Shown: one piece after another, positions 1 to 64,000 of the stretch
Layout of the letters: each line of letters opens with the position of its first letter
Position numbering within the stretch: the stretch's first letter is position 1
Assembly (NCBI GenBank): GCA_963828195.1
Contig: CAWHDT010000005.1
Span: 704,001 to 768,000 of the forward strand
DNA from: Candidatus Bathyarchaeota archaeon
GTDB taxonomy: Archaea > Thermoproteota > Bathyarchaeia > Bathyarchaeales > Bathycorpusculaceae
Length of the DNA stretch: 64,000 nucleotides
Reading direction: 5' to 3'
Notes under the pieces: model-generated
What the model saw: only the letters and a program-made list of their open reading frames with translations
The model's database searches: none
What the model was told of the DNA's origin: nothing
Program-made: the position numbers and the translations under genes

Positions 1-1
1 T

Positions 2-601
2 TGGCAAAGCCTTCCAGCCGACTATTCTCTCAGCGAACGCGACGTTGACGTTTTGACGCTGATAGAAAACGAAGACTTAGCCGTATTCACATTCGACGGA
101 TTAAAACGGAGAACAGGACTTCATCCTGAGACTTTATCGCGCATACTTGTTCGTCTGGAGCAAGAGGGCATCGTAAAAAAAGGACCTGAAGGCTACAGGG
201 TTACTCCAAAAATAACGGAGTTAAAACTTAGTCAGCTGCGCAAGGAAGAGCCGACAACGCCGCTGATTCAGACTTTTCTTCCATCTGACCTCATGACCCA
301 ACAGCTCATCCTGTCTCTAAAAGGCAAATGGTTCGGTTTACTGCGTTGGCTTGGCATATCTGAAAACGGCCAAGGCGTCACTTTAAAGTGGATCACGGAG
401 GACGGAGGCATCCAAATAGCGGCAAATATTCAGGGTACCGCGCTTAATATAGAAGCTAAATTCCTGACAAACCACAACTTGAACTTGGCGTTGAAGGCTT
501 CTTATCAGCTTATGGCAAACATCGGCAAGCTCTATCAAGGAGCACACGTTGCCAGAAATGTGGCTTACTATAGCGACACGGCATATATGATGTCAGCCTA
601 A
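2..601 (+). CDS. winged helix-turn-helix domain protein (5'-truncated by window edge)
   Basis: Frame is open from base 2 (WQSLPADYSLSERDVDVLTLIENE...). wHTH-like segment FTFDGLKRRTGLHPETLSRILVRLEQEGIV. Confidence 0.6.
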   Translation, partial: WQSLPADYSLSERDVDVLTLIENEDLAVFTFDGLKRRTGLHPETLSRILVRLEQEGIVKKGPEGYRVTPKITELKLSQLRKEEPTTPLIQTFLPSDLMTQQLILSLKGKWFGLLRWLGISENGQGVTLKWITEDGGIQIAANIQGTALNIEAKFLTNHNLNLALKASYQLMANIGKLYQGAHVARNVAYYSDTAYMMSA

Positions 602-733
602 TTTTTCCGCCAACTTTCTCTTCCAAAACTGCCCTGAAAGATTGCCCAACCATAGACCAAGGCTTCTTTTAGGGGTGAATTGGGAAAAAGCATTTAAAAG
701 CGAAAAACAAGCTAAGAGCGGTAAACTTACATA

Positions 734-1654
734 ATGGCAGAAAATCAAAAGGAAAATGAGAAATCTCGAGTTACTTTAAAAAACATTAACTACCGTTCTA
801 CTAGGTTTATCTCTCTTTTGTTGTCATCACTGTACATAGTTGCCGTAGCTGTCTTCTGCATAGACTACAAAATCATTCCAGGCCCGGAATTTCTGGTTTT
901 AGGCATCCTGATTTACTGCACGTATAACGAACGGACTTGGCACGCCTTCAAAGACTGGCTGCCCTTCGTCACGGTATTTGTATCCTACGAAGTCATGTAC
1001 AGTTTCATAGGAACAATTTCCATGTATAACCTTCATGTGGGACCATACAATTTTGATGTCTTGCTGTTCGGCCAAGTGCCCAGCCTCATTCTACAGCAAA
1101 CGATAAAGATGCCTATTTTAAATTACGTTGGAGCATTTTTCTACGGCATATACTTTTTTGTACCAACCGTCTTCGCCTACATTGTCTGGAAAAAAAGCCC
1201 TAAAAACTACTGGAAATACACCGTTGGCTTCGCCATATTAACCTACAGCGCCCTCATAACTTTCCTCTTTTACCCCGTCGCGCCCCCCTGGATTGCAGTT
1301 CCAGACGTTACCCGAATCCTAACAGGGTCAGTTGACGCCAACCTCGGGCTCCCCGTTTACAAGACCCTGTTTGACTTTCTGAGCCCAAACGCCTACGCCG
1401 CATTCCCCAGCATGCACTCAGCTATGCCCTGGCTGGTGTTTCTTTTCGCATTCAAAATTTGGAGGTGGAAAGCGCTCCCAGCACTGTCGATTCCTGTTGG
1501 AACATGGTTTAGCGCAGTCTACTTGGGCGAGCACTATTTCACAGATGTCTTAGGCGGAATAGTCTACGCCACAATCGCGTTCTATGCAGCAGATAAGCTT
1601 TTGCCGTTACTTACCGCTAGAATCGGCTTTTTGAGGAAACACATGCCGACCTAA
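734..1654 (+). CDS. PAP2 superfamily / AUR1 (IPC synthase)-like membrane phosphotransferase
   Basis: Multi-TM protein with motifs YPVAPPW, AAFPSMH and YLGEHYFTD typical of the PAP2_3/AUR1 family. Confidence 0.8.
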   Translation: MAENQKENEKSRVTLKNINYRSTRFISLLLSSLYIVAVAVFCIDYKIIPGPEFLVLGILIYCTYNERTWHAFKDWLPFVTVFVSYEVMYSFIGTISMYNLHVGPYNFDVLLFGQVPSLILQQTIKMPILNYVGAFFYGIYFFVPTVFAYIVWKKSPKNYWKYTVGFAILTYSALITFLFYPVAPPWIAVPDVTRILTGSVDANLGLPVYKTLFDFLSPNAYAAFPSMHSAMPWLVFLFAFKIWRWKALPALSIPVGTWFSAVYLGEHYFTDVLGGIVYATIAFYAADKLLPLLTARIGFLRKHMPT

Positions 1655-1767
1655 AGATTCTTTGACCACAAAGGCAGGAAAGAAAGCTCCGAAAAACTGA
1701 GTTGCCTTCCCCCAACATAATACTGCAGCTTTAAAAGCTAGTATGCCTTAACAGGGGGAGCGAAGCG

Positions 1768-2046
1768 GTGTATATTTTGAGTCAAAAAGTACATGGAAGA
1801 ATAGTGAATTACAGAACAGGGCCAAAATCGCAGACATCAAGAGAATGCCTAATCGAACTGGAAACGATTGATTCTGAGTCTTCAGCGGGCAAACTCATAG
1901 GACAAAAAGTAACCTGGAAAAACGGCGACAACAAGTTTATAGGAAAAATCAGGGGTGCCCACGGAAAAAACGGCATGGTTCGGGTAAGATTCCCACACGG
2001 GGTTCCTGGCCAAGCAATAGGCGCACGGGTTGAATTAGCAAGTTAA
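1768..2046 (+). CDS. rpl35ae: 50S ribosomal protein L35Ae (start may be TTG 1777)
   Basis: GRIVNYRTG...GKIRGAHGKNGMVRVRFPHGVPGQAIG matches the L35Ae pattern. Confidence 0.9.
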   Translation: MYILSQKVHGRIVNYRTGPKSQTSRECLIELETIDSESSAGKLIGQKVTWKNGDNKFIGKIRGAHGKNGMVRVRFPHGVPGQAIGARVELAS

Positions 2047-2093
2047 CGCGCTTTGTTTTAACTAAAAAACAGTTTTTTGTGGAATAAGCTTTT

Positions 2094-2258
2094 TTACAGT
2101 TCACCTAAGTCTTCGGTTTCATACATGTGCTCTTCTAACCGAAGTTTTCCTTCTTTAACCACAACTTTGTAGTCAGCTTCGCAAATCGGGCAAGCAACAA
2201 TGTCGTCTTCTTTAACGTCAGGTAATTTGAAAGTATTTCCACATTCGCAGCATTTCAA
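2094..2258 (-). CDS. LysW/ArgW-like zinc-ribbon amino-group carrier protein
   Basis: About 54 aa from TTG 2258 (purine-rich RBS upstream). Two CxxC motifs (CCEC, CPIC) and an acidic tail EDLGEL resembling the LysW EDWGE motif. Confidence 0.7.
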   Translation of the reverse strand: MKCCECGNTFKLPDVKEDDIVACPICEADYKVVVKEGKLRLEEHMYETEDLGEL

Positions 2259-2590
2259 GATTATTTTGGTGCCCTTCCTTTTTATAGAGCAGTCTGGAGA
2301 AAAAGTAAAATTGCTAACGGCCGATCTGACTCTTCCCCTAAAGAACTCTAATTCATACATAAGAGGCGGGTAGAGCTATATTAGCATAGCTAAGAAGCAA
2401 ACCGTTTTCTATGATTCATTTTCCATTAATTGCACCGTTAAGCAAGAGGGGCTATGTTATCTTAAAAATCGTTTTCTTCATACATGGCTTTATAAGCGTG
2501 GCGGAAGAATTGTAAGCTGAAGAGTTTCTCTTATCCTCGTGGGTTTACCCTTTCGTATAATTGATTCTTTTCAAGAAAATATTGAGGTAA

Positions 2591-2731
2591 ATGAAAATGT
2601 GCATGTTGAGAGCGGGTTTAGTTAAAAACTGTCGCAGATGTAAATCTTCCGTACGGCTAACTTGTGTATCCAGAAAGAAAGCATCAAAGAAAAGCTTCAC
2701 AGATAACAAGAAAAAAGGCGAAAAAGCTTAA
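2591..2731 (+). CDS. small basic Cys-containing protein (46 aa, not in ORF track)
   Basis: GAGGT SD-like element just upstream of ATG 2591. Translation MKMCMLRAGLVKNCRRCKSSVRLTCVSRKKASKKSFTDNKKKGEKA. Confidence 0.5.
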   Translation: MKMCMLRAGLVKNCRRCKSSVRLTCVSRKKASKKSFTDNKKKGEKA

Positions 2732-2798
2732 TTGACAGTTAAAATTCCCAAAGTTCAGAAACTAATTTTTCTTAACGAAGGAGAACCGAGGTGAAAAT

Positions 2799-2993
2799 AT
2801 GTCTCAAAGAACAGTTTACGAGGTAAAATGCACTAGCTGCAACCAAACCGCCACGGTGCCCTTCAAGCCTACGCCAGGCAAGCCAGTTTACTGCAAAGCT
2901 TGCTTTGCAAAACAATCAACCAATCAATCCGCAAAAACGACGGGTCCCCACGCTAATTTTGAACCCAAACAGGCCTGGGCAAGACGAAGATAA
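2799..2993 (+). CDS. CxxC-x17-CxxC domain protein
   Basis: CTSCNQTATVPFKPTPGKPVYCKAC signature, with a GAGGTG RBS. Confidence 0.9.
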   Translation: MSQRTVYEVKCTSCNQTATVPFKPTPGKPVYCKACFAKQSTNQSAKTTGPHANFEPKQAWARRR

Positions 2994-3058
2994 ACCTAAA
3001 CAACTTCTATTTATAATCACAAGAAAACTTGCAGAGGGATAGCAACAGGGCGAATAAT

Positions 3059-3313
3059 ATGAAGATCATTAAAGGGTGGAAGAAAATAAGCAATCAAGGC
3101 GGCTATGTAAACGAAGCCACAGGTCAAACTTTAATTGTTTCCAAAAAAGAATTCAGCTCAAACTACCAGGCAGTGCTTTTTGCGGGAGAGCAAACGGATG
3201 AAGCAGAGAGCAAAAAAATCTCGCCTGAGTTCTCCAAGAAAACACAGGCTGAAGCCGTCGCCTTAAGTTGGATGGAAAAGCACCCAAATGGAATAGTTGA
3301 ATCAAAAGATTAA
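3059..3313 (+). CDS. hypothetical protein
   Basis: 84-aa ORF with normal composition, from ATG 3059. Confidence 0.6.
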   Translation: MKIIKGWKKISNQGGYVNEATGQTLIVSKKEFSSNYQAVLFAGEQTDEAESKKISPEFSKKTQAEAVALSWMEKHPNGIVESKD

Positions 3314-3436
3314 GTTAGTTCTGCCAAAGTTTAATTTTGGTTCGAGCAGTAGAGCCTAATTTTAACAAAAACATGAACTCGAAAATCTAAGTAACCTTTG
3401 CCTCAGCCATAAAGCGGCTGCCTAAAAGCGAGATAC

Positions 3437-3847
3437 TTATCGGTTTCCGTATTTTTTTCTCATGCAAACTTGGCAAAAATTTTTTTTGTAGCGCCTTATT
3501 CTTTGAGGCTGAAAAAGTTTGCCGCAAGAGCTGCATTTGATTTGCGCCGTCTGAGTAGGATCAAGCAGTTTCAATCTTCTTTCAATTTCAGCTTTGATTT
3601 CAACATCGTTTTCTGCCTTCAAAGCTCCATTCAACAATATTTTAGCTTGCTCTAAACTTCTGTTCCCATAAACCTTCAAGAAAACACTATCTGGTTTTCC
3701 CACTCCTAACTTTAACGGCAACATACAAACAAAGTTGGAGGGGTAACTCTGAGACTTGCTATAGTCAACAACTGCGAAGCGAAAGTTTCTTCGATAGGGA
3801 TTATCATCCTTCCCGTTATGCTCGAAGATCTGCAGCCGTACACTCAT
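3437..3847 (-). CDS. hypothetical protein with C-terminal zinc ribbon
   Basis: CSSC...CQVC near the C-terminus. Confidence 0.65.
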   Translation of the reverse strand: MSVRLQIFEHNGKDDNPYRRNFRFAVVDYSKSQSYPSNFVCMLPLKLGVGKPDSVFLKVYGNRSLEQAKILLNGALKAENDVEIKAEIERRLKLLDPTQTAQIKCSSCGKLFQPQRIRRYKKNFCQVCMRKKYGNR

Positions 3848-4020
3848 TTTTTAATTCACGCTTCCACATTAAAAGTAAACCAAGGTTAATATCTATACCT
3901 AAAGAAAATTTTGGTTCCTCAGCCGCCTACGCGACTTTTGAGGCTACTTAAGCCTATTTTGCCCGATAATTTGCTGTTTAACTGCGCATTAACGGTTCTT
4001 CTTGTTCGAAAAGCGGGTTT

Positions 4021-5205
4021 TCAGAGCAATGAAGATAAACCTAGGATTCCGCCTGCCACAATCATGACTGATGCTATAACGAAGGCTGCTATTTCGTATT
4101 TGTTGTATTGGTAGCCGTTCATCACTTTTTTATCTGAAACAAGCTTCCCCAGAAAGTACAGGGACGGAATAATCACTATCGGATAGATAACCATTAGGCT
4201 GAGCATCAGTTGGATGTAACCTGTTATTGTAGCTACAATGATTACGGCTGGAATGCTTTCAAGCAGGTACACTCCTATGAAAGAAGTGTGCGAGGTTTTG
4301 CCTGTGGCTTCAAGGACCCCCCATGCTGAGCCAAGGGATATAACGATGAGTGCAAGAAAGCCCGCGAAAAGGAACAGCGCGCCCATAATAGGCATGGCAT
4401 AAGGTCCAAAGAACGAAAGCACTTTTGAAAGGGCTAAGGCAGTGATCACTTTGCCGCCGTTGGCAAGCCGTATCCCCGGAAACAGCAAGATGACCATCAG
4501 AACTTCAGATACTACAGCTCCCAGGAGCGTTTCGATTCGTTCGTTCTTTAGGTCCTTTGGCTTTTTCTTTCTGCGCGCATCGGCACCAGAGTGGTAATAG
4601 AGCATCCACGGCATAATTACTGCACCTATGCTTGCTGCCAGAAGGAAGTCGAAAGATGGTTTACTGTAGGGCTGAAGCGGCGAGAGCCCCAACGAAACAA
4701 AATCTTTCAGGTTAATTGGGAAGATGAAGGCTGACGCGACTATAGCAGCCACTAACAGGAAGCTTAACGGTATAAGAATCATCTCGGCTCGGCGATATTG
4801 CTTTCCAAACATCACCGCTGTGTGGATCGAGAAAATCATTATAAGCCCCAGAATAATGGGGAAGCCAAGTAAATACAGCCCAATAGCCATCCCCGCATAT
4901 TCCGCTAAATACTCCAGAAAATCGCTTACACCCATAGGCACTGCGGCAATCATCGCTTTGCGGCTTCCGAACTGTTTTCTAGTTGCTTCGCCCAATCCAA
5001 GCCCTGCACACGTTCCTAGTCTGCCTGCTGCGTCTTGGATGATGAAGAGGGGCAGGATCAATATGAGGAGGATGAACGCCATTCTGTAGCCGTAGCTTGC
5101 GCCGGATTGTATTGCGGTGATTATTGAGGCTATGTCGATGTCGGCTATCATTACGATCCAGGCGGGTCCGAAGTTTCTTAGCCAGTCGCCGACTTTGAAA
5201 TTCAT
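4021..5205 (-). CDS. mntH: NRAMP-family divalent metal (Mn/Fe) transporter
   Basis: GPAWIVMIADID (TM1 motif), GAVIMPW (TM6 motif), about 11 TM segments. Confidence 0.85.
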   Translation of the reverse strand: MNFKVGDWLRNFGPAWIVMIADIDIASIITAIQSGASYGYRMAFILLILILPLFIIQDAAGRLGTCAGLGLGEATRKQFGSRKAMIAAVPMGVSDFLEYLAEYAGMAIGLYLLGFPIILGLIMIFSIHTAVMFGKQYRRAEMILIPLSFLLVAAIVASAFIFPINLKDFVSLGLSPLQPYSKPSFDFLLAASIGAVIMPWMLYYHSGADARRKKKPKDLKNERIETLLGAVVSEVLMVILLFPGIRLANGGKVITALALSKVLSFFGPYAMPIMGALFLFAGFLALIVISLGSAWGVLEATGKTSHTSFIGVYLLESIPAVIIVATITGYIQLMLSLMVIYPIVIIPSLYFLGKLVSDKKVMNGYQYNKYEIAAFVIASVMIVAGGILGLSSLL

Positions 5206-5245
5206 GTTGATGCCTCTTTAAAGTTGCTTGTCAAACCGCACACAC

Positions 5246-5259
5246 TTAGGTCAACCTAA
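5246..5259. promoter_or_regulatory. DtxR/MntR-type operator palindrome 1 (TTAGG-TCAA-CCTAA)
   Basis: Palindrome in the divergent mntH-regulator intergenic region, resembling DtxR-family boxes. Confidence 0.7.
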
Positions 5260-5280
5260 ATAAAGCATAATATATTAACT

Positions 5281-5296
5281 TTTAGGCAAACCTAAA
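5281..5296. promoter_or_regulatory. DtxR/MntR-type operator palindrome 2 (TTTAGG-CAAA-CCTAAA)
   Basis: Second copy of the same palindrome. The two boxes flank an AT-rich TATA-like segment (ATAATATATTAA). Confidence 0.7.
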
Positions 5297-5377
5297 TCAT
5301 TTTTTCCAACAAACACAACCCCCAAGAATTCAAAACTTATATCCCGAAATCAACAATTAAATAACTGAGACCAACCT

Positions 5378-5791
5378 ATGCCAACTTCCGAAAGCGTAGA
5401 AGAATACTTAGAAGCACTATGGATATCGGAAGAAAGAGGCGAAAAACTAGCACACCTAACATGGGTGGCAGATCACCTAAAAGTAGCAGCGCCAAGCGCA
5501 TTAGAAATGCTAAAGAAACTGGAAAAAGAAGGCTACGTAATTTATAAAACAAGACAAGGCATCGAACTTACCGAAAAAGGAAGAAAAATAGCTAAAAGAA
5601 TCATTCGCGCTCACAGACTCACAGAAGTGTTGATGAAGGAATCATTAAAAACAGACATACAGGAAGAAAGTGTCTGCGGAATAGAACATCACATGAACGA
5701 TGAATTCATGAATGCCCTGTGTACACAACTTAATCACCCGAGAAAATGTCCTCATGGACACTCCATCCCGAAAGGCAAATGCTGCCCATAA
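5378..5791 (+). CDS. DtxR/MntR-family metal-dependent transcriptional repressor
   Basis: EEYLEAL, HRLTE, CGIEHH and CPHG motifs. Lacks the SH3/FeoA domain. Confidence 0.9.
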   Translation: MPTSESVEEYLEALWISEERGEKLAHLTWVADHLKVAAPSALEMLKKLEKEGYVIYKTRQGIELTEKGRKIAKRIIRAHRLTEVLMKESLKTDIQEESVCGIEHHMNDEFMNALCTQLNHPRKCPHGHSIPKGKCCP

Positions 5792-6016
5792 ACTCAAACT
5801 AACAGAAAAATGCTACCTTACAAAATCCTTTCTTTCAATGGTGCCAACTAGTTGAATGAGATGATACTTGAGTTCACAGTCATGATTGAGCCAAGCTTGG
5901 ACGTACTCCCGAGGCAGAACGCGCATTCAAAATCGTAGCTTTCAACACTGTGCAGGTATTTTGTTCAAGTGGTGTGGGCGACTTCCATGTTTGACGATTC
6001 CAATGCTATCGCTTGC

Positions 6017-6802
6017 TTAATGCTTCATATACTTTCGGGTTAAGGTTCTTGTGAGATGAAGAGCTGCGTAGATCGAAGATAAAATCAGGAGCAAAGTGAA
6101 GAGAGTTCTTTGCGAAAAGTCAAATGAAGCCGTGAAGACGTAGAGGCCATAGAAACCCACGCATTCAAGGAATACGAATTTCAAGCTATAGCCTGAGGAA
6201 CTGGATAGAAAGAACGCGGCCGCTTTCATTTTCATTGTCCCGGCAGCCAGAGCAACGACGCTGTAGAAGTACGGTATGAAGGTGGCTATGAAAATTGAGA
6301 ATTTGCCGTGTTCCAACACCCATTTATCTGCTGCTTCGAGGTTCTTCTCAGATATATGAAAGAATGACATTACTCTCAACAGTAGTGGTCTGGCTGCAAG
6401 TGTACCGAAAACGTACTCTATCGGCAACAAAGCGCCCGCGAGGCACGCCAGAAACGCGTAATACGGATTGAACAACCCTGCTAATGATAGGTAACCACAC
6501 GCTGGAACGAGGATGTAATCGGGAACTGGTAAAAAGGCGATGCTAAGGAATATGCCTAAATAACCCGCTAGCAAAAACGGCGACGACACACCATTCTGAC
6601 CGACTTTATAGGTCGATATGTTGATGAAACGAAAATACGCGTTCAGCAATGCCAGAGCGCTCAGCAATATTATCAATATTGAAATCACAAAGAGATAGTG
6701 CCAATATTTGCTTGATCTCCCCTTTTTGTCTTCTCCGAATCCTAGATTAGTTTTCCAGATCCGACGCGAACTGCTTTTTTTCGGGGAGTTTGTTGCGCTC
6801 AT
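6017..6802 (-). CDS. DedA/VTT-family membrane protein
   Basis: LPVPDYILVPACG, KWVLEHGKFSIFIATFIP and LAAGTMKM motifs. Confidence 0.75.
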   Translation of the reverse strand: MSATNSPKKSSSRRIWKTNLGFGEDKKGRSSKYWHYLFVISILIILLSALALLNAYFRFINISTYKVGQNGVSSPFLLAGYLGIFLSIAFLPVPDYILVPACGYLSLAGLFNPYYAFLACLAGALLPIEYVFGTLAARPLLLRVMSFFHISEKNLEAADKWVLEHGKFSIFIATFIPYFYSVVALAAGTMKMKAAAFFLSSSSGYSLKFVFLECVGFYGLYVFTASFDFSQRTLFTLLLILSSIYAALHLTRTLTRKYMKH

Positions 6803-7009
6803 TTATGTTTCTTTCCGAACCTCATGGATTGCAATGCCAACTTAAAATCGTTCACTTACTTGAAATCATATTCTCTCAACTTTGCCGTTATGATGGATTG
6901 CAGTGTTTATGGTTGCTTGTTTGAGTTTATCCTTCCCCTCGCTTTTCATGCACTATTTTTGTGCGCAAAAGTTCGGGACTAATTTCAGCCATTTATTTTA
7001 GGTCAAGTT

Positions 7010-7924
7010 TTAGCTATGGAGTGCTTCCAATAAAGCTTTGACGTCATTAATCCAAGTGTTTATTGTTTTGATGTTCTCCGCCTGCCCATGTGATACCTTA
7101 TGCATTCCTTTCAATTGGTCAAGTTGGTGTTGGTAGTATCCTACTAACTGGTTTAGGGGCTTTATGAACTGGGCCGTTGAGCCATGTTGCTCCAGTTTAT
7201 CTCCTAAATTATTAAGTGTGATAAGCATCTCATCCACAGTCATTTCTGTGATTTTCTCGAAGTTTTGAAGCACCCACTGTTTGACAACCATATTGTGTTT
7301 TTTCCATCCTGTGGCTTGCTCAGTGAAGGTTTTGAGCACGGATAGGTAGAGCTGGGTGACTTGTTTCGCGTCAACTACGGGTGCCTGAGGCGCTGCTGAG
7401 GCTACTTTCACCTGTGCTTGGGTATCAGTATGCAGCTTAGCAAAAGAAACAGTTAAACCAACAGAAAGCCTAAGCGGCGCATCCAATGCAAGCCACAGTT
7501 TGTTTAGCTCCTCCAAAGAAAGCGAATCAATTTTCGTTGTGAACTCAACATTGTTTTCCTCGCCTGAATTTACGATCGGAGGAACGGCTAAAATTGCATG
7601 AATTATTTCCTCAAGCAATGCGTGGTCGTCTTTGTCGTTTCCGGTAGACGGGGTCACAAGATAGTGCAGAACAAAAGGCATCGTATTTTTGCTCGAGCAG
7701 TCTTCAGTTGACCGAGTGTTTCCTGACGCTTTTTCTTCGGTTATATTGTATAAGAAAATCGATAGCTTTCTGGTTCCGCGAGTCCCAGTGGCCTTTGGAG
7801 AGGAAAACGAGATTTGCTCTTGACTTGAGACGACGTTTTTTGTTGCGGGTTCATTTTTTATGCTGTTCCAGATAAGGTCTGCCAGAGCCCTGTCGGAATC
7901 CGATATGAAGGCTTTTTGAACCAT
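7010..7924 (-). CDS. DUF4255/Pvc16 N-terminal domain protein with an unknown helical C-terminal domain
   Basis: ISFSSP...LSIFLYNITE...LHYLVTP...DDHALL...LSLEELNKLWLALDAPLRLSVGLTVS follows the DUF4255 pattern. Confidence 0.75.
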   Translation of the reverse strand: MVQKAFISDSDRALADLIWNSIKNEPATKNVVSSQEQISFSSPKATGTRGTRKLSIFLYNITEEKASGNTRSTEDCSSKNTMPFVLHYLVTPSTGNDKDDHALLEEIIHAILAVPPIVNSGEENNVEFTTKIDSLSLEELNKLWLALDAPLRLSVGLTVSFAKLHTDTQAQVKVASAAPQAPVVDAKQVTQLYLSVLKTFTEQATGWKKHNMVVKQWVLQNFEKITEMTVDEMLITLNNLGDKLEQHGSTAQFIKPLNQLVGYYQHQLDQLKGMHKVSHGQAENIKTINTWINDVKALLEALHS

Positions 7925-8475
7925 AAGTATCGAGTCAAGTATTTTATTGCATTCTTAAAAGAGTTTAGCCAAAATCCGCGTAAATGCTCGCGTTAGAATA
8001 TTTTTCTGATTCTTAACACGTAAGATTCGCAGCCCAGTCAAGCTGTATAGACGCTAATAACGCAAAATATGCGTTTGCGGCAGCTAAAACTTTATCGTTT
8101 AACGCATTTCTCAGTGGCACTGTCAAAACGATTTGTTTTACCATAATCACAGGTTTTGCAGTCATCTTTTATTTCTTGGCCAAACGGGCAACCTTTCAAA
8201 TCTGCCATACTTTTTCACCTTAATCGATTATTGATGTGGTAGCCCAGAGAGGTTTAAGCCTCGTTCAAGCATTTCCAGACGCTACCAATTTGCTATCAAA
8301 ATAAAGCTTATTTAAGATTTAAGCATTAGTAATTTGCTCTCATTTTCACACTATGTTCACTAAGACGACGAGTGAGCTGTTGTTGGTTAATACTGACAAC
8401 ACAGCGTTATATAGCCTGCCACGTCAATAGGCTTTTGGCTATGACGTACACCAGCCCCAATAATGAAAATTAGAA

Positions 8476-11400
8476 TTGGTGAAGGACTTGGGTTTTGCTA
8501 CTTTAATTCCGATCGGGATAACCGAAGGATTGATGGCTGTCTTCACGGCATGGCTCATTAAAAAAGGCACGGAAATCAAGGCGCCAAGGGAAGCTTGGAC
8601 GGTACTCTTCCTCCTCTCAATGATGGCTGAGATGTTTATCAGCATCGTACCCTACCTCTACTTTCCAACAGCTCTCTTCGAAATAATATTGCTCAACATG
8701 TTTGCGATGATGGTCATAGGCTTCGCTTTCGCTATTTTGTATGTATTTGATGAACCCAAGACCTTGGATGAAACTCTATCCGGCAATGTGCGAGTAAAAT
8801 CCCTAATAATTGCGTTGATCGTCGCCTTGGTCCTCTTGTCTGAGGTGTTCATGGTCTGGACTTTTGCACTCATCGGAGGAACTGTATCCACGGTGGGCGA
8901 TCTCCAAGGAGTTTTCACCGCTATAACAAACTCTTCGAGTTCATTCTGGTTCATCTTCATGTCATCTGCTGAAATGGCAATCACACTTTTTTTCATCAGA
9001 GGCAGACTGCCGAAGGGATTTAGCTGGCTCATTGCGTCTCAAGTTATTATAATGGTCCTTTCTCCGACCGCGATTGTCAACTCTGTTTGGGCGGGCGTCT
9101 CTCTGGCTGCTGGCAGCGCCGTCATGACTTTTCTGTTCATATACGTCTTCAAGTTTCTGCATGAGAACCAGACTTTAAGCAGAGGTATCGTGAACTATCT
9201 GCTCTTTCTTATGGGGGCATATGCGTTGATGATGGCGGGCCAGTTCATCTGGCTTATCAACGGCGATACCGCAGTTTTTGCATTATCGATAATAGTCGAG
9301 ATGGTAGTGTACCTCGGAATAGTATTAGACGAAAAGAAGCTGATCTCTTCTAAATCGGTAAGTTGGCAGTCAATGCCGTACTGGATCTTTAGCGTTCTCT
9401 TTCTCATATTTGTGGTAGAGTTCTTTATGAGCGGAGTCGTGGCCATCCAGGTGTTTGGTCAAGGCTTTTTCAATGGGATCGTATCTGCGTCAACAACGTG
9501 GCCGCTTACGCGAATATTGAGCGCGGGCTTTTACGTTGGAACGATGACTTTCTTCACGGCATGGCTCATCAAAAAAGGCACGGAAATCAAGACCTTAATC
9601 GACGCCGGCATCGTGCTCTTTCTCCTCTCAATGATGGCCACAATCTTCATCAGCACAATCGTCTACCTCTACGTCCAACCATCAATTACACTTCTTGATC
9701 TGGTGACCATTAACTTGGCGGTGGCAGGCGTCGCAACTTCTGTCACTCTTTCTGCGACACGCAGGGGAAACGTTAGCCTCCTGAGGGATAAGGTGGGCAA
9801 CATCAGGCTTCTTTTGATCTCGTCGATCATCGCCTTGGTCATCCTTTCTGAGGTGTTCATGGGCTGGACTTTTGCGCTTCTTGGCGGTACGGTATCGATT
9901 TCGAGCGGTTTGCAATGGGTTTATTCAGCTCTTATTCATGCTTCGAGCTCCTTTTGGTTCATTTTTATGATGTCCGCCGAGATGGGAATAACGCTTTTCT
10001 TCATAAGGAGCAGGCTGCCAAAGCCGTTTGTCTTGATAATGGCAGCTCAAACCATCGTAATGATTCTGTCCCCCACAGCGATTGGCAACTCTCTCTGGAC
10101 CAGCATCTCCCTGGTTGCAGGGAGCGCCGTCATGGTTTTTCTTTTCATTTACGTCTTTGAGTTCCTATATAAGAATCGAACAATGGGTTCAGGCATACTG
10201 AACTACCTGCTCTTCCTCATGCTAGCCTACGCCCTAATGATGGCAGGCCAATTCATCTGGCTTCTCAACGGCGACGCCTCAGTTTTTGTCTTATCCATAA
10301 TAGTCGAAATGGTGGTGTACTTCGGAATCGTGCTGGACGAAAAAAGACTTACTTCATCCAAATCCGCAAGTTGGCTAGCAAAGCCGTATTGGGTCTTCGG
10401 TTTTCTGGTGCTTCTTTTCGTGGCAGAGTTCTTCATGGGCGGAGTCTTGGACATTCAAGTGTACGGAGCAGGCTTTTTCAACATGATGATGTTTGCCTCT
10501 ACAGCGGGGTCCTTTGTAAATGTCCTAAGTGCGGGTTTTTTCAATTTCATAATGTTCTTCACCAGAATAACCATGTCTCCGTGGTACCTGATAATGATGG
10601 GCATAGAGATGGGCGCCCTTGTAGCCTTCAGAATCAAGTATACGCGGGAGCTCGAAACTAAGGCAAGGCTCCTGCTTTTGATTCTCGCTTACGGCGCATA
10701 CAGTATACTCCTGCCCATATTCTTAATCCCATCCGATGTCCTTAGGCAGACCCCGTGGCTAGGCTGGGCATCAGGGATAGGAAGCTCAGGCGCCATAACT
10801 TCAACCGTAGTAGCGGCGTTGCTCGGCACATTTCTAATCAGCGGCACACTTTCATTTCTTTTCGGTAGCAGGCAACTCTGCTCTGTGACCTGCATGGCTC
10901 CCCTCATGTACCAGGGAACGACGGTAGATGCCATGAACTCATGTGGTAGAACTTCCAAGCTCGCGTGCAAGCTGCACACGAACAAGATATCATCCGCCTA
11001 CAAGACCGTTGTATCGGCGGTGTGGATCTCGTTGCTGGCTGCGGCTTTACTTTCCTACTTGGCATCTGCAGGAGTTTTAGGAATCTCCGTTTTCGGCATG
11101 GATCCTGCCTACTTCCTGTTCATGTTTTACTTCGGCTTTCTCTGGTACCTTATCTGGATGATGATCCCCTTTGTCGGGACGTACGGCTGCGCCTCAACTG
11201 GCATGTGCGGCTGGGGAGCTTTCAACCAGCTCATATCCCGAGCCGGGCTGTTTAGGCTAAAGGTAAAGGACAAGGCGCTTTGCAGCAACTGTACCACAAA
11301 GGACTGCTCGAAGGTCTGCCCTCTGGGACTCACAGGTCAGCCGGCGGCGTTCGCGGCCAAGGGCGAGTTCAAAAACTACAAATGTATTGGCGACGGGAAC

Positions 11401-12687
11401 TGCGTTTCGGCCTGTCCACAAAGAAATATAGCTTTCTACGATGTAAGACATTGGTTGAGGGAGCGCGTGCGTAAACCCATGGCTGCCGGCTCAATCAGTT
11501 TTTTGACGCTCTTATCGAGGAACATTAGAAGAAGACCCTTCAGGAACATGGCAACGATACTGTGTTTTGCGTTTATTGCAGCCAGCATACTATCCGCGGG
11601 CTACTTAATCAGCGGAACCACCAACAGCCTTAACGTTGGAATATCGCGAATGGGCGCAGACATAATGGTGGTTCCGTCAAACTCCACAGCGGCAGGAGAA
11701 TCTTTACTCCTAAACGGACAGCCAACAACATTCTTCTTTAACAACAGCCCAGTCCCAGAAATAATGAGAGTCCCCGGAGTAGCCGCCGTGAGCCCCCAAT
11801 TGTACATTGCGACCCTCGGAGCCTCCTGCTGCTCTTTACCCGTTCAATTAATAGGATTCAATTCCAGTCAAGACTTCACTATTACGCCTTGGTTACAAAC
11901 AAAACTTGTCGGAGGCTTGAAGCAAAATGAAATCATTGTTGGTAGCGCCATTGTAGGGAATGTAGGTTCCCGACTCAAATTTTATGGCCAAAGCTTCACC
12001 ATTGCAGGAAAGCTTTCGCCCACTGGAATGGGGTTAGACGACACGATTTTCATGCGCATGCAAGATGCCTACGCTATGGCGGCTGAATCAAACACAACCG
12101 CAGTAGAAACTCTAAACATTCAACCCGGGCAGATATCCGCAGTTTTAGTACGTGTGGCACCTGGCTACAATATAGCGGGAGTAGCAGCTGATATTGGATC
12201 TACGATTTCAGGTGTTCAAGTTATTCAGTCTAGCGGGCTAGTAAACACCGTGGCGAACCAAATATCCGCGACTACTCAACTTCTGTATGTTGCTGCGACT
12301 TCGGTTACCTTGGTTTCTCTTCCTCTAATTGCTCTTGTATCTTCAATGGTGATTAATGAGCGAAAGAGAGAGATAGGTATTCTCAGAGCGACGGGTGCTA
12401 CCAAAAGATTCATTCTTAAACTTTTCTTGTCGGAAGCGATTACTCTCGCCCTAATCGGCGGAATATTGGGTATTTTTTCCTCTTTCATCATGATTTACAC
12501 CTTTCAGAATTTAATAACACTTAAACTTCAAATACCATTTCTCTGGCCATCTGCTGGTCAAACTCTTGCTGAAGCCGGATTGGTGTTGACTCTTGTAGTC
12601 GCTGCTGGAGCCGCCGCTTCGCTATATCCAGCGATTAAAAATAGTAAGTTAGAACCGTACAACGCAATAAGGAGCGGAGAATCTTGA
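8476..12687 (+). CDS. fusion protein: duplicated polytopic membrane module + NapH-like 4Fe-4S polyferredoxin + MacB/FtsX ABC permease
   Basis: Internal repeat of about 337 aa. Cys motifs CSVTCMAP, CASTGMC, CSNCTTKDCSKVCP and CIGDGNCVSACP. From about 11479, RNIRRRPFR, MGADIMVVP and ERKREIGILRATGA are FtsX/MacB permease motifs. Confidence 0.85.
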   Translation: MVKDLGFATLIPIGITEGLMAVFTAWLIKKGTEIKAPREAWTVLFLLSMMAEMFISIVPYLYFPTALFEIILLNMFAMMVIGFAFAILYVFDEPKTLDETLSGNVRVKSLIIALIVALVLLSEVFMVWTFALIGGTVSTVGDLQGVFTAITNSSSSFWFIFMSSAEMAITLFFIRGRLPKGFSWLIASQVIIMVLSPTAIVNSVWAGVSLAAGSAVMTFLFIYVFKFLHENQTLSRGIVNYLLFLMGAYALMMAGQFIWLINGDTAVFALSIIVEMVVYLGIVLDEKKLISSKSVSWQSMPYWIFSVLFLIFVVEFFMSGVVAIQVFGQGFFNGIVSASTTWPLTRILSAGFYVGTMTFFTAWLIKKGTEIKTLIDAGIVLFLLSMMATIFISTIVYLYVQPSITLLDLVTINLAVAGVATSVTLSATRRGNVSLLRDKVGNIRLLLISSIIALVILSEVFMGWTFALLGGTVSISSGLQWVYSALIHASSSFWFIFMMSAEMGITLFFIRSRLPKPFVLIMAAQTIVMILSPTAIGNSLWTSISLVAGSAVMVFLFIYVFEFLYKNRTMGSGILNYLLFLMLAYALMMAGQFIWLLNGDASVFVLSIIVEMVVYFGIVLDEKRLTSSKSASWLAKPYWVFGFLVLLFVAEFFMGGVLDIQVYGAGFFNMMMFASTAGSFVNVLSAGFFNFIMFFTRITMSPWYLIMMGIEMGALVAFRIKYTRELETKARLLLLILAYGAYSILLPIFLIPSDVLRQTPWLGWASGIGSSGAITSTVVAALLGTFLISGTLSFLFGSRQLCSVTCMAPLMYQGTTVDAMNSCGRTSKLACKLHTNKISSAYKTVVSAVWISLLAAALLSYLASAGVLGISVFGMDPAYFLFMFYFGFLWYLIWMMIPFVGTYGCASTGMCGWGAFNQLISRAGLFRLKVKDKALCSNCTTKDCSKVCPLGLTGQPAAFAAKGEFKNYKCIGDGNCVSACPQRNIAFYDVRHWLRERVRKPMAAGSISFLTLLSRNIRRRPFRNMATILCFAFIAASILSAGYLISGTTNSLNVGISRMGADIMVVPSNSTAAGESLLLNGQPTTFFFNNSPVPEIMRVPGVAAVSPQLYIATLGASCCSLPVQLIGFNSSQDFTITPWLQTKLVGGLKQNEIIVGSAIVGNVGSRLKFYGQSFTIAGKLSPTGMGLDDTIFMRMQDAYAMAAESNTTAVETLNIQPGQISAVLVRVAPGYNIAGVAADIGSTISGVQVIQSSGLVNTVANQISATTQLLYVAATSVTLVSLPLIALVSSMVINERKREIGILRATGATKRFILKLFLSEAITLALIGGILGIFSSFIMIYTFQNLITLKLQIPFLWPSAGQTLAEAGLVLTLVVAAGAAASLYPAIKNSKLEPYNAIRSGES
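8541..10570 (+). repeat. intragenic tandem duplication (period about 1011 bp; end approximate)
   Basis: CTTCACGGCATGGCTCAT(T/C)AAAAAAGGCACGGAAATCAAG at 8541 and 9552. Paired peptide blocks such as YALMMAGQFIWL and LSIIVEMVVY recur. Confidence 0.9.
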
Positions 12688-13412
12688 TTGTTGTCTCTGA
12701 ACTTTCGAAAGTATACAGGAAAAATATTGGGTCAGTTGAAACTGAAAACTCTGAAGGCAGCTCTTACATGCGCACCGTTGACTATGTTAGAGCGGTACAG
12801 AATGTCACTTTTTCCGTTTCAAAAGGAGAGTTTGTGTTAATTGTAGGCCGCTCTGGAAGCGGAAAAAGCACTTTGCTAAGCATGTTGGGAGGACTCACCG
12901 CTCCCACCGACGGTGCTGTCAGGTTGAATGACAAAGATCTATGGTCTATGTCTGATGAGGCTTTGTCTCGTCTCCGAGCAGAATACATAGGGTTTGTTTT
13001 TCAGTTCTCAGGCTTGTTGCCCACATTAAACGTTTTGGAAAACGTGATGTTACCTACCCTATTTGTTAAAGCAAAAGAAGACCCATCAAAACGTGCTCGC
13101 AAACTTCTTTCAGATGTAGGACTTGATTCGAAGGCCCAGTCGTTTCCATCTGAACTTTCTGGGGGCGAACTCAAAAGGGCTGCAATAGCTAGAGCTTTGA
13201 TCAATGATCCTTTGCTCATATTGGCGGATGAACCGACGGGGGATTTGGACGTGGACACTGAAAGAGAGATTATGGAGCTTTTCAAGGAGATTAATCGGCA
13301 GGGAAAAACTATTCTTATGGTTACTCACAACCCGGAACTTTCAAGTTACAGCAGCAGAGTCGTTAGAATGGACAAGGGAAAAATAAGTGAGCCACAGTCC
13401 GACTTGTCCTAA
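12684..13412 (+). CDS. ABC transporter ATP-binding protein (LolD/MacB type)
   Basis: GRSGSGKST Walker A, LSGGE signature, LADEPTGDLD, VTHN. Overlaps the stop codon of the fusion gene (TTGA). Confidence 0.95.
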   Translation: MIVVSELSKVYRKNIGSVETENSEGSSYMRTVDYVRAVQNVTFSVSKGEFVLIVGRSGSGKSTLLSMLGGLTAPTDGAVRLNDKDLWSMSDEALSRLRAEYIGFVFQFSGLLPTLNVLENVMLPTLFVKAKEDPSKRARKLLSDVGLDSKAQSFPSELSGGELKRAAIARALINDPLLILADEPTGDLDVDTEREIMELFKEINRQGKTILMVTHNPELSSYSSRVVRMDKGKISEPQSDLS

Positions 13413-13477
13413 GAAGATGAACGATATTCAAACCTTGATGACCTAACACGTTGGCAAGGTATGTTTAGTTCATCCTT

Positions 13478-13687
13478 TTATCGTGGAGTCTTTGACGGCT
13501 TGGCAAAATAAACAGCCATTATGCCCAAAACGAATGGGATTGCGCCGAGAACCATTAACCCCGATTCGTTAGGCTGATTCGTCATCAACCAACTCATAAG
13601 GGTGTGGGCGCCCAGCCCAATGCCAATGATTATTCCACCTGCCAACGAAAGGATACACCCAACATACATTAACCATAATTTTGCCAT
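13478..13687 (-). CDS. small two-TM membrane protein
   Basis: Two hydrophobic helices and an ATG start. Confidence 0.55.
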   Translation of the reverse strand: MAKLWLMYVGCILSLAGGIIIGIGLGAHTLMSWLMTNQPNESGLMVLGAIPFVLGIMAVYFAKPSKTPR

Positions 13688-14067
13688 AATTAACTCACTA
13701 AACTTTGGGGATTTCTAATACATAAGGTTTGCCAAATCCGCCTGCCCGCCCTAACAGAAATATATCCTTCCACGATGTGAAGCATTGGTTGAAGGTGAGG
13801 TTTCGGAATTTAGATAATAGTGCGCAATGAATCCAAGAAACCCACATTCTTATTCGTTCATTTCTCCGAGAATTCTTGCCAGCATAAAAATGCTATAAGA
13901 TGCATAACTTGCAGCAAGCGAACCACATACTTTCATGTCAACTTCAACTTATTTAATCACAAAAACGATTGTCCTTTCATCAAAATGAATCAATTAAAAA
14001 TGTCAAAAAATCGATCTAGGAAACTTTAATTACGCGATTCAAATAGAATTTATTTGAGGCTTTACAG

Positions 14068-14487
14068 TTGAATTTTTTCGGCGTAACTCTTACGGTACCA
14101 GGGTTAATCTTAACCTTGATCGGCTTGATTATTCTGTGGATTGTCGTTTCTATTCCTGTTTGGCTTGCCGGTAAGGCTGCTACTGGGGGCAGAGCGAGTT
14201 TCGGAGAGGCCATGCTTGCAACATTAGCTGGACCAATCGTTTACTTCATCGTTGTCTTTTTGGTAGGCTACTTTTTAAGTTCAGTTATAGGTTCTGTGGC
14301 ATGGATTTTCGGCTACTTATTGGCGCTTTTAGCTTGGATTTGGGTTTTCAAAGCCAGTTTCCGAACAGGTTGGCTGCAGGCAATAATAATAGCCATTCTC
14401 GCATGGGTTATCTACATCATCCTAAGCATTATAATCGGGTACCTATTCAGAATATATTATCCAGCGCCATTCTTCCCAAAAATATAA
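14068..14487 (+). CDS. hypothetical 4-TM membrane protein
   Basis: Four hydrophobic segments. Confidence 0.7.
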   Translation: MNFFGVTLTVPGLILTLIGLIILWIVVSIPVWLAGKAATGGRASFGEAMLATLAGPIVYFIVVFLVGYFLSSVIGSVAWIFGYLLALLAWIWVFKASFRTGWLQAIIIAILAWVIYIILSIIIGYLFRIYYPAPFFPKI

Positions 14488-14677
14488 AAAACGATGAAAA
14501 TTAATGATCGTTTTGTGGAATAGATGTCAGCGTTAAGTTCCTGCCCGCTGGGTACCAAGGGGTCGGGAGGTTACGCTTCCTAAACTGTTCATGCTAACCA
14601 ACAAATTAAAGCAGCAAATAATTAAAAAATCCGCGGGAGCAAATCTGAAAAAGCAGGGATTCACGCCCGGGCAGAAG

Positions 14678-14750
14678 TAGCCCGAGAGAGATTCGAACTC
14701 TCGTCAAGGGCTCCAGAGGCCCCTATGCTTGACCACTACACCATCGGGCT
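14678..14750 (-). tRNA. tRNA-Gln(CTG)
   Basis: AGCCCGA acceptor stem, TGGTGTAGTGGTCAAGC D-arm, anticodon loop CT-CTG-GA, GTTCGAATC T-loop. No intron and no encoded CCA. Confidence 0.95.
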
Positions 14751-14788
14751 TCGATGCAAACACCAAACATGGTTCAAATTATTTAACT

Positions 14789-15010
14789 TTAATGTTGCGC
14801 TGCTTCGCCGCCGTTTTCCTTCTTCAACGCCTCGCGTACGCAGTAGCATTCTTGGCTAACCTTGTTCCAGTTGCCGCAGTGCCACAGCGTGTCAACTATC
14901 GGGTTTTTGTTTTGGGCGTGGCGAGTTGAACAGAAAACTTTTTGGGGGTACTCGTATGAGTTGTGGCTGTCGCAGTTGCCGCAGTACTCTCCACCATTGT
15001 TTGCGCTCAT
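14789..15010 (-). CDS. small Cys-rich putative metal-binding protein
   Basis: 73 aa with six Cys (CGNC, C, C, CYC). ATGA overlap with the dys stop codon. Confidence 0.65.
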   Translation of the reverse strand: MSANNGGEYCGNCDSHNSYEYPQKVFCSTRHAQNKNPIVDTLWHCGNWNKVSQECYCVREALKKENGGEAAQH

Positions 15011-16038
15011 GGTTTCAGCTGCCCCTTGTCTGTTGGTTTTTCAAACCGTAAAACTGGGTTGCGCTTGAAGCCCTCGCCCAGCCGCTCGGTTGCGGAGGCA
15101 ACGAGGAACGGGAAAACCATCAGTGCTTCACCTATAACCGTAACGTGATCTGCTTCGCCCTTCATTTTCCCCCAACTCACCGTCTCCTCCAGCGTGGAGC
15201 CGGATAAGCCGCCTGTTTCTGGCCGGTCCAGGGTGATTACAACAGCGTAATCTAAGCCTTTCTTCGACGCTAACACTGACGACTGGATCGTGTTGCGTGG
15301 CACTCCGCCGCCGAGGACTATCATGCCGTTTTTGGGTGATTTTGAGCTGATGCCGCATATGGTTGGCACGTCTTTGAAGGCATCAACTTGCAGCACGGGT
15401 TTGGCGGTATTCTGGGAGGCGTGGAGCCAGTGGATAAAGCCGAATTCGGAGTCGCGCACGGATGGCAGGAAAATGGGCACGTTCTCTTCGTACGCTGCTC
15501 TAAGTATGGAGTTTTTGTCGGTTAGGCGTTTGCCGATTTCCCAGCTGAACTCGTTTGAACCTAAGCTTTCCCCTTTGCGTTCCCGTGCTATATCATCGTA
15601 CATTTCGGACAGCTTGAAGTCTAATTTGACGTAGTCTTCTTCGGGAACAAAAATGTCGTAGATGCGGAAAACATGGTACCTGTAGAGTTCATTGTCGTTT
15701 ACTGCCCAGCTGCCCTTGTAGTGGTGTCCGCCTACGGCTTCGATGGCGTCGTGAACCATACATGCGCCCGTGCTAACGATTACGTCCACGAATCTTTTTC
15801 GGATCAAATCAGTGATTATGGCACGCATGCCCGCAGGTACAACTGCACCGGACAACGCCAAAAAAACAGTGCAGTCTTTGTCTTTGAGCATTTTCTCGTA
15901 AATATCGCACGCCGTTGCCAAGCGTCCAGCTCCAAAGGAGCCCGAGTTTTTGTACTGCTGCATCAGCTGGTCAACGGTTAATGCGCCGTTTATTTTTATG
16001 TGATTGACTGGAGTTTGGAGGTAATCTTTTCTTTCCAT
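15007..16038 (-). CDS. dys: deoxyhypusine synthase family protein
   Basis: SGAVVPAG, STGACMVHD, GGGVPRN and TGGLSGSTLEETVSWGK (active-site Lys). Confidence 0.9.
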   Translation of the reverse strand: MERKDYLQTPVNHIKINGALTVDQLMQQYKNSGSFGAGRLATACDIYEKMLKDKDCTVFLALSGAVVPAGMRAIITDLIRKRFVDVIVSTGACMVHDAIEAVGGHHYKGSWAVNDNELYRYHVFRIYDIFVPEEDYVKLDFKLSEMYDDIARERKGESLGSNEFSWEIGKRLTDKNSILRAAYEENVPIFLPSVRDSEFGFIHWLHASQNTAKPVLQVDAFKDVPTICGISSKSPKNGMIVLGGGVPRNTIQSSVLASKKGLDYAVVITLDRPETGGLSGSTLEETVSWGKMKGEADHVTVIGEALMVFPFLVASATERLGEGFKRNPVLRFEKPTDKGQLKP

Positions 16039-16350
16039 CCAAGGTGCGCCTAGATTGCTAGTTATAGCTGGATATGAAAATAGCTTTCGATATTTAAATG
16101 ATGATAAACTTGGGGAAATGAGCTAGTTTAGAGTTTTGGGGAAGAAATTTTTTCCTGAATCTCTTTCAGCTAAGGGATTTCCTCTCTTCTTCTAAACATA
16201 TCAGATTCCTTTTTAGTTATTTTTTTTTGAGAAGCACAAGGATGCCGCCTATGACGCATAGAATCAAACCGTTTAACCAGCCGCTGCCAGTTCGATTAGA
16301 GAAAAAATATAATACATTGGGCAAATACAGTTGATTTGAGGTTGAAACAA

Positions 16351-16554
16351 ATGCCTATAGTTCAAGTTTCTGTTTGGGAAGGCATGACCCTTGAGAACAA
16401 GAAGAAAACAGTCGAAGGGATAACTAAAGTTTTTGAGGATTTAGGAGTTCCCAAAGAAGCTGTCGAAATCGTTATTTATGAAGCGCCAAAATGCAATTGG
16501 GCAACGGGCGGGCAACTGCACTCAGAAAGACTCGCCCACATTAAACCCCTGTAA
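16351..16554 (+). CDS. 4-oxalocrotonate tautomerase family protein
   Basis: MPIVQV start gives the catalytic Pro-1. NWATGG motif. Confidence 0.85.
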   Translation: MPIVQVSVWEGMTLENKKKTVEGITKVFEDLGVPKEAVEIVIYEAPKCNWATGGQLHSERLAHIKPL

Positions 16555-16577
16555 ACTAAAGCAAGGACTGACAATTA

Positions 16578-16877
16578 GTGTCCGAGAAAAAATTCAAGCT
16601 GTCAGCAAAAGTAAGCAGTGATAATCCAACAGCCATAAAACCAGTGTTAGAACGAATGATCGGCAACAACGGCTCTATCAAACCAACCGCCGACGGGTTC
16701 GAAGTCAATGCTGAATTCAAAGGTGAAAGCGCCAGAGACATAAATCGCATGCTGCTTTCTGAATTGCGTAAGGCAGAAAAGAAAACGAGAAGTCGCTCAG
16801 AATGGACCTCGGAAGACACCATTGAAAAGTTCTTTGACTACGCACTCAAGCAAACCAAAAAAGTAAACCAAAATTAA
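16578..16877 (+). CDS. hypothetical protein
   Basis: 99-aa ORF co-oriented with its neighbours. Confidence 0.6.
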   Translation: MSEKKFKLSAKVSSDNPTAIKPVLERMIGNNGSIKPTADGFEVNAEFKGESARDINRMLLSELRKAEKKTRSRSEWTSEDTIEKFFDYALKQTKKVNQN

Positions 16878-17003
16878 GCGCTTGCTCTTGAGAGGCACAA
16901 TTCCCAAAGAAGGACAGCTCGATACACTGTTAATTTCCAGTTGTTTCCCGACGGTCAGAACACTTTTATAGTCAATTTTTCAAAGTTATATTGGTGATTA
17001 TTT

Positions 17004-17297
17004 TTGTCGGATTTTATTGTTCTTGGAAACTGGACTGAACAGGGCATAAAAAATGTCACAGAATCTCCGGAAAGAGTCAAGGCAGCCAGAGAAATGATTG
17101 AAAGAGCTGGCGGAAAAATGCAGTTTTTCACAACAATGGGAAAATATGATTTTGTGCTTTTTGTTGAGATTCCCAAAGATGAAGACATGGCGGCAATTCT
17201 TTTGTGCGTAGGCAGCATGGGAAACATCCGCACGATGACAATGAAGGCTTGGGCAGAGGCAGAAGCCGGCAAAATGCTCACGGCACCCCACCCTTAG
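17004..17297 (+). CDS. GYD domain-containing protein
   Basis: WTEQGIKN...R...GG...TMGKYD...GNIRTMT pattern. Confidence 0.85.
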   Translation: MSDFIVLGNWTEQGIKNVTESPERVKAAREMIERAGGKMQFFTTMGKYDFVLFVEIPKDEDMAAILLCVGSMGNIRTMTMKAWAEAEAGKMLTAPHP

Positions 17298-17890
17298 CTT
17301 AAGTTTGCAGCCATCTTAATCGTTTTCAAACTCTCCCTCTTTTCTTCGGTAAGGCATGTGTAAAGATGAGAAGATTTTATAAAAAATGTGAACGCAATGC
17401 ATGTGCACAATCACAGCCAAAAATTGAAAAATATACAAATTCGCGCGTAACACACTGCTATGTCTTGAAGTAGAATTGCTAAAATGCTTGCGGGATTAGA
17501 GTTAAATGTGTACAAAGGTGTGACTGCATTATGACAGCCACAAATACTTAAGAATAATTTACAGTATATTTTTTTGAAAGATTATGTGCTGCTTACCAAA
17601 TATGACATCATCGGACCTGATGAAAATTGCAGAGCCCAAAGAAGAGAAAGCCAAGAAAACCAAAGCCAAATCTCGTCTCGAATTAGCTATGTTGGCTGCG
17701 TGACGAAGCGAAATTACCAACACCACATTCGAGCTTTTTCTTCCTTGACAGTATGATTTAGACAGGACTCTGAAATTCTATTTGTTAAACTCTTAAGCCC
17801 GCTTTTGGCCCAAATACTTTATGTCCGCCTTTGACCGCAATATTTTTCGTACATTCTGCACTCGTTCAAACCGCTCAAAATTCGCCGTTG

Positions 17891-18943
17891 CTAAGATTTT
17901 TGGGGTTTGTAAATGCAGTAGGGTTCTTCCTCTAAGTAGTCTTTGCGTATGGATAATGCCCTTGCACGGCAACCGCCGCACAACGTCTTATATTCACATA
18001 TGCCGCATTTTCCTTTCAGCGATTCGTGATTCCGCAACTGAACAAACAAGGGCGCTTCTTGATAGATTTGCTTAAACTTTTGTTGCCGAATGTCACCAGC
18101 CGAAATCGGCAGGAAACCGCACCCGAAAACTTCCCCTATGTGAGAGATAAAGCAGAAACCATTGCCCGCCATGCAGCCTCTGCCGCCTATCTCGGGCTGG
18201 TTGGGTTCCTTTTGGTGCTGAGCGATAACTCTCATGTATTGTGGTGCACAGGTCATTTTGATTGGGATAGGTGATGTGAGGCTTGCTTTGTAGATTGATT
18301 GTAGGGCTTCTTCGTATTGTTGTGGTGTTATCTCCATTGTTACTTTTCCGCGACCCGTCGGCACAAGCATGAAGACGTCCCATTCACGAGCGCCATTTTC
18401 AGCTGCTACCTTTTGAATGTTGAAGAGGTCACTGAGGTTATGCTGGGTTACTGTGGTGTTGATGCGGAAAGCAAATCCGCTTTGACGAGCCAACGCCATG
18501 TTTTTCATTGCCAAATTGAAAGCGCCGGGCACCTGCCTAAAATTATCATGCACTTCGGAGTTAGAACCGTCGAGGCTAAGTGAAATCATTTTTACGCCTC
18601 CTGCCTTCATTTTTTCAAAGGTGTCTGCAGAAAGGTTGCTTCCGCTTGGGGACATAACCACTCTTAAGCCTAAACTGGAAGCGTGTGAGGCTACTTCAAA
18701 GATGTCTTTTCTCTGAAGAGGGTCACCGCCGCTTACAATAAAAACGGGTTTACAGAACTCAGCGATCTGCTCCACTAAATCAAATGCTTCATGGGTTGTT
18801 AGCTGTCTTGGATCTGCCGCTTTTTGGGCTTCAGCTCTACAGTGGACGCAGGCAAAATTGCAAGCCCGCGTGGATTCCCAAGCAACAACTCGAGGTGCAA
18901 CATCGCGGCTTTCAGATGAGTGCGATTTGTGAGCTCCGCTCAT
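17891..18943 (-). CDS. ahbD: radical SAM/SPASM heme b synthase AhbD-like
   Basis: VVAWESTRACNFACVHCRA, LVPTGRG, KMTCAP, GCMAG and the SPASM motif CGICEY..LCGGCRARA. Lies in the ahb cluster. Confidence 0.8.
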   Translation of the reverse strand: MSGAHKSHSSESRDVAPRVVAWESTRACNFACVHCRAEAQKAADPRQLTTHEAFDLVEQIAEFCKPVFIVSGGDPLQRKDIFEVASHASSLGLRVVMSPSGSNLSADTFEKMKAGGVKMISLSLDGSNSEVHDNFRQVPGAFNLAMKNMALARQSGFAFRINTTVTQHNLSDLFNIQKVAAENGAREWDVFMLVPTGRGKVTMEITPQQYEEALQSIYKASLTSPIPIKMTCAPQYMRVIAQHQKEPNQPEIGGRGCMAGNGFCFISHIGEVFGCGFLPISAGDIRQQKFKQIYQEAPLFVQLRNHESLKGKCGICEYKTLCGGCRARALSIRKDYLEEEPYCIYKPQKS

Positions 18944-18955
18944 TCAGGTGCCCTC

Positions 18956-20104
18956 TTACTGGGGTCTTATTTCCTGCGGCGTTAAGTAGCAAGCAGGATC
19001 AGGCGCCCATACGTCGCTGTAAACCGCTTCCGCTCTGACTCTGAGGTTGCCGTTGCAGATGTCAAGAAACTGGCATTCGGCGCATTTTCCGTGGAGGTGA
19101 ATTTTGCGGTTTCTGAGAGCATGCAGCAGAGGTTCAGAGTTGTCTGCCCAGATTTGGCTGAATCTACGTGTTCTGATGTTGCCCAGAGAGTAATGTTGCC
19201 AGAATTGATCGGGATGCACGTACCCATTGAAATCAACACAGGCTATCCCAGTGCCGGAGCTGTTTCCGCCGTTTATCTTTAGAAGCCTGAGCGCTTCGGC
19301 GGCTTTTTTCGGGTCCTTTTCTTTGAGTTTAAGGTAAAGATAAGCTGCATCAGCATGATTGTCAACAGTTAAGATTTCCGTGCCTAACTCTTTCTTGTGG
19401 AAATCCTCGGCTTTCTCTAAAACATAATCCATGAACTCTCTTGTCTGTTCATGCGTAAGATCGTCCTTTGTTATTCCGGTTCCCCGCCCCACATAGGCCA
19501 AGTGGTAGAGGCAGACCCTGGGGATTCCTTCAGCCTCAATGAGTTCGAATATTTCTGGAAGATCCTTAAAGTTGTAGTTGGTGACGGTGAAGCGTAACCC
19601 TGTTTTGACACCTGCTTTACGGCAGTTCCGCATTCCTTGAACTGCTAACTCGAAGGCTTCTTCTTTGCCTCTGAACTTGTTGTTGGTTTCGCCTATGCCG
19701 TCTAAACTGATTCCTACGTAGGAGAAACCCGCGTTTTTTAATTGCTCAGCCACTGTTTCTGTGATGAGAGTGCCGTTTGTAGATAAGACTGGTCTTAAGC
19801 CTGCTTCAGAGGCAAACTGCGCAACTTCAAAAAGGTCACGCCTTAGAAGGGGTTCGCCGCCAGAAAAAAGCAACACCTTAACACCGAAATCTGCCACGTC
19901 TTTTACGAAAACTTTGGCTTCTTCAGTGGTTAATTCGTTGGGGTATATTTTGTTCTCGGATTTTGAGTAGCAGTGTTTGCAGTTGAGGTTGCAGCGTTGG
20001 GTGGAATTCCAGACAACAACTGGTTTTTGGTGAGTTGCCTCGCCATACCGTAACTGGTCCATTGAGCCTGGAGTGCCGCACCAGAGTTTGGTGATGTTAA
20101 TCAA
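18956..20104 (-). CDS. ahbC: radical SAM Fe-coproporphyrin synthase AhbC (NirJ1-like)
   Basis: KPVVVWN.T.RCNLNCKHCY, YHLAYVGRG, LTVDNHAD, NGGNSSG, HPDQFW and CNGNLRVRA. Confidence 0.85.
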   Translation of the reverse strand: MINITKLWCGTPGSMDQLRYGEATHQKPVVVWNSTQRCNLNCKHCYSKSENKIYPNELTTEEAKVFVKDVADFGVKVLLFSGGEPLLRRDLFEVAQFASEAGLRPVLSTNGTLITETVAEQLKNAGFSYVGISLDGIGETNNKFRGKEEAFELAVQGMRNCRKAGVKTGLRFTVTNYNFKDLPEIFELIEAEGIPRVCLYHLAYVGRGTGITKDDLTHEQTREFMDYVLEKAEDFHKKELGTEILTVDNHADAAYLYLKLKEKDPKKAAEALRLLKINGGNSSGTGIACVDFNGYVHPDQFWQHYSLGNIRTRRFSQIWADNSEPLLHALRNRKIHLHGKCAECQFLDICNGNLRVRAEAVYSDVWAPDPACYLTPQEIRPQ

Positions 20105-20628
20105 GGATTATTCATCTCCTGAAAAATTTTAGGATGCATTGAGGCATTTGCGTTAAGCCCAGAGGAGCTATTGACGCCTATGTCTCGCTTTAGATCTCGG
20201 GTACTATACAGTATTTTATATTCGTTTATTGCGATTTGACCTGAGATTTCCTCAACCATACGTTGAACAACTTCCCGCTCTTTTCCATGGATAACCGTGT
20301 AGAGATTGAAGTTCCATCGTCCATCGACGGGTTTGCGTTCGTAGCAATGCGAGATTTCCTGGTATTTTGATAAATAATCTCCGATTTCTTGAACGCGGCT
20401 TTCAGGAACCTTCCAAGCAACAAGGGCATTTGCCGAAAAACCAACGCTTTTAGGTTTTAGCGAGGCTCCAAACCGCCGGATCATGCCTTTCTCTTTAAGA
20501 TTACGCAAGCGTAGGACCACTTCCTCCGGTTCAATTCCCAACTGTTGGGCAATTTCACTGAAGGGCTCTGCGGTCAAAGGTATGCCTTTTGCCATGCCAG
20601 CTAAAATTTTGCGGTGAATTTCATCCAT
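20101..20628 (-). CDS. ahbB: siroheme decarboxylase subunit AhbB (NirH-like)
   Basis: GIPLTAEPF, IRRFGA, ISHCYER and NLYTVIHG. Confidence 0.85.
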   Translation of the reverse strand: MDEIHRKILAGMAKGIPLTAEPFSEIAQQLGIEPEEVVLRLRNLKEKGMIRRFGASLKPKSVGFSANALVAWKVPESRVQEIGDYLSKYQEISHCYERKPVDGRWNFNLYTVIHGKEREVVQRMVEEISGQIAINEYKILYSTRDLKRDIGVNSSSGLNANASMHPKIFQEMNNP

Positions 20629-20653
20629 TTTTCATTCATCTCAAAAGTTCTGC

Positions 20654-21181
20654 TCATGTCAATTGGAAATGCACATTTATCTTAAAACGCCTAAGGGTTG
20701 GCAAGTCAAGAACATCTGGGTCTTTCATGCCTGTTTTCTGCTTGATCTCATCCAGCACCGCATTCACTTCGCCACGGCTTGAAGCAGCAAGAGTAAACCA
20801 CACGTTATATTCGTCTTCACGTTCGTAATTGTGGGAAACGTTGTCGTATCCGTTTATGACGCGGGCAACATCATTCACTTTGTGTTTGGGAACCTTCAAC
20901 GCAACTAAAGTAGCGACTTTTAACCCGATTCTTGAAGAATCAAAAACTGGACCAATCTTCACGATGGCGCCTGATTCAACAAGCCGCTTTAAACGCGACA
21001 TAACTTCAGCTTCGCTTATGCTGATTCTGCGGCTTATTACAAGCCAGGGTTCCTGCACGAGGGGGAAGTCATCTTGAATTATCTGCAAAATTGTTCTGTC
21101 CGTTTCGTCGAGATTCACAGACGCTGACATTGTAGAATCGTCACTTTTCTCGTATTTATTCTGACTTGTGTTCTTTTTCAC
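20654..21181 (-). CDS. ahbA: siroheme decarboxylase subunit AhbA (NirD-like)
   Basis: QDDFPL, VSHNYER, YNVWFTL and LPTLRRFKINVHF. Confidence 0.85.
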   Translation of the reverse strand: MKKNTSQNKYEKSDDSTMSASVNLDETDRTILQIIQDDFPLVQEPWLVISRRISISEAEVMSRLKRLVESGAIVKIGPVFDSSRIGLKVATLVALKVPKHKVNDVARVINGYDNVSHNYEREDEYNVWFTLAASSRGEVNAVLDEIKQKTGMKDPDVLDLPTLRRFKINVHFQLT

Positions 21182-21342
21182 GGTTTCACCTAAAGCTTGG
21201 CTTTTAGAGCGGTTACTTATCCCTAGGCGGCTCTTGCTAGGTAAGTTGACGTTGCATATCGTATTAACCTTGCGGAAAAAATAGAATTAAGCATTAATTC
21301 TTGCTGATTCCGCAAAAGACAAGTTTTGTTAAGCTAAAAAAA

Positions 21343-21786
21343 TCACAGCAACACGATGCTGGGATCAAACTTCAAAAATCTCGTCGTGACTGACACCCGA
21401 GCGTCTTTTACACCTGGAATAAGCTTGGTTTGTTTAATCAAGTTATTAAGGTGCTCCATGTCCCTTGCGACAATCACCGAAACCACGTCGTATTCACCTG
21501 TACTTTGAAACAAGTACTGCGTTTCGCTAAATGAAACCAATTGTTTGCAGGCTTCTTCCAAATGTGCTGGATCAATTTTAAGCAGGATTGCTCCGCTTAC
21601 TTTCATGCCGACTTTGGCTGGATCAAGCAAGGCTGCAAATCGAGTTATGACGCCGTTGCTTACAAGCCTGTTGACTCGAAATCTAACTGTGGCTTCGGCG
21701 ACGTCTAGTTCACGGCTAAGATCAGCAAAGGAAAGCCGGGCATTGAATTGCAGCTGCTTAAGTATCCGCTTATCTAAATCGTCCAA
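21343..21786 (-). CDS. Lrp/AsnC family transcriptional regulator
   Basis: MDDLDKRIL...NARLSF HTH and TGEYD motif. Confidence 0.9.
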   Translation of the reverse strand: MDDLDKRILKQLQFNARLSFADLSRELDVAEATVRFRVNRLVSNGVITRFAALLDPAKVGMKVSGAILLKIDPAHLEEACKQLVSFSETQYLFQSTGEYDVVSVIVARDMEHLNNLIKQTKLIPGVKDARVSVTTRFLKFDPSIVLL

Positions 21787-21865
21787 GCCTCTCTGAAGCC
21801 TCCAGTTAACCCTGTACTTTATGACAAAGATGCTTTAAGAAACTTTTCTTCAAAATTCCTGAGCA

Positions 21866-23137
21866 CTATTTCTTCTGCCATCGAATTCTTTGGCGTATGG
21901 CACGGAAGGCTAAACCAACCGCGAGAATCGCCAGACCAATTATAACATATTCTGGCGGAAGCAGAAAAGCTAATCCTAAGCAGCCTATAAGCCCAGCTAC
22001 TGCAAAGGCACGTGGAAAACGACGCTGATCGCCGCTTAACTTGAGTGCTGACACGTTGGTTATGGAGTAGTAAAGCAGGGTTCCGAAACTGGACACTGCA
22101 ACCGCCGTTTCTAAGGGGGCAAAAGCCGCAACTACAAGCGTGATAGCACCCACAAAAACTACGCTTCTCCACGGGTTCTTGTCCCCACCCATTTTCGCCA
22201 AGCCTTTGGGTAAATCGCTTTCTCTGCCCATCGCAAAAGCAACCCGCGAGACACCTAAAAGATCCGAAAGTCCCTCGTTAAAGGTTGTTAGCAAAGCACC
22301 CCCGGCAACTAAAGCCACGCCAAAGCCGGCTCCAACCGCAATCATCATGGCTTCCAGAGGAGAAGATGATCTGGCAACTCCCGATGCCCCTAAGACTGCA
22401 ATTGCGGTTCCAGCCACAAACAAGTAGAGCAAAGCAACTGTCCCCAGCGCTATCATGGAGGCTTTGGGGATGGTTTTTTCTGGGTTCTTCACTTCTTCCA
22501 CCAGCGTCGCGATTCGGCTGTATCCGGTGTAGGCGAAGAAAAGCAGTCCAGTCGCGCGGAGAACGCCGATTACGCCTCCGGGTGCAAAGGGCGTAAAGTT
22601 AGATAGATGAGCTGAGGGCAACCCGATTATGGCAACTGCAAGCAATGAAGCAATCGATATGAGGACAATTACGCTTGTTACATGCACTGATCTGCGGATG
22701 CCCCAAGCGTCAAGCAAAATTATAACTGCAGCAATGCCGATCGCCGCCGTGCGCATGGGAATCGCTGGCCATACAGCGCTAAGGTAACTGCCAAATGCCA
22801 AAGCACTCACGCCGGGCCCCACGGTGTTTGCAACCAGAAACATCCAGCCCGCGATAAAGCCCCATCTTTCCCCAAGCATGCGGCGTCCAAACTCGTAAGT
22901 GCCTCCTGACCGAGGAAACACTGCCGCTAACTGGACAGAAGAGAGCGCGTTGCATAGCGCCACAAACGCTGCAATGCCAAAAGAAACAAGTATAGCTGGT
23001 CCAGCCAGACCTGCAGCGGGAGCTATTACTGCGAATATGCCTGCGCCAAGAATTGCAGCGAGACCAGTAGCTACAGCCTCAAACAGAGAAAGTTGCGGTT
23101 TCAGCGAATCATCTTGTTTTTTACCCACAAAAACCAA
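21866..23137 (-). CDS. APC-family amino acid/polyamine permease
   Basis: ILGAGIF, PRSGGTY and FFAYTGY...EEVKNP motifs. Confidence 0.9.
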   Translation of the reverse strand: MVFVGKKQDDSLKPQLSLFEAVATGLAAILGAGIFAVIAPAAGLAGPAILVSFGIAAFVALCNALSSVQLAAVFPRSGGTYEFGRRMLGERWGFIAGWMFLVANTVGPGVSALAFGSYLSAVWPAIPMRTAAIGIAAVIILLDAWGIRRSVHVTSVIVLISIASLLAVAIIGLPSAHLSNFTPFAPGGVIGVLRATGLLFFAYTGYSRIATLVEEVKNPEKTIPKASMIALGTVALLYLFVAGTAIAVLGASGVARSSSPLEAMMIAVGAGFGVALVAGGALLTTFNEGLSDLLGVSRVAFAMGRESDLPKGLAKMGGDKNPWRSVVFVGAITLVVAAFAPLETAVAVSSFGTLLYYSITNVSALKLSGDQRRFPRAFAVAGLIGCLGLAFLLPPEYVIIGLAILAVGLAFRAIRQRIRWQKK

Positions 23138-23320
23138 TCATAATATGGGTAACCTTGAAATTAAAAGTTCCTAAATAAAATATATATCCAGCTACACTCT
23201 GCAAGCTGGAACGCAGAAAATTCGACGATTGACCAAAAATTTTTGCCATCCGTCATGGCTTTTCAGTTTCGGTTCAGAAAAGTTATTACGACCAACATCG
23301 TTGTTGCATTAGGAAACATC

Positions 23321-24241
23321 ATGAATTCCTCCCACGTTACAAAGGCGTCTGAATCGGCTGCGGAACAGAGAAGAAAAATCGTACGCATCGGGCTTATTCA
23401 GTCAGCGGTTTCAGATAGCATAGCCGATAACATGAAAAAGACAGTGGAGAGAATAGAAGAGGCTTCAAGTAAAGGGGCACAAATTGTTTGCCTCCAAGAA
23501 CTCTACCGAACCAAGTATTTTCCGCAAGAAGAAAAACAGGATGTCCGCAACTTGGCAGAAACGATTCCAGGAGAATCCACAAAAGCGTTCTCTGTACTCG
23601 CGAAAAAAAACAAGATAGTTGTAATTGCCCCTATTTTTGAAAAAGCCCCAAACGGAAAATACTATAATTCAGCCGTCATCATTGATGCTGACGGCGAAAT
23701 TCTGGGTTCCTACCGCAAATCTCACGTACCTAATGACCCCATGTTTTATGAAAAAAACTATTTTTCCGCCGGAGACTCAGGCTACAGTGTACATAGAACT
23801 CGATATGCTTCCGTGGGAGTTCTTGTCTGTTATGACCAATGGTTTCCTGAACCTGCCAGAATCAACGCTTTGAAAGGTGCAGAAATCATTTTCTACCCCA
23901 CAGCGATCGGCTGGATCAAAGGGGTTTCTTCTTCTGACGGGGACTGGCATGATGCTTGGAAAACTGTGCAGCGTGCCAACGCCATAATGAATGGAGTTCA
24001 TGTTGCTGCTGTGAATAGAGTGGGTGAAGAGGGGCAGCTGAGGTTTTGGGGCGGTTCATTCGTATGTGACTCCTTTGGCAAGGTGCTTAAGGAAGCCAGC
24101 TACGCCAGCGAGGAAGTACTGGTTGTTAAGGCTGATTTGAGTAAAAATAAAGATATCCAAGAAGGATGGGGCTTCCTTAAAAATCGGCGACCAGACACTT
24201 ACAAGCAGCTAACCGAAAATAATTCAGGGACCCAGCAATGA
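23321..24241 (+). CDS. aguB: N-carbamoylputrescine amidohydrolase (nitrilase family)
   Basis: E-K-C triad (LQEL, YRKSHVP, VCYDQWFPE). YPTAIGW motif. Overlaps aguA (ATGA). Confidence 0.85.
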   Translation: MNSSHVTKASESAAEQRRKIVRIGLIQSAVSDSIADNMKKTVERIEEASSKGAQIVCLQELYRTKYFPQEEKQDVRNLAETIPGESTKAFSVLAKKNKIVVIAPIFEKAPNGKYYNSAVIIDADGEILGSYRKSHVPNDPMFYEKNYFSAGDSGYSVHRTRYASVGVLVCYDQWFPEPARINALKGAEIIFYPTAIGWIKGVSSSDGDWHDAWKTVQRANAIMNGVHVAAVNRVGEEGQLRFWGGSFVCDSFGKVLKEASYASEEVLVVKADLSKNKDIQEGWGFLKNRRPDTYKQLTENNSGTQQ

Positions 24242-25296
24242 AGAACGAAAAAATTTTAAACAAGACCCCACGCGAACTGGGCTACTGCATGCCGCCTGAA
24301 TGGTGTAAACATGAAGCAATCTGGTTAGCTTGGCCCCATGACCCCACAACCTTCACGTCGGGCGTTGAGAAAGTTGAAGCAACATACGTTCAAATTGTCA
24401 AATTGATCCATAAAGACGAATACGTTAACCTCTTTGTAAAAGACTCAGAAATGAAGGAAAAGATAACGGGTTTGTTCGAGAACGCTAACATTGATTTAAA
24501 GAGAATACGTTTTTTTGAATTTGACTACGCTGACGTGTGGTTTCGGGATTATGGCCCAATCTTTGTGTTGAATGGGGAGCAAAAGTTAGCGATGGTGCGT
24601 TGGATTTTTAATTCCTGGGGAGAAAAATATGAGGAACTGTTAAAAGACGCACGGATCCCCCAAATCATGAACGAAGCAATGCGTTTGAACTGTTTCGAGC
24701 CAGGCATCGTATTGGAAGGCGGCTCAATAGACGTTAATGGAAAAGGAACCCTCCTGACTACTGAGCAATGCCTGCTGAACAAGAACAGAAATGTCAACCT
24801 AAAAAAAGAAAAAATCGAGAAATTCCTGCAAGACTACCTTGGAGTAAATCATATCATCTGGCTGAAATGCGGCATAGTCGGAGATGACACAGACGGCCAC
24901 GTGGACGATCTTGCGCGGTTTGTTAACCCCACAACCGTGGTGTGCGCTTATGAAGAAGGAAACGACGAGAACGCAGAAGCCTTAAGAAAAAACTATGAAA
25001 TACTGTGCCAATCCACCGATCAAGACGGAAAAAAACTAAAAATCGTCAAGCTGCCAATGCCTGGGAAAGTCGAGTGCAACAAAAAAAGGCTCCCTGCAAG
25101 CTACACAAACTTTTACATAGGAAACAAAACCATTCTGGTCCCAACTTTTGAATCAGAAAACGACAAACCAGCGTTATGTATTTTGCAAGAGCTGTTCCCG
25201 AAAAGAAAAGTTGTAGGCGTAGACTGTGTTGACTTGATATGCGGGTTTGGGGCAATTCACTGCATCTCACAGCAGCAGCCAAGCGGGAAATTGTAA
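24238..25296 (+). CDS. aguA: agmatine deiminase
   Basis: MPPEW, WFRDYGP, LEGGSI, DDTDGHVD, ASYTNF and GAIHCISQQQP. Confidence 0.92.
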   Translation: MKNEKILNKTPRELGYCMPPEWCKHEAIWLAWPHDPTTFTSGVEKVEATYVQIVKLIHKDEYVNLFVKDSEMKEKITGLFENANIDLKRIRFFEFDYADVWFRDYGPIFVLNGEQKLAMVRWIFNSWGEKYEELLKDARIPQIMNEAMRLNCFEPGIVLEGGSIDVNGKGTLLTTEQCLLNKNRNVNLKKEKIEKFLQDYLGVNHIIWLKCGIVGDDTDGHVDDLARFVNPTTVVCAYEEGNDENAEALRKNYEILCQSTDQDGKKLKIVKLPMPGKVECNKKRLPASYTNFYIGNKTILVPTFESENDKPALCILQELFPKRKVVGVDCVDLICGFGAIHCISQQQPSGKL

Positions 25297-25390
25297 GCAT
25301 CATCGATACACGATGCTTCAGATTTAAAAGTTATTTTCTTAATGTTTAGGGCATTTTAGATTCTGAGTTATGAGAGGCGGAATTTCGGCT

Positions 25391-25885
25391 TTAGAAGTGG
25401 TTTAGAACAAAATCCATCAAACGTTTATGTTTTACTAAAATGTCCACTAAGGCTCTTGTGGCTTTGACAATCTGCACATCGAGCAGTCGGGAAGCGGCGA
25501 GTGTAAATATAAAGGAGAATATTCCCAAGGGAATTTCTATGATAAGGTTTAAGGTGTGGAAAATCAGCAAGAAAAGAAGAGTGGGAAAAATGCCAAGTAT
25601 ACCCATTATGAATGAGCGTATAATGAAATATAGCCTTTGATGCCACACAGACTGCAGAAGCGCTTCTACAAGTGCCTTTTTTCCCACGTTCCGTTCGGCA
25701 TCTGTGGCTGCTTCGTTTGCATGCTGAAGCAAAGTTTTCGCAGTAGGCATATCTGTCAAATGCAGAATCTTTATCATTTCATCAGATCCCGCAAGCTCTA
25801 CCGAGCTTTTGCTCTCAACTTCATTCATGATCTTCTGAGTCAAACTATCGAATTCTTGGTCGTCGCTCATTGAGGTTGAAGCCAT
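25391..25885 (-). CDS. hypothetical membrane protein
   Basis: 164 aa with two C-terminal TM segments. Confidence 0.6.
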   Translation of the reverse strand: MASTSMSDDQEFDSLTQKIMNEVESKSSVELAGSDEMIKILHLTDMPTAKTLLQHANEAATDAERNVGKKALVEALLQSVWHQRLYFIIRSFIMGILGIFPTLLFLLIFHTLNLIIEIPLGIFSFIFTLAASRLLDVQIVKATRALVDILVKHKRLMDFVLNHF

Positions 25886-26074
25886 AACAAAAACCAGCTT
25901 AAAACTTGAATTATTTAGTTAGTTAATAACTTCTTTGAGTCTCTTTGAGTCTTAATAAGTTTTGATTTCTGAAAGCGGGCGGCTTGAAAATCAAAGTCAG
26001 CCCTTGCGTTTTCCCCATGTTGCCTTTTGAGTACAGTTGAGCGAGATATTTGGACGCGTTAGGTAATTGAGCTG

Positions 26075-27502
26075 TTATTGCTTGGTTGCAACGTATGGTT
26101 TGACCATTCTCTTCGGATCAACGATGCGTTCGAATTCGGCCTCCGTAACGTAGCCAAGTTTCAACGCTGCTTCCTTCAACGTAATGTCATTGCTCATCGC
26201 GCAATGCGCAATTTCAGACGCTTTATCGTAGCCAATAACCGGCACAAGCGCCGTAACAAGCATCAGTGAACGGTCCACGTACTCTTTGATTTTCTTGAGG
26301 TTCGGCTGGGTTCCCTCGACGAGGTACTTACGGAAGTTTGTGCAGCCGTCAGCCAAAATAGTGATTGACTGCGACACGTTGAAAATTATTAGAGGTTTGT
26401 AAACGTTCATTTCAAGGTAGCCACCAGCGCCTCCGAAGCCGACGGCAACATCGTTTGCCATTACCTGAACAGCTATCATCGTCAATGCTTCAGCCTGAGT
26501 CGGATTTACCTTTCCCGGCATAATTGATGAGCCCGGCTCGTTCTCGGGAATTATCAGCTCGGCGAAGCCTGCCCGCGGACCACAAGACATCAGCCGAATG
26601 TCGTTAGCTATCTTGTATAATGACCCAGCCAACGTACGCAACGTACCCGAGAGCTGCACCAAATCATCATGCGCACCCTGCACAGCAAACTTGTTCGGCG
26701 CACTTACAAACGGCAACCCCGTAAGCTTCGCTATTTCAGCGGCAGCCGATTCACCGAAGCCCGGCGCAGAATTAACGCCTGTCCCAACTGCTGTACCACC
26801 CAGTGCGAGGCGGTAAACACCCTGCAGAGCATTCTCAATTCGCCGGAGGTTGTCCCCAAGCATCCCCGCATATCCAGACCATTCCTGACCAAGCGTGATT
26901 GGGGTAGCATCCTGCATGTGAGTTCTGCCTATCTTGATTATGTCTTTCCACTGCACCGCCTTCGTTTCAATCGCGTCGTGAAGTTCTTTAACCGCTGGAA
27001 CCAGTTTTTCCTTCACATTAACTGCTGCCGCGATGCACATGGCAGATGGAAACGTGTCGTTTGACGACTGCGACATGTTGACGTGGTCGTTGGGGTGAAC
27101 TGGTGTCTTGCTTCCAAGAGGAGTGCCGGCGAGCTGGCAACAACGATTAGAAATAACTTCATTCACGTTCATGTTGAACTGTGTGCCGCTTCCGGTCATC
27201 CATACGTGCAGTGGAAACATGTCGTGATGTTGGCCTGCGAGGATTTCGTCGCAGACTTGAACGATAAGTTTGTGACGCGTGCTGTCGAGTCGCCCTTCCG
27301 AGCGATTCACGTTCGCTGCAGCTTTCTTCAGGACAGCGTAAGCTGTAATCATTTCGGCTGGGATTAGGTCCTTGCCGATGCTGAAGTACTCAAGTGAACG
27401 TTGGGTTTGAGCACCCCACAGCTTATCAGCGGGAACATCTACTTCGCCCAGACTATCTGTTTCCTTGCGAAAACCCGTCACCTGTTTTCTTTCTCCAGTC
27501 AT
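26075..27502 (-). CDS. fumC: class II fumarate hydratase
   Basis: [13 protein letters not shown] signature, [15 protein letters not shown] and GRTHMQDA. Confidence 0.95.
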
Positions 27503-27659
27503 ATTTCAATACAAAGCCAGAGACCCTTATATGGCTATAAAGTTCCAGACTTTTTTGTTACCCCAATTGATTTAAACCCAATAGGTTCGGTTCAAAAAAT
27601 GGGACAGAAGAAGTTCTTAGTCTGCAGCTTTTTTAGGGACAAATCTCAAAGTAAAGGGT

Positions 27660-28091
27660 ATGGCTGCGAATAAAAAGAGGATAGTTTTGAATTGGAAAGG
27701 AAAGTTTCGTTTCGAAGCCAAAACCGAGACTGGACTCACAGTGAACTTCGACGCACCTGCAAAAAACGGCGGAGAAGATACAGCCCCCACACCAATGGAA
27801 ACGCTCTTGGCGAGTTTGGCTGCATGTACCAGCTTTGATGTGGTCAGTATTTTGAAAAAGAAAAGACAAAACATCTCAGGTTACTCCGTTGAAACCGAAG
27901 CTGAAAGAACGGAAGGTCCCCCGGTTGTTTTCACCAGAATTCACATAAAATACATCGTTAAAGGAAAAGACATCAGTAAAGACGCCGTTGAACGAGCCAT
28001 CCAACTCTCACTGGAAAAATACTGTTCGGTCGGAGCGATGCTTAAAAAAACGGTGGAAATCACCAGCTCTTACGAGATAACACAGGAATAA
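27660..28091 (+). CDS. OsmC/YhfA family protein
   Basis: PTPMETLLASLAACT...KYCSV. Confidence 0.9.
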   Translation: MAANKKRIVLNWKGKFRFEAKTETGLTVNFDAPAKNGGEDTAPTPMETLLASLAACTSFDVVSILKKKRQNISGYSVETEAERTEGPPVVFTRIHIKYIVKGKDISKDAVERAIQLSLEKYCSVGAMLKKTVEITSSYEITQE

Positions 28092-28194
28092 TATGAAGCT
28101 AAACTTTCCCAATTTTGAGGGTCTGCCGGATGGGTTTTGGATAGATTTAACTGTCACGGTTTGCTCCTTTTTTGTGGTTTTGGAGATGTTTTAA

Positions 28195-29148
28195 TTGATG
28201 AGGAAAAGTAGCGGAACAAAGGTTGCGATTGTTGGGGCGGGCTTTGTTGGTACCACTTTTGCCTATTCACTTTTGATTCGCAGTTTGGTCTCTGAGGTTG
28301 TCTTAATAGATTCAGATAAAGACAGGGCAGAAGGGGAAGTTATGGATTTGAGTTATGGGTTGCCTTTTTTGGAGCCTGTGGACGTTCGCTCCGGCGACTA
28401 CTCTGACTGCATGGATTCAGACATAGTTGTCGTTACCGCGGGTAGCGCCAGAAAAAGCGGGCAGTCTCGCATGGAATTAGCAAAAGAAAATTTTGCGCTC
28501 ATGAGGGAAGTAATCTCGAAAATCACCGAGTACAACGAAAAATGTATCCTGCTGATGGTTACAAACCCGCTTGACGTTATGACGTACACTGCCTTGAAGC
28601 TTTCAGATTTCCCCCAAACAAAGGTTATCGGAAGCGGAACAGTCCTGGATACGGCTCGACTTCGGTATGTGCTGGGAGAATACTTGCAGGTTGACTCAAG
28701 AAACGTCCATTCCGACATCATCGGGGAACACGGAGACAGCGAAGTGCCCGTTTGGAGCCTTGCAAACGTGGCCGGAATTCGGCTGAAAGAGTACTGCCCC
28801 CTTTGCAGTTTGCCGTATGAAGAAAAAATTTTCGATGACCTTTTCGTTAAGGTACGCGACGCTGGAAAAGAAATCATAAGGCGCAAAGGCAGAACCAACT
28901 ACAGCATCGGCTTAAGCTTAACAAAGATAGTGGAAAGCATTCTCCGCAACGAAAACTCCATTTTAACCGTTTCATGCTACCTCGAGAACTATCACGGAGT
29001 AGAAGATGTGTGCCTAAGCGTACCCGCCGTCGTCAACAGAGAGGGCATAAAGAGAATAATCGATCTGCCGCTTGACCAAAAAGAAGAAGAAGCATTCCGA
29101 AAATCCGCTGACGCCGTCAAGGAAATCAACAAATCACTCGGTCTGTAG
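28195..29148 (+). CDS. L-lactate/malate dehydrogenase family protein (Arg at the specificity position)
   Basis: GAGFVG, TAGSARKSGQSR, VTNPLD, GSGTVLDTARLR and GEHGDS. Confidence 0.9.
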   Translation: MMRKSSGTKVAIVGAGFVGTTFAYSLLIRSLVSEVVLIDSDKDRAEGEVMDLSYGLPFLEPVDVRSGDYSDCMDSDIVVVTAGSARKSGQSRMELAKENFALMREVISKITEYNEKCILLMVTNPLDVMTYTALKLSDFPQTKVIGSGTVLDTARLRYVLGEYLQVDSRNVHSDIIGEHGDSEVPVWSLANVAGIRLKEYCPLCSLPYEEKIFDDLFVKVRDAGKEIIRRKGRTNYSIGLSLTKIVESILRNENSILTVSCYLENYHGVEDVCLSVPAVVNREGIKRIIDLPLDQKEEEAFRKSADAVKEINKSLGL

Positions 29149-29311
29149 CCAGGTCAGCAAGAAACTAGAAGGTTAATTACCAATTTTTGATGAAAAAGTA
29201 GAAAACATTTTGCGACAAGCATTTCATTAGTAAACGTAAACAAGAAACGACTCCGAGGATCATTGGACGATGTTGAGCTGTTAGTCGCCAGCCCATATTG
29301 CAACGGGTCTT

Positions 29312-29872
29312 TTATTCAGGATCTTCTTCTTTTAACTTATCTTTGCTAAAATGGGTATCTATCCATGTGCTTGCCCATTTATTTACTATATTATCCAAAA
29401 AGCTTGATTGGTAAGTAATTAGAATTTTTGCTACTCGCTCCTCATCTTTTAAGGTGTAAATGTTTTCGTAGCCTATTTTGGTCCGCTCAACGATGCAGTT
29501 ATCCAGCAGGTACTTTAAATAAAAAGAAACCGTTGAGGAAGACAACCCCAAAGTTTCAACGATAGATCGGTACTTCGCCTTCTTGTTGACAAGAATCAAC
29601 ATTACGATTTCCCTCATCCGCTTCTGCCGCAAAACTGAAAGCACCTTTTTATCCTCAGCCGCAAGCGGCTTATAGTAGTACCGAGTATAATGCTCAGACT
29701 TCTCCTCAATCACAACGCTCCTGCGAGCCATATAATTCAAATGATACTGAAGACTCGCCAAAGGCATACCCAAAATCCGCTGCAGCTGCCTAATATGCAT
29801 ACCAGGATTCTTCATAATAACCGCGTAAATTTTGCTTCTTCGCTTATTTTCTAAGATTTCGTCTTTAAACAT
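29312..29872 (-). CDS. double winged-helix transcriptional regulator
   Basis: RSKIY..I.KNPG.H...L.YHL followed by a second HTH (LSSSTVSFYL). Confidence 0.8.
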   Translation of the reverse strand: MFKDEILENKRRSKIYAVIMKNPGMHIRQLQRILGMPLASLQYHLNYMARRSVVIEEKSEHYTRYYYKPLAAEDKKVLSVLRQKRMREIVMLILVNKKAKYRSIVETLGLSSSTVSFYLKYLLDNCIVERTKIGYENIYTLKDEERVAKILITYQSSFLDNIVNKWASTWIDTHFSKDKLKEEDPE

Positions 29873-30027
29873 AATTTCTTAGCCCCGTAAAACGCCTACG
29901 AGTTTAATCGAAAGAGAAGCAGCATCGATTAGTGAAGGAGGATTATTCGTGAATTTCACTTCTAACTTCTTTTAAATCAGCGTTATATAAAAAGAAAATG
30001 GGGGAATTTGTTTTTTCCCTTGATGTT

Positions 30028-32688
30028 TTATGGGTGTTTTCTTAGCATCAGCAGAGCCAGCGCAATGCCGACTATGATGATGACAACGATTATGGCTGCG
30101 ATGGCTGGTACAAAGTACATGTCAGCGACGGATGTTGGGGTAGCTGTAGGTGCAGTGGTAGCTGAGGGTTGTTGCATTACGGTGAAAGATGTTTCAGCTG
30201 ATGATCCATAGTAAGCTTGGCTTCCGGCGAAACTTGCGTAAACTGTGTAGTTGCCTGCGACGTCAGGTGTCCAAGTTAGAGTGAACATGCCGCTTGAATC
30301 AGTTGTTGCGGTGCCTATGACTCGGGTGTTGCCGTTAGAGTCTAGGACAGTTAGTGTCACTGGAACGCCCGTGAAGTTGGTTGGTTCTGGTTGCTGCTGG
30401 TAAACGTAGCTCATCCATTGGCTTTCGCTTGCGTCAGATGCGCATGGAACACCATGTGGGAAGTCCATTGCCTGCTCGTTTTGCTGTGTGCCCGCGGAAA
30501 TATCCATCACTGTGCCACTGATTACTACTGGTTGTCCGTAGGAAAGCGCTGCTTGTGGTGCTGAAACCGTGGTTTCGCTTGGTCCTTGACCGATAACGTA
30601 AATTTGGTTGTCGTAGCAGTTGAAGAATTCTGCGTAGCCGTCAGCGATAGCAAGGGGTTGCATTGAGGTTCCCAGTCCAGCTGCAGATGAATCTGACAGT
30701 GTCCAAAGTAGTGCTCCAGTGGTTGCATTTATGGCGCGCATCAGTTCTCCTTGGTATAGTGGTTGTCCGTTGCCGTGTTCACCAGAAAATGTGTAAAGTA
30801 CTCCGTCGGCAAATTCAGTGATGTGTGTTGGATAGAGACCCCAAGGTCCATTATTGTACATCTGTGTGGTGTTTCCTTCGCCGCCGTTACCGTAGGTCCA
30901 CAGTAGAGTTCCGTTAAGCATTGAATAGCAGTAGACTATTCCGCCGTAGCCTGCAACGTAAAGATTTCCGTATGCTGGTACACCTTCTCTTGAGCTGTAG
31001 TATTGGAATCCTGTTTGAGCAATAGCGCTTGGACCCCAAACTAGGTCTCCGGTGGCAAGGCTGTAAGCAAGTCTCTGACCTGTCTCTTGATATGTCATTG
31101 TCCACTCGTTAGTGTATGGATCAAGCGGTTGAGTGTTCAACATTTCAGTAAGGTTACCTGATGGCGCTGCGTAGTCCTGAACCCACAATACGTTACCTTG
31201 TGATCCTGCTGCGTCGCTTAGACACCACATAACCCACGGGTTCTCGTTAGGATTAGCGTTCGCGATGAGGGCAACGTTGCTGCTGGTTCCGAGAATATAT
31301 TCGCCAGGGATAACGCCAACGATGTGTGGTGATGCTGTGTTAGTTGATGTAACGCCTGTTGCGGTTGCAGGTTCAGATAAGTTTGTCGTTATCGTCGTGT
31401 TATAGTTGTATACACCGAATGTTTGGCAGTTAATGACAATGCCCATTGCGTTCGGAGGTGCTTCCAGTGGATAAGCGTTTGAAGTTGTGCAATTTAGGAT
31501 TGTTGCGCTCTCGTTAAATTGAGCAATCCAGCCGGTATTTGTTGTGGTGCTCCAGCTGAATTGATAGATGTCTATCTCGCCGTTGTTAAGCATAACTTGG
31601 GTTCCTGAGGGAACATTTGTCAAGTTATATTCATCGGTGTAAGTAGCTGCGTTGTAGCCTATCCATGTACTTCCTGAAGTCTGCCATAGTATAGCTCCTG
31701 ATGGTCCGTACTGGTTCTCAGTTATGTCATCGTAGACTTGCGCGAAGCTTGGGTAAAACACTGTACTGGTCCATAGGACTTTGCCAGTGGTCAAGTCAAC
31801 CGCAACTTCAGGCCCAGTTGTTCCTGCTCCACCGCCTGTTTCTCCAGCAGCCTCTTGGTAAAAGAGTATACCATTGACAATCAGTGGGGCATTGTTTCTA
31901 TCCTCGTATGACATGCCTGTGAAATATTGCATAGCAATTTCAGCGGGTTGTTGAGTTGGGTCTCCGGCTTGTGTTACGGATCCGCCGACTAAGCCGCCGA
32001 ATTCTAGGGGTGCAGTCCACATTATGTGTGGGGTCATAGGTGCCGCGCCGCTTTCTTGTGTGAAGTATTCGTTGGCTGCTCCGCCTAACCAGTTAGATGC
32101 GACTGAGACCCAGTTTTGGTTTTCCTGGTATATTGGTCGTGTCCAGTAGGCTGTTGGAAGTGGAGCGTAGCCGCCGTATGGTACAGTTGCTGATGGCGTT
32201 TGTGTGACGGTGAATGTCTGTGAGGCGCTGCTTGGCTCATAAACGTCGCCGGCAGTTAATAGAACACCGGTTGTGGAAGTTGCGTTGACAGTCTGTACTT
32301 GTCCTGGATAGCTGAAATACAATGTATAGTTTCCGACTTGGCTGGGTGTGAAGGTGAAGTCATATTCAGATCCTGGGTTAGAAACAAGAGGCACAAAAGT
32401 GGTCACATTTGTTCCGTCGGGTTGAGTAATGACAAACGTGTAGTTTACGGCTCTGATTTCATTGGTGTAAGCTGCTCCGGATATCAGCGTATTAATCCAG
32501 CCGAATATGAGCATTTGTTGGCCGACACCGCATGGGTTAGGTTCAACATCTGTAAACGCATAAGTTTCGAGAGTCCACGGAGGCGAGTGTGCACTAGCAG
32601 ATGGTATTAAAGTCAATGTTCCTCCAATTGAAACTGTTAAAATTACTGCAATCATTATAGCCATGGCTTTAGTTTTTATATTTTGCAA
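30028..32688 (-). CDS. secreted PQQ-like beta-propeller cell-surface protein with C-terminal TM anchor
   Basis: Signal peptide, repeated AVDLTTGKVLW / AINATTGALLW blades, PT-rich linker and TM helix followed by RKHP. Confidence 0.85.
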   Translation of the reverse strand: MQNIKTKAMAIMIAVILTVSIGGTLTLIPSASAHSPPWTLETYAFTDVEPNPCGVGQQMLIFGWINTLISGAAYTNEIRAVNYTFVITQPDGTNVTTFVPLVSNPGSEYDFTFTPSQVGNYTLYFSYPGQVQTVNATSTTGVLLTAGDVYEPSSASQTFTVTQTPSATVPYGGYAPLPTAYWTRPIYQENQNWVSVASNWLGGAANEYFTQESGAAPMTPHIMWTAPLEFGGLVGGSVTQAGDPTQQPAEIAMQYFTGMSYEDRNNAPLIVNGILFYQEAAGETGGGAGTTGPEVAVDLTTGKVLWTSTVFYPSFAQVYDDITENQYGPSGAILWQTSGSTWIGYNAATYTDEYNLTNVPSGTQVMLNNGEIDIYQFSWSTTTNTGWIAQFNESATILNCTTSNAYPLEAPPNAMGIVINCQTFGVYNYNTTITTNLSEPATATGVTSTNTASPHIVGVIPGEYILGTSSNVALIANANPNENPWVMWCLSDAAGSQGNVLWVQDYAAPSGNLTEMLNTQPLDPYTNEWTMTYQETGQRLAYSLATGDLVWGPSAIAQTGFQYYSSREGVPAYGNLYVAGYGGIVYCYSMLNGTLLWTYGNGGEGNTTQMYNNGPWGLYPTHITEFADGVLYTFSGEHGNGQPLYQGELMRAINATTGALLWTLSDSSAAGLGTSMQPLAIADGYAEFFNCYDNQIYVIGQGPSETTVSAPQAALSYGQPVVISGTVMDISAGTQQNEQAMDFPHGVPCASDASESQWMSYVYQQQPEPTNFTGVPVTLTVLDSNGNTRVIGTATTDSSGMFTLTWTPDVAGNYTVYASFAGSQAYYGSSAETSFTVMQQPSATTAPTATPTSVADMYFVPAIAAIIVVIIIVGIALALLMLRKHP

Positions 32689-33000
32689 TTTTTCTTTTCT
32701 CCTTAAAGTCGATGGTCAACATCATCATCCGTGCGCTTATAAGACTAATAACTCAATTTCAGAAATGAAATTAGCGCAATACATGTTTCTAGTATGTACA
32801 ATCCCTGCACACGCAAAAGTTGGCAGCAAAACAACTTGGTTATTTGAATTCAGGTTACGGGTCAATCGATTAAAGTCAATGAACACTTTGATGTCCAGAC
32901 TGCTTCTACTTCCCGAAATACCAAACGCTTTTTTATTCCACTTTTTAACTTTAAATTATGGTTTAAGGTTACTTGTTAATTAACAAAATTTCAATCAAGG

Positions 33001-34011
33001 TTGAAATTTTTGAAAAACAAGAAACACAACTATGAGGAAACGTTAAGGATAGGTCTTAGGCTATACCGTGGATTAATTTTAAACTCGTTCGGAAGTAAGG
33101 CTCCATTGTTTGGAGGACACAAGTTAACTTATAACTGTAACCTTAAGTGTAAAATGTGTCCCTTCTGGAGAAGATCCAGCGAAAACTTAAGCACCCGAAA
33201 AGAAAAAGAAATTCTAAAACAACTCTACGATTCAGGCGTTTGCGCTGTTGGGTTTGAAGGTGGGGAACCGCTTTTGAGAAAAGATTTGCCTGAAATTCTT
33301 GCTTATTCGCGCTCTCTGCCGCTACATACCAGCATCATCACTAACGGGACACTCCTCAAATCAAGGGTAGATGAAATAGCGCCATACGTCAACGGCATGG
33401 TCTTTGTTTCATTGGATGGGTTGGAGAAAACTCATGACCGCATAAGAGGCGTAGATGGCTGTTTCAAAAGAGCAATAGAGGGCTTAACAGCCGCCAAAAA
33501 CAAGGTTTCCATAACAATCAACACGACCATAATGGCAGATAACTTTTATGAAGTGGAAGATTTGGTGAAATTGGCAAGGGAGTTAGGGGTAAAAATAGTT
33601 TTTTCCGTGGCGCACGAGTATCATGACATTGATGAATCTGCACCTAAAGCCGACGAAATCAAAAAAGTTGCTAAGCAGCTTATTGAATTAAAAAAGAAAG
33701 ACTATCCTATTATGAATTCAACTAATTATTTTAAGGTGATAGCTAAAGAAAAAAACTGGAGATGCAAGCCTTGGTCGGTTGTCAATATTGGAACGGATGG
33801 TCGGTTGGTTCTGCCGTGCTACGTTCATAATCAGTACGAGACGAGCGCATCTGTTTTTGAGAACAGTATCAAAGCTGCTTCCTCAAGTTTTGACTGGAAA
33901 ATAACGGATAACTGTGTAAAATGCAATCTTCACTGTTATGTTGAGCCTTCTTTGGTGCTTTCATGGGATTTACGGAGCTGGATAGACTGGATTTTCCCAG
34001 TTAAACCGTGA
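33001..34011 (+). CDS. radical SAM protein (PTO1314-like family)
   Basis: GHKLTYNCNLKCKMCPF, FEGGEP, and a twitch-like CKPW...PCY...CVKCNLHCYVEPS segment. Confidence 0.8.
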   Translation: MKFLKNKKHNYEETLRIGLRLYRGLILNSFGSKAPLFGGHKLTYNCNLKCKMCPFWRRSSENLSTRKEKEILKQLYDSGVCAVGFEGGEPLLRKDLPEILAYSRSLPLHTSIITNGTLLKSRVDEIAPYVNGMVFVSLDGLEKTHDRIRGVDGCFKRAIEGLTAAKNKVSITINTTIMADNFYEVEDLVKLARELGVKIVFSVAHEYHDIDESAPKADEIKKVAKQLIELKKKDYPIMNSTNYFKVIAKEKNWRCKPWSVVNIGTDGRLVLPCYVHNQYETSASVFENSIKAASSSFDWKITDNCVKCNLHCYVEPSLVLSWDLRSWIDWIFPVKP

Positions 34012-34092
34012 AAAGATGAATTTTCATGCGTCTATGGATTATTCCTCCATATCTACTAATACACCAGAAAATTATAATTAGGTAATAGGTAT

Positions 34093-35565
34093 GTGATGAG
34101 AAAAGCGTTTTTGAATGCATTCTTGATAGCTCTGATGCTTAGCGGATTGGCTCTTGTCAGCAGTGCGCATTTTGGAAGGGCTCAAAGCGTAATAAACACC
34201 GGCGGCACAATTAGTTCTGACACCATGTGGACGCAAGATAACAGTCCATACACCCTTACGGGAAACTTGCTTGTAAGCAACGGAGCAACCTTAACCATCG
34301 CCGCAGGAGCAACAGTGAATCTTGACAACTACTATATAATGGTGAATGGAACGCTCGTTGTGTTAGGCTCTAATTACAGATCAATTTACATCAGCGAGGG
34401 GCAGATTATTTTTACCCAATTCAGCACTGGGTGGAGCGAGTTGACAGGTACCGGCTGCATAATCGAGAATGCCACACTTTATCAAACCTCAATATCCGAC
34501 ACAAACTCATTAAATATAAATAATGATTACATTACAGGCGGAATCACTGTTGCCTCATCTTCTGCAATTTCAAATAGCGCCATAACAGGAGATGTTGACG
34601 GCGGATTAATTTTGGGCAACACCATCAACGGCGAAGTTAGCGGTTCCACAATTTTAAATAACACCATCACGGGAGGAGTCGTGGGCAACGTGATTTCAAA
34701 TAACATTATTGTAGGAGGGATCACCGCCAGCGGCAATGATGTTATCTCAAACAATACAATTACAGGCGGGCTCCCGAATTCCGGTAACGGCATCTTTTTG
34801 AGCTCGCAGTTCCTTGGAAGCAGCGGTTTTCCCGTAATCCAAAACAACGTGATAGAAAACGTGACTGTAGGTGTATGCACCAACGTTTTCGTTGAGGCTC
34901 TTTTCAGCGTCAACATTCCGCTGGTGCAAAACAACATAATTGCCGAAAACTCGGTGGGGATAGAGTTCAGCATTTACACTTCAGAGCTGAATGCAACCGT
35001 GGCTTCAACATCAATTCAAAATAACACAATTGCCAACAATGGCGTTGGAATTGAGTTGACGGGTTCCCCTTTAACATGCATAATTCAATACAACAACATA
35101 GAGGCCAACTCAAACTACAGTCTTTATTTAAGCAGCCCAGACAACGTTAACGCAACTTACAATTGGTGGGGAACAAACGATGCGGACGCCATCAACCAGA
35201 CAGTTGACTTCACCTCAGGCACAGTTACTTTCGCGCCCTTCTTGATAGCACCAAACACCCAAGCCTCACCAAATCCAAACGCTCCAAATCCCACGCCAGC
35301 CCCAGTCTCTACTCCGTCGCCAACTCCATCGCCCACCCCGACGCCAACTTTGCCGCCTGAGCCAAGCGCATCCCCCACTGCAAACCCATCGCTCACCTCG
35401 ACGGCGCCTTCCGTTGCGTCGGTACAGCAACCCACATTGCTGTTTCCAGTTGAGTTGACCGTTGTAGCAATGGCAATTGTAATCTTGGCAGTTGCAATTG
35501 TCGCGTTCATGCTGGGGAAAAAAGCAGAGCGAAACAGCCCCCATGCGGCAGACTTCCAAATATAA
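34093..35565 (+). CDS. right-handed beta-helix (NosD/pectate lyase-like) surface protein
   Basis: Signal peptide, NNTI repeats, NATYNWWG motif, PT/PS linker and C-terminal TM helix. Confidence 0.8.
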   Translation: MMRKAFLNAFLIALMLSGLALVSSAHFGRAQSVINTGGTISSDTMWTQDNSPYTLTGNLLVSNGATLTIAAGATVNLDNYYIMVNGTLVVLGSNYRSIYISEGQIIFTQFSTGWSELTGTGCIIENATLYQTSISDTNSLNINNDYITGGITVASSSAISNSAITGDVDGGLILGNTINGEVSGSTILNNTITGGVVGNVISNNIIVGGITASGNDVISNNTITGGLPNSGNGIFLSSQFLGSSGFPVIQNNVIENVTVGVCTNVFVEALFSVNIPLVQNNIIAENSVGIEFSIYTSELNATVASTSIQNNTIANNGVGIELTGSPLTCIIQYNNIEANSNYSLYLSSPDNVNATYNWWGTNDADAINQTVDFTSGTVTFAPFLIAPNTQASPNPNAPNPTPAPVSTPSPTPSPTPTPTLPPEPSASPTANPSLTSTAPSVASVQQPTLLFPVELTVVAMAIVILAVAIVAFMLGKKAERNSPHAADFQI

Positions 35566-35769
35566 ATTCAGATACTTTGCTTAACTAATCACCTTTCAGG
35601 CCGTTTAGGATTAGCAGATTTTCTTGAAGCCCATTTGTTTTAGGCATCTTTTTTCTATTTGGGAAATGCATTTTAACTTAATATCTTTGTACTATGAAGC
35701 GTTGGCTGGACGAAGGCTGCGTTTGAATGAAAATTAAGTATTCCTCAAGGTTCAGGTAGGTTATTTGCT

Positions 35770-36312
35770 GTGCCTACTCGAAACGCGATAGAGCATGTTG
35801 CAATGCGAGTTTTTCGCTTATTCAGTAAACTAGGTTTAACGGGGATTGTGCATTTGGTCGCTGAGAAGGGAACATTTTTGGAGTATTTTAAGGGCTTTGA
35901 GAAAAACCCTGCTGTTCGCGGGATCTTTGGGGAAGAAACAGAGGAAGTTCTAAAGAACCTGAAGATGGATTTCATCGCTTTTGGCTACATGGGTGTCAAC
36001 GACAAAGATGGGCACTTGTTGGTGAATAAGCGTTACTTGAGCAGCGGCAGCAAAGTAGACATTTATCTTGATGTCATTCATGAACTCTGCCATGTGAAGC
36101 AGCACATGGAAGGCAGAGAACTTTTTGATCCGCGATACGATTACGTGGATAGACCAACAGAAATTGAAGCCTACCGCTACGCCGTGCAGGAAGCCAAACG
36201 CATTGGACTAAACGCAGCAAGTATAAGGCAGTATCTAACAGTTGAATGGATGAGCGACGAAGTTTTGGACAGGCTAATAAGGAACATGGGTGTTAACCTT
36301 GAAGAACCCTAA
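35770..36312 (+). CDS. hypothetical HExxH-motif protein (real start possibly 35848 or later)
   Basis: IHELCHVKQ and a downstream EIEAY, consistent with a zincin-like motif. Confidence 0.65.
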   Translation: MPTRNAIEHVAMRVFRLFSKLGLTGIVHLVAEKGTFLEYFKGFEKNPAVRGIFGEETEEVLKNLKMDFIAFGYMGVNDKDGHLLVNKRYLSSGSKVDIYLDVIHELCHVKQHMEGRELFDPRYDYVDRPTEIEAYRYAVQEAKRIGLNAASIRQYLTVEWMSDEVLDRLIRNMGVNLEEP

Positions 36313-36821
36313 TTTTCGCTCCACTGCAAAATTTTCTGTACATTTTTTGTAAACTTAAAGATGTATTCATCCATGGTTTCGAAATTTTTCTCAGACGCCC
36401 CAGTGCACTCCCGCAAAGATTTGAAAATAACCAAATCTAATTTACTATGCTCGAGATAAGTTTCTTTGCTATACGGCAGGCGAAGGGAAAAAGGGTTTAT
36501 GCTTCCTTCTATAGCGGTTTTTCCTCAACCTTTCTTGGGCACGATTCCCCTTGTGGGCATAACGAATAAGTTGGGCACTGTTATGACCCCTCAATTCTCT
36601 GAACCTAAAAAATCGATTCTTAGCTCTACCCCTAACCTTCTGCACCTGTTTTCTTCGCCAATGCGCATTTTATTTTTTTAACGCTCATTACTCGTACGCC
36701 TAAGCAAATAACTTGATTTATCCTTAATTTTGTTTAATAGATATTGCTTAAAGATTTTGTCCTCCAGTTCACTAGATAATTTATAGCTAAGAATATTCTT
36801 ACTCCACAGTGGCGAGGGCAA

Positions 36822-37082
36822 ATGGAAGCAGCCACAACCAAGGTTTCCTCCAAGGGACAGATAATCATTCCTGCAAACGTGCGAAAAGCCGCCAGCTTAA
36901 AAAAAGGCGAAAGGATTTCGGCAATAGCAATAGATGACACTATTGTTTTGAAAAAAATAGTTGACAGGCCATTTGAGGAAACCATGAAACCAGTTTGGGC
37001 TAAAGTTCGGCAGATCGGCCTTGCGGAGGAAGACATAAACGCCCTCATCGACGAAGCGAAAACCAAAGATAGTTTTCTTTAG
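36822..37082 (+). CDS. AbrB/MazE/SpoVT DNA-binding protein (orphan antitoxin)
   Basis: TTKVSSKGQIIIPANVRK motif. Confidence 0.85.
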   Translation: MEAATTKVSSKGQIIIPANVRKAASLKKGERISAIAIDDTIVLKKIVDRPFEETMKPVWAKVRQIGLAEEDINALIDEAKTKDSFL

Positions 37083-37096
37083 GCACTTGACGTTAT

Positions 37097-37573
37097 TTAT
37101 TGACCAATTTGGATAATTTTAACATTGACTGTTCCATTACATGCCAGTTGATAGCTTGTTACATTGCCTGGAACAATGAAATTGAACTGCATTGAAGTGT
37201 CATAGCCAGACGCGCCGTAGAGATTTCTCGCTAATTGAAAAGTTCCAGTAAAATTAGCAAGGCATATATTTGTTAGTGGCTGCCCGTTTGTTGCAACATA
37301 GAAGTCAGTCTCGTTTAATATCACAGGCTTGGAAGAGCTCATTTCAGTGTTGATTATTATACTTGTAGCCCATCCATAATATGAATCATAATAGTAATGT
37401 GCACTGTTTTCTGATATGTAATAACTCTGAGTTGGTTGGCCAGGGGAGTTTGAACAAGTTACGATTACTGATGGTTTACTATTACTACTTAACGTTTGAA
37501 AAACTATCACACCACTTGTTACAACAAGTACACAAATTATAGCTATAATTAATGTGAGTAGTTTCTTATTCAT
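37097..37573 (-). CDS. hypothetical membrane-anchored protein (AT-rich)
   Basis: N-terminal TM helix and Ser/Thr/Asn-rich ectodomain. Confidence 0.6.
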   Translation of the reverse strand: MNKKLLTLIIAIICVLVVTSGVIVFQTLSSNSKPSVIVTCSNSPGQPTQSYYISENSAHYYYDSYYGWATSIIINTEMSSSKPVILNETDFYVATNGQPLTNICLANFTGTFQLARNLYGASGYDTSMQFNFIVPGNVTSYQLACNGTVNVKIIQIGQ

Positions 37574-37797
37574 TTTTCAAACGCTCGTTATCGCTTAGTA
37601 GGTTGGTTTCTTTTTAAAACTTACCCTTCTAGTGCATCCTCAATTATCTGTCAGCACTTAAAAGTTTAAGCCAACCCAACAAATAAGAATAGATTCTTTG
37701 GAATAATCCAATTCTGAAATATGCCTTTTAAGCCTTAGAAGCAACTTACTTATTCAAGGAGAATCTTGCAGAGTTTTGCGGAAGGCTTCAGATTCCA

Positions 37798-37998
37798 ATG
37801 TCAGCATTTGATAACCTTATAAAAATGTTGAAGCATCAGGGCTTCGTACTCTGGAAACATAAAATGACCCCAGATTCTGTTTTGGTGAAGTTGGCGAGCA
37901 TTAAACCTGGAAAGAGCGAAGTGATTTCTCTTCGATTCGATAAAATACAAGCAGAATCAGCAAAAATCAAAAACTACGTCTTTTACGGCTACGATTAA
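37798..37998 (+). CDS. hypothetical small protein
   Basis: 66-aa ORF with ATG start. Confidence 0.45.
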   Translation: MSAFDNLIKMLKHQGFVLWKHKMTPDSVLVKLASIKPGKSEVISLRFDKIQAESAKIKNYVFYGYD

Positions 37999-38014
37999 AG
38001 AGCCCTTTACTTTT

Positions 38015-38395
38015 TTAAACGACGAATTCAACGCCTTCTAACGCCTTGAACCATTTATCCCCCGTTAAAAATTTCACTTTCATTTTTAATGCAAGATAGT
38101 ATCCAAGAGCATCAGCGTAAGATATGTCACAGCCTTTTTTCTTTAGCTGTAATCTCAGCTTTATTGAACCTTCAATTTCATCCATTCCAAAGTCAACCGC
38201 GTATTTGGCAAACACTTTAACTACCTGAGAAGCGGCTTCTGCTCCATGAAGCTCAAGAGTTCGGTAAGATATTTCCACTAAATTCAGCTTGGTCAAAAAA
38301 CCGTCGTGTTCTTCAAAATAAATCCTGTAATTTGGGTTATCGCTAAGATAAGCCAAAACAGCATAGCTATCGTAGAAGAATCTTGCTTTCTGCAA
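38015..38395 (-). CDS. vapC: VapC PIN-domain toxin
   Basis: FFYDSYA, E, SYADA and LTGD PIN acidic residues. Confidence 0.85.
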   Translation of the reverse strand: MQKARFFYDSYAVLAYLSDNPNYRIYFEEHDGFLTKLNLVEISYRTLELHGAEAASQVVKVFAKYAVDFGMDEIEGSIKLRLQLKKKGCDISYADALGYYLALKMKVKFLTGDKWFKALEGVEFVV

Positions 38396-38602
38396 TTATT
38401 CCCAGCCGCGTTTCATTTCGTCCTTTTCATGTTGCAGGTCTTTAAAGGGGTATTTGCCTCGAAGGGCTCGCACGTCCGATATTTTTCTAACAGTGATTTC
38501 TACCTCTTCCCCCTCTTTAAGACCCTCTTCGTCAACCAAAGCCTTCGGAAGCACTATTCCCAGCGAGTTTCCCCAGCACTTAACTTTCGCCTTCGCATTC
38601 AT
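38396..38602 (-). CDS. vapB: AbrB/MazE-type VapB antitoxin
   Basis: KVKCWGNSLGIVLPK motif, directly upstream of vapC. Confidence 0.85.
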   Translation of the reverse strand: MNAKAKVKCWGNSLGIVLPKALVDEEGLKEGEEVEITVRKISDVRALRGKYPFKDLQHEKDEMKRGWE

Positions 38603-38664
38603 AATTATACAAGTATAACTAACCACCGTTAAACCTTTTGCAGCTTTCCAAATAAAAGCAATTC

Positions 38665-38682
38665 TGGCAGGCCCGATGGGAT
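38665..38682 (-). repeat. partial copy of the tRNA-Arg 3' end (att-like direct repeat)
   Basis: TGGCAGGCCCGATGGGAT versus TGGCGGGCCCGATGGGAT at 41681-41698 (17/18 identical). Confidence 0.75.
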
Positions 38683-38783
38683 GCGCTTAATTATCAGACT
38701 GCGTCAAAACTCAGCGCTAAAGCCTAAAAGCATCTATCCCTCAAGCTATTGCTCGGAATCCTTTGTCACTTGTTTTCGCTTTT

Positions 38784-40256
38784 TTATGACTTCACCAAGC
38801 TTATTAGCATTCCAACTCCAAGAATGTTGATGACTCTTCTCATATTGTAAGCCAGCATCGTGAATCCGACCTCTCCGTTCACCTTCCTCAGGCCTTTGAG
38901 CAACAGGTATGCCTGATTGAACGCCCTTTTCATCGTGCCGAACGGGTGCTCGACAATCTCCTTTCTCCTCTTGAGCTTGCCAGATCCCTCATCGCTCTTG
39001 AGCCTCGCCCTGAGCCTGTCGATGACATCCTGATACTCCGACCTGAAAATTATCCTGCCCTGCTTGCTCCTCGTACATCTGCTCCTGAGAGGACATGCGG
39101 CGCACGCTGCTGTCCTGTATAGCCTGCCGCGGTTCTTCCATCTGCCCTTCCAGAAGCCCATCACCTGATTGGCGGGACAGACGTATACGTCTCTGAGAGG
39201 ATCATACGCAAATCTTTGCGAGTAGAATTCAGGCGCTGGTACTCCCAACTTCTTGTTGGGCATGGTCTCTTCCGGTATGGCGACGTATGCGGTTATCCCA
39301 TTCTCCTCACATTTCTTCAGCTCACTCCCTGTACAGAATCCCTTGTCTGCCGTAACATCCAGCTTCTCCACCTCCAGAATCATCTTCGCTTTCTGAGCCA
39401 TTCCTGCGAGTTGGTACCTGTCGTTGGCGTCATTTGTGATGTCGTAATCGACCACAAGGTGGTTCTTGGAGTCTACTGCAGACTCAACATTGTAACAGAC
39501 ATCCAACTTCTGACTGTCGGTCATCATCAGTCTGCTGTCAGGGTCGGTGAGGGAGACCTCCTTCTGCCCTGTCTCCATCATCAAATTCTGAGACCGGACA
39601 TACTCCTGCTTCTTCTCTTCAAGCTCGGCGAGCTTCTCCCTTAACCTGTCGATCTTCACAGCGGCGGTACTGCTATCATCGTCCTTAACCTCCTGTTCAG
39701 CCTCGTCGTTCTCCTCCAAGTTCTTCAGGTACTGAGCTATCTTATCTTCGACGCGCTTCAACCTCTCTGGTAACGTCTTCTCGTTGAGGTTCCTCTTTGT
39801 GGAGTTCACGGCCTTGAACTTGCTCCCGTCTATGGCGACGAGCTGGGCATCGTAGAGATCTAGTGAGCGGCAGAGGTAGACGAACTCCTTGAACACGGGT
39901 TTGATGCAGCCGACGTTGTCTTTGCGGAAGTCAGCGATGGTTTTATGGTCAGGGGTGAGTTTCTTCATTAGCCACATCACTTCAACGTTTCTGTGGCATT
40001 CTCTTTCGAGTTTTCGGCTTGACCTTATCTGATTCAGGTAGCCGTAGACATACAGCTTGAGCAAGTCTGATGGGTTGTAGGGCGGTCTTCCTTCCTCGTT
40101 TGGGATGGAGTGTTTGAAGCCGAGCTTTTCCAAATTGAGGCTGTCGATGAAAGCGTCTATGAACCTGACTGGATTTTCCCTGTCAACGTAGTCATCAAGT
40201 TTGTCTGGGAAGAGTACGGTTTGGTCTCGGTGTGTTCCGTTTATGTGCTCGCTCAT
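38784..40256 (-). CDS. IS1182-family DDE transposase
   Basis: GRPPY.P..LLKLY.YGY, SSRKLE, PDHKTIADFR, AIDGSK, TDPD, ADKG and VEHPFG. Confidence 0.92.
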   Translation of the reverse strand: MSEHINGTHRDQTVLFPDKLDDYVDRENPVRFIDAFIDSLNLEKLGFKHSIPNEEGRPPYNPSDLLKLYVYGYLNQIRSSRKLERECHRNVEVMWLMKKLTPDHKTIADFRKDNVGCIKPVFKEFVYLCRSLDLYDAQLVAIDGSKFKAVNSTKRNLNEKTLPERLKRVEDKIAQYLKNLEENDEAEQEVKDDDSSTAAVKIDRLREKLAELEEKKQEYVRSQNLMMETGQKEVSLTDPDSRLMMTDSQKLDVCYNVESAVDSKNHLVVDYDITNDANDRYQLAGMAQKAKMILEVEKLDVTADKGFCTGSELKKCEENGITAYVAIPEETMPNKKLGVPAPEFYSQRFAYDPLRDVYVCPANQVMGFWKGRWKNRGRLYRTAACAACPLRSRCTRSKQGRIIFRSEYQDVIDRLRARLKSDEGSGKLKRRKEIVEHPFGTMKRAFNQAYLLLKGLRKVNGEVGFTMLAYNMRRVINILGVGMLISLVKS

Positions 40257-40462
40257 GGTTGTTCGCTTTCCTTGTTGTCAGTTTCCGCGGTTGGTTGCCA
40301 GGGCTCGTTTGTTATGATGAGGTAGGCGGTTTTTCCGAGGTATTCCTTTGGGCAGGTTACTTTGGCGCCAGTTCCGTGAGGAGTGACTTTTCTCTTGACG
40401 AAGCCGACGATTCCTTTCACAGTTAGCTCGTTGGTGGTTTGAAAATTAACTTTCCTTGGCAT
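40253..40462 (-). CDS. DUF2080-like transposon-associated protein
   Basis: KRKVTPHGTGAKVTCPKEYLGKTAYLII. Lies inside the IS ends with an ATGA overlap onto the transposase start. Confidence 0.75.
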   Translation of the reverse strand: MPRKVNFQTTNELTVKGIVGFVKRKVTPHGTGAKVTCPKEYLGKTAYLIITNEPWQPTAETDNKESEQP

Positions 40463-40622
40463 AGTGCTCTATTAGAGCTATTACGTATTTATGTTTATTG
40501 CTCCCTCAAAAATCTATGGAGTTTTCGCACAGTCTGTTATTTAAGCGAATCCCTGAATGAGATCCTGAAAACTAGAAGAAACCTTATCCTCATCGATGAT
40601 TGTATAGACAGGAGGAATCATT

Positions 40623-40970
40623 ATGCTAGGAAATGAAGACAGCCTGGTAGTGTTATGGTCAAGTGGAGATAAAGAAGTCGCTCTTAAAATGGTTTTCATG
40701 TATACTCTAAACTCAAAACTGAGAAACTGGTGGAGTGAGGTTCGTCTGATTATTTGGGGGCCTTCTGCAAGGTTATTAAGTGAAGATAAAGATCTTCAAG
40801 ATGAGCTACAAAAGATGAAGAATGCAGGGGTTATCTTGGAAGCTTGTAAAGCCTGCGCAGACAAATATGGAGTTTCGCAGCATCTTGAACAGTTAGGCAT
40901 AGAAGTTAAGTACATGGGTCAACCATTAACAGACTACATTAAGTCAGGAAAAAAGATAATCACCTTCTAA
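40623..40970 (+). CDS. DsrE family protein
   Basis: LIIWGPS and ACKAC motifs, GGAGG RBS. Confidence 0.85.
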   Translation: MLGNEDSLVVLWSSGDKEVALKMVFMYTLNSKLRNWWSEVRLIIWGPSARLLSEDKDLQDELQKMKNAGVILEACKACADKYGVSQHLEQLGIEVKYMGQPLTDYIKSGKKIITF

Positions 40971-41030
40971 AATCCGTGTGCTGACCATTATTATGGAGAT
41001 CTGTAACTAGATATTTACTAGGGCGATTTT

Positions 41031-41702
41031 ATGAAAATAAGAATTAAGATGTTTTCAGATTATATTTGCCCCTTTTGTTATCTTGGCAAAGCAATTATTG
41101 ATAAACTTAAGAATCGATTTGATATTGAACTTGAACATGTTGGAATTGAAATTCATCCAGAAACTCCCATCAGCGGTGTTGATTTAAGAAAATGGTTTTC
41201 TGAAACGAGTGAGATGTATGAACATTTGAGGAGAAGAGGCAAAGAGTATGGTCTGAACTTTTGTGATATTAAGATACTCCCCAATTCAAGAAAATCTCTG
41301 ATTGTGGGTGAATATTCAAGAAAAATTGGCAAGAATGAAGAATTTACGAATGAAATATTCAAAGCCTATTTTGAAGACTGCCTGAACATTGGAAAAGAAG
41401 AGGTCATCATCGAAGTGGCTAAAAATATTGGTTTGACAAAACAAGATGTTGAAAACGCTTTGGAAGATCTTTTGTACCAAAAGAGATTCGCAAATAACTG
41501 CCTTGACGCCAGAAAACACAATGTTACAGGTGTTCCAACGTTTATCATAAATGATAAATACTCGATAATAGGTGCCCAGCAAGAACAAACGTTTATAGAA
41601 CTATTAGAAAAAATAGAGAAAGAAACTAACAAAATAGCGAATTTTCCTAAGGATTCTTTTAATACATTAAGTGAATCCAATGGCGGGCCCGATGGGATTT
41701 GA
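41031..41702 (+). CDS. DsbA/FrnE-family oxidoreductase
   Basis: SDYICPFCY, GVPTF and GAQ. The 3' end runs into the antisense tRNA-Arg. Confidence 0.85.
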   Translation: MKIRIKMFSDYICPFCYLGKAIIDKLKNRFDIELEHVGIEIHPETPISGVDLRKWFSETSEMYEHLRRRGKEYGLNFCDIKILPNSRKSLIVGEYSRKIGKNEEFTNEIFKAYFEDCLNIGKEEVIIEVAKNIGLTKQDVENALEDLLYQKRFANNCLDARKHNVTGVPTFIINDKYSIIGAQQEQTFIELLEKIEKETNKIANFPKDSFNTLSESNGGPDGI

Positions 41703-41758
41703 ACCCATGACTTTCAGCTTAGAAGGCTGACGCGCTATCCGTACTGCGCCACGGGCCC
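41681..41758 (-). tRNA. tRNA-Arg(TCT)
   Basis: GGGCCCG acceptor stem, anticodon arm TCAGC-CTTCTAA-GCTGA, GTTCAAATC T-loop, encoded CCA. Confidence 0.95.
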
Positions 41759-41961
41759 GCTTGCGGGCACTCTAATGAAAACACTTACAAATATAATTTT
41801 ATCCCTAAGTATCCGTATTTATTAGACAGTGCTCTTAAACAAAGCCGCAGAGTTTCTGATGTTTTACGTAAGCAATTGGCAAAACGCTTTTCAAAAGAGG
41901 GTTCTTAAGATAACGCTGCCGCGGAAGTAGAAAGCAAAAAAAAGAAGTTTTCGGGGGGACG

Positions 41962-43590
41962 CTAATTGTTAGAGGTGGCAGCAATGTAGTCAGCCACGAA
42001 AATTGTGAGGTCTGCGAAGTTGATTTTGCCATCATGATTCAAGTCGCAGGCTGGGTTATACGTGCCATTCAGGTTGTATTGAACGTAGGCGGCTACAAAG
42101 TAGGTGACGTCCATGAAATTGACTGTGCCCGTATGGTAGAAGTCTATTGGGCTCGCGTTTGGGGTTGATGTTGGAACCGGAGTTGGTGAAGGCGTTGAGG
42201 ATGACGTGACGGTGGGAACGGACGTTGATATTGGAGTCGCCGTTGGTGCAGGAGTTGGGGTGGCAGGTGGCGCTACGTATGCATTGATGTAGTCTTGTCC
42301 CATAGTGTTCGGCGTGTAGCCGCTTGACAACAGCTCTTCGCCGTCGTAAGTTCCGCCTAAGCCGCTGCTGCTAAGCCAATAATAAGCCCCATCGCCGATT
42401 CCACAAGCATATTGAGCTGCGAGTAAATTACTCCACCAAGTCGCGTCATTTGCAGTGTTGCTGGACGAAGATAGGCATGAGCCTTCCTCATTAATTACCA
42501 AGGGCGCGCTGACGTCCATGCCGCTTTGTAGGCTTTGCAGTTGGGTTTCAAGCTGAGCAGTAGTCATCGGAACTCCGCCTGAACTCGAATCCTTCCCGTT
42601 CTGGTTCCAGTACGAAGTAAGATCTGAAGGCGCGTAATAGTAGAGGTGCGTTGTAAAAGCCAAATTCGTCGGGCTTCCGATCGCTGAAGATATCGCAGAT
42701 GCCCACCCAAGCGTCTGACCGACGTTTGGTTCCCAACCGCAGTTCCACTGCATAAAAATCAAGTTCGTTGAGCCTGTGCTTCTGACCGCATTGTACATTG
42801 TGGTTAGGTATGTCATGTAGCCTGAGGTTACTGTGTTGGTTGATGAACCCATAGGCTCATTCCAAGCCTCAAAGATCACGTTCGGATAAGCTTTAAGCGC
42901 GTTAGCCATCGAAGCCCAGTACGCAGTCCAAAAAGCCTGCTCATTAGCGTAGCCATTTGTGCTCTCCTCATAGCTCAGAAACGCTTGTCCTGCACTGTCC
43001 CAGTTGCCGCACATTGGTAGTCCTTGCGATCCGGCTTGGTTAGGTGTCAGGTATGGGTCTGAGCTGAACGAGCCTGAGCAGGCTGTAAGTTGGTATGGTA
43101 CAATGTTGACGTAGATGCCTGCTGCTTCAGCTTCACTGGCCAAAGTCTCAACGTAGCTCTGCACGTTTTCACCGTTCGCAGTACCATCAGCGCCATTTAG
43201 CATCCACCACTCGGGGTAAATGAAGACGCGTATCATGTTAACAGCCCAGACGCTCGATAGCTCTGTAAGCGTTTGGGTTACCGCTGTTGACGAGGCTGAC
43301 CCCCACTGGTCGCCCCAACTGTCGCCGCCTCCTGACCCCCACAGAATCAGATCCGGCGACATTCCGGCTACGCCCATGCCGCGCAGATAAACTGGGTTGT
43401 TGTTTGAGTCAAGTATCTGACCGCCTGAAGTATGCAACGGCAATGTTGCTGTTGCAGCGTAAACGTCGGATGAGCTAAAAACTGCGAACATGCTTATGGC
43501 AAAGATTGCAATGCAGCATAGTCCCACTGGCTTTGCAAGCTTCCTCAAACTAAGAGCGTGAGCTATACTCACTAAATTTTGTCCTTTCAT
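41962..43590 (-). CDS. secreted GH5-family glycoside hydrolase with PT linker and C-terminal dockerin-like domain
   Basis: LHTSGGQILD.NNNPVYLRG, NMIRV, WNEP (acid/base), HLYY and INEEG (nucleophile). Paired EF-like repeats DFYHTGTVNFMD / DLNHDGKINFAD. Confidence 0.8.
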   Translation of the reverse strand: MKGQNLVSIAHALSLRKLAKPVGLCCIAIFAISMFAVFSSSDVYAATATLPLHTSGGQILDSNNNPVYLRGMGVAGMSPDLILWGSGGGDSWGDQWGSASSTAVTQTLTELSSVWAVNMIRVFIYPEWWMLNGADGTANGENVQSYVETLASEAEAAGIYVNIVPYQLTACSGSFSSDPYLTPNQAGSQGLPMCGNWDSAGQAFLSYEESTNGYANEQAFWTAYWASMANALKAYPNVIFEAWNEPMGSSTNTVTSGYMTYLTTMYNAVRSTGSTNLIFMQWNCGWEPNVGQTLGWASAISSAIGSPTNLAFTTHLYYYAPSDLTSYWNQNGKDSSSGGVPMTTAQLETQLQSLQSGMDVSAPLVINEEGSCLSSSSNTANDATWWSNLLAAQYACGIGDGAYYWLSSSGLGGTYDGEELLSSGYTPNTMGQDYINAYVAPPATPTPAPTATPISTSVPTVTSSSTPSPTPVPTSTPNASPIDFYHTGTVNFMDVTYFVAAYVQYNLNGTYNPACDLNHDGKINFADLTIFVADYIAATSNN

Positions 43591-43770
43591 TTCCTCTCTC
43601 TTCCCGAATTTTTCTGATTTGGGTTTAAGTTAACCTACTTCGCTTGAACCCGAGCCAAATTTACAATCCATTAGATAAAAGCTTACCCTATAGACACCCT
43701 ATAGATTATTTATCAAGCAACCGCTGAACAATAAACTAATGACTATTTACGTTTCGATAGGAAATTGCTA

Positions 43771-44772
43771 TTAGTCCCCTAAGTTGCCGACTCTTAGTTT
43801 GTCCACTTCAGCCTGCTCTGGAACTGCCACGACTAAGAATTTGTTTAAGGTTTCTCTGCCATAGTTCACTTTAACTTCGCCTGTTTTAGCATCGGAATAA
43901 CGGGCGGTTAATTTGGCAGCTGCTTCAATAGCTTTTTTGGTTTTTGGTCCCTGAAGAATCGTTATTGGACCGACAATTTCGGGCAACTCAAAGTATAGTT
44001 CATTTTTCGTTTTTCTGGCTACTAAAAGCTTGTTTTCAGCTTCGTTTCTTCCCACAACGATTTTGTTTTTACCCAACCGGAAGTGCCTCCCAACTCTGAG
44101 CAAAGCGATATCCGCCATGGAAATGCGTTTCTTGTGGGCGAAGAGGTCGCGGATTTTCTTTGCGTATTCCTCGTATGTTAGGAGACAGCCGCCTGCGGGA
44201 CAAGGATAATCCTTAATGTTGAATTCCTCTGCAAGCTTGAACTGCGGCTTTCGTGACCGTCCCTGAATATCCAGCAGTTTAGATCTGTCAACTAAACCCT
44301 TCTTTTCAGCTTCCGTTTCCGGCAGTAGTCTGGCAGAAAGCGGCCTTAGAACCTTGCCTTTCAAACCGCCTTCTTTTTCAATCAGCATCATGGCAGGATA
44401 ATGCTGAGACATAGGGCGCTCATCTAAAACTTCGCCAGTAAAAATGAAGGCTGCACCCATCTCTTTCGCGTATTTCTTGGCTTTTTTCATGAGGAAAATT
44501 CTGCAGTCGATGCAGGGGTTCATGTTTCTTCCGTAGCCGTGCTTGGGGTTGCGGAGCATCCGCAGGTAATCGTTTCCAGCGGCAACCATTTTCAGCGGCA
44601 CATTCAACTGTTTAGCTGCATCCACAGCTGCGCAACCGTCTTTTTTGCAGAGGCAAAAGGGGCTTCTGACATTGAAGGCGGTTACTTCGATGCCTTGCTT
44701 TACAATCATTTCTGTAGCAAGAATGCTGTCTAATCCGCCTGAAAGCAAACCTAAAGCTTTAACACGAGTCAT
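43771..44772 (-). CDS. ThiI/MnmA-like PP-loop tRNA thiolation protein
   Basis: LLSGGLDS, NPCIDCR, TGEVL.ERPMSQ, PAGGCLLT and GRHFR. Confidence 0.8.
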   Translation of the reverse strand: MTRVKALGLLSGGLDSILATEMIVKQGIEVTAFNVRSPFCLCKKDGCAAVDAAKQLNVPLKMVAAGNDYLRMLRNPKHGYGRNMNPCIDCRIFLMKKAKKYAKEMGAAFIFTGEVLDERPMSQHYPAMMLIEKEGGLKGKVLRPLSARLLPETEAEKKGLVDRSKLLDIQGRSRKPQFKLAEEFNIKDYPCPAGGCLLTYEEYAKKIRDLFAHKKRISMADIALLRVGRHFRLGKNKIVVGRNEAENKLLVARKTKNELYFELPEIVGPITILQGPKTKKAIEAAAKLTARYSDAKTGEVKVNYGRETLNKFLVVAVPEQAEVDKLRVGNLGD

Positions 44773-44996
44773 GTAGCCAATAGCATTCTTCAACCTGAAT
44801 AATAATCTAACGATAAAGGCAAGAAGAAAAAACCCGCCGAAACAAGAATTATCTTACTAACCTCATTTGGGGATGTATACAAGTTGTTAAGTGAACTTGA
44901 CTTGTTTGCGAAGCCCAGCATGTACGTTAAACCCAATCAAAGTTGACTTTTAAGCGAATCCCAATTGTCAAGAAGCTATAAAATCTCAGGGCTTTA

Positions 44997-46376
44997 ATGA
45001 AGATGGCAAGGAAGCGCTTGGAGGAGAAACAATTGGTTGTTGAAAAAACCCGAAACATAATCAGCTTCCAAGAATACGGCAAACAACAGGAAGCTAATGT
45101 AACAGTTCGGGAGTGGAAAAATTATAAATGGCAACTAAAAAACTCGGTAAAAACTGTTGCCGCTTTCGAAAAGGCTACAGGCATCGCATTTACAGAAAAA
45201 GAACATGAAGAACTCGAAAAAACAATCCTCAAATTCCCCCTAAGCATAACACCCTATTATGCGTCGTTAATTAAGAAAGAAAATTACGTCAATGACCCCA
45301 TATTTAAGCAGTCGTTTCCTAACCCAGCTGAACTAAAAATTTCAAAATACGACATGAAAGACCCACTACATGAAGACAAGGACAGCCCCACTAAAGGAAT
45401 TACTCACCGATACCCCGACAGAGTCCTTTTTCTAGTCAGCAACCAATGCGCAATGTACTGTAGACACTGCACAAGAAAAAGAAAAGTCGGCGATCCAGAA
45501 CATATTCCGTCAAAGCAACAGATAATCCGGGGAATCCGCTACATAGAAAACCACCGCGAAATACGTGATGTGCTGCTTTCGGGAGGAGACCCCTTTATGC
45601 TGCCTGACGATTTTCTGGATTGGATTCTAACGGAGCTAAACAGCATTCCACATATTGAGGTGGTACGAATTGGCTCAAGAATTCCAGTTGTTCTCCCCTA
45701 CAGAATAACGGATGAGCTGGTGCAGATGTTAAAGAAACATCATCCATTGTGGTTAAATACCCAGTTTAACCACCCAAGAGAATTCACATTATCTTCCAGA
45801 GAAGCCCTCAGAAAACTAGCAGATGCAGGAATCCCCCTGGGGAATCAAACTGTACTGTTAGCAGGCGTCAACGACTGCCCAAAAATAATGAAAAAACTCA
45901 ATCAAGAACTTGTACAAAACAGAGTAAGGCCATATTATCTGTTTCAATGTGACCTCTCAGAAGGGCTCACGCATTTTCGAACACCTATCGGAAAAGGCAT
46001 CGAAATCATGGAAAGCCTCGTAGGCCACACAAGCGGGTTTGCCGTCCCCAAATACGTTATAGATGCGCCTGGGGGAGGAGGAAAAATTCCTGTTATGCCA
46101 AACTACATTGTCTCATGGTCCACAAATAAAGTGGTCTTAAGAAACTACGAAGGCGTCATAACCACCTACAAAGAACCCGACGACTACAAATCCATTCAGT
46201 GCCAAAGAAACTGCGGCAAATGCGGTTTACCTCCAAAACTAACTGAAGACGAGCAGAACGCCGTGGGCGTGGAAAAACTGTTAGCGGACACCGATGAAAT
46301 ATCGCTTGTGCCAAACGGAAACCTGCGGATGAAACGAAGAGAAAAAGCAAGCGTAGGAGGTGTTTTGAATACTTAA
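44997..46376 (+). CDS. ablA: lysine 2,3-aminomutase
   Basis: [32 protein letters not shown] (PLP Lys) and C-terminal CQRNCGKC. Confidence 0.9.
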
Positions 46377-46389
46377 AATTAAAAATTAC

Positions 46390-46899
46390 TTGAAATTCAA
46401 AATCAGAAGCGTACTGCTCAAAGACGTAAAAGAAGTGTATAAACTGCTTTTGGCAAACAGACCATACGTCGGGTTAAATTCCAGGTACACCTACTTTCTT
46501 TTAGCAAAAGATTTTTCCGATACCTGTGTCGTTGCAGAACAAAATAACAAAATAATCGCGTTTTCCTCAGGGTACCTTCCTCCCGACAGACCAGAAACTT
46601 TCTTCAACTGGGAAATCGCCGTTGACAAAGAATATCGGGGATACAGCTTACAGAAACAAATGCTTCTTCATCAAATCCGAATAACAGACGCAAAATATTT
46701 TGAGTGCACAGTGAACCCGTCAAATGAAGCGTCAAGAAGAAACTGCTGTCAACTAGCTCAAATGCTAAACACCAAATGCGAAGAATACCTGCTTTTCAGC
46801 GAAGCAGATTTCGAAAATGATGGCCACGAACCAGAAATTCTCTACCGAATCGGACCAATTGCCAAAAGTGAAGTAAAAAATTTAGCTACCATACAATAG
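46390..46899 (+). CDS. EctA-like GNAT acetyltransferase
   Basis: LNSRYTYFLLAKDFSDTCVVAE, GYLPPDRPETFFNWEIAV, ECTVNPSNEAS and HEPEILYRIGP all follow the EctA pattern. Confidence 0.75.
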   Translation: MKFKIRSVLLKDVKEVYKLLLANRPYVGLNSRYTYFLLAKDFSDTCVVAEQNNKIIAFSSGYLPPDRPETFFNWEIAVDKEYRGYSLQKQMLLHQIRITDAKYFECTVNPSNEASRRNCCQLAQMLNTKCEEYLLFSEADFENDGHEPEILYRIGPIAKSEVKNLATIQ

Positions 46900-46911
46900 A
46901 CAACAATGTTG

Positions 46912-46960
46912 AAGCAACCTCACCTTTTTTTAATCAAAAAAAGAAAAGTGAAGGTTGCTT
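46912..46960 (+). terminator. stem-loop with T/A tracts after ablA-ectA-like pair
   Basis: AAGCAACCT-CAC...GTG-A-AGGTTGCTT inverted repeat with an internal T7/A7 pair. Confidence 0.5.
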
Positions 46961-47078
46961 AGATTTGCAAAGGCGGAAATCTATTTTTTTCAACATTCAG
47001 AGCTTGCCTAATCCCCTTTTTAGCAGAATAATTTAAAAACTCATATGAAAATAAAATATTGTACTTATTCGTAGAGGA

Positions 47079-48248
47079 TTGGACGTGGACATCAGCATCT
47101 TTATCCCCGTTTACAAAGAATCGAATCAGCTAGCATCCATGCTGAATAAGCTAAATTCTCAAAACGTAACGAAAGAAATTTTTGTAACAGTTGATGAGCC
47201 AACCCAAGATTTTTCAGAAAAAATAAAACAGTTAGAAAACAAAGACATCACATTCATCATTAACAAAGAACGCCTCGGGAAGGCAAACGCGCTAAATAGC
47301 ACCGTGAAGTTGTCATCTGCAAAAGTGCTGCTTTTCCTTGATTCCGACGTTGAAGTAAGTGGCGATAACGATTTTTTGAGAAAAATCGTCATGGAAACTA
47401 AAACGGCTGATGTTGTTGACATAAAAAAGAGGGTTGTAAAAGGAAAATCACTTCTATCCAAGATGGCTTATTACGAGTACTTCACCTTCAACGTTAGCGC
47501 TTGGTTATCGTCAAGGTACATGCATAAGTGTCCCGCCGTGAACGGCGCAGCATTCGCGATTAAACGGGAAACATTCGAGAAAGTCGGCGGCTTCCACAAA
47601 GTCGTTGCCGAAGACATTGACATTGCCACAAGAGCGTTCATGGAAGACAGCAGTTTCTCATACAGCACCGATGTTGAAGTAAAAAACGTTGTTTACTCCG
47701 AATGGAGAAAATGGTTTAAGCAGCGTCGAAGATGGGCGATAGGTCAAGCTTTGTGGCTGCAACTTTGGTACCGTGACTTAACGAAAAAGTTCATTAAAAA
47801 ACCGCAAGTTTTTCTGCCAAGCTTATTCTTCTTCTACCCATCCGTCGCGATTTTCTTTCTAAGCTTTCTGGTGCCAAACTTCTGGATGTATAATTCACTG
47901 CTGGTTTTCTCCCTGTTTTTGTCGGTGAAATTCAACATTTTACTACCTGTTTTTCTTGTTTCGCTTGCAACTGCGAACGTGATTAAAATACTGGTTATTT
48001 CGCTTTCCAGTTTCGGGTTAACTGCCGCTGTTTTCTATGGTTTCTCGAGAAAACTCGGTTTCAGGGAAATGAAGCTTCACGAATTATTCGTTTACTACTT
48101 TTTTTACTCAAACATATGGATAGCGCTGATAATTATCGGGTCGATCCAAGTGTTTGTTTTCAAGAAAAAAGTTGCGCCAGGCTGGAGAACTGAGCCGCCG
48201 AAAAGCAGCGCGCAACAAATCAGTCCTTCTTCATTGCCCGTGCCTTGA
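47079..48248 (+). CDS. GT2 glycosyltransferase with C-terminal TM helices
   Basis: GKANALN, DSD, ED and QRRRW motifs of processive-type GT2 enzymes. Confidence 0.85.
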   Translation: MDVDISIFIPVYKESNQLASMLNKLNSQNVTKEIFVTVDEPTQDFSEKIKQLENKDITFIINKERLGKANALNSTVKLSSAKVLLFLDSDVEVSGDNDFLRKIVMETKTADVVDIKKRVVKGKSLLSKMAYYEYFTFNVSAWLSSRYMHKCPAVNGAAFAIKRETFEKVGGFHKVVAEDIDIATRAFMEDSSFSYSTDVEVKNVVYSEWRKWFKQRRRWAIGQALWLQLWYRDLTKKFIKKPQVFLPSLFFFYPSVAIFFLSFLVPNFWMYNSLLVFSLFLSVKFNILLPVFLVSLATANVIKILVISLSSFGLTAAVFYGFSRKLGFREMKLHELFVYYFFYSNIWIALIIIGSIQVFVFKKKVAPGWRTEPPKSSAQQISPSSLPVP

Positions 48249-48930
48249 GCTCTTTAGGCATCAACTCGATAGCATATCGCAAAGCGGTCCTGGGCATGGT
48301 CTTCCGGTTTTTAAAGACGAAGTCGAAAACTTCTTTTTGGTGCTTTCGGCTTTCTTCTTTAAGCAGCCACCCGTAACCTTTCTGCACAAGGTCATCTTCA
48401 TCATTCAACAGAACGTCACATATTTCGAAGGCTTCTGGCATGAAAAAACCTTTTTTTGCTGGAACAATAAGCGACACAGCCGCAGCCCGTTTAAGCCACC
48501 GGTTTGTTGAGGTAGCCCAGCTTTTCACTTCTGTTAAAGCTTCGGGGGACTTCTGGATTAAATCGCCGAGGGTGTGGTTGCAGAAGCTGTCGCATTTAGC
48601 CCAATTATTAATGTATTGCTCAATCCACATCTTGAATGTCGCCAAATCGTCTAGTTCAATGTGCTCGATGTAGTTGGGCAGCCAGAAAGAAACTATGAAT
48701 GCTTCTTCAGTGAAGCCAGAACGGAGAAGCTCTTCGCATAGGCTAAAAATTGTTTGCTTGTCTTGGATTTTCACTTGTTTCCAATATTTTTTAGCAATTT
48801 TGCCGACGACTTCATTTTTAACGCCGTAGTATTTTACCTGTTCTTTAAAGAAACGCTGAAAACTATTTTGTATTTGCGGATCTATGTTGGCGTTTAATTC
48901 CTCTCTTATTTGGGCAAGAATATTGTTCAT
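48220..48930 (-). CDS. DNA alkylation repair protein (AlkD-like HEAT glycosylase)
   Basis: NNWAKCD, W.KRAAAV, VQKGYGWLLKE and MPRTALRYAIE. Confidence 0.88.
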   Translation of the reverse strand: MNNILAQIREELNANIDPQIQNSFQRFFKEQVKYYGVKNEVVGKIAKKYWKQVKIQDKQTIFSLCEELLRSGFTEEAFIVSFWLPNYIEHIELDDLATFKMWIEQYINNWAKCDSFCNHTLGDLIQKSPEALTEVKSWATSTNRWLKRAAAVSLIVPAKKGFFMPEAFEICDVLLNDEDDLVQKGYGWLLKEESRKHQKEVFDFVFKNRKTMPRTALRYAIELMPKELKARAMKKD

Positions 48931-49018
48931 AAAGCTAAAGCGGTTTTTATGAATTATAACTTTTTCTAATTATTTTCTGCGGAAAAGATGAGGGCAAAAA
49001 CAAAAAGGGAATTGACTG

Positions 49019-49306
49019 TTAGTAATCTTCCATTTGGTAGAGGTCGAGGTCGATGTTTAAGGGTTTTTCAGGTTCATGTGCCGATTCTAAATCGTAGAGA
49101 CACCGCGTTGCTTTTTCCAGTCTACTTGTTTTTTTAACAGGCACTTTATTTTTAACCATCCTGACGTTCATTTTGTTTTTCGGTTTACGAACTACGTTTG
49201 GACCGCCAATAACCATCGAGTGGTCAATGATTTTTGGAGCAACCTCAATCTTCGCGTCGTCAAAGCCCAAAGGCTTTAGTGCGTCGTCATGCAAATTTTT
49301 AGTCAA
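49019..49306 (-). CDS. hypothetical protein
   Basis: Probable TTG start at 49306 overlapping the RHH gene stop codon. Confidence 0.55.
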   Translation of the reverse strand: MTKNLHDDALKPLGFDDAKIEVAPKIIDHSMVIGGPNVVRKPKNKMNVRMVKNKVPVKKTSRLEKATRCLYDLESAHEPEKPLNIDLDLYQMEDY

Positions 49307-49454
49307 CGCCTTTGCGCCTCCATACCTCAGCACTGATTAAATCGCGAATTGCAACCCTGATGGCTTCGGCGCGGTTAGGGTAGAATCTTTCGTCTACCAG
49401 CTGGTCCAAAGCTTTTATATACGTTTCAGGCAGATACAGAGTAATTAATTTCAC
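49299..49454 (-). CDS. ribbon-helix-helix (CopG/CdrS-like) regulator
   Basis: GTG 49454 after GGAGAGG. MKLITLYLPE...LDQLV...YPNRAEAIRVAIRDL. Confidence 0.85.
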   Translation of the reverse strand: MKLITLYLPETYIKALDQLVDERFYPNRAEAIRVAIRDLISAEVWRRKGVD

Positions 49455-49671
49455 TTTAATTGTCCTCTCCCAGATTAGTTGGTAAGTAAACAAACGATGT
49501 GTTGTGGAATATACCTCTATATAATATGCTTTAAATATGCCTATAACATGTTCGTGCCTGCGCATATAAGCTTTTTTTGAGTCATGTTGCAGTTTTCTGT
49601 CTATTTCAGCTAAGAAACCTTTAAGTTTTTATCTCTTGTTGAAACATCTAACATACTGGTGTACATGGTCA

Positions 49672-50961
49672 ATGCAGGTTTTCGTTAGAAGCTTCGGATG
49701 TTCGGCAAATACAGCTGACAGCGAGGTCATAGCAGGCTGCCTAGCGCAAGCAGGCTTCGGACTGGCAGCTTCAGAGTCAGAGGCTGACCTCCTAATCTAC
49801 AATACCTGCGCCGTGAAAGGTCCAACAGAAAACCGCATTATCGAAGCTTTGAAGCGTGTACCAAAAGGCAAGAAGGTCATTGTCGCAGGCTGTCTGCCTG
49901 TGATCAGTTTTGAGCGGCTGCAACGCGAGGTGCGTTTTGATGGCGCAGTTGGTCCCTCAGGCGGCGTCGGAATAGTTGAGGTGGTTGCCCGCGTTTTAGC
50001 TGGAGAAAAAGTTGTCGAACTGTCCAGTTTGAATCTTAAGCCCAAACTTGATTTGCCAAGAGTGAACTCTAATCCAGTTATCAGCGTTGTACCAGTAAAT
50101 TTCGGCTGTTTAGGCTCATGTGCCTACTGCTGCGTTGTTTTCGCGCGCGGCCGCCTACGAAGCTACAGCATAAAAGAAATTACTGATCGGGTGCGGTGCG
50201 ATTTTGAGGCTGGCACCAGGGAGTTTTGGGTTACCTCGCAAGATACAGCTTGCTACGGACAGGATTTGCACATTAACTTGGCAGACTTGCTTGGGGCTCT
50301 TGGGGATTTGGCGGGCGATTTTAAGGTTCGAGTTGGCATGATGACGCCAAACATGGTGACTGACATGCAAGGTCGCCTTGTTGAAGCTTTTAGAAGCGAT
50401 AAAATCTTCAAGTTTCTGCATCTGCCAGTGCAAAGCGGAGATGATGAAACACTCAAGCGGATGCGTAGATTTTACTCGGTTGAGCAGTTTAAAGAGATTG
50501 TGGCTGCGTTTAGGGCTGAGTTTCCCGACTTGACGCTTGCCACAGACGTTATTGTGGGTTTTCCGGGGGAAACAGCTGAGGCTTTTCAGAATACGCTTAA
50601 GCTCTTAGAGGAAGTTAAGCCTGACGTGGTAAATGTTTCGAAGTTTTTTGCTAGACCCAAAACGGCTGCGGCGCAGATTCAGGATGGTTTGGTTGATCGA
50701 GATGAGATTAAGCGTAGAAGCGCGGTCGCCGCAGAGGTGGCGAGGCGGGTTTCTTTTGAGCGGAATCAGCGTTGGGTGGGCTGGGAGGTCGAAGTGCTTG
50801 TCGATGAGAAGGGCAAAGTGGAGGGGTCGTGGGTGGGACGCAACTTCGCTTATAAACCCGTCGTTGTTAAAAGCACAGATAACTTGCTGGGCAAAACGGT
50901 TAAAGTTAAGGTTGTTGAAGCTTCAACTACTTACCTCAAGAGCGTAATATCTGAGGCATAA
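49672..50961 (+). CDS. mtaB: tRNA t6A37 methylthiotransferase (archaeal MtaB/CDKAL1 type)
   Basis: FGCSAN, NTCAVK, GCLGSCAYC, HLPVQSG and a TRAM domain. Confidence 0.88.
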   Translation: MQVFVRSFGCSANTADSEVIAGCLAQAGFGLAASESEADLLIYNTCAVKGPTENRIIEALKRVPKGKKVIVAGCLPVISFERLQREVRFDGAVGPSGGVGIVEVVARVLAGEKVVELSSLNLKPKLDLPRVNSNPVISVVPVNFGCLGSCAYCCVVFARGRLRSYSIKEITDRVRCDFEAGTREFWVTSQDTACYGQDLHINLADLLGALGDLAGDFKVRVGMMTPNMVTDMQGRLVEAFRSDKIFKFLHLPVQSGDDETLKRMRRFYSVEQFKEIVAAFRAEFPDLTLATDVIVGFPGETAEAFQNTLKLLEEVKPDVVNVSKFFARPKTAAAQIQDGLVDRDEIKRRSAVAAEVARRVSFERNQRWVGWEVEVLVDEKGKVEGSWVGRNFAYKPVVVKSTDNLLGKTVKVKVVEASTTYLKSVISEA

Positions 50962-51017
50962 GGTCACACTGGAATACTTAAATAATTTCGGTCACTGTAT
51001 TTTTGTTGTGTTGAGAA

Positions 51018-52442
51018 ATGACGGATTCACAATCGAGCATTTACTTTTTTAATACTTTAACGCGTAAGAAAGAATCTTTTGTTCCATTGGAACCCGGCAA
51101 AGTGAAAATGTACACGTGCGGCCCTACAGTTTATGATTATGCGCATATTGGTAATTTTCGGGCTTTTTTGTTTGAGGATTTGCTGAAGCGCTGGCTTGTT
51201 TACCGGGGCTTCAAAGTTACCCACGTCATGAACCTAACGGATATTGATGACAAAACAATTAAGGGCAGCCAAAAACAGCAGATACCGCTCAAGCAATACA
51301 CGGATTTCTATGTGAAAGCGTTCTTTGAAGACATTAAAGCGTTAAACATCCAGCCAGCCGACGTTTACCCCCGAGCCACCGAGTTCGTTCCAGAAATGGT
51401 TGCGTTAATCAAAACTTTAATGGAGAAAGGCTTCGCTTACAAAGGGGAAGATGGCTCAATCTACTATTCAGTCTGTAAATTTCCAAATTACGGTAAACTA
51501 TCAAACATAAAGGTTGGCGAGCTTAAGGCAGGTGCACGGGTAAGCCAAGATGAATATTGCAAAGAGGAAGCCCAGGATTTCGCGTTGTGGAAGGCTTGGA
51601 CGCCTGAGGATGGGGACGTTTTTTGGGAGACTGATCTGGGTAAAGGCAGACCAGGCTGGCACATCGAATGCAGCGCGATGAGCATGAAGTATCTTGGCGA
51701 AACCTTTGACATTCACTGCGGCGGAGTCAACAACATGTTTCCCCATCATGAAAACGAGATCGCTCAAAGCGAAGCTGCCACAGGCAAGAAATTCGTGAAT
51801 TACTGGCTGCACAATGAACATTTGCTTGTTGAAGGAAAAAAAATGTCCAAGCGCTTCGGCAACTTCTACACGCTCCGCGACCTCTTGGCCAAAGGGTACG
51901 ACCCGATTGCAATTCGTTACCTGCTTCTGTCCACACATTATAGGCAGCAGTTCAACTTCACTTTTGAAGGCTTAGAATCCTCGAAAAGCGCAATTGATAG
52001 GCTGAAGAATTTTGTTCGACGCTTATATGAAACAGACGGCAAGGACAGCAAGGGAAAAGTCGCCGCTTTTACTGAAAAGCTTGAGACGTGCTTCGGCGGT
52101 TCAATGGATGATGACTTGGATATTGGGATGGCGTTGGCATCATTGTTTAATTTTGTGCGGGAAATAAACAGTCTGCTTGACGCAAACATGGTAAGCAAAC
52201 AGGAAGCAGCGGATGTCGGCGGTTTGATGATGCGGGTAGATGAGGTCTTAGGCGTTATCGGTAAAGTGGAAGTGGAGGAAGCCCTGCCAGTGGATATTGA
52301 CGCACTCGTGCAGAAGCGAGAGGCGGCGCGAAAAGCCAAGAACTGGAAAGAAGCCGACGATATAAGAGCTCAGCTTAAAGCGATGGGTATTGTTCTTGAG
52401 GATACAGCACAAGGCATACGGTGGCACAAAGAGAAACCTTAA
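51018..52442 (+). CDS. cysS: cysteine--tRNA ligase
   Basis: CGPTVY, HIGN, GRPGWHIECS and KMSK. Confidence 0.97.
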   Translation: MTDSQSSIYFFNTLTRKKESFVPLEPGKVKMYTCGPTVYDYAHIGNFRAFLFEDLLKRWLVYRGFKVTHVMNLTDIDDKTIKGSQKQQIPLKQYTDFYVKAFFEDIKALNIQPADVYPRATEFVPEMVALIKTLMEKGFAYKGEDGSIYYSVCKFPNYGKLSNIKVGELKAGARVSQDEYCKEEAQDFALWKAWTPEDGDVFWETDLGKGRPGWHIECSAMSMKYLGETFDIHCGGVNNMFPHHENEIAQSEAATGKKFVNYWLHNEHLLVEGKKMSKRFGNFYTLRDLLAKGYDPIAIRYLLLSTHYRQQFNFTFEGLESSKSAIDRLKNFVRRLYETDGKDSKGKVAAFTEKLETCFGGSMDDDLDIGMALASLFNFVREINSLLDANMVSKQEAADVGGLMMRVDEVLGVIGKVEVEEALPVDIDALVQKREAARKAKNWKEADDIRAQLKAMGIVLEDTAQGIRWHKEKP

Positions 52443-53224
52443 ACAGCTTTACCTTCTAAAATCCATTCTTTTGTAGCATACTTTTCTTTGCAGAGCTTGT
52501 TTGCAAGCTCCACCTCGTATGGCGAAAGCTCGCCAGGCTCAAGCTGAATCTTGAGCATCGCCCTAAATCCCTGAGCCAACGCATTGGCAACGGTTTCAGG
52601 CATAATAGGGTGGCCGAGTTCGTTTTGGATGCTGGTGATTTTGCGTTTGGCGATGTCTGCGGCTTGAGTGCAACTTGCGTTTTTTAGTTTAAGAAGCTGA
52701 AACATTTTGGGCAGATCGACGCTTCTCAATACTGTGCCGTGCTGCAAGACGACGCCGCGGGTTATGGTTTGGCTGCTTCCTGAGATTTTTTTTCCGCCGA
52801 CCGTCATGTTGGGGCAGTTTTTGGCGTCGCCGACGCTAAAGTCAGCCGTTATCCCCAATAGCCTAAGCGCATCTTTAATCGCCTCATAAATCTTGGCGTA
52901 AACCGTGGTTATGTCCGCCGTGCCCAAGTCAGTTGCTTTGGCGATTACGCCGTAGGTAACTTCGCCCTCAAAATCGTGGAAGACGGTGCCGCCGCCGCTT
53001 ATACGCCGAACCACATCTACACCCAACTGCTTGCAAGCATCAAGGTAAACTTCGGCTTCGGGATTCTGGTTTCTGCCGACACTGACAGCTGATGGCTGCC
53101 AACGGTAAATCCGCAGGGTGTTTGGCACTTGCCCAGCAATCCGCGCCGTCAAAATCGCCTCATCAACCGCCATGTTCATGAACGCATTGTTGGTTTCAAG
53201 TGGAAGCAAACGCCAAGTATCCAT
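52439..53224 (-). CDS. lipoate-protein ligase A / LipM-like catalytic domain
   Basis: NMAVDEAI, RRISGGG.V.HD, KKISGSSQ and LQHG. Confidence 0.88.
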   Translation of the reverse strand: MDTWRLLPLETNNAFMNMAVDEAILTARIAGQVPNTLRIYRWQPSAVSVGRNQNPEAEVYLDACKQLGVDVVRRISGGGTVFHDFEGEVTYGVIAKATDLGTADITTVYAKIYEAIKDALRLLGITADFSVGDAKNCPNMTVGGKKISGSSQTITRGVVLQHGTVLRSVDLPKMFQLLKLKNASCTQAADIAKRKITSIQNELGHPIMPETVANALAQGFRAMLKIQLEPGELSPYEVELANKLCKEKYATKEWILEGKAV

Positions 53225-53350
53225 ACAATTCAATCCTTCCTTATGGAAAAATGGGTATCACTTAAAACTGTTATGCAACATGAAAGTAAAGTTGTTTTTA
53301 GCAACCCTAATATGTGTGCACAATAATATTTTTTGTGAACAGGGACCTTA

Positions 53351-53860
53351 ATGCTCATCATTAAAGATTCAATGATCCTAATTCATCTTGCGGTAGAAGG
53401 CGTTTTGAAAGAGGCATGTATGATGTTTGGGCAAGTAATGATACCTTACGCTGTTCACAGAGAGGTAGTGGAAAAGGGAATTGACGCCAATCATGCGGAC
53501 GCGTACATTGTTCAAAAACTCAAGAAAGAAAAATACATTCAAGTCGTTGAAGTAACTGACAATATGTTGATGGACGAACTGAAACAATATGGATTACGAG
53601 GCGGAGAATTGGAGGCTGTAGCCCTATACATTCAGGAGAAAGCCGACATAATAGCATCCAATGACGATAAAGTGAGAAAACTGCGGTTGATCCTAAATCT
53701 TAACTTAGTGTCATCTCCCGAAATTGTCTTCCTACTGGCAAAAAACGGAATTGTCACCAAAAACAGGGCAATAGAATGTTTACGTGAGCTTGAAAAAATC
53801 GGGTGGTTCTCAAACAATGTATTATATTCCATTATATCGGAGGTGGATAAACTTGAGTGA
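53351..53860 (+). CDS. PIN-domain protein (DUF3368-like)
   Basis: IIKDSMILIHLA, IPYAVHRE, GELEAVAL and ND. Confidence 0.75.
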   Translation: MLIIKDSMILIHLAVEGVLKEACMMFGQVMIPYAVHREVVEKGIDANHADAYIVQKLKKEKYIQVVEVTDNMLMDELKQYGLRGGELEAVALYIQEKADIIASNDDKVRKLRLILNLNLVSSPEIVFLLAKNGIVTKNRAIECLRELEKIGWFSNNVLYSIISEVDKLE

Positions 53861-54170
53861 GACGACAAGCGTGGGAGTGAGGTTATCAAAGAAGTTTTTA
53901 GAGTACATTGACAAGGAAGCTGAAAGGGAAAGCGTAGATCGATCAGTCATCATCAGAAGATTAATAGAGATGGGCGCAGCAGAAGCTGAGAAAAACAAAG
54001 CGGCAAAACTCTATATGGAGGGCAAAATCTCGATAAGCGGCGCCGCTGAGATGGCTAAACTCACGATACCTGAGATGGTTGATTACCTTGTGTGCAAGGG
54101 TTTCAAGTCCGAGTATTCGATTGATGATTTCAGAAGAGGCGTAAGTCTGTTGGACAAAAAGCCCGAATAG
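53853..54170 (+). CDS. UPF0175-like antitoxin (RHH + HTH)
   Basis: TTG 53853 after GGAGGTGG. VGVRLS...DRSVIIR...Y.EGKISISGAAEMA. Confidence 0.75.
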   Translation: MSETTSVGVRLSKKFLEYIDKEAERESVDRSVIIRRLIEMGAAEAEKNKAAKLYMEGKISISGAAEMAKLTIPEMVDYLVCKGFKSEYSIDDFRRGVSLLDKKPE

Positions 54171-54601
54171 CGAAAAACAAGAAGTTAGAGAACCAAGATG
54201 TACTGCCGCTGATTTTTTCAGTTAAGTTATCCAACGAACGGTAACAGGTGAACATGATGTATGAAAAACCAAAACGAGTCCGTTTTTGGCCAAATAAACC
54301 TGAAATAGACGTAACAAAAGTGACGAATTAATATTTTATTTCAATCAATTATTTGTCAATGGAACCCTAGCCTTTTTGCATCTTTCCCCATCTTTCAGTA
54401 TCTGTTCCTATCTTTCTGTATCTTCTTACACCTCAACCAGCAAACGAATCAAACGCAAAACAAAAAAAGCAACCCAAAAACAAATTTTTCGCAAAGGACA
54501 CCCCCCTACCTACTTTTTGTTGACGCACTCAGACACAAAAAGAGCAAATCATAAAGCCTTAAAACCTGAGCGTGCATTTTAAAGGCAAAGAGGAAATGTA
54601 A

Positions 54602-55483
54602 TTGAAGGTTATCTGTGGTCCAGCGTCGAAGGAGCTTGCTGAAGCGGTTTCAGCATCGGTGGGTTGCCAAAGTATTCCTGTGGCGTCGAAGGTTTTTCCC
54701 GACGGGGAATCGTATGTGCGTTTGGAAGGGGATGTTAAAGGAGAAACTGTGGCTATTGTGCAGACAACGTGTCCGCCGGCGCAGGATGGTCGGCTTCTTC
54801 AGCTGGCCTTCATGGCTGACGCCGCGAAGCGTGCTGGTGCAAGCAGGGTTTTAGCTGTTGTGCCGTATTTGGCTTATGCCCGTCAGGACAAGATGTTTCT
54901 CGCAGGTGAAGGCGTAAGCGTGGAAACCGTCGCTCGCATGCTCAAAGCGGCAGGAATCGATGAGATATTGACGGTTAACATTCACTCTGAATCTGCCCTT
55001 GCAAAGTTTCCGTTTCCCGCCAAAACAGTCAGCGCCATACCGCTTTTGGCAAGGTACTTTGTAGATAAAGGCTTCAAAGGCGCGTTCGCCCTCTCCCCTG
55101 ATAAAGGCGCCATGTACATTGCCCAGCAGGCGCAGGCAGTGCTAGGGGGAGATTGCGGGCACCTGAATAAAACCCGTGACCGATACACTGGACAGACCGT
55201 GCAGACGGCTGAGGGCTTAAACGTGAAGGGTCAAACCGTCATAATTTTCGACGACATCATCAGCACAGGCGGCACCATCGTGGGAGCAGCCAAAATCCTT
55301 CGCGAGCAAGGCGCCAAACACGTTTTCTGCACTTGCGTACACGGCTTGCTTATCGGCGACGCACAGAAACGCATCCTTGACGCAGGAGTAGAGGAAATCG
55401 TGGGGACTGACAGCGTGCCTGACGGTGTAAGCAAGGTTTCTTTGGCGCCGCTGTTGAGCCAAGAACTTAGGGCGCAAAAATAG
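54602..55483 (+). CDS. prs: ribose-phosphate pyrophosphokinase
   Basis: FPDGE, PYLAYARQD, SPDKG and DDIISTGGT. Confidence 0.95.
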   Translation: MKVICGPASKELAEAVSASVGCQSIPVASKVFPDGESYVRLEGDVKGETVAIVQTTCPPAQDGRLLQLAFMADAAKRAGASRVLAVVPYLAYARQDKMFLAGEGVSVETVARMLKAAGIDEILTVNIHSESALAKFPFPAKTVSAIPLLARYFVDKGFKGAFALSPDKGAMYIAQQAQAVLGGDCGHLNKTRDRYTGQTVQTAEGLNVKGQTVIIFDDIISTGGTIVGAAKILREQGAKHVFCTCVHGLLIGDAQKRILDAGVEEIVGTDSVPDGVSKVSLAPLLSQELRAQK

Positions 55484-56532
55484 TGGTAAAACTTTTTTTT
55501 CTTTTGTCAGGCGAGAATGAGTCGCTGCCCGCAGCGGAGGTTAAAGCTATACTGGAGGCTGAAGGCTATCCTTACGCGAATGCTGAAGAGTTCGATCAGG
55601 TTTTGCGGTTAGAAGCAGAAGTAGGCAGCGTAAAGGCGGTTCAGGTTCGGTCGGCGTACACTCGGGTTTGTGCTTTGGAGCTTTTTGTTTCAAACGCGAA
55701 CCACGCCGACATTGCTAAGGCGGCTGCTGAAACCGACTTTAAATCCGTGCTTAAAGCTGGCGAAAGTTTCGCCGTGAGGATAAACCGCATAAAAAATTAT
55801 GCTGACCAAGCGCTAAACACGATGGCGCTTGAAGGCAAACTGGGCAAACAAATCCTAAACGGCACCGAAGACACCAAAGTCAGCCTCAAAAACCCCGATA
55901 AAACCTTCTTAGGCATAATAAGCAGTGAAAAACTTGTTTTAGGCTTGAAACTCACCGATATAACGTCTAAAACCTTCTCGGAACGACGCCCCCGAAAAAA
56001 ACCCTTCTTCCACCCGTCCGCAATGCCGTCAAAGATGGCGCGTTGCATGGTAAATCTGACGCATGCAAAAGCTGAGGATTTGCTGCTTGACCCGTTTTGC
56101 GGTACAGGCACTTCGCTTATTGAAGCCACCTACATTGGCTGCAGAGCGGTGGGGGTTGATGCGCAGAAGCGGATGGTTTTGGGGTGCAGGAAAAATCTGC
56201 GGCACTTCAACATTACGGCTGAAGGCTTAATCTGGGCTGATGCACGTCACTTGCCATTAACGAAGGCGGACTGCGTAGTTACTGACCCACCGTATGGACG
56301 CTCCTCAAGCACGCTCAAATCAACAACTAAGCAGCTGGTGCAGGATGTCTTGGCGTCTGCGTATGGCTTGCTGGGTATAGGGCAACGGATTTGTATTGCG
56401 TCTCCTAAGACATTAAACATTAAAGCGTTAGGGGTAGCATTGGGCTATAGGCATGTTGAGTCCCACTTCGCCTTTGTGCATAGAACGTTAACAAGAGAAA
56501 TCGCAGTGTTCGAGAAGGTGCAAAAAGAGTGA
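55483..56532 (+). CDS. THUMP-domain tRNA (guanine-10-N2) methyltransferase Trm11
   Basis: LSGE..SLP.AE, PFFHP, LDPFCGTG and TDPPYG. Confidence 0.88.
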   Translation: MVKLFFLLSGENESLPAAEVKAILEAEGYPYANAEEFDQVLRLEAEVGSVKAVQVRSAYTRVCALELFVSNANHADIAKAAAETDFKSVLKAGESFAVRINRIKNYADQALNTMALEGKLGKQILNGTEDTKVSLKNPDKTFLGIISSEKLVLGLKLTDITSKTFSERRPRKKPFFHPSAMPSKMARCMVNLTHAKAEDLLLDPFCGTGTSLIEATYIGCRAVGVDAQKRMVLGCRKNLRHFNITAEGLIWADARHLPLTKADCVVTDPPYGRSSSTLKSTTKQLVQDVLASAYGLLGIGQRICIASPKTLNIKALGVALGYRHVESHFAFVHRTLTREIAVFEKVQKE

Positions 56533-57452
56533 GTATTCGCGTGGTGTTTTTGGGTACAAGCGGGAGCGTCCCGACATTAAAGCGGAGCTTGCCGTGTGTC
56601 GTTGTCCAGTGTCCAAAGGAACTCTGGATGTTTGACTGCGGCGAAAACACGCAGCGGCAAATGATGCAGGCAAAAGTAAGCTTCCACAAAAAACTCAAAG
56701 TCTTCCTCACACATCTGCATGGAGACCATGTGCTAGGGTTGCCAGGCGTTTTGCAGACGATGGCTCTGATGGACCGCAAAGAACCAGTCGCCGTGTATGG
56801 TCCGCCGGGAATTAAGGATTTTCTGGTCTGCACAAAAGAAACCCTCAACTTCGGATTAACTTTCCAAGTTGAAATCAACGAGATTCAGGGCGAAGGCACA
56901 ATCCAAGACGAAGAAAACTACACTCTAACAGCCGCCAAGTCTAACCATGCAGTAGAAAGCTACGCTTACGCGCTTATTGAAAAGCCGCGCCCCGGACGGT
57001 TCTACCCCAAAAAAGCCCAAGCGCTGGAAGTACCTGTTGGAGAGTTCTGGTCAAAGCTTCAAGGCGGCGAGGAAATAACGCTGCCAAACGGCAAAGTGGT
57101 TAAGCCCAGCGACGTAATGGGGGCACCTCGCGCGGGACGCAAAATAGTTTACACTGGAGACACAAAGCCGTTTGATGCGTTTGCAAAGTTTGCGGCAGGA
57201 ACCGACTTAGTTATTCACGAGAGCACCTTCGACGATTCACTAGCCGAAAAAGCCGCACACGACGGACATTCAACACCAAGCCAAGCAGCGGAGGAAGCAA
57301 AGGCAGCAGGGGCAAAAAAGCTGGTTTTGACGCATATTAGTGCACGGTATCCTGATGCAAGTTTGCTTTTGGAGCAGGCGAAAAAAGTTTTTGCGAACAC
57401 TGTGTTAGCTGAGGATTTTATGGAGTTGGAGTTGCCGCTTAATCAAGCCTAG
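56529..57452 (+). CDS. rnz: ribonuclease Z
   Basis: FLGTS, HLHGDH, YTGDT, HEST, GHST and LTHISARY, plus the flexible arm. Confidence 0.95.
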   Translation: MSIRVVFLGTSGSVPTLKRSLPCVVVQCPKELWMFDCGENTQRQMMQAKVSFHKKLKVFLTHLHGDHVLGLPGVLQTMALMDRKEPVAVYGPPGIKDFLVCTKETLNFGLTFQVEINEIQGEGTIQDEENYTLTAAKSNHAVESYAYALIEKPRPGRFYPKKAQALEVPVGEFWSKLQGGEEITLPNGKVVKPSDVMGAPRAGRKIVYTGDTKPFDAFAKFAAGTDLVIHESTFDDSLAEKAAHDGHSTPSQAAEEAKAAGAKKLVLTHISARYPDASLLLEQAKKVFANTVLAEDFMELELPLNQA

Positions 57453-58231
57453 GCGAGAAGCTGCTTTAGTTTTTTGACGCTTTCGGAAACGTCTGTTATG
57501 GATTCAACAATTACGGATTTGTCGTAGCCGATTTTCCGTAGGGTTTGCGCGAACAAGTTGTAGTCGATTTTGCCTTGACCGATGCCGAGGTGCTGGTCAT
57601 CTGAGCCGTCGTTGTCGCTTGCGTGGATGTGGACGATTTTGTCTGCCAGCAGTTGGAAGAAGGGTTCAATTTGGCCCTCCAAGTTAGCGTGCCCAAGATC
57701 CATCACGATGCCTACGGGCAGGTTTGTTTCTCGGTAGAAACGAGCGAACTCTTCAGGTTTACTCATGAAAAAATAGTATTTCGCGGGCAAATTCTCCAAC
57801 GCAATGTTTACGCCGTATTCTTCTGCTGCCCTGTAGAGTTCTTGGATGCTGTGGTTGTTTTGCTTCCAGTCAGCGCCGGGGTAGAATTGGCCGATGCCTG
57901 TTTTCGCTCCTGGATGAAAAACCCAAACCTTAGCATCTATTGCGCTGGCATAAGCCATGGATTGCTTGAGCCGTTTCATCGATGCGTTCAGCATAGTTTT
58001 GGAGGGCGAGGCAATGTTTATGTCTGCGAAGGGCGCATGCAACGAGTATTCTAAGCTGAGTGTTTTTGCGGCTTCTTTAAGGGTGGCAACTCGTTTTTTG
58101 TCAAGTTCATGCGTGCCATCATCTACAACTTCAATGGTGCGCGTGTTCATGCCGTCTAAACGTTTAACCATCCGATTGAACGGTTCACCAAGACAGTAAA
58201 GCATCGAAACACCAACTTTAGCTTTGGGCAT
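57449..58231 (-). CDS. sugar phosphate isomerase/epimerase family (AP endonuclease 2 TIM barrel)
   Basis: HAPF.DIN, HPG, ENL, DLGHA and HIHASDN...DQH. Confidence 0.85.
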   Translation of the reverse strand: MPKAKVGVSMLYCLGEPFNRMVKRLDGMNTRTIEVVDDGTHELDKKRVATLKEAAKTLSLEYSLHAPFADINIASPSKTMLNASMKRLKQSMAYASAIDAKVWVFHPGAKTGIGQFYPGADWKQNNHSIQELYRAAEEYGVNIALENLPAKYYFFMSKPEEFARFYRETNLPVGIVMDLGHANLEGQIEPFFQLLADKIVHIHASDNDGSDDQHLGIGQGKIDYNLFAQTLRKIGYDKSVIVESITDVSESVKKLKQLLA

Positions 58232-58373
58232 GCAACAGTTACCTTCCTGTTAAGAGATTAATTTGCTGCTTAAGAGTTTAAAACAAGCTTAATAACCTAA
58301 TTGAAACAAGCGAAAAAATTAGACAACCCAAAAGGTTTTTTTCTTCAGATAAGTGGCTATTTTTTGAAAAAGA

Positions 58374-58892
58374 CTATAGGAGTAGTTTTCTGCCCCACTG
58401 CGGCTGTGACCTAAATGAGTCCGGTCGGGTGGTTTTATACTGGACTTGCCTTACGCCCAGTGCCAGTTCAGTGAACTCTTTTATGGTTGTATATCGGAAA
58501 TCCCAGGTTGGCGTTCCGCAGCGTATGCCGCTGCACATGGTGTCCCCGTAAACGTACAGGCGTATTCCGCCGTAGTCGTAGGCGGCCTGTTTTTCTTCGC
58601 CGTATTTTGGTTCGGAGAGCACTTTGAAGGGCCAGATTTTGCAGGCTTCAGGCTTCATGTTTTGCAGTGCGCAGAAGTAGTTGTTTGCGTGGTTACAGAG
58701 GAAGGCGCATGAGCCGTCGCTGCCCCGTTTAATGTAGAATCGGTCTAAGCCCGCCACGGTTGTTTCCACGCCGAAAGTTTTCGCTAATTGCAGCCATTCC
58801 GCGGCGCCTAAGACCACGCTGTAGAGTTTGCAGCAGTAACCGCATGCTTTGCAACGCCAATCCGCTATGTTTTGCCATGGAACAAACTGCAT
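58374..58892 (-). CDS. YkgJ-family CxxCxxCC cysteine-cluster protein
   Basis: CKACGYCC...C.FL...C...KPEACKIWPF. Confidence 0.85.
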   Translation of the reverse strand: MQFVPWQNIADWRCKACGYCCKLYSVVLGAAEWLQLAKTFGVETTVAGLDRFYIKRGSDGSCAFLCNHANNYFCALQNMKPEACKIWPFKVLSEPKYGEEKQAAYDYGGIRLYVYGDTMCSGIRCGTPTWDFRYTTIKEFTELALGVRQVQYKTTRPDSFRSQPQWGRKLLL

Positions 58893-59169
58893 TTTTTAGA
58901 GAACACTCTTTGCAAGGTCATGAAGTTATGAGATTAAAATCTTTTTCTTGATAAAAGCAGATTCGTAAGAAAACAAAAGGCACCTGAAAAAACTAAACAT
59001 TTCGGGAAAAAGCTCGCCTCCGCCCCCAAAAACTTGCTCCTCATATGCTATTGTACCGACAAAGTGTATCGACAAAACGTATTGACATCTACCGCCTGTA
59101 GATCCCAGTGGACAGAACGATTAAAACCAACCACTTGCGAATCTGATGGTGATAAAGAAACTAAAAAGA

Positions 59170-59661
59170 CTACGGTTTTCTGTACAGATAGATTGTGTGG
59201 GAGGGATAGCCTAACTGGGGGTTTTCACAGAAGTTCTCAACTTTCTCGGGATGCCAACCGATAATCTCGTAGTCATGCGAGACCACACGTGCACCTTTTT
59301 TGAGGTCACTTTCAAGTTTTGGCCTGATTTTCTCGTTGGCGCTCGTTGTCAAATACAAGTAAACCACATCAGCCGAGCTTAAGTTGACTTCGAACATGCT
59401 GCTATTCATTATGGTTACTCTATCGTCAAGCCCGCTCTGGTGAATCGTGCTTAACGCTTTTTTCGCCAAATCTTCACGCAACTCGATGCCGACGCCTCGG
59501 GCACCAAACATTTTCGCCGCCATAATCACGGTTCTGCCATCTCCAGAACCCATATCAAACAATACTTCACCAGCCTTCAAATCAGCAAGCTTTAACATAT
59601 ATTCTACAACACTGGTTGGACTTGGAACGAAAGGAGCAATAAACATCTTAAACTTCACCAT
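59170..59661 (-). CDS. class I SAM methyltransferase, archaeal protein-lysine methyltransferase (aKMT/FAM173-like)
   Basis: PFVPSP, DMGSGDGR, GIE, ADVVYLYL, RVVSHDY and HTIYLY. Confidence 0.8.
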   Translation of the reverse strand: MVKFKMFIAPFVPSPTSVVEYMLKLADLKAGEVLFDMGSGDGRTVIMAAKMFGARGVGIELREDLAKKALSTIHQSGLDDRVTIMNSSMFEVNLSSADVVYLYLTTSANEKIRPKLESDLKKGARVVSHDYEIIGWHPEKVENFCENPQLGYPSHTIYLYRKP

Positions 59662-59673
59662 TTACTTTATGCT

Positions 59674-60018
59674 TTATGCCACGTAGGCGTCTTTTTTCGG
59701 AATCGGTCTTCTGGCTTCTCCGCATTTTGCACAACTTTGAGCGCATAAATCAAGGTATTTTTCTTCGTCCGCTGAACCAACGGCGACAGCTGCTTTCGTG
59801 CAGAGTTCGCTCGGCTCAGAACAGCCTTCTTCTTTGCATAGCTTCGAAATGTATGAACAAACTTCTTGGACATCTTGAGGTTCCAAGACAGCTCGGTTTG
59901 TGCGAACAAGCAAACATAGCTCCCTCGCCATAACACAGGTTTTAACGTATTTGATGCGTTCAAGAACTTCACTGCGTAAATTCTTTCGACTTATTTCCAC
60001 GCTTCGTAAATCCCCCAT
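59674..60018 (-). CDS. hypothetical Cys-rich protein
   Basis: ATG at 60018 and multiple Cys residues (CAQSCAKC). Confidence 0.6.
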   Translation of the reverse strand: MGDLRSVEISRKNLRSEVLERIKYVKTCVMARELCLLVRTNRAVLEPQDVQEVCSYISKLCKEEGCSEPSELCTKAAVAVGSADEEKYLDLCAQSCAKCGEARRPIPKKDAYVA

Positions 60019-60119
60019 GGCACCTAAGCAATTAAGCAAATAAGCGGCTGGCTTTAAAAAGTTGCTGTTATTCCATAAAAACATACAATTTAACAAAAAA
60101 AGTAAACTGAATCATTTTA

Positions 60120-62990
60120 TCAAAAACGTTTACTTAACGATTTACGTTCAGCTTCCATAACCAACTCGTAAAATCGGTCTGAAGGCTTCGGTTCCTTTTC
60201 CAAAACAAGTGCAATATCCGCCGTTTGAACGCGTCGAGCACTTAATGCCACCGCAGCTGCTTTGCCATATTTTTCGATTAACTCAGCCGTACGCTTAGCC
60301 TGTAGCTGCAGCTTTTCCTCATCTTTAGCTAAATGTCCCTTTTTCTCAATTAACGGCGAAGCCTTTTCCTCATCCACTTTCAACATTCCAAGGGCAAAAG
60401 ACCCGCATCTTGGGCAGTGGGGTTTATCAGGTAAGTCTTTGATGCGAATGGTCTCCATATAATCCCAGCAGCTTGCGCACACAAAATTGCCCGTTTCATT
60501 GAGCAATCGTGCTTTAGCTGCCGCTATGAGCATGGCACGCATTTTTTCAGGCGGAATAAGATCAGTTTTCATGCTTACCCGCTCGATACCTACTCGAGCT
60601 ACTGGAGTAGCGTCTCCGCCTGTCGCAACAACTTGCAATCCCACGTCGCCATCACGGATCCGCTTTAGCACCATCACTAACCCGTCAGCGTCAAGGTCTT
60701 TAGAGAAAACCTCCTTCAGACCCTCTTCATAAATCAATGTACCTTCAAAACTCGAGATCAGCTTCTGGATGCTGACGTTGCTGAAGTCAGCCCACTTCTT
60801 CAGGGCGCCAAAACGCCTAGCCACCTGTATGACACGCCGTTTGAACAACCCCGTTTTCACCGTTGACCTAGTTAACGTGTCCTTAATTACCTGTGTACTC
60901 ATGCCTTTGAGTTCATTGAAAACTTCAACCAGCCTCTCAGCGCTCATGCTGCCCATGGTCTGCACAAAAATTCGGTAAGGATCATGCTGAACCACGATAC
61001 CTCGACCAAGCTTATCAGACAACACTTCTCCCAAGAACTGCGCTAAAGCACGATTAATCAAAGAACCAAAGTTGGAATGAATAATAACAAATTCACCCCA
61101 ATCCTCAACTACAATCCGCCTTGAAGTAGGAACGGCAAAACCCGAGTTCACCTGCTCCACCGTCTCAGCCAAAGCATGCAAAATAGTCGGTGCATCAGCT
61201 GCATAACGCTCAGAAAGCAAAGCACTAACCTGATCTGGCGTAAATCCATTTTGAATTTTTTCTTCCACGAAACCGCGTATTTCCGCTAGCTCCTGTGCTA
61301 TTTCATACGGGACTGGAATTTCTTCGCCTATCCAGCTGGGAATTGAACCGGTTGGGTCATCAACTGGGCGCACGTAAACTTTGTCTTCGGTGGCATGGAT
61401 TATTTGCCATGGGCTGCCTCGTATGATGAATTTTGTTCCAGGTTTGCCGTACTCAGCCATGAACGCTTCGTCTAAAACACCGATTGAAGTGTCGGATGAC
61501 TCATCAATCACGAGGAACTGCTTTTCCTCAGGGATCATGGATAAATTATCAAAATAGTACTCAAACAAAGCCTTGGATCGCTGAGGCTTCAAAGCGACCT
61601 GATCCTCAAAAGACACCCATGCCAAACGTGGAAACCGTTCATGCATGTACTTGAAGGCTTTTCCAACGTCTTCAATGGTTAAATTTTCATATGGGGCGGC
61701 GTTACGGGCTAATTCTAAAACACCGTTAAATTCTAATCGTCTATTCTTCAGCATCAAGCCTGCAATCTGATGGATCAAAACATCGTATGGTTTGTCTGGA
61801 ATTTGAAGGGGCTCTAATTCTTCGTTAAGCGCTCTTCGTGCTATAACTAAGGCTTCAAGCGTGTCGTCGGAATCCATGCCGATTATTACTCCCTCGGCAA
61901 CGTCTCCGTAAGTGTGGCCTGCCCGTCCCACGCGTTGAATAAGCCGGGTTACTTGCCTTGGACTCATGTACTGGATAACTAGGTCTATACGTCCGATATC
62001 TATGCCTAATTCGAGGCTGCTAGTAGCGATTAAGCCTTTCAGTTCACCCCGTTTTAACCCGGTTTCAGCAGCTATCCTTGAGACCTTAGCTAAGGAGCCA
62101 TGGTGGATCGAGATTGGAAAATCAATGTCCCAAACCTTAAATCTTGAAGCTAAAACTTCCGAAATTGAACGTGTATTTGTAAATAAAAGAACAGATTTTC
62201 TTTTGCTCATGTAATCGCGAATAATACGAAGTCTAGCCGCCACCTCTGGATGAGTATAGATTTTTGTTGCAAGCCTGACATCTTCCTCAGTTGGCTTGGG
62301 GTAGATAACTTGCAGCTTCACCATTTTAGCAACGGGTACACGAATGATTTCGACGGGTCGCTTGTTGCCAACAAGGAATTGGGCGACTTTTTCGGGGCTG
62401 CCAATTGTGGCGGATAAACCTATCATTTGGAAGTCTTTTCCAATATGGCTTCTGACCCGTTCCAGCGCTAATGACAGCTGGCTTCCCCGTTTGCTGTCAG
62501 CTAACTCGTGCACTTCATCAATTATTACCCACCTTAAGCTTTGCAGGTGTTGACGCAAAATCCAGCCGGAAAGTATAGCTTGCAATGTTTCAGGAGTCGT
62601 TATTAGAATGTCGGGCGGGCTTCGGGATTGACGGGTTCTTTCTTTGGTTTCAGTGTCTCCATGTCTAACCGCAAGTTTTATGTCAAGACTGTTGCACCAC
62701 CATTGAAGACGCTCAAGCAAGTCTCTGTTTAAAGCCCGCAACGGCGTGATGTACAGCACTTTTATGCCTGGAGTTTTAGGCTCCTTAAGAAGCATGCTTA
62801 GCACAGGCAGGAAAGCGGCTTCTGTTTTTCCCGTGGCTGTAGGCGAAATTAACAGGACATTTTTTCCTTCAAGGATTTTCGGTATTGTTTTTTCCTGCGG
62901 CTCTGTCGGTTTAGAGAATCCTTTCTGTTCAATGAGTCTTCGAACTGGCTTAACAAGCATTTCAAAAGCGTTTTCAGAAGTTGCCTGCAA
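60120..62990 (-). CDS. lhr: Lhr-like ATP-dependent DEAD/DEAH helicase
   Basis: PTATGKT, DEVH, SAT, HHGSL, SSLELGIDIG, QRVGRAGH and a C-terminal Zn finger. Confidence 0.92.
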   Translation of the reverse strand: MQATSENAFEMLVKPVRRLIEQKGFSKPTEPQEKTIPKILEGKNVLLISPTATGKTEAAFLPVLSMLLKEPKTPGIKVLYITPLRALNRDLLERLQWWCNSLDIKLAVRHGDTETKERTRQSRSPPDILITTPETLQAILSGWILRQHLQSLRWVIIDEVHELADSKRGSQLSLALERVRSHIGKDFQMIGLSATIGSPEKVAQFLVGNKRPVEIIRVPVAKMVKLQVIYPKPTEEDVRLATKIYTHPEVAARLRIIRDYMSKRKSVLLFTNTRSISEVLASRFKVWDIDFPISIHHGSLAKVSRIAAETGLKRGELKGLIATSSLELGIDIGRIDLVIQYMSPRQVTRLIQRVGRAGHTYGDVAEGVIIGMDSDDTLEALVIARRALNEELEPLQIPDKPYDVLIHQIAGLMLKNRRLEFNGVLELARNAAPYENLTIEDVGKAFKYMHERFPRLAWVSFEDQVALKPQRSKALFEYYFDNLSMIPEEKQFLVIDESSDTSIGVLDEAFMAEYGKPGTKFIIRGSPWQIIHATEDKVYVRPVDDPTGSIPSWIGEEIPVPYEIAQELAEIRGFVEEKIQNGFTPDQVSALLSERYAADAPTILHALAETVEQVNSGFAVPTSRRIVVEDWGEFVIIHSNFGSLINRALAQFLGEVLSDKLGRGIVVQHDPYRIFVQTMGSMSAERLVEVFNELKGMSTQVIKDTLTRSTVKTGLFKRRVIQVARRFGALKKWADFSNVSIQKLISSFEGTLIYEEGLKEVFSKDLDADGLVMVLKRIRDGDVGLQVVATGGDATPVARVGIERVSMKTDLIPPEKMRAMLIAAAKARLLNETGNFVCASCWDYMETIRIKDLPDKPHCPRCGSFALGMLKVDEEKASPLIEKKGHLAKDEEKLQLQAKRTAELIEKYGKAAAVALSARRVQTADIALVLEKEPKPSDRFYELVMEAERKSLSKRF

Positions 62991-63305
62991 TATAAGTTGA
63001 TCCTCGAATGATATGATAAACCGGAACTCTGATATAAAAAAGGTTAGGAAAGGTTTAGTAGAACTTCAGGTTTTTCTTAGCAATTTTAACTTTTAACGCT
63101 AATGTCTTCGTTAGTTGTTGCTGTTTTCTGGATATTAAAAGAGGTATTTTAAGAGCTTTCAACCATTTCATTTGATAATGTACGAGGGTATATACAAAAA
63201 ATTGTCTAAAAATACCGTGGAAACTTGTAATATATATTGGAAAGGTATGGAAAGTTTTTTATTCTATAATGATAAACCATGGAGTCGGTATACGGAGGAA
63301 AATAA

Positions 63306-63476
63306 ATGGCTAAATGTCCAAAATGCGGAACTGAAGTAGCAAAGACAAAAAAGAGCTGGAAAATGGCCGGTCGTCCAGATAAAGCTGGAAAACGCATGCA
63401 ACTAGAAATCGGACTCTATGAGTGCCCGAAATGCAGCAACGTATTCCGCGAAGTTTTAAGCAAAAAGAAAATCTAA
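63306..63476 (+). CDS. Cren7-like chromatin protein with zinc-ribbon cysteines (56 aa, not in ORF track)
   Basis: GGAGG RBS. MAKCPKCGTEVAKTKKSWKMAGRPDKAGKRMQLEIGLYECPKCSNVFREVLSKKKI resembles the Cren7 K.W...IGLF..P..G..FR pattern. Confidence 0.75.
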   Translation: MAKCPKCGTEVAKTKKSWKMAGRPDKAGKRMQLEIGLYECPKCSNVFREVLSKKKI

Positions 63477-63603
63477 AATTGCAACCAAATCAAATTTAGT
63501 TGCATAACTTGCTCTCTTTTATTTTTTCTTTATTCTAAAAAGAGAAGTATTAAAACATAGTAACTCTTTATAAAAAGGAATACTTCGTAGCTGAGGCGCA
63601 AAT

Positions 63604-64000
63604 TTGAGCAATTCAAAAAGACTCTGGAAAAACGATTATTTCAAAACGGCAGTTGCCATAATACTGATCGCTGCAATTGTCCTCAGCTTCTTATTCGGCT
63701 TACAGTTTGCTCTTCACACCCCTGATCCGGCGTTAACTGTAGAAAGCGGCAGCATGAGCATCCCCTACGACAGCGCCGACAACTTCTGGGACAGCATAGC
63801 CCACCCATTCGACCGAACCCTAAGCATAGGCGACATCATCATAGTTCAAGGCGTAAACCCAAAAGACCTAAACGCCAATTACCCCAACAGCGACATAATT
63901 GTTTATCACGACCCATCAGACCCAAGCACGCTCATTGTTCACCGAATAGTTTCAAAGCAAGAAATTAATGGTACATGGTACTTCCAGACGAAGGGGGATG
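63604..64000 (+). CDS. signal peptidase I (Sec11-type), 3'-truncated
   Basis: TTG 63604, TM helix, then VESGSM, GDIII, IVHRI and FQTKGD. Confidence 0.88.
   Translation, partial: MSNSKRLWKNDYFKTAVAIILIAAIVLSFLFGLQFALHTPDPALTVESGSMSIPYDSADNFWDSIAHPFDRTLSIGDIIIVQGVNPKDLNANYPNSDIIVYHDPSDPSTLIVHRIVSKQEINGTWYFQTKGD

Follow-up and report, generated by a model that had tools for sequence, protein, structure and literature searches.

Of the two amino groups of diaminobutyrate, EctA acetylates the distal one. An ectoine review cautions that unrelated pathways contain close paralogues of EctA and that EctC alone is diagnostic (PMC5924519). In methanogens, the compatible solute N-epsilon-acetyl-beta-lysine is made by a pathway consisting of AblA and AblB (PMC9128505). 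We describe here a locus in which a gene for an AblA-type aminomutase is followed by a gene for a GNAT protein of the EctA family; it lies in a stretch of 64,000 nucleotides, referred to as the window, from a Bathyarchaeia genome. In anoxic sediments, peat and soil, Bathyarchaeia count among the archaea of highest abundance. Within the literature searched, the combination of ablA with an EctA-type GNAT is a previously undescribed variant of a known two-enzyme pathway. In that literature, neither ablA nor acetyl-beta-lysine nor an EctA-like partner was linked to Bathyarchaeia, supplementary gene tables being a place where such genes might be listed, and nothing was stated on compatible solutes of Bathyarchaeia. 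The terms osmo-, aminomutase and compatible solute occurred neither in the Bathyarchaeum tardum paper (PMC10477458) nor in a Bathy-6 genome paper, and the word aminomutase did not occur in the ectoine review (PMC5924519).

The ablA-GNAT locus and its two products

The host genome (2.83 Mb, 9 contigs, 96% complete) has its closest protein relatives in archaea that carry the source names Candidatus Bathyarchaeia or Bathyarchaeota. The pair and the structure that follows it are as follows.

44997..46376, + strand: ablA open reading frame, 459 aa, with family matches
46390..46899, + strand: GNAT open reading frame, 169 aa, TTG start; EctA family, ablA-linked clade, proposed beta-lysine N-acetyltransferase
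46912..46960, + strand: hairpin with a run of seven T (46925-46931), predicted folding energy -21.4 kcal/mol, z -3.3

A preliminary description of the window had placed ablA and a 169-aa GNAT gene 13 bp apart, and the ORF coordinates confirm both genes and the gap. The terminator-like hairpin that it reported after the GNAT gene was also recovered, with the predicted fold and the T run listed above; 1 of 200 shuffled sequences folds equally well, and the hairpin likely ends a two-gene transcript. It was left unflagged by a simple terminator scan because its loop is longer than the rule of that scan allows; for an archaeon, the sigma-70/terminator scan is uninformative. An Rfam search around the operon returned nothing meaningful, with one snoRNA-like match at E 0.68. 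The genes on either side have no relation to the pair: 5′ of it, on the opposite strand, is a gene for a PP-loop ATPase that carries an NFACT-R domain, and 3′ of it are genes for a family-2 glycosyltransferase (GT2) and then a DNA alkylation repair protein. The sequencing runs that match the locus are of soil and bog DNA and share it partially, with no RNA run among those listed, an observation that bears on neither expression nor habitat.

The ablA product scored 742.2 bits on TIGR03820 lys_2_3_AblA (cut-off 525.4), also matched Pfam LAM_C and Radical_SAM, and aligned to the solved Clostridium lysine 2,3-aminomutase 2a5h with E 4e-143. The radical SAM CxxxCxxC motif is present as CAMYCRHC, and D319 (in QCD) together with D356 and K363 (in IDAPGGGGK) align with residues 293, 330 and 337 of 2a5h. 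In 2a5h, residues 293 and 330 are the Asp pair that holds the epsilon-amine of lysine and residue 337 is the PLP lysine; the alignment of D319 and D356 with that pair agrees with the earlier statement that the lysine-binding Asp residues are retained. Judged by its sequence, ablA encodes a genuine lysine 2,3-aminomutase. A search for homologues of AblA was uninformative on the origin of the gene, as the best 120 matches were all Bathyarchaeia-type.

The GNAT passed the EctA model TIGR02406 narrowly (130.4 bits, cut-off 120.6) and had no match to the AblB model TIGR03827 at E <= 0.01. Its best solved relatives, 3d3s (E 3.5e-23) and 6sk1, are both EctA. An AlphaFold2 model of the protein (pLDDT 94.4) matched solved EctA with TM 0.85-0.90, the next GNAT following seven orders of E-value behind, and the top 10 Foldseek matches were all EctA chains. 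When 1.84 billion representative proteins were searched, 1,090 matches were obtained at E <= 0.001 and 4 at E <= 1e-30; beyond a tight archaeal clade, identity fell to 40-47%, into the general EctA family, where the nearest named member outside the archaeal clade was a 'diaminobutyrate acetyltransferase' of Handelsmanbacteria. In a quick maximum-likelihood tree of 81 rows, for which 65 of 127 full-length representatives were drawn (the best 25 plus 40 at random), the ablA-linked GNAT proteins formed a monophyletic clade with SH-aLRT 99 and a stem 1.65 changes per column in length; the clade lay within an unresolved EctA radiation and was separate from the archaeal EctAs linked to ectBCD. The preliminary description had called for the GNAT to be placed against AblB, and no grouping with AblB was found, given the lack of a TIGR03827 match and given that the closest structures and sequences are EctA. 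The protein departs from the clade-conserved columns at 2 positions only, which is consistent with a working gene. Its acetyl-CoA loop, RGYSLQ, had been called atypical; this is correct in that it departs from the general GNAT loop, but the loop is normal for its own clade, Ser86 occurring in 33 of 120 and Gln88 in 119 of 120 ablA-linked members.

The junction between the two genes and the region upstream of ablA were compared with those of relatives, with the following features.

46369..46371, + strand: ATA at the position of the ancestral GNAT ATG, by alignment with 6 relatives, all ATG
44977..44983, + strand: TATA-like box TATAAAA, about 23 nt before ATG 45003
44897..44912, + strand: distal copy of the 16-nt motif TTGACTT-N4-GCGAA, exact, in a block conserved in the alignment
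44943..44958, + strand: proximal copy of the same 16-nt motif, exact, about 55 nt before the ablA start

In all six aligned relatives, the GNAT ATG overlaps the ablA stop by 8 nt (ATGCTTAA), so that the 13-bp gap, real in the window, is peculiar to this genome. Since the ancestral ATG is now ATA in the window, translation of the GNAT must start at the TTG seven codons on, or at ATA. Relatives do not share the ATG at 44997, and thus the ATG at 45003 is probably the true ablA start. The sequence AGCTATA upstream of ablA was invariant across 5 aligned loci, and the spacing of the TATA-like box would fit a leaderless archaeal transcript. The two exact copies of the 16-nt motif lie 46 bp apart; the whole genome holds 4 exact copies, the other two being inside ORFs. 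Among 68 loci of relatives, both copies were found at about -100 and -55 in 9, and at least one copy within 2 substitutions in 21, mostly at -50 to -62; more distant loci had no copies in this pattern. The variants TTCGC...GCGAA and TTCAC...GTGAA are palindromic, and the motif is a possible candidate operator for a dedicated regulator.

Conservation of the pair and search for AblB, EctB and EctC

A survey of the synteny of kamA with ectA-like genes had been proposed in the preliminary description. Our scan took one genome per species and was run on a narrower alignment, a broad 26-sequence alignment being too diverse; it yielded 73 loci, of which 72 were Bathyarchaeia-type and one came from a bacterial MAG. 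Among the 72, two loci bear the labels Acidoferrum and Methanocella, which are probable binning errors. The results showed that the GNAT gene is directly preceded by ablA, in the same orientation, in 70 of the 72 archaeal loci; among loci from relatives, this held for 11 of 12. Among those 70 loci, two are truncated at contig ends (L018, L061), eight have split ablA matches (L028, L047, L052, L056, L068, L082, L088, L090) and four have split GNAT matches (L037, L085, L088, L090); the split matches in these MAGs may be broken genes or assembly errors. The next commonest neighbours of the pair were the GT2 gene (45/73) and the PP-loop gene (39/73).

Genome-wide searches gave the same picture. 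Across 251 evenly sampled Bathyarchaeia genomes, AblA scored above cut-off in 9, EctA-family proteins scored above cut-off in the same 9, and the two genes were adjacent in every one of them. Among 41 close relatives, the GNAT was found in 15 genomes, 12 of which had AblA above cut-off; of the remaining three carriers, two had an ablA that was split or cut by a contig end and one, a 56% complete genome, had the GNAT alone. None of the 41 had an AblA-clade gene without the GNAT. Of five genomes of the same genus without the pair, four have the PP-loop and GT2 genes as direct neighbours, so that the pair behaves as one insertion or deletion unit; the fifth has a 290-aa membrane protein at the site. 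Together, these data show that the pairing of ablA with the GNAT gene is more than chance, and that it is conserved. Two archaeal loci, L063 and L066, with near-identical GNATs that carry a C-terminal extension, have the GNAT intact with its signature residues, and at E <= 1e-30 no ablA was found in either genome, neither adjoining the GNAT nor elsewhere; the retention of the GNAT without ablA may mean that it has a use independent of AblA.

The partner genes of the known pathways were then sought in the whole 2.83-Mb genome. No match was obtained there for AblB (TIGR03827) or for EctC (PF06339), and the best match to EctB (TIGR02407) scored 227 bits, under the cut-off of 552. The absence of ablB, ectB and ectC, originally reported for the window, thus holds across the whole 96%-complete genome, and the possibility raised with it, that ectB and ectC lie elsewhere in the genome, found no backing: there is no EctC match, and the same 227 bits is the best that EctB reaches. 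The EctC search returned 4 matches of at least 190 bits from 301 genomes of the phylum, all in ectA-ectB-ectC-ectD clusters; since it detects true EctC in other genomes of the phylum, the negative result for EctC is meaningful. EctC was likewise not found in 5 other pair-bearing genomes, and AblB was above cut-off in none of the 251 sampled Bathyarchaeia genomes. The lysine-fermentation genes KamD (PF09043) and BKACE (PF05853) were also not found in the host genome, with a positive control for the BKACE search only.

Residues that distinguish the ablA-linked clade

To describe how the ablA-linked proteins differ from EctA, 120 clade members were compared with 135 EctA-family proteins in the numbering of the window's GNAT. 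The representatives used were 150 to 260 aa long, and the four proteins P0127, P0128, P0129 and P0131 were left out: P0127 was scored as a row of its own, while P0128, P0129 and P0131 look like fragments or relatives of the archaeal clade. The positions that differ are listed below.

Position 24: gap in 99% of EctA; extra residue in the ablA-linked clade (Arg 97%)
Position 27: Leu 99% in EctA; Val 100% in the ablA-linked clade
Position 28: Asp 87% and Glu 12% in EctA; Gly 100% in the ablA-linked clade
Position 75: Gln 100% in EctA; Glu 100% in the ablA-linked clade
Position 88: Ala or Gly 98% in EctA; Gln 99% in the ablA-linked clade
Position 118: Leu 72% in EctA; Asn 97% in the ablA-linked clade

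Residues N30, Y33, Y35, F72, W74, N112, H146 and E149 are invariant in both the EctA family and the ablA-linked clade. Asp28 and Gln75 are kept in all six of the ectB/ectC-linked EctAs examined and in both solved EctAs. The model of the GNAT places residue 28 in the alpha1-alpha2 loop and residue 75 on strand beta4, immediately ahead of the CoA-binding loop. In GNAT proteins, the alpha1-alpha2 loop and strand beta4 line the acceptor pocket, and positions 28 and 75 would, by this fold topology, touch the substrate. With one carboxylate lost, another gained and several side chains made smaller, the pocket may have been re-shaped for a longer beta-amino substrate. The two fixed residue changes provide a simple testable hypothesis for a change of substrate in an EctA-type pocket. 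A broader proposal would treat Asp28→Gly and Gln75→Glu as a specificity switch from diaminobutyrate to KamA-type beta-amino acids, used at least in Bathyarchaeia and one bacterial lineage, with an archaeal product that would be either the first compatible solute of Bathyarchaeia or a new acetylated beta-amino acid; taken as a whole, this proposal is speculative and unlikely.

The bacterial part of that proposal concerns P0127, which was the sole other protein, among the best 150 representatives, to have Val27, Gly28, Glu75 and the insertion at position 24. P0127 shares 40% identity with the window's GNAT and comes from a MAG labelled Pseudobdellovibrionaceae. Its gene lies directly 3′ of a gene for a 515-aa KamA-family radical SAM protein, which scored 241 bits on TIGR00238 (cut-off 199) and 271 bits on the AblA model, under the cut-off of the latter; a MarR regulator gene is next. 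EctC was not found in the genome of P0127. In the 81-row tree, P0127 sits on a very long branch outside the archaeal clade. Among 151 genomes of its order, it was the lone protein of this kind, the others having ordinary ectA-ectB-ectC clusters only, and a metagenome scan with P0127 as query found no relatives. As a single case, P0127 gives weak support for an independent use of the switch.

Proposed pathway, alternatives and known systems

We propose that the pair forms a two-gene operon in which AblA would convert L-lysine to beta-lysine and the GNAT, descended from the EctA family and retargeted, would acetylate beta-lysine with acetyl-CoA. [quoted passage not shown] Given the gene content and residue pattern of these genomes, we consider it probable that an EctA-derived beta-lysine acetyltransferase stands in for AblB and that its product, N-acetyl-beta-lysine, serves as a compatible solute. 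We infer the substrate, the acetylated position and the osmoprotective role of the pair. Peat and soil are the source of many carriers of the pair, and an osmolyte could plausibly, though not obviously, be needed in such habitats. The interpretation given in the preliminary description, namely replacement of AblB or a route to a different acetylated beta-amino compound, is supported by the comparisons reported here.

The second half of that interpretation has to be weighed as an alternative, in which the GNAT acetylates the product of AblA to another compound, for example N-beta-acetyl-beta-lysine or a diacetylated form; such a compound would be a solute or metabolite not described before. All of the evidence that couples ablA to the GNAT fits this equally well, the GNAT is unrelated to AblB, and a pocket whose carboxylate is shifted from position 28 to position 75 need not mimic the choice of amino group made by AblB. 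However, the distal-amine geometry of EctA, transferred to beta-lysine, most simply gives the N-epsilon product, and no tailoring genes are conserved beside the pair, as the GT2 and PP-loop genes also adjoin each other at empty sites; we regard a different product as unlikely.

It is very unlikely, in our view, that the GNAT is an ordinary acetyltransferase of diaminobutyrate or another small amine which is functionally unlinked to AblA and adjoins it through common descent or co-transfer. The protein passes the EctA cut-off and so may have activity on diaminobutyrate, the lineage of L063 and L066 holds the GNAT without ablA, and close paralogues of EctA serve unrelated pathways, as stated in the ectoine review (PMC5924519). 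Against this, there is no EctB or EctC to supply or use diaminobutyrate, the two genes co-occur in 9 of 9 carriers among 251 genomes, start and stop codons overlap in relatives, the pair is gained or lost as an insertion or deletion unit, and residues that are invariant in EctA are replaced.

Resistance GNATs that acetylate beta-lysine moieties exist, the streptothricin acetyltransferases being an example. Bathyarchaeia, moreover, are described as fermenters of protein and amino acids (PMC10477458), yet it is very unlikely that the pair serves catabolism or detoxification, neutralizing or channelling beta-lysine from lysine breakdown or inactivating an external beta-lysine-containing compound, because beta-lysine 5,6-aminomutase and the 3-keto-5-aminohexanoate cleavage enzyme were not found in the genome (with a positive control for the latter only), a detoxifier would need no aminomutase of its own, and the gene layout mirrors that of ablA-ablB.

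If replacement of AblB by an EctA-derived enzyme is correct, part of the Bathyarchaeia makes acetyl-beta-lysine by way of a second enzyme recruited from the ectoine pathway, and the locus would be a clear-cut example of non-orthologous displacement. It would also correct a widespread annotation: the sources label the proteins of this clade 'diaminobutyrate acetyltransferase', a name that implies a partial ectoine pathway, which is absent here. One record that contains the pair bears the name of Bathyarchaeum tardum (L053), and, since this organism is in culture and grows at 0-60 g/l NaCl (PMC10477458), a direct test is practical.

In its layout, the locus resembles ablA-ablB of methanogens and kamA-yodP of Bacillus, which share an arrangement of two genes, an aminomutase of the TIGR03820 clade and then a GNAT, and for which the same chemistry is expected (PMC9128505). 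The GNAT of the window adjoins ablA as AblB does; it differs from AblB in its size (169 aa against a model of 266 positions), in having no TIGR03827 match and in belonging to the EctA family instead. With the solved EctA proteins of Paenibacillus lautus (6sk1, 6sll, 6sjy) and Bordetella parapertussis (3d3s), it shares the fold (TM 0.85-0.90), 31-35% identity and the residues N30, Y33, Y35, W74, H146, E147 and E149. In contrast to EctA, it stands without the partners ectB and ectC, which its genome lacks; it has Gly28, Glu75, an extra residue at position 24 and, in the CoA loop, Gln88 in place of Ala or Gly; and it carries a 3-residue deletion after helix alpha3 and branches from a long stem in the tree. 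The ectABCD clusters found in archaea of the same phylum (L100-L103) encode EctA-family proteins of 167-170 aa which, like the GNAT, are archaeal; these are followed by ectB, ectC and ectD, keep Asp28 and Gln75, and form a clade separate from the ablA-linked proteins.

Sequences within and upstream of the ablA-GNAT pair

The start of the GNAT gene was compared in an alignment with six relatives, in all of which (6/6) an ATG start overlaps the ablA stop; the window genome carries ATA at this position, so that its first standard GNAT start is a TTG located seven codons downstream. On the 5′ side of ablA lie two copies of a rare, partly palindromic 16-nt motif, which are kept at about -100 and -55 of ablA in close relatives and may serve as an operator.

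44897-44958: two copies of the 16-nt motif
46369-46371: ATA at the site of the ancestral GNAT ATG

Further upstream, domain matches indicated two other genes, of which the transposase gene sits ~5 kb from the pair, and the GH5 protein had no NCBIfam match.

38784-40256 (-): DDE transposase, 490 aa (DDE_Tnp_1_6, DUF772)
41962-43590 (-): GH5 cellulase-domain protein, 542 aa

Site occupancy and copy number

The site holding the pair in other genomes appears to be variable, and in one same-genus genome (locus L104) a membrane protein is found in its place.

L104 2613-3485: multi-pass membrane protein, 290 aa

In two MAGs the pair is present twice, on different contigs (L023/L024 and L072/L075), and these double pairs may be duplications or co-assembled strains. 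Two copies are also recorded for the genome G004.

KamA-family and GNAT genes in other arrangements

Other Bathyarchaeia genomes contain a second KamA-family group scoring about 470-517 bits with the AblA model (TIGR03820), with open frames of about 360-425 aa. Of the 251 genomes sampled, about 24 have this group, none of them with an EctA-like partner for it.

G034:C8:42461-43492 and G066:C8:25286-26353: examples from two genomes

Solitary GNATs of the ablA-linked clade occur in two genomes without ablA, and both have a C-terminal extension of roughly 57 aa.

L063 5980-6660: solitary GNAT
L066 about 3622-4302: solitary GNAT

One bacterial MAG has a KamA-like gene followed by the EctA-like GNAT and a MarR gene; ahead of this trio lie three Fe-S ATPase genes of MrpORP/MinD-like type and a small gene resembling the MrpORP C-terminal part.

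L089 1609-7021 (all one strand): Fe-S ATPase/KamA-like/GNAT/MarR gene run
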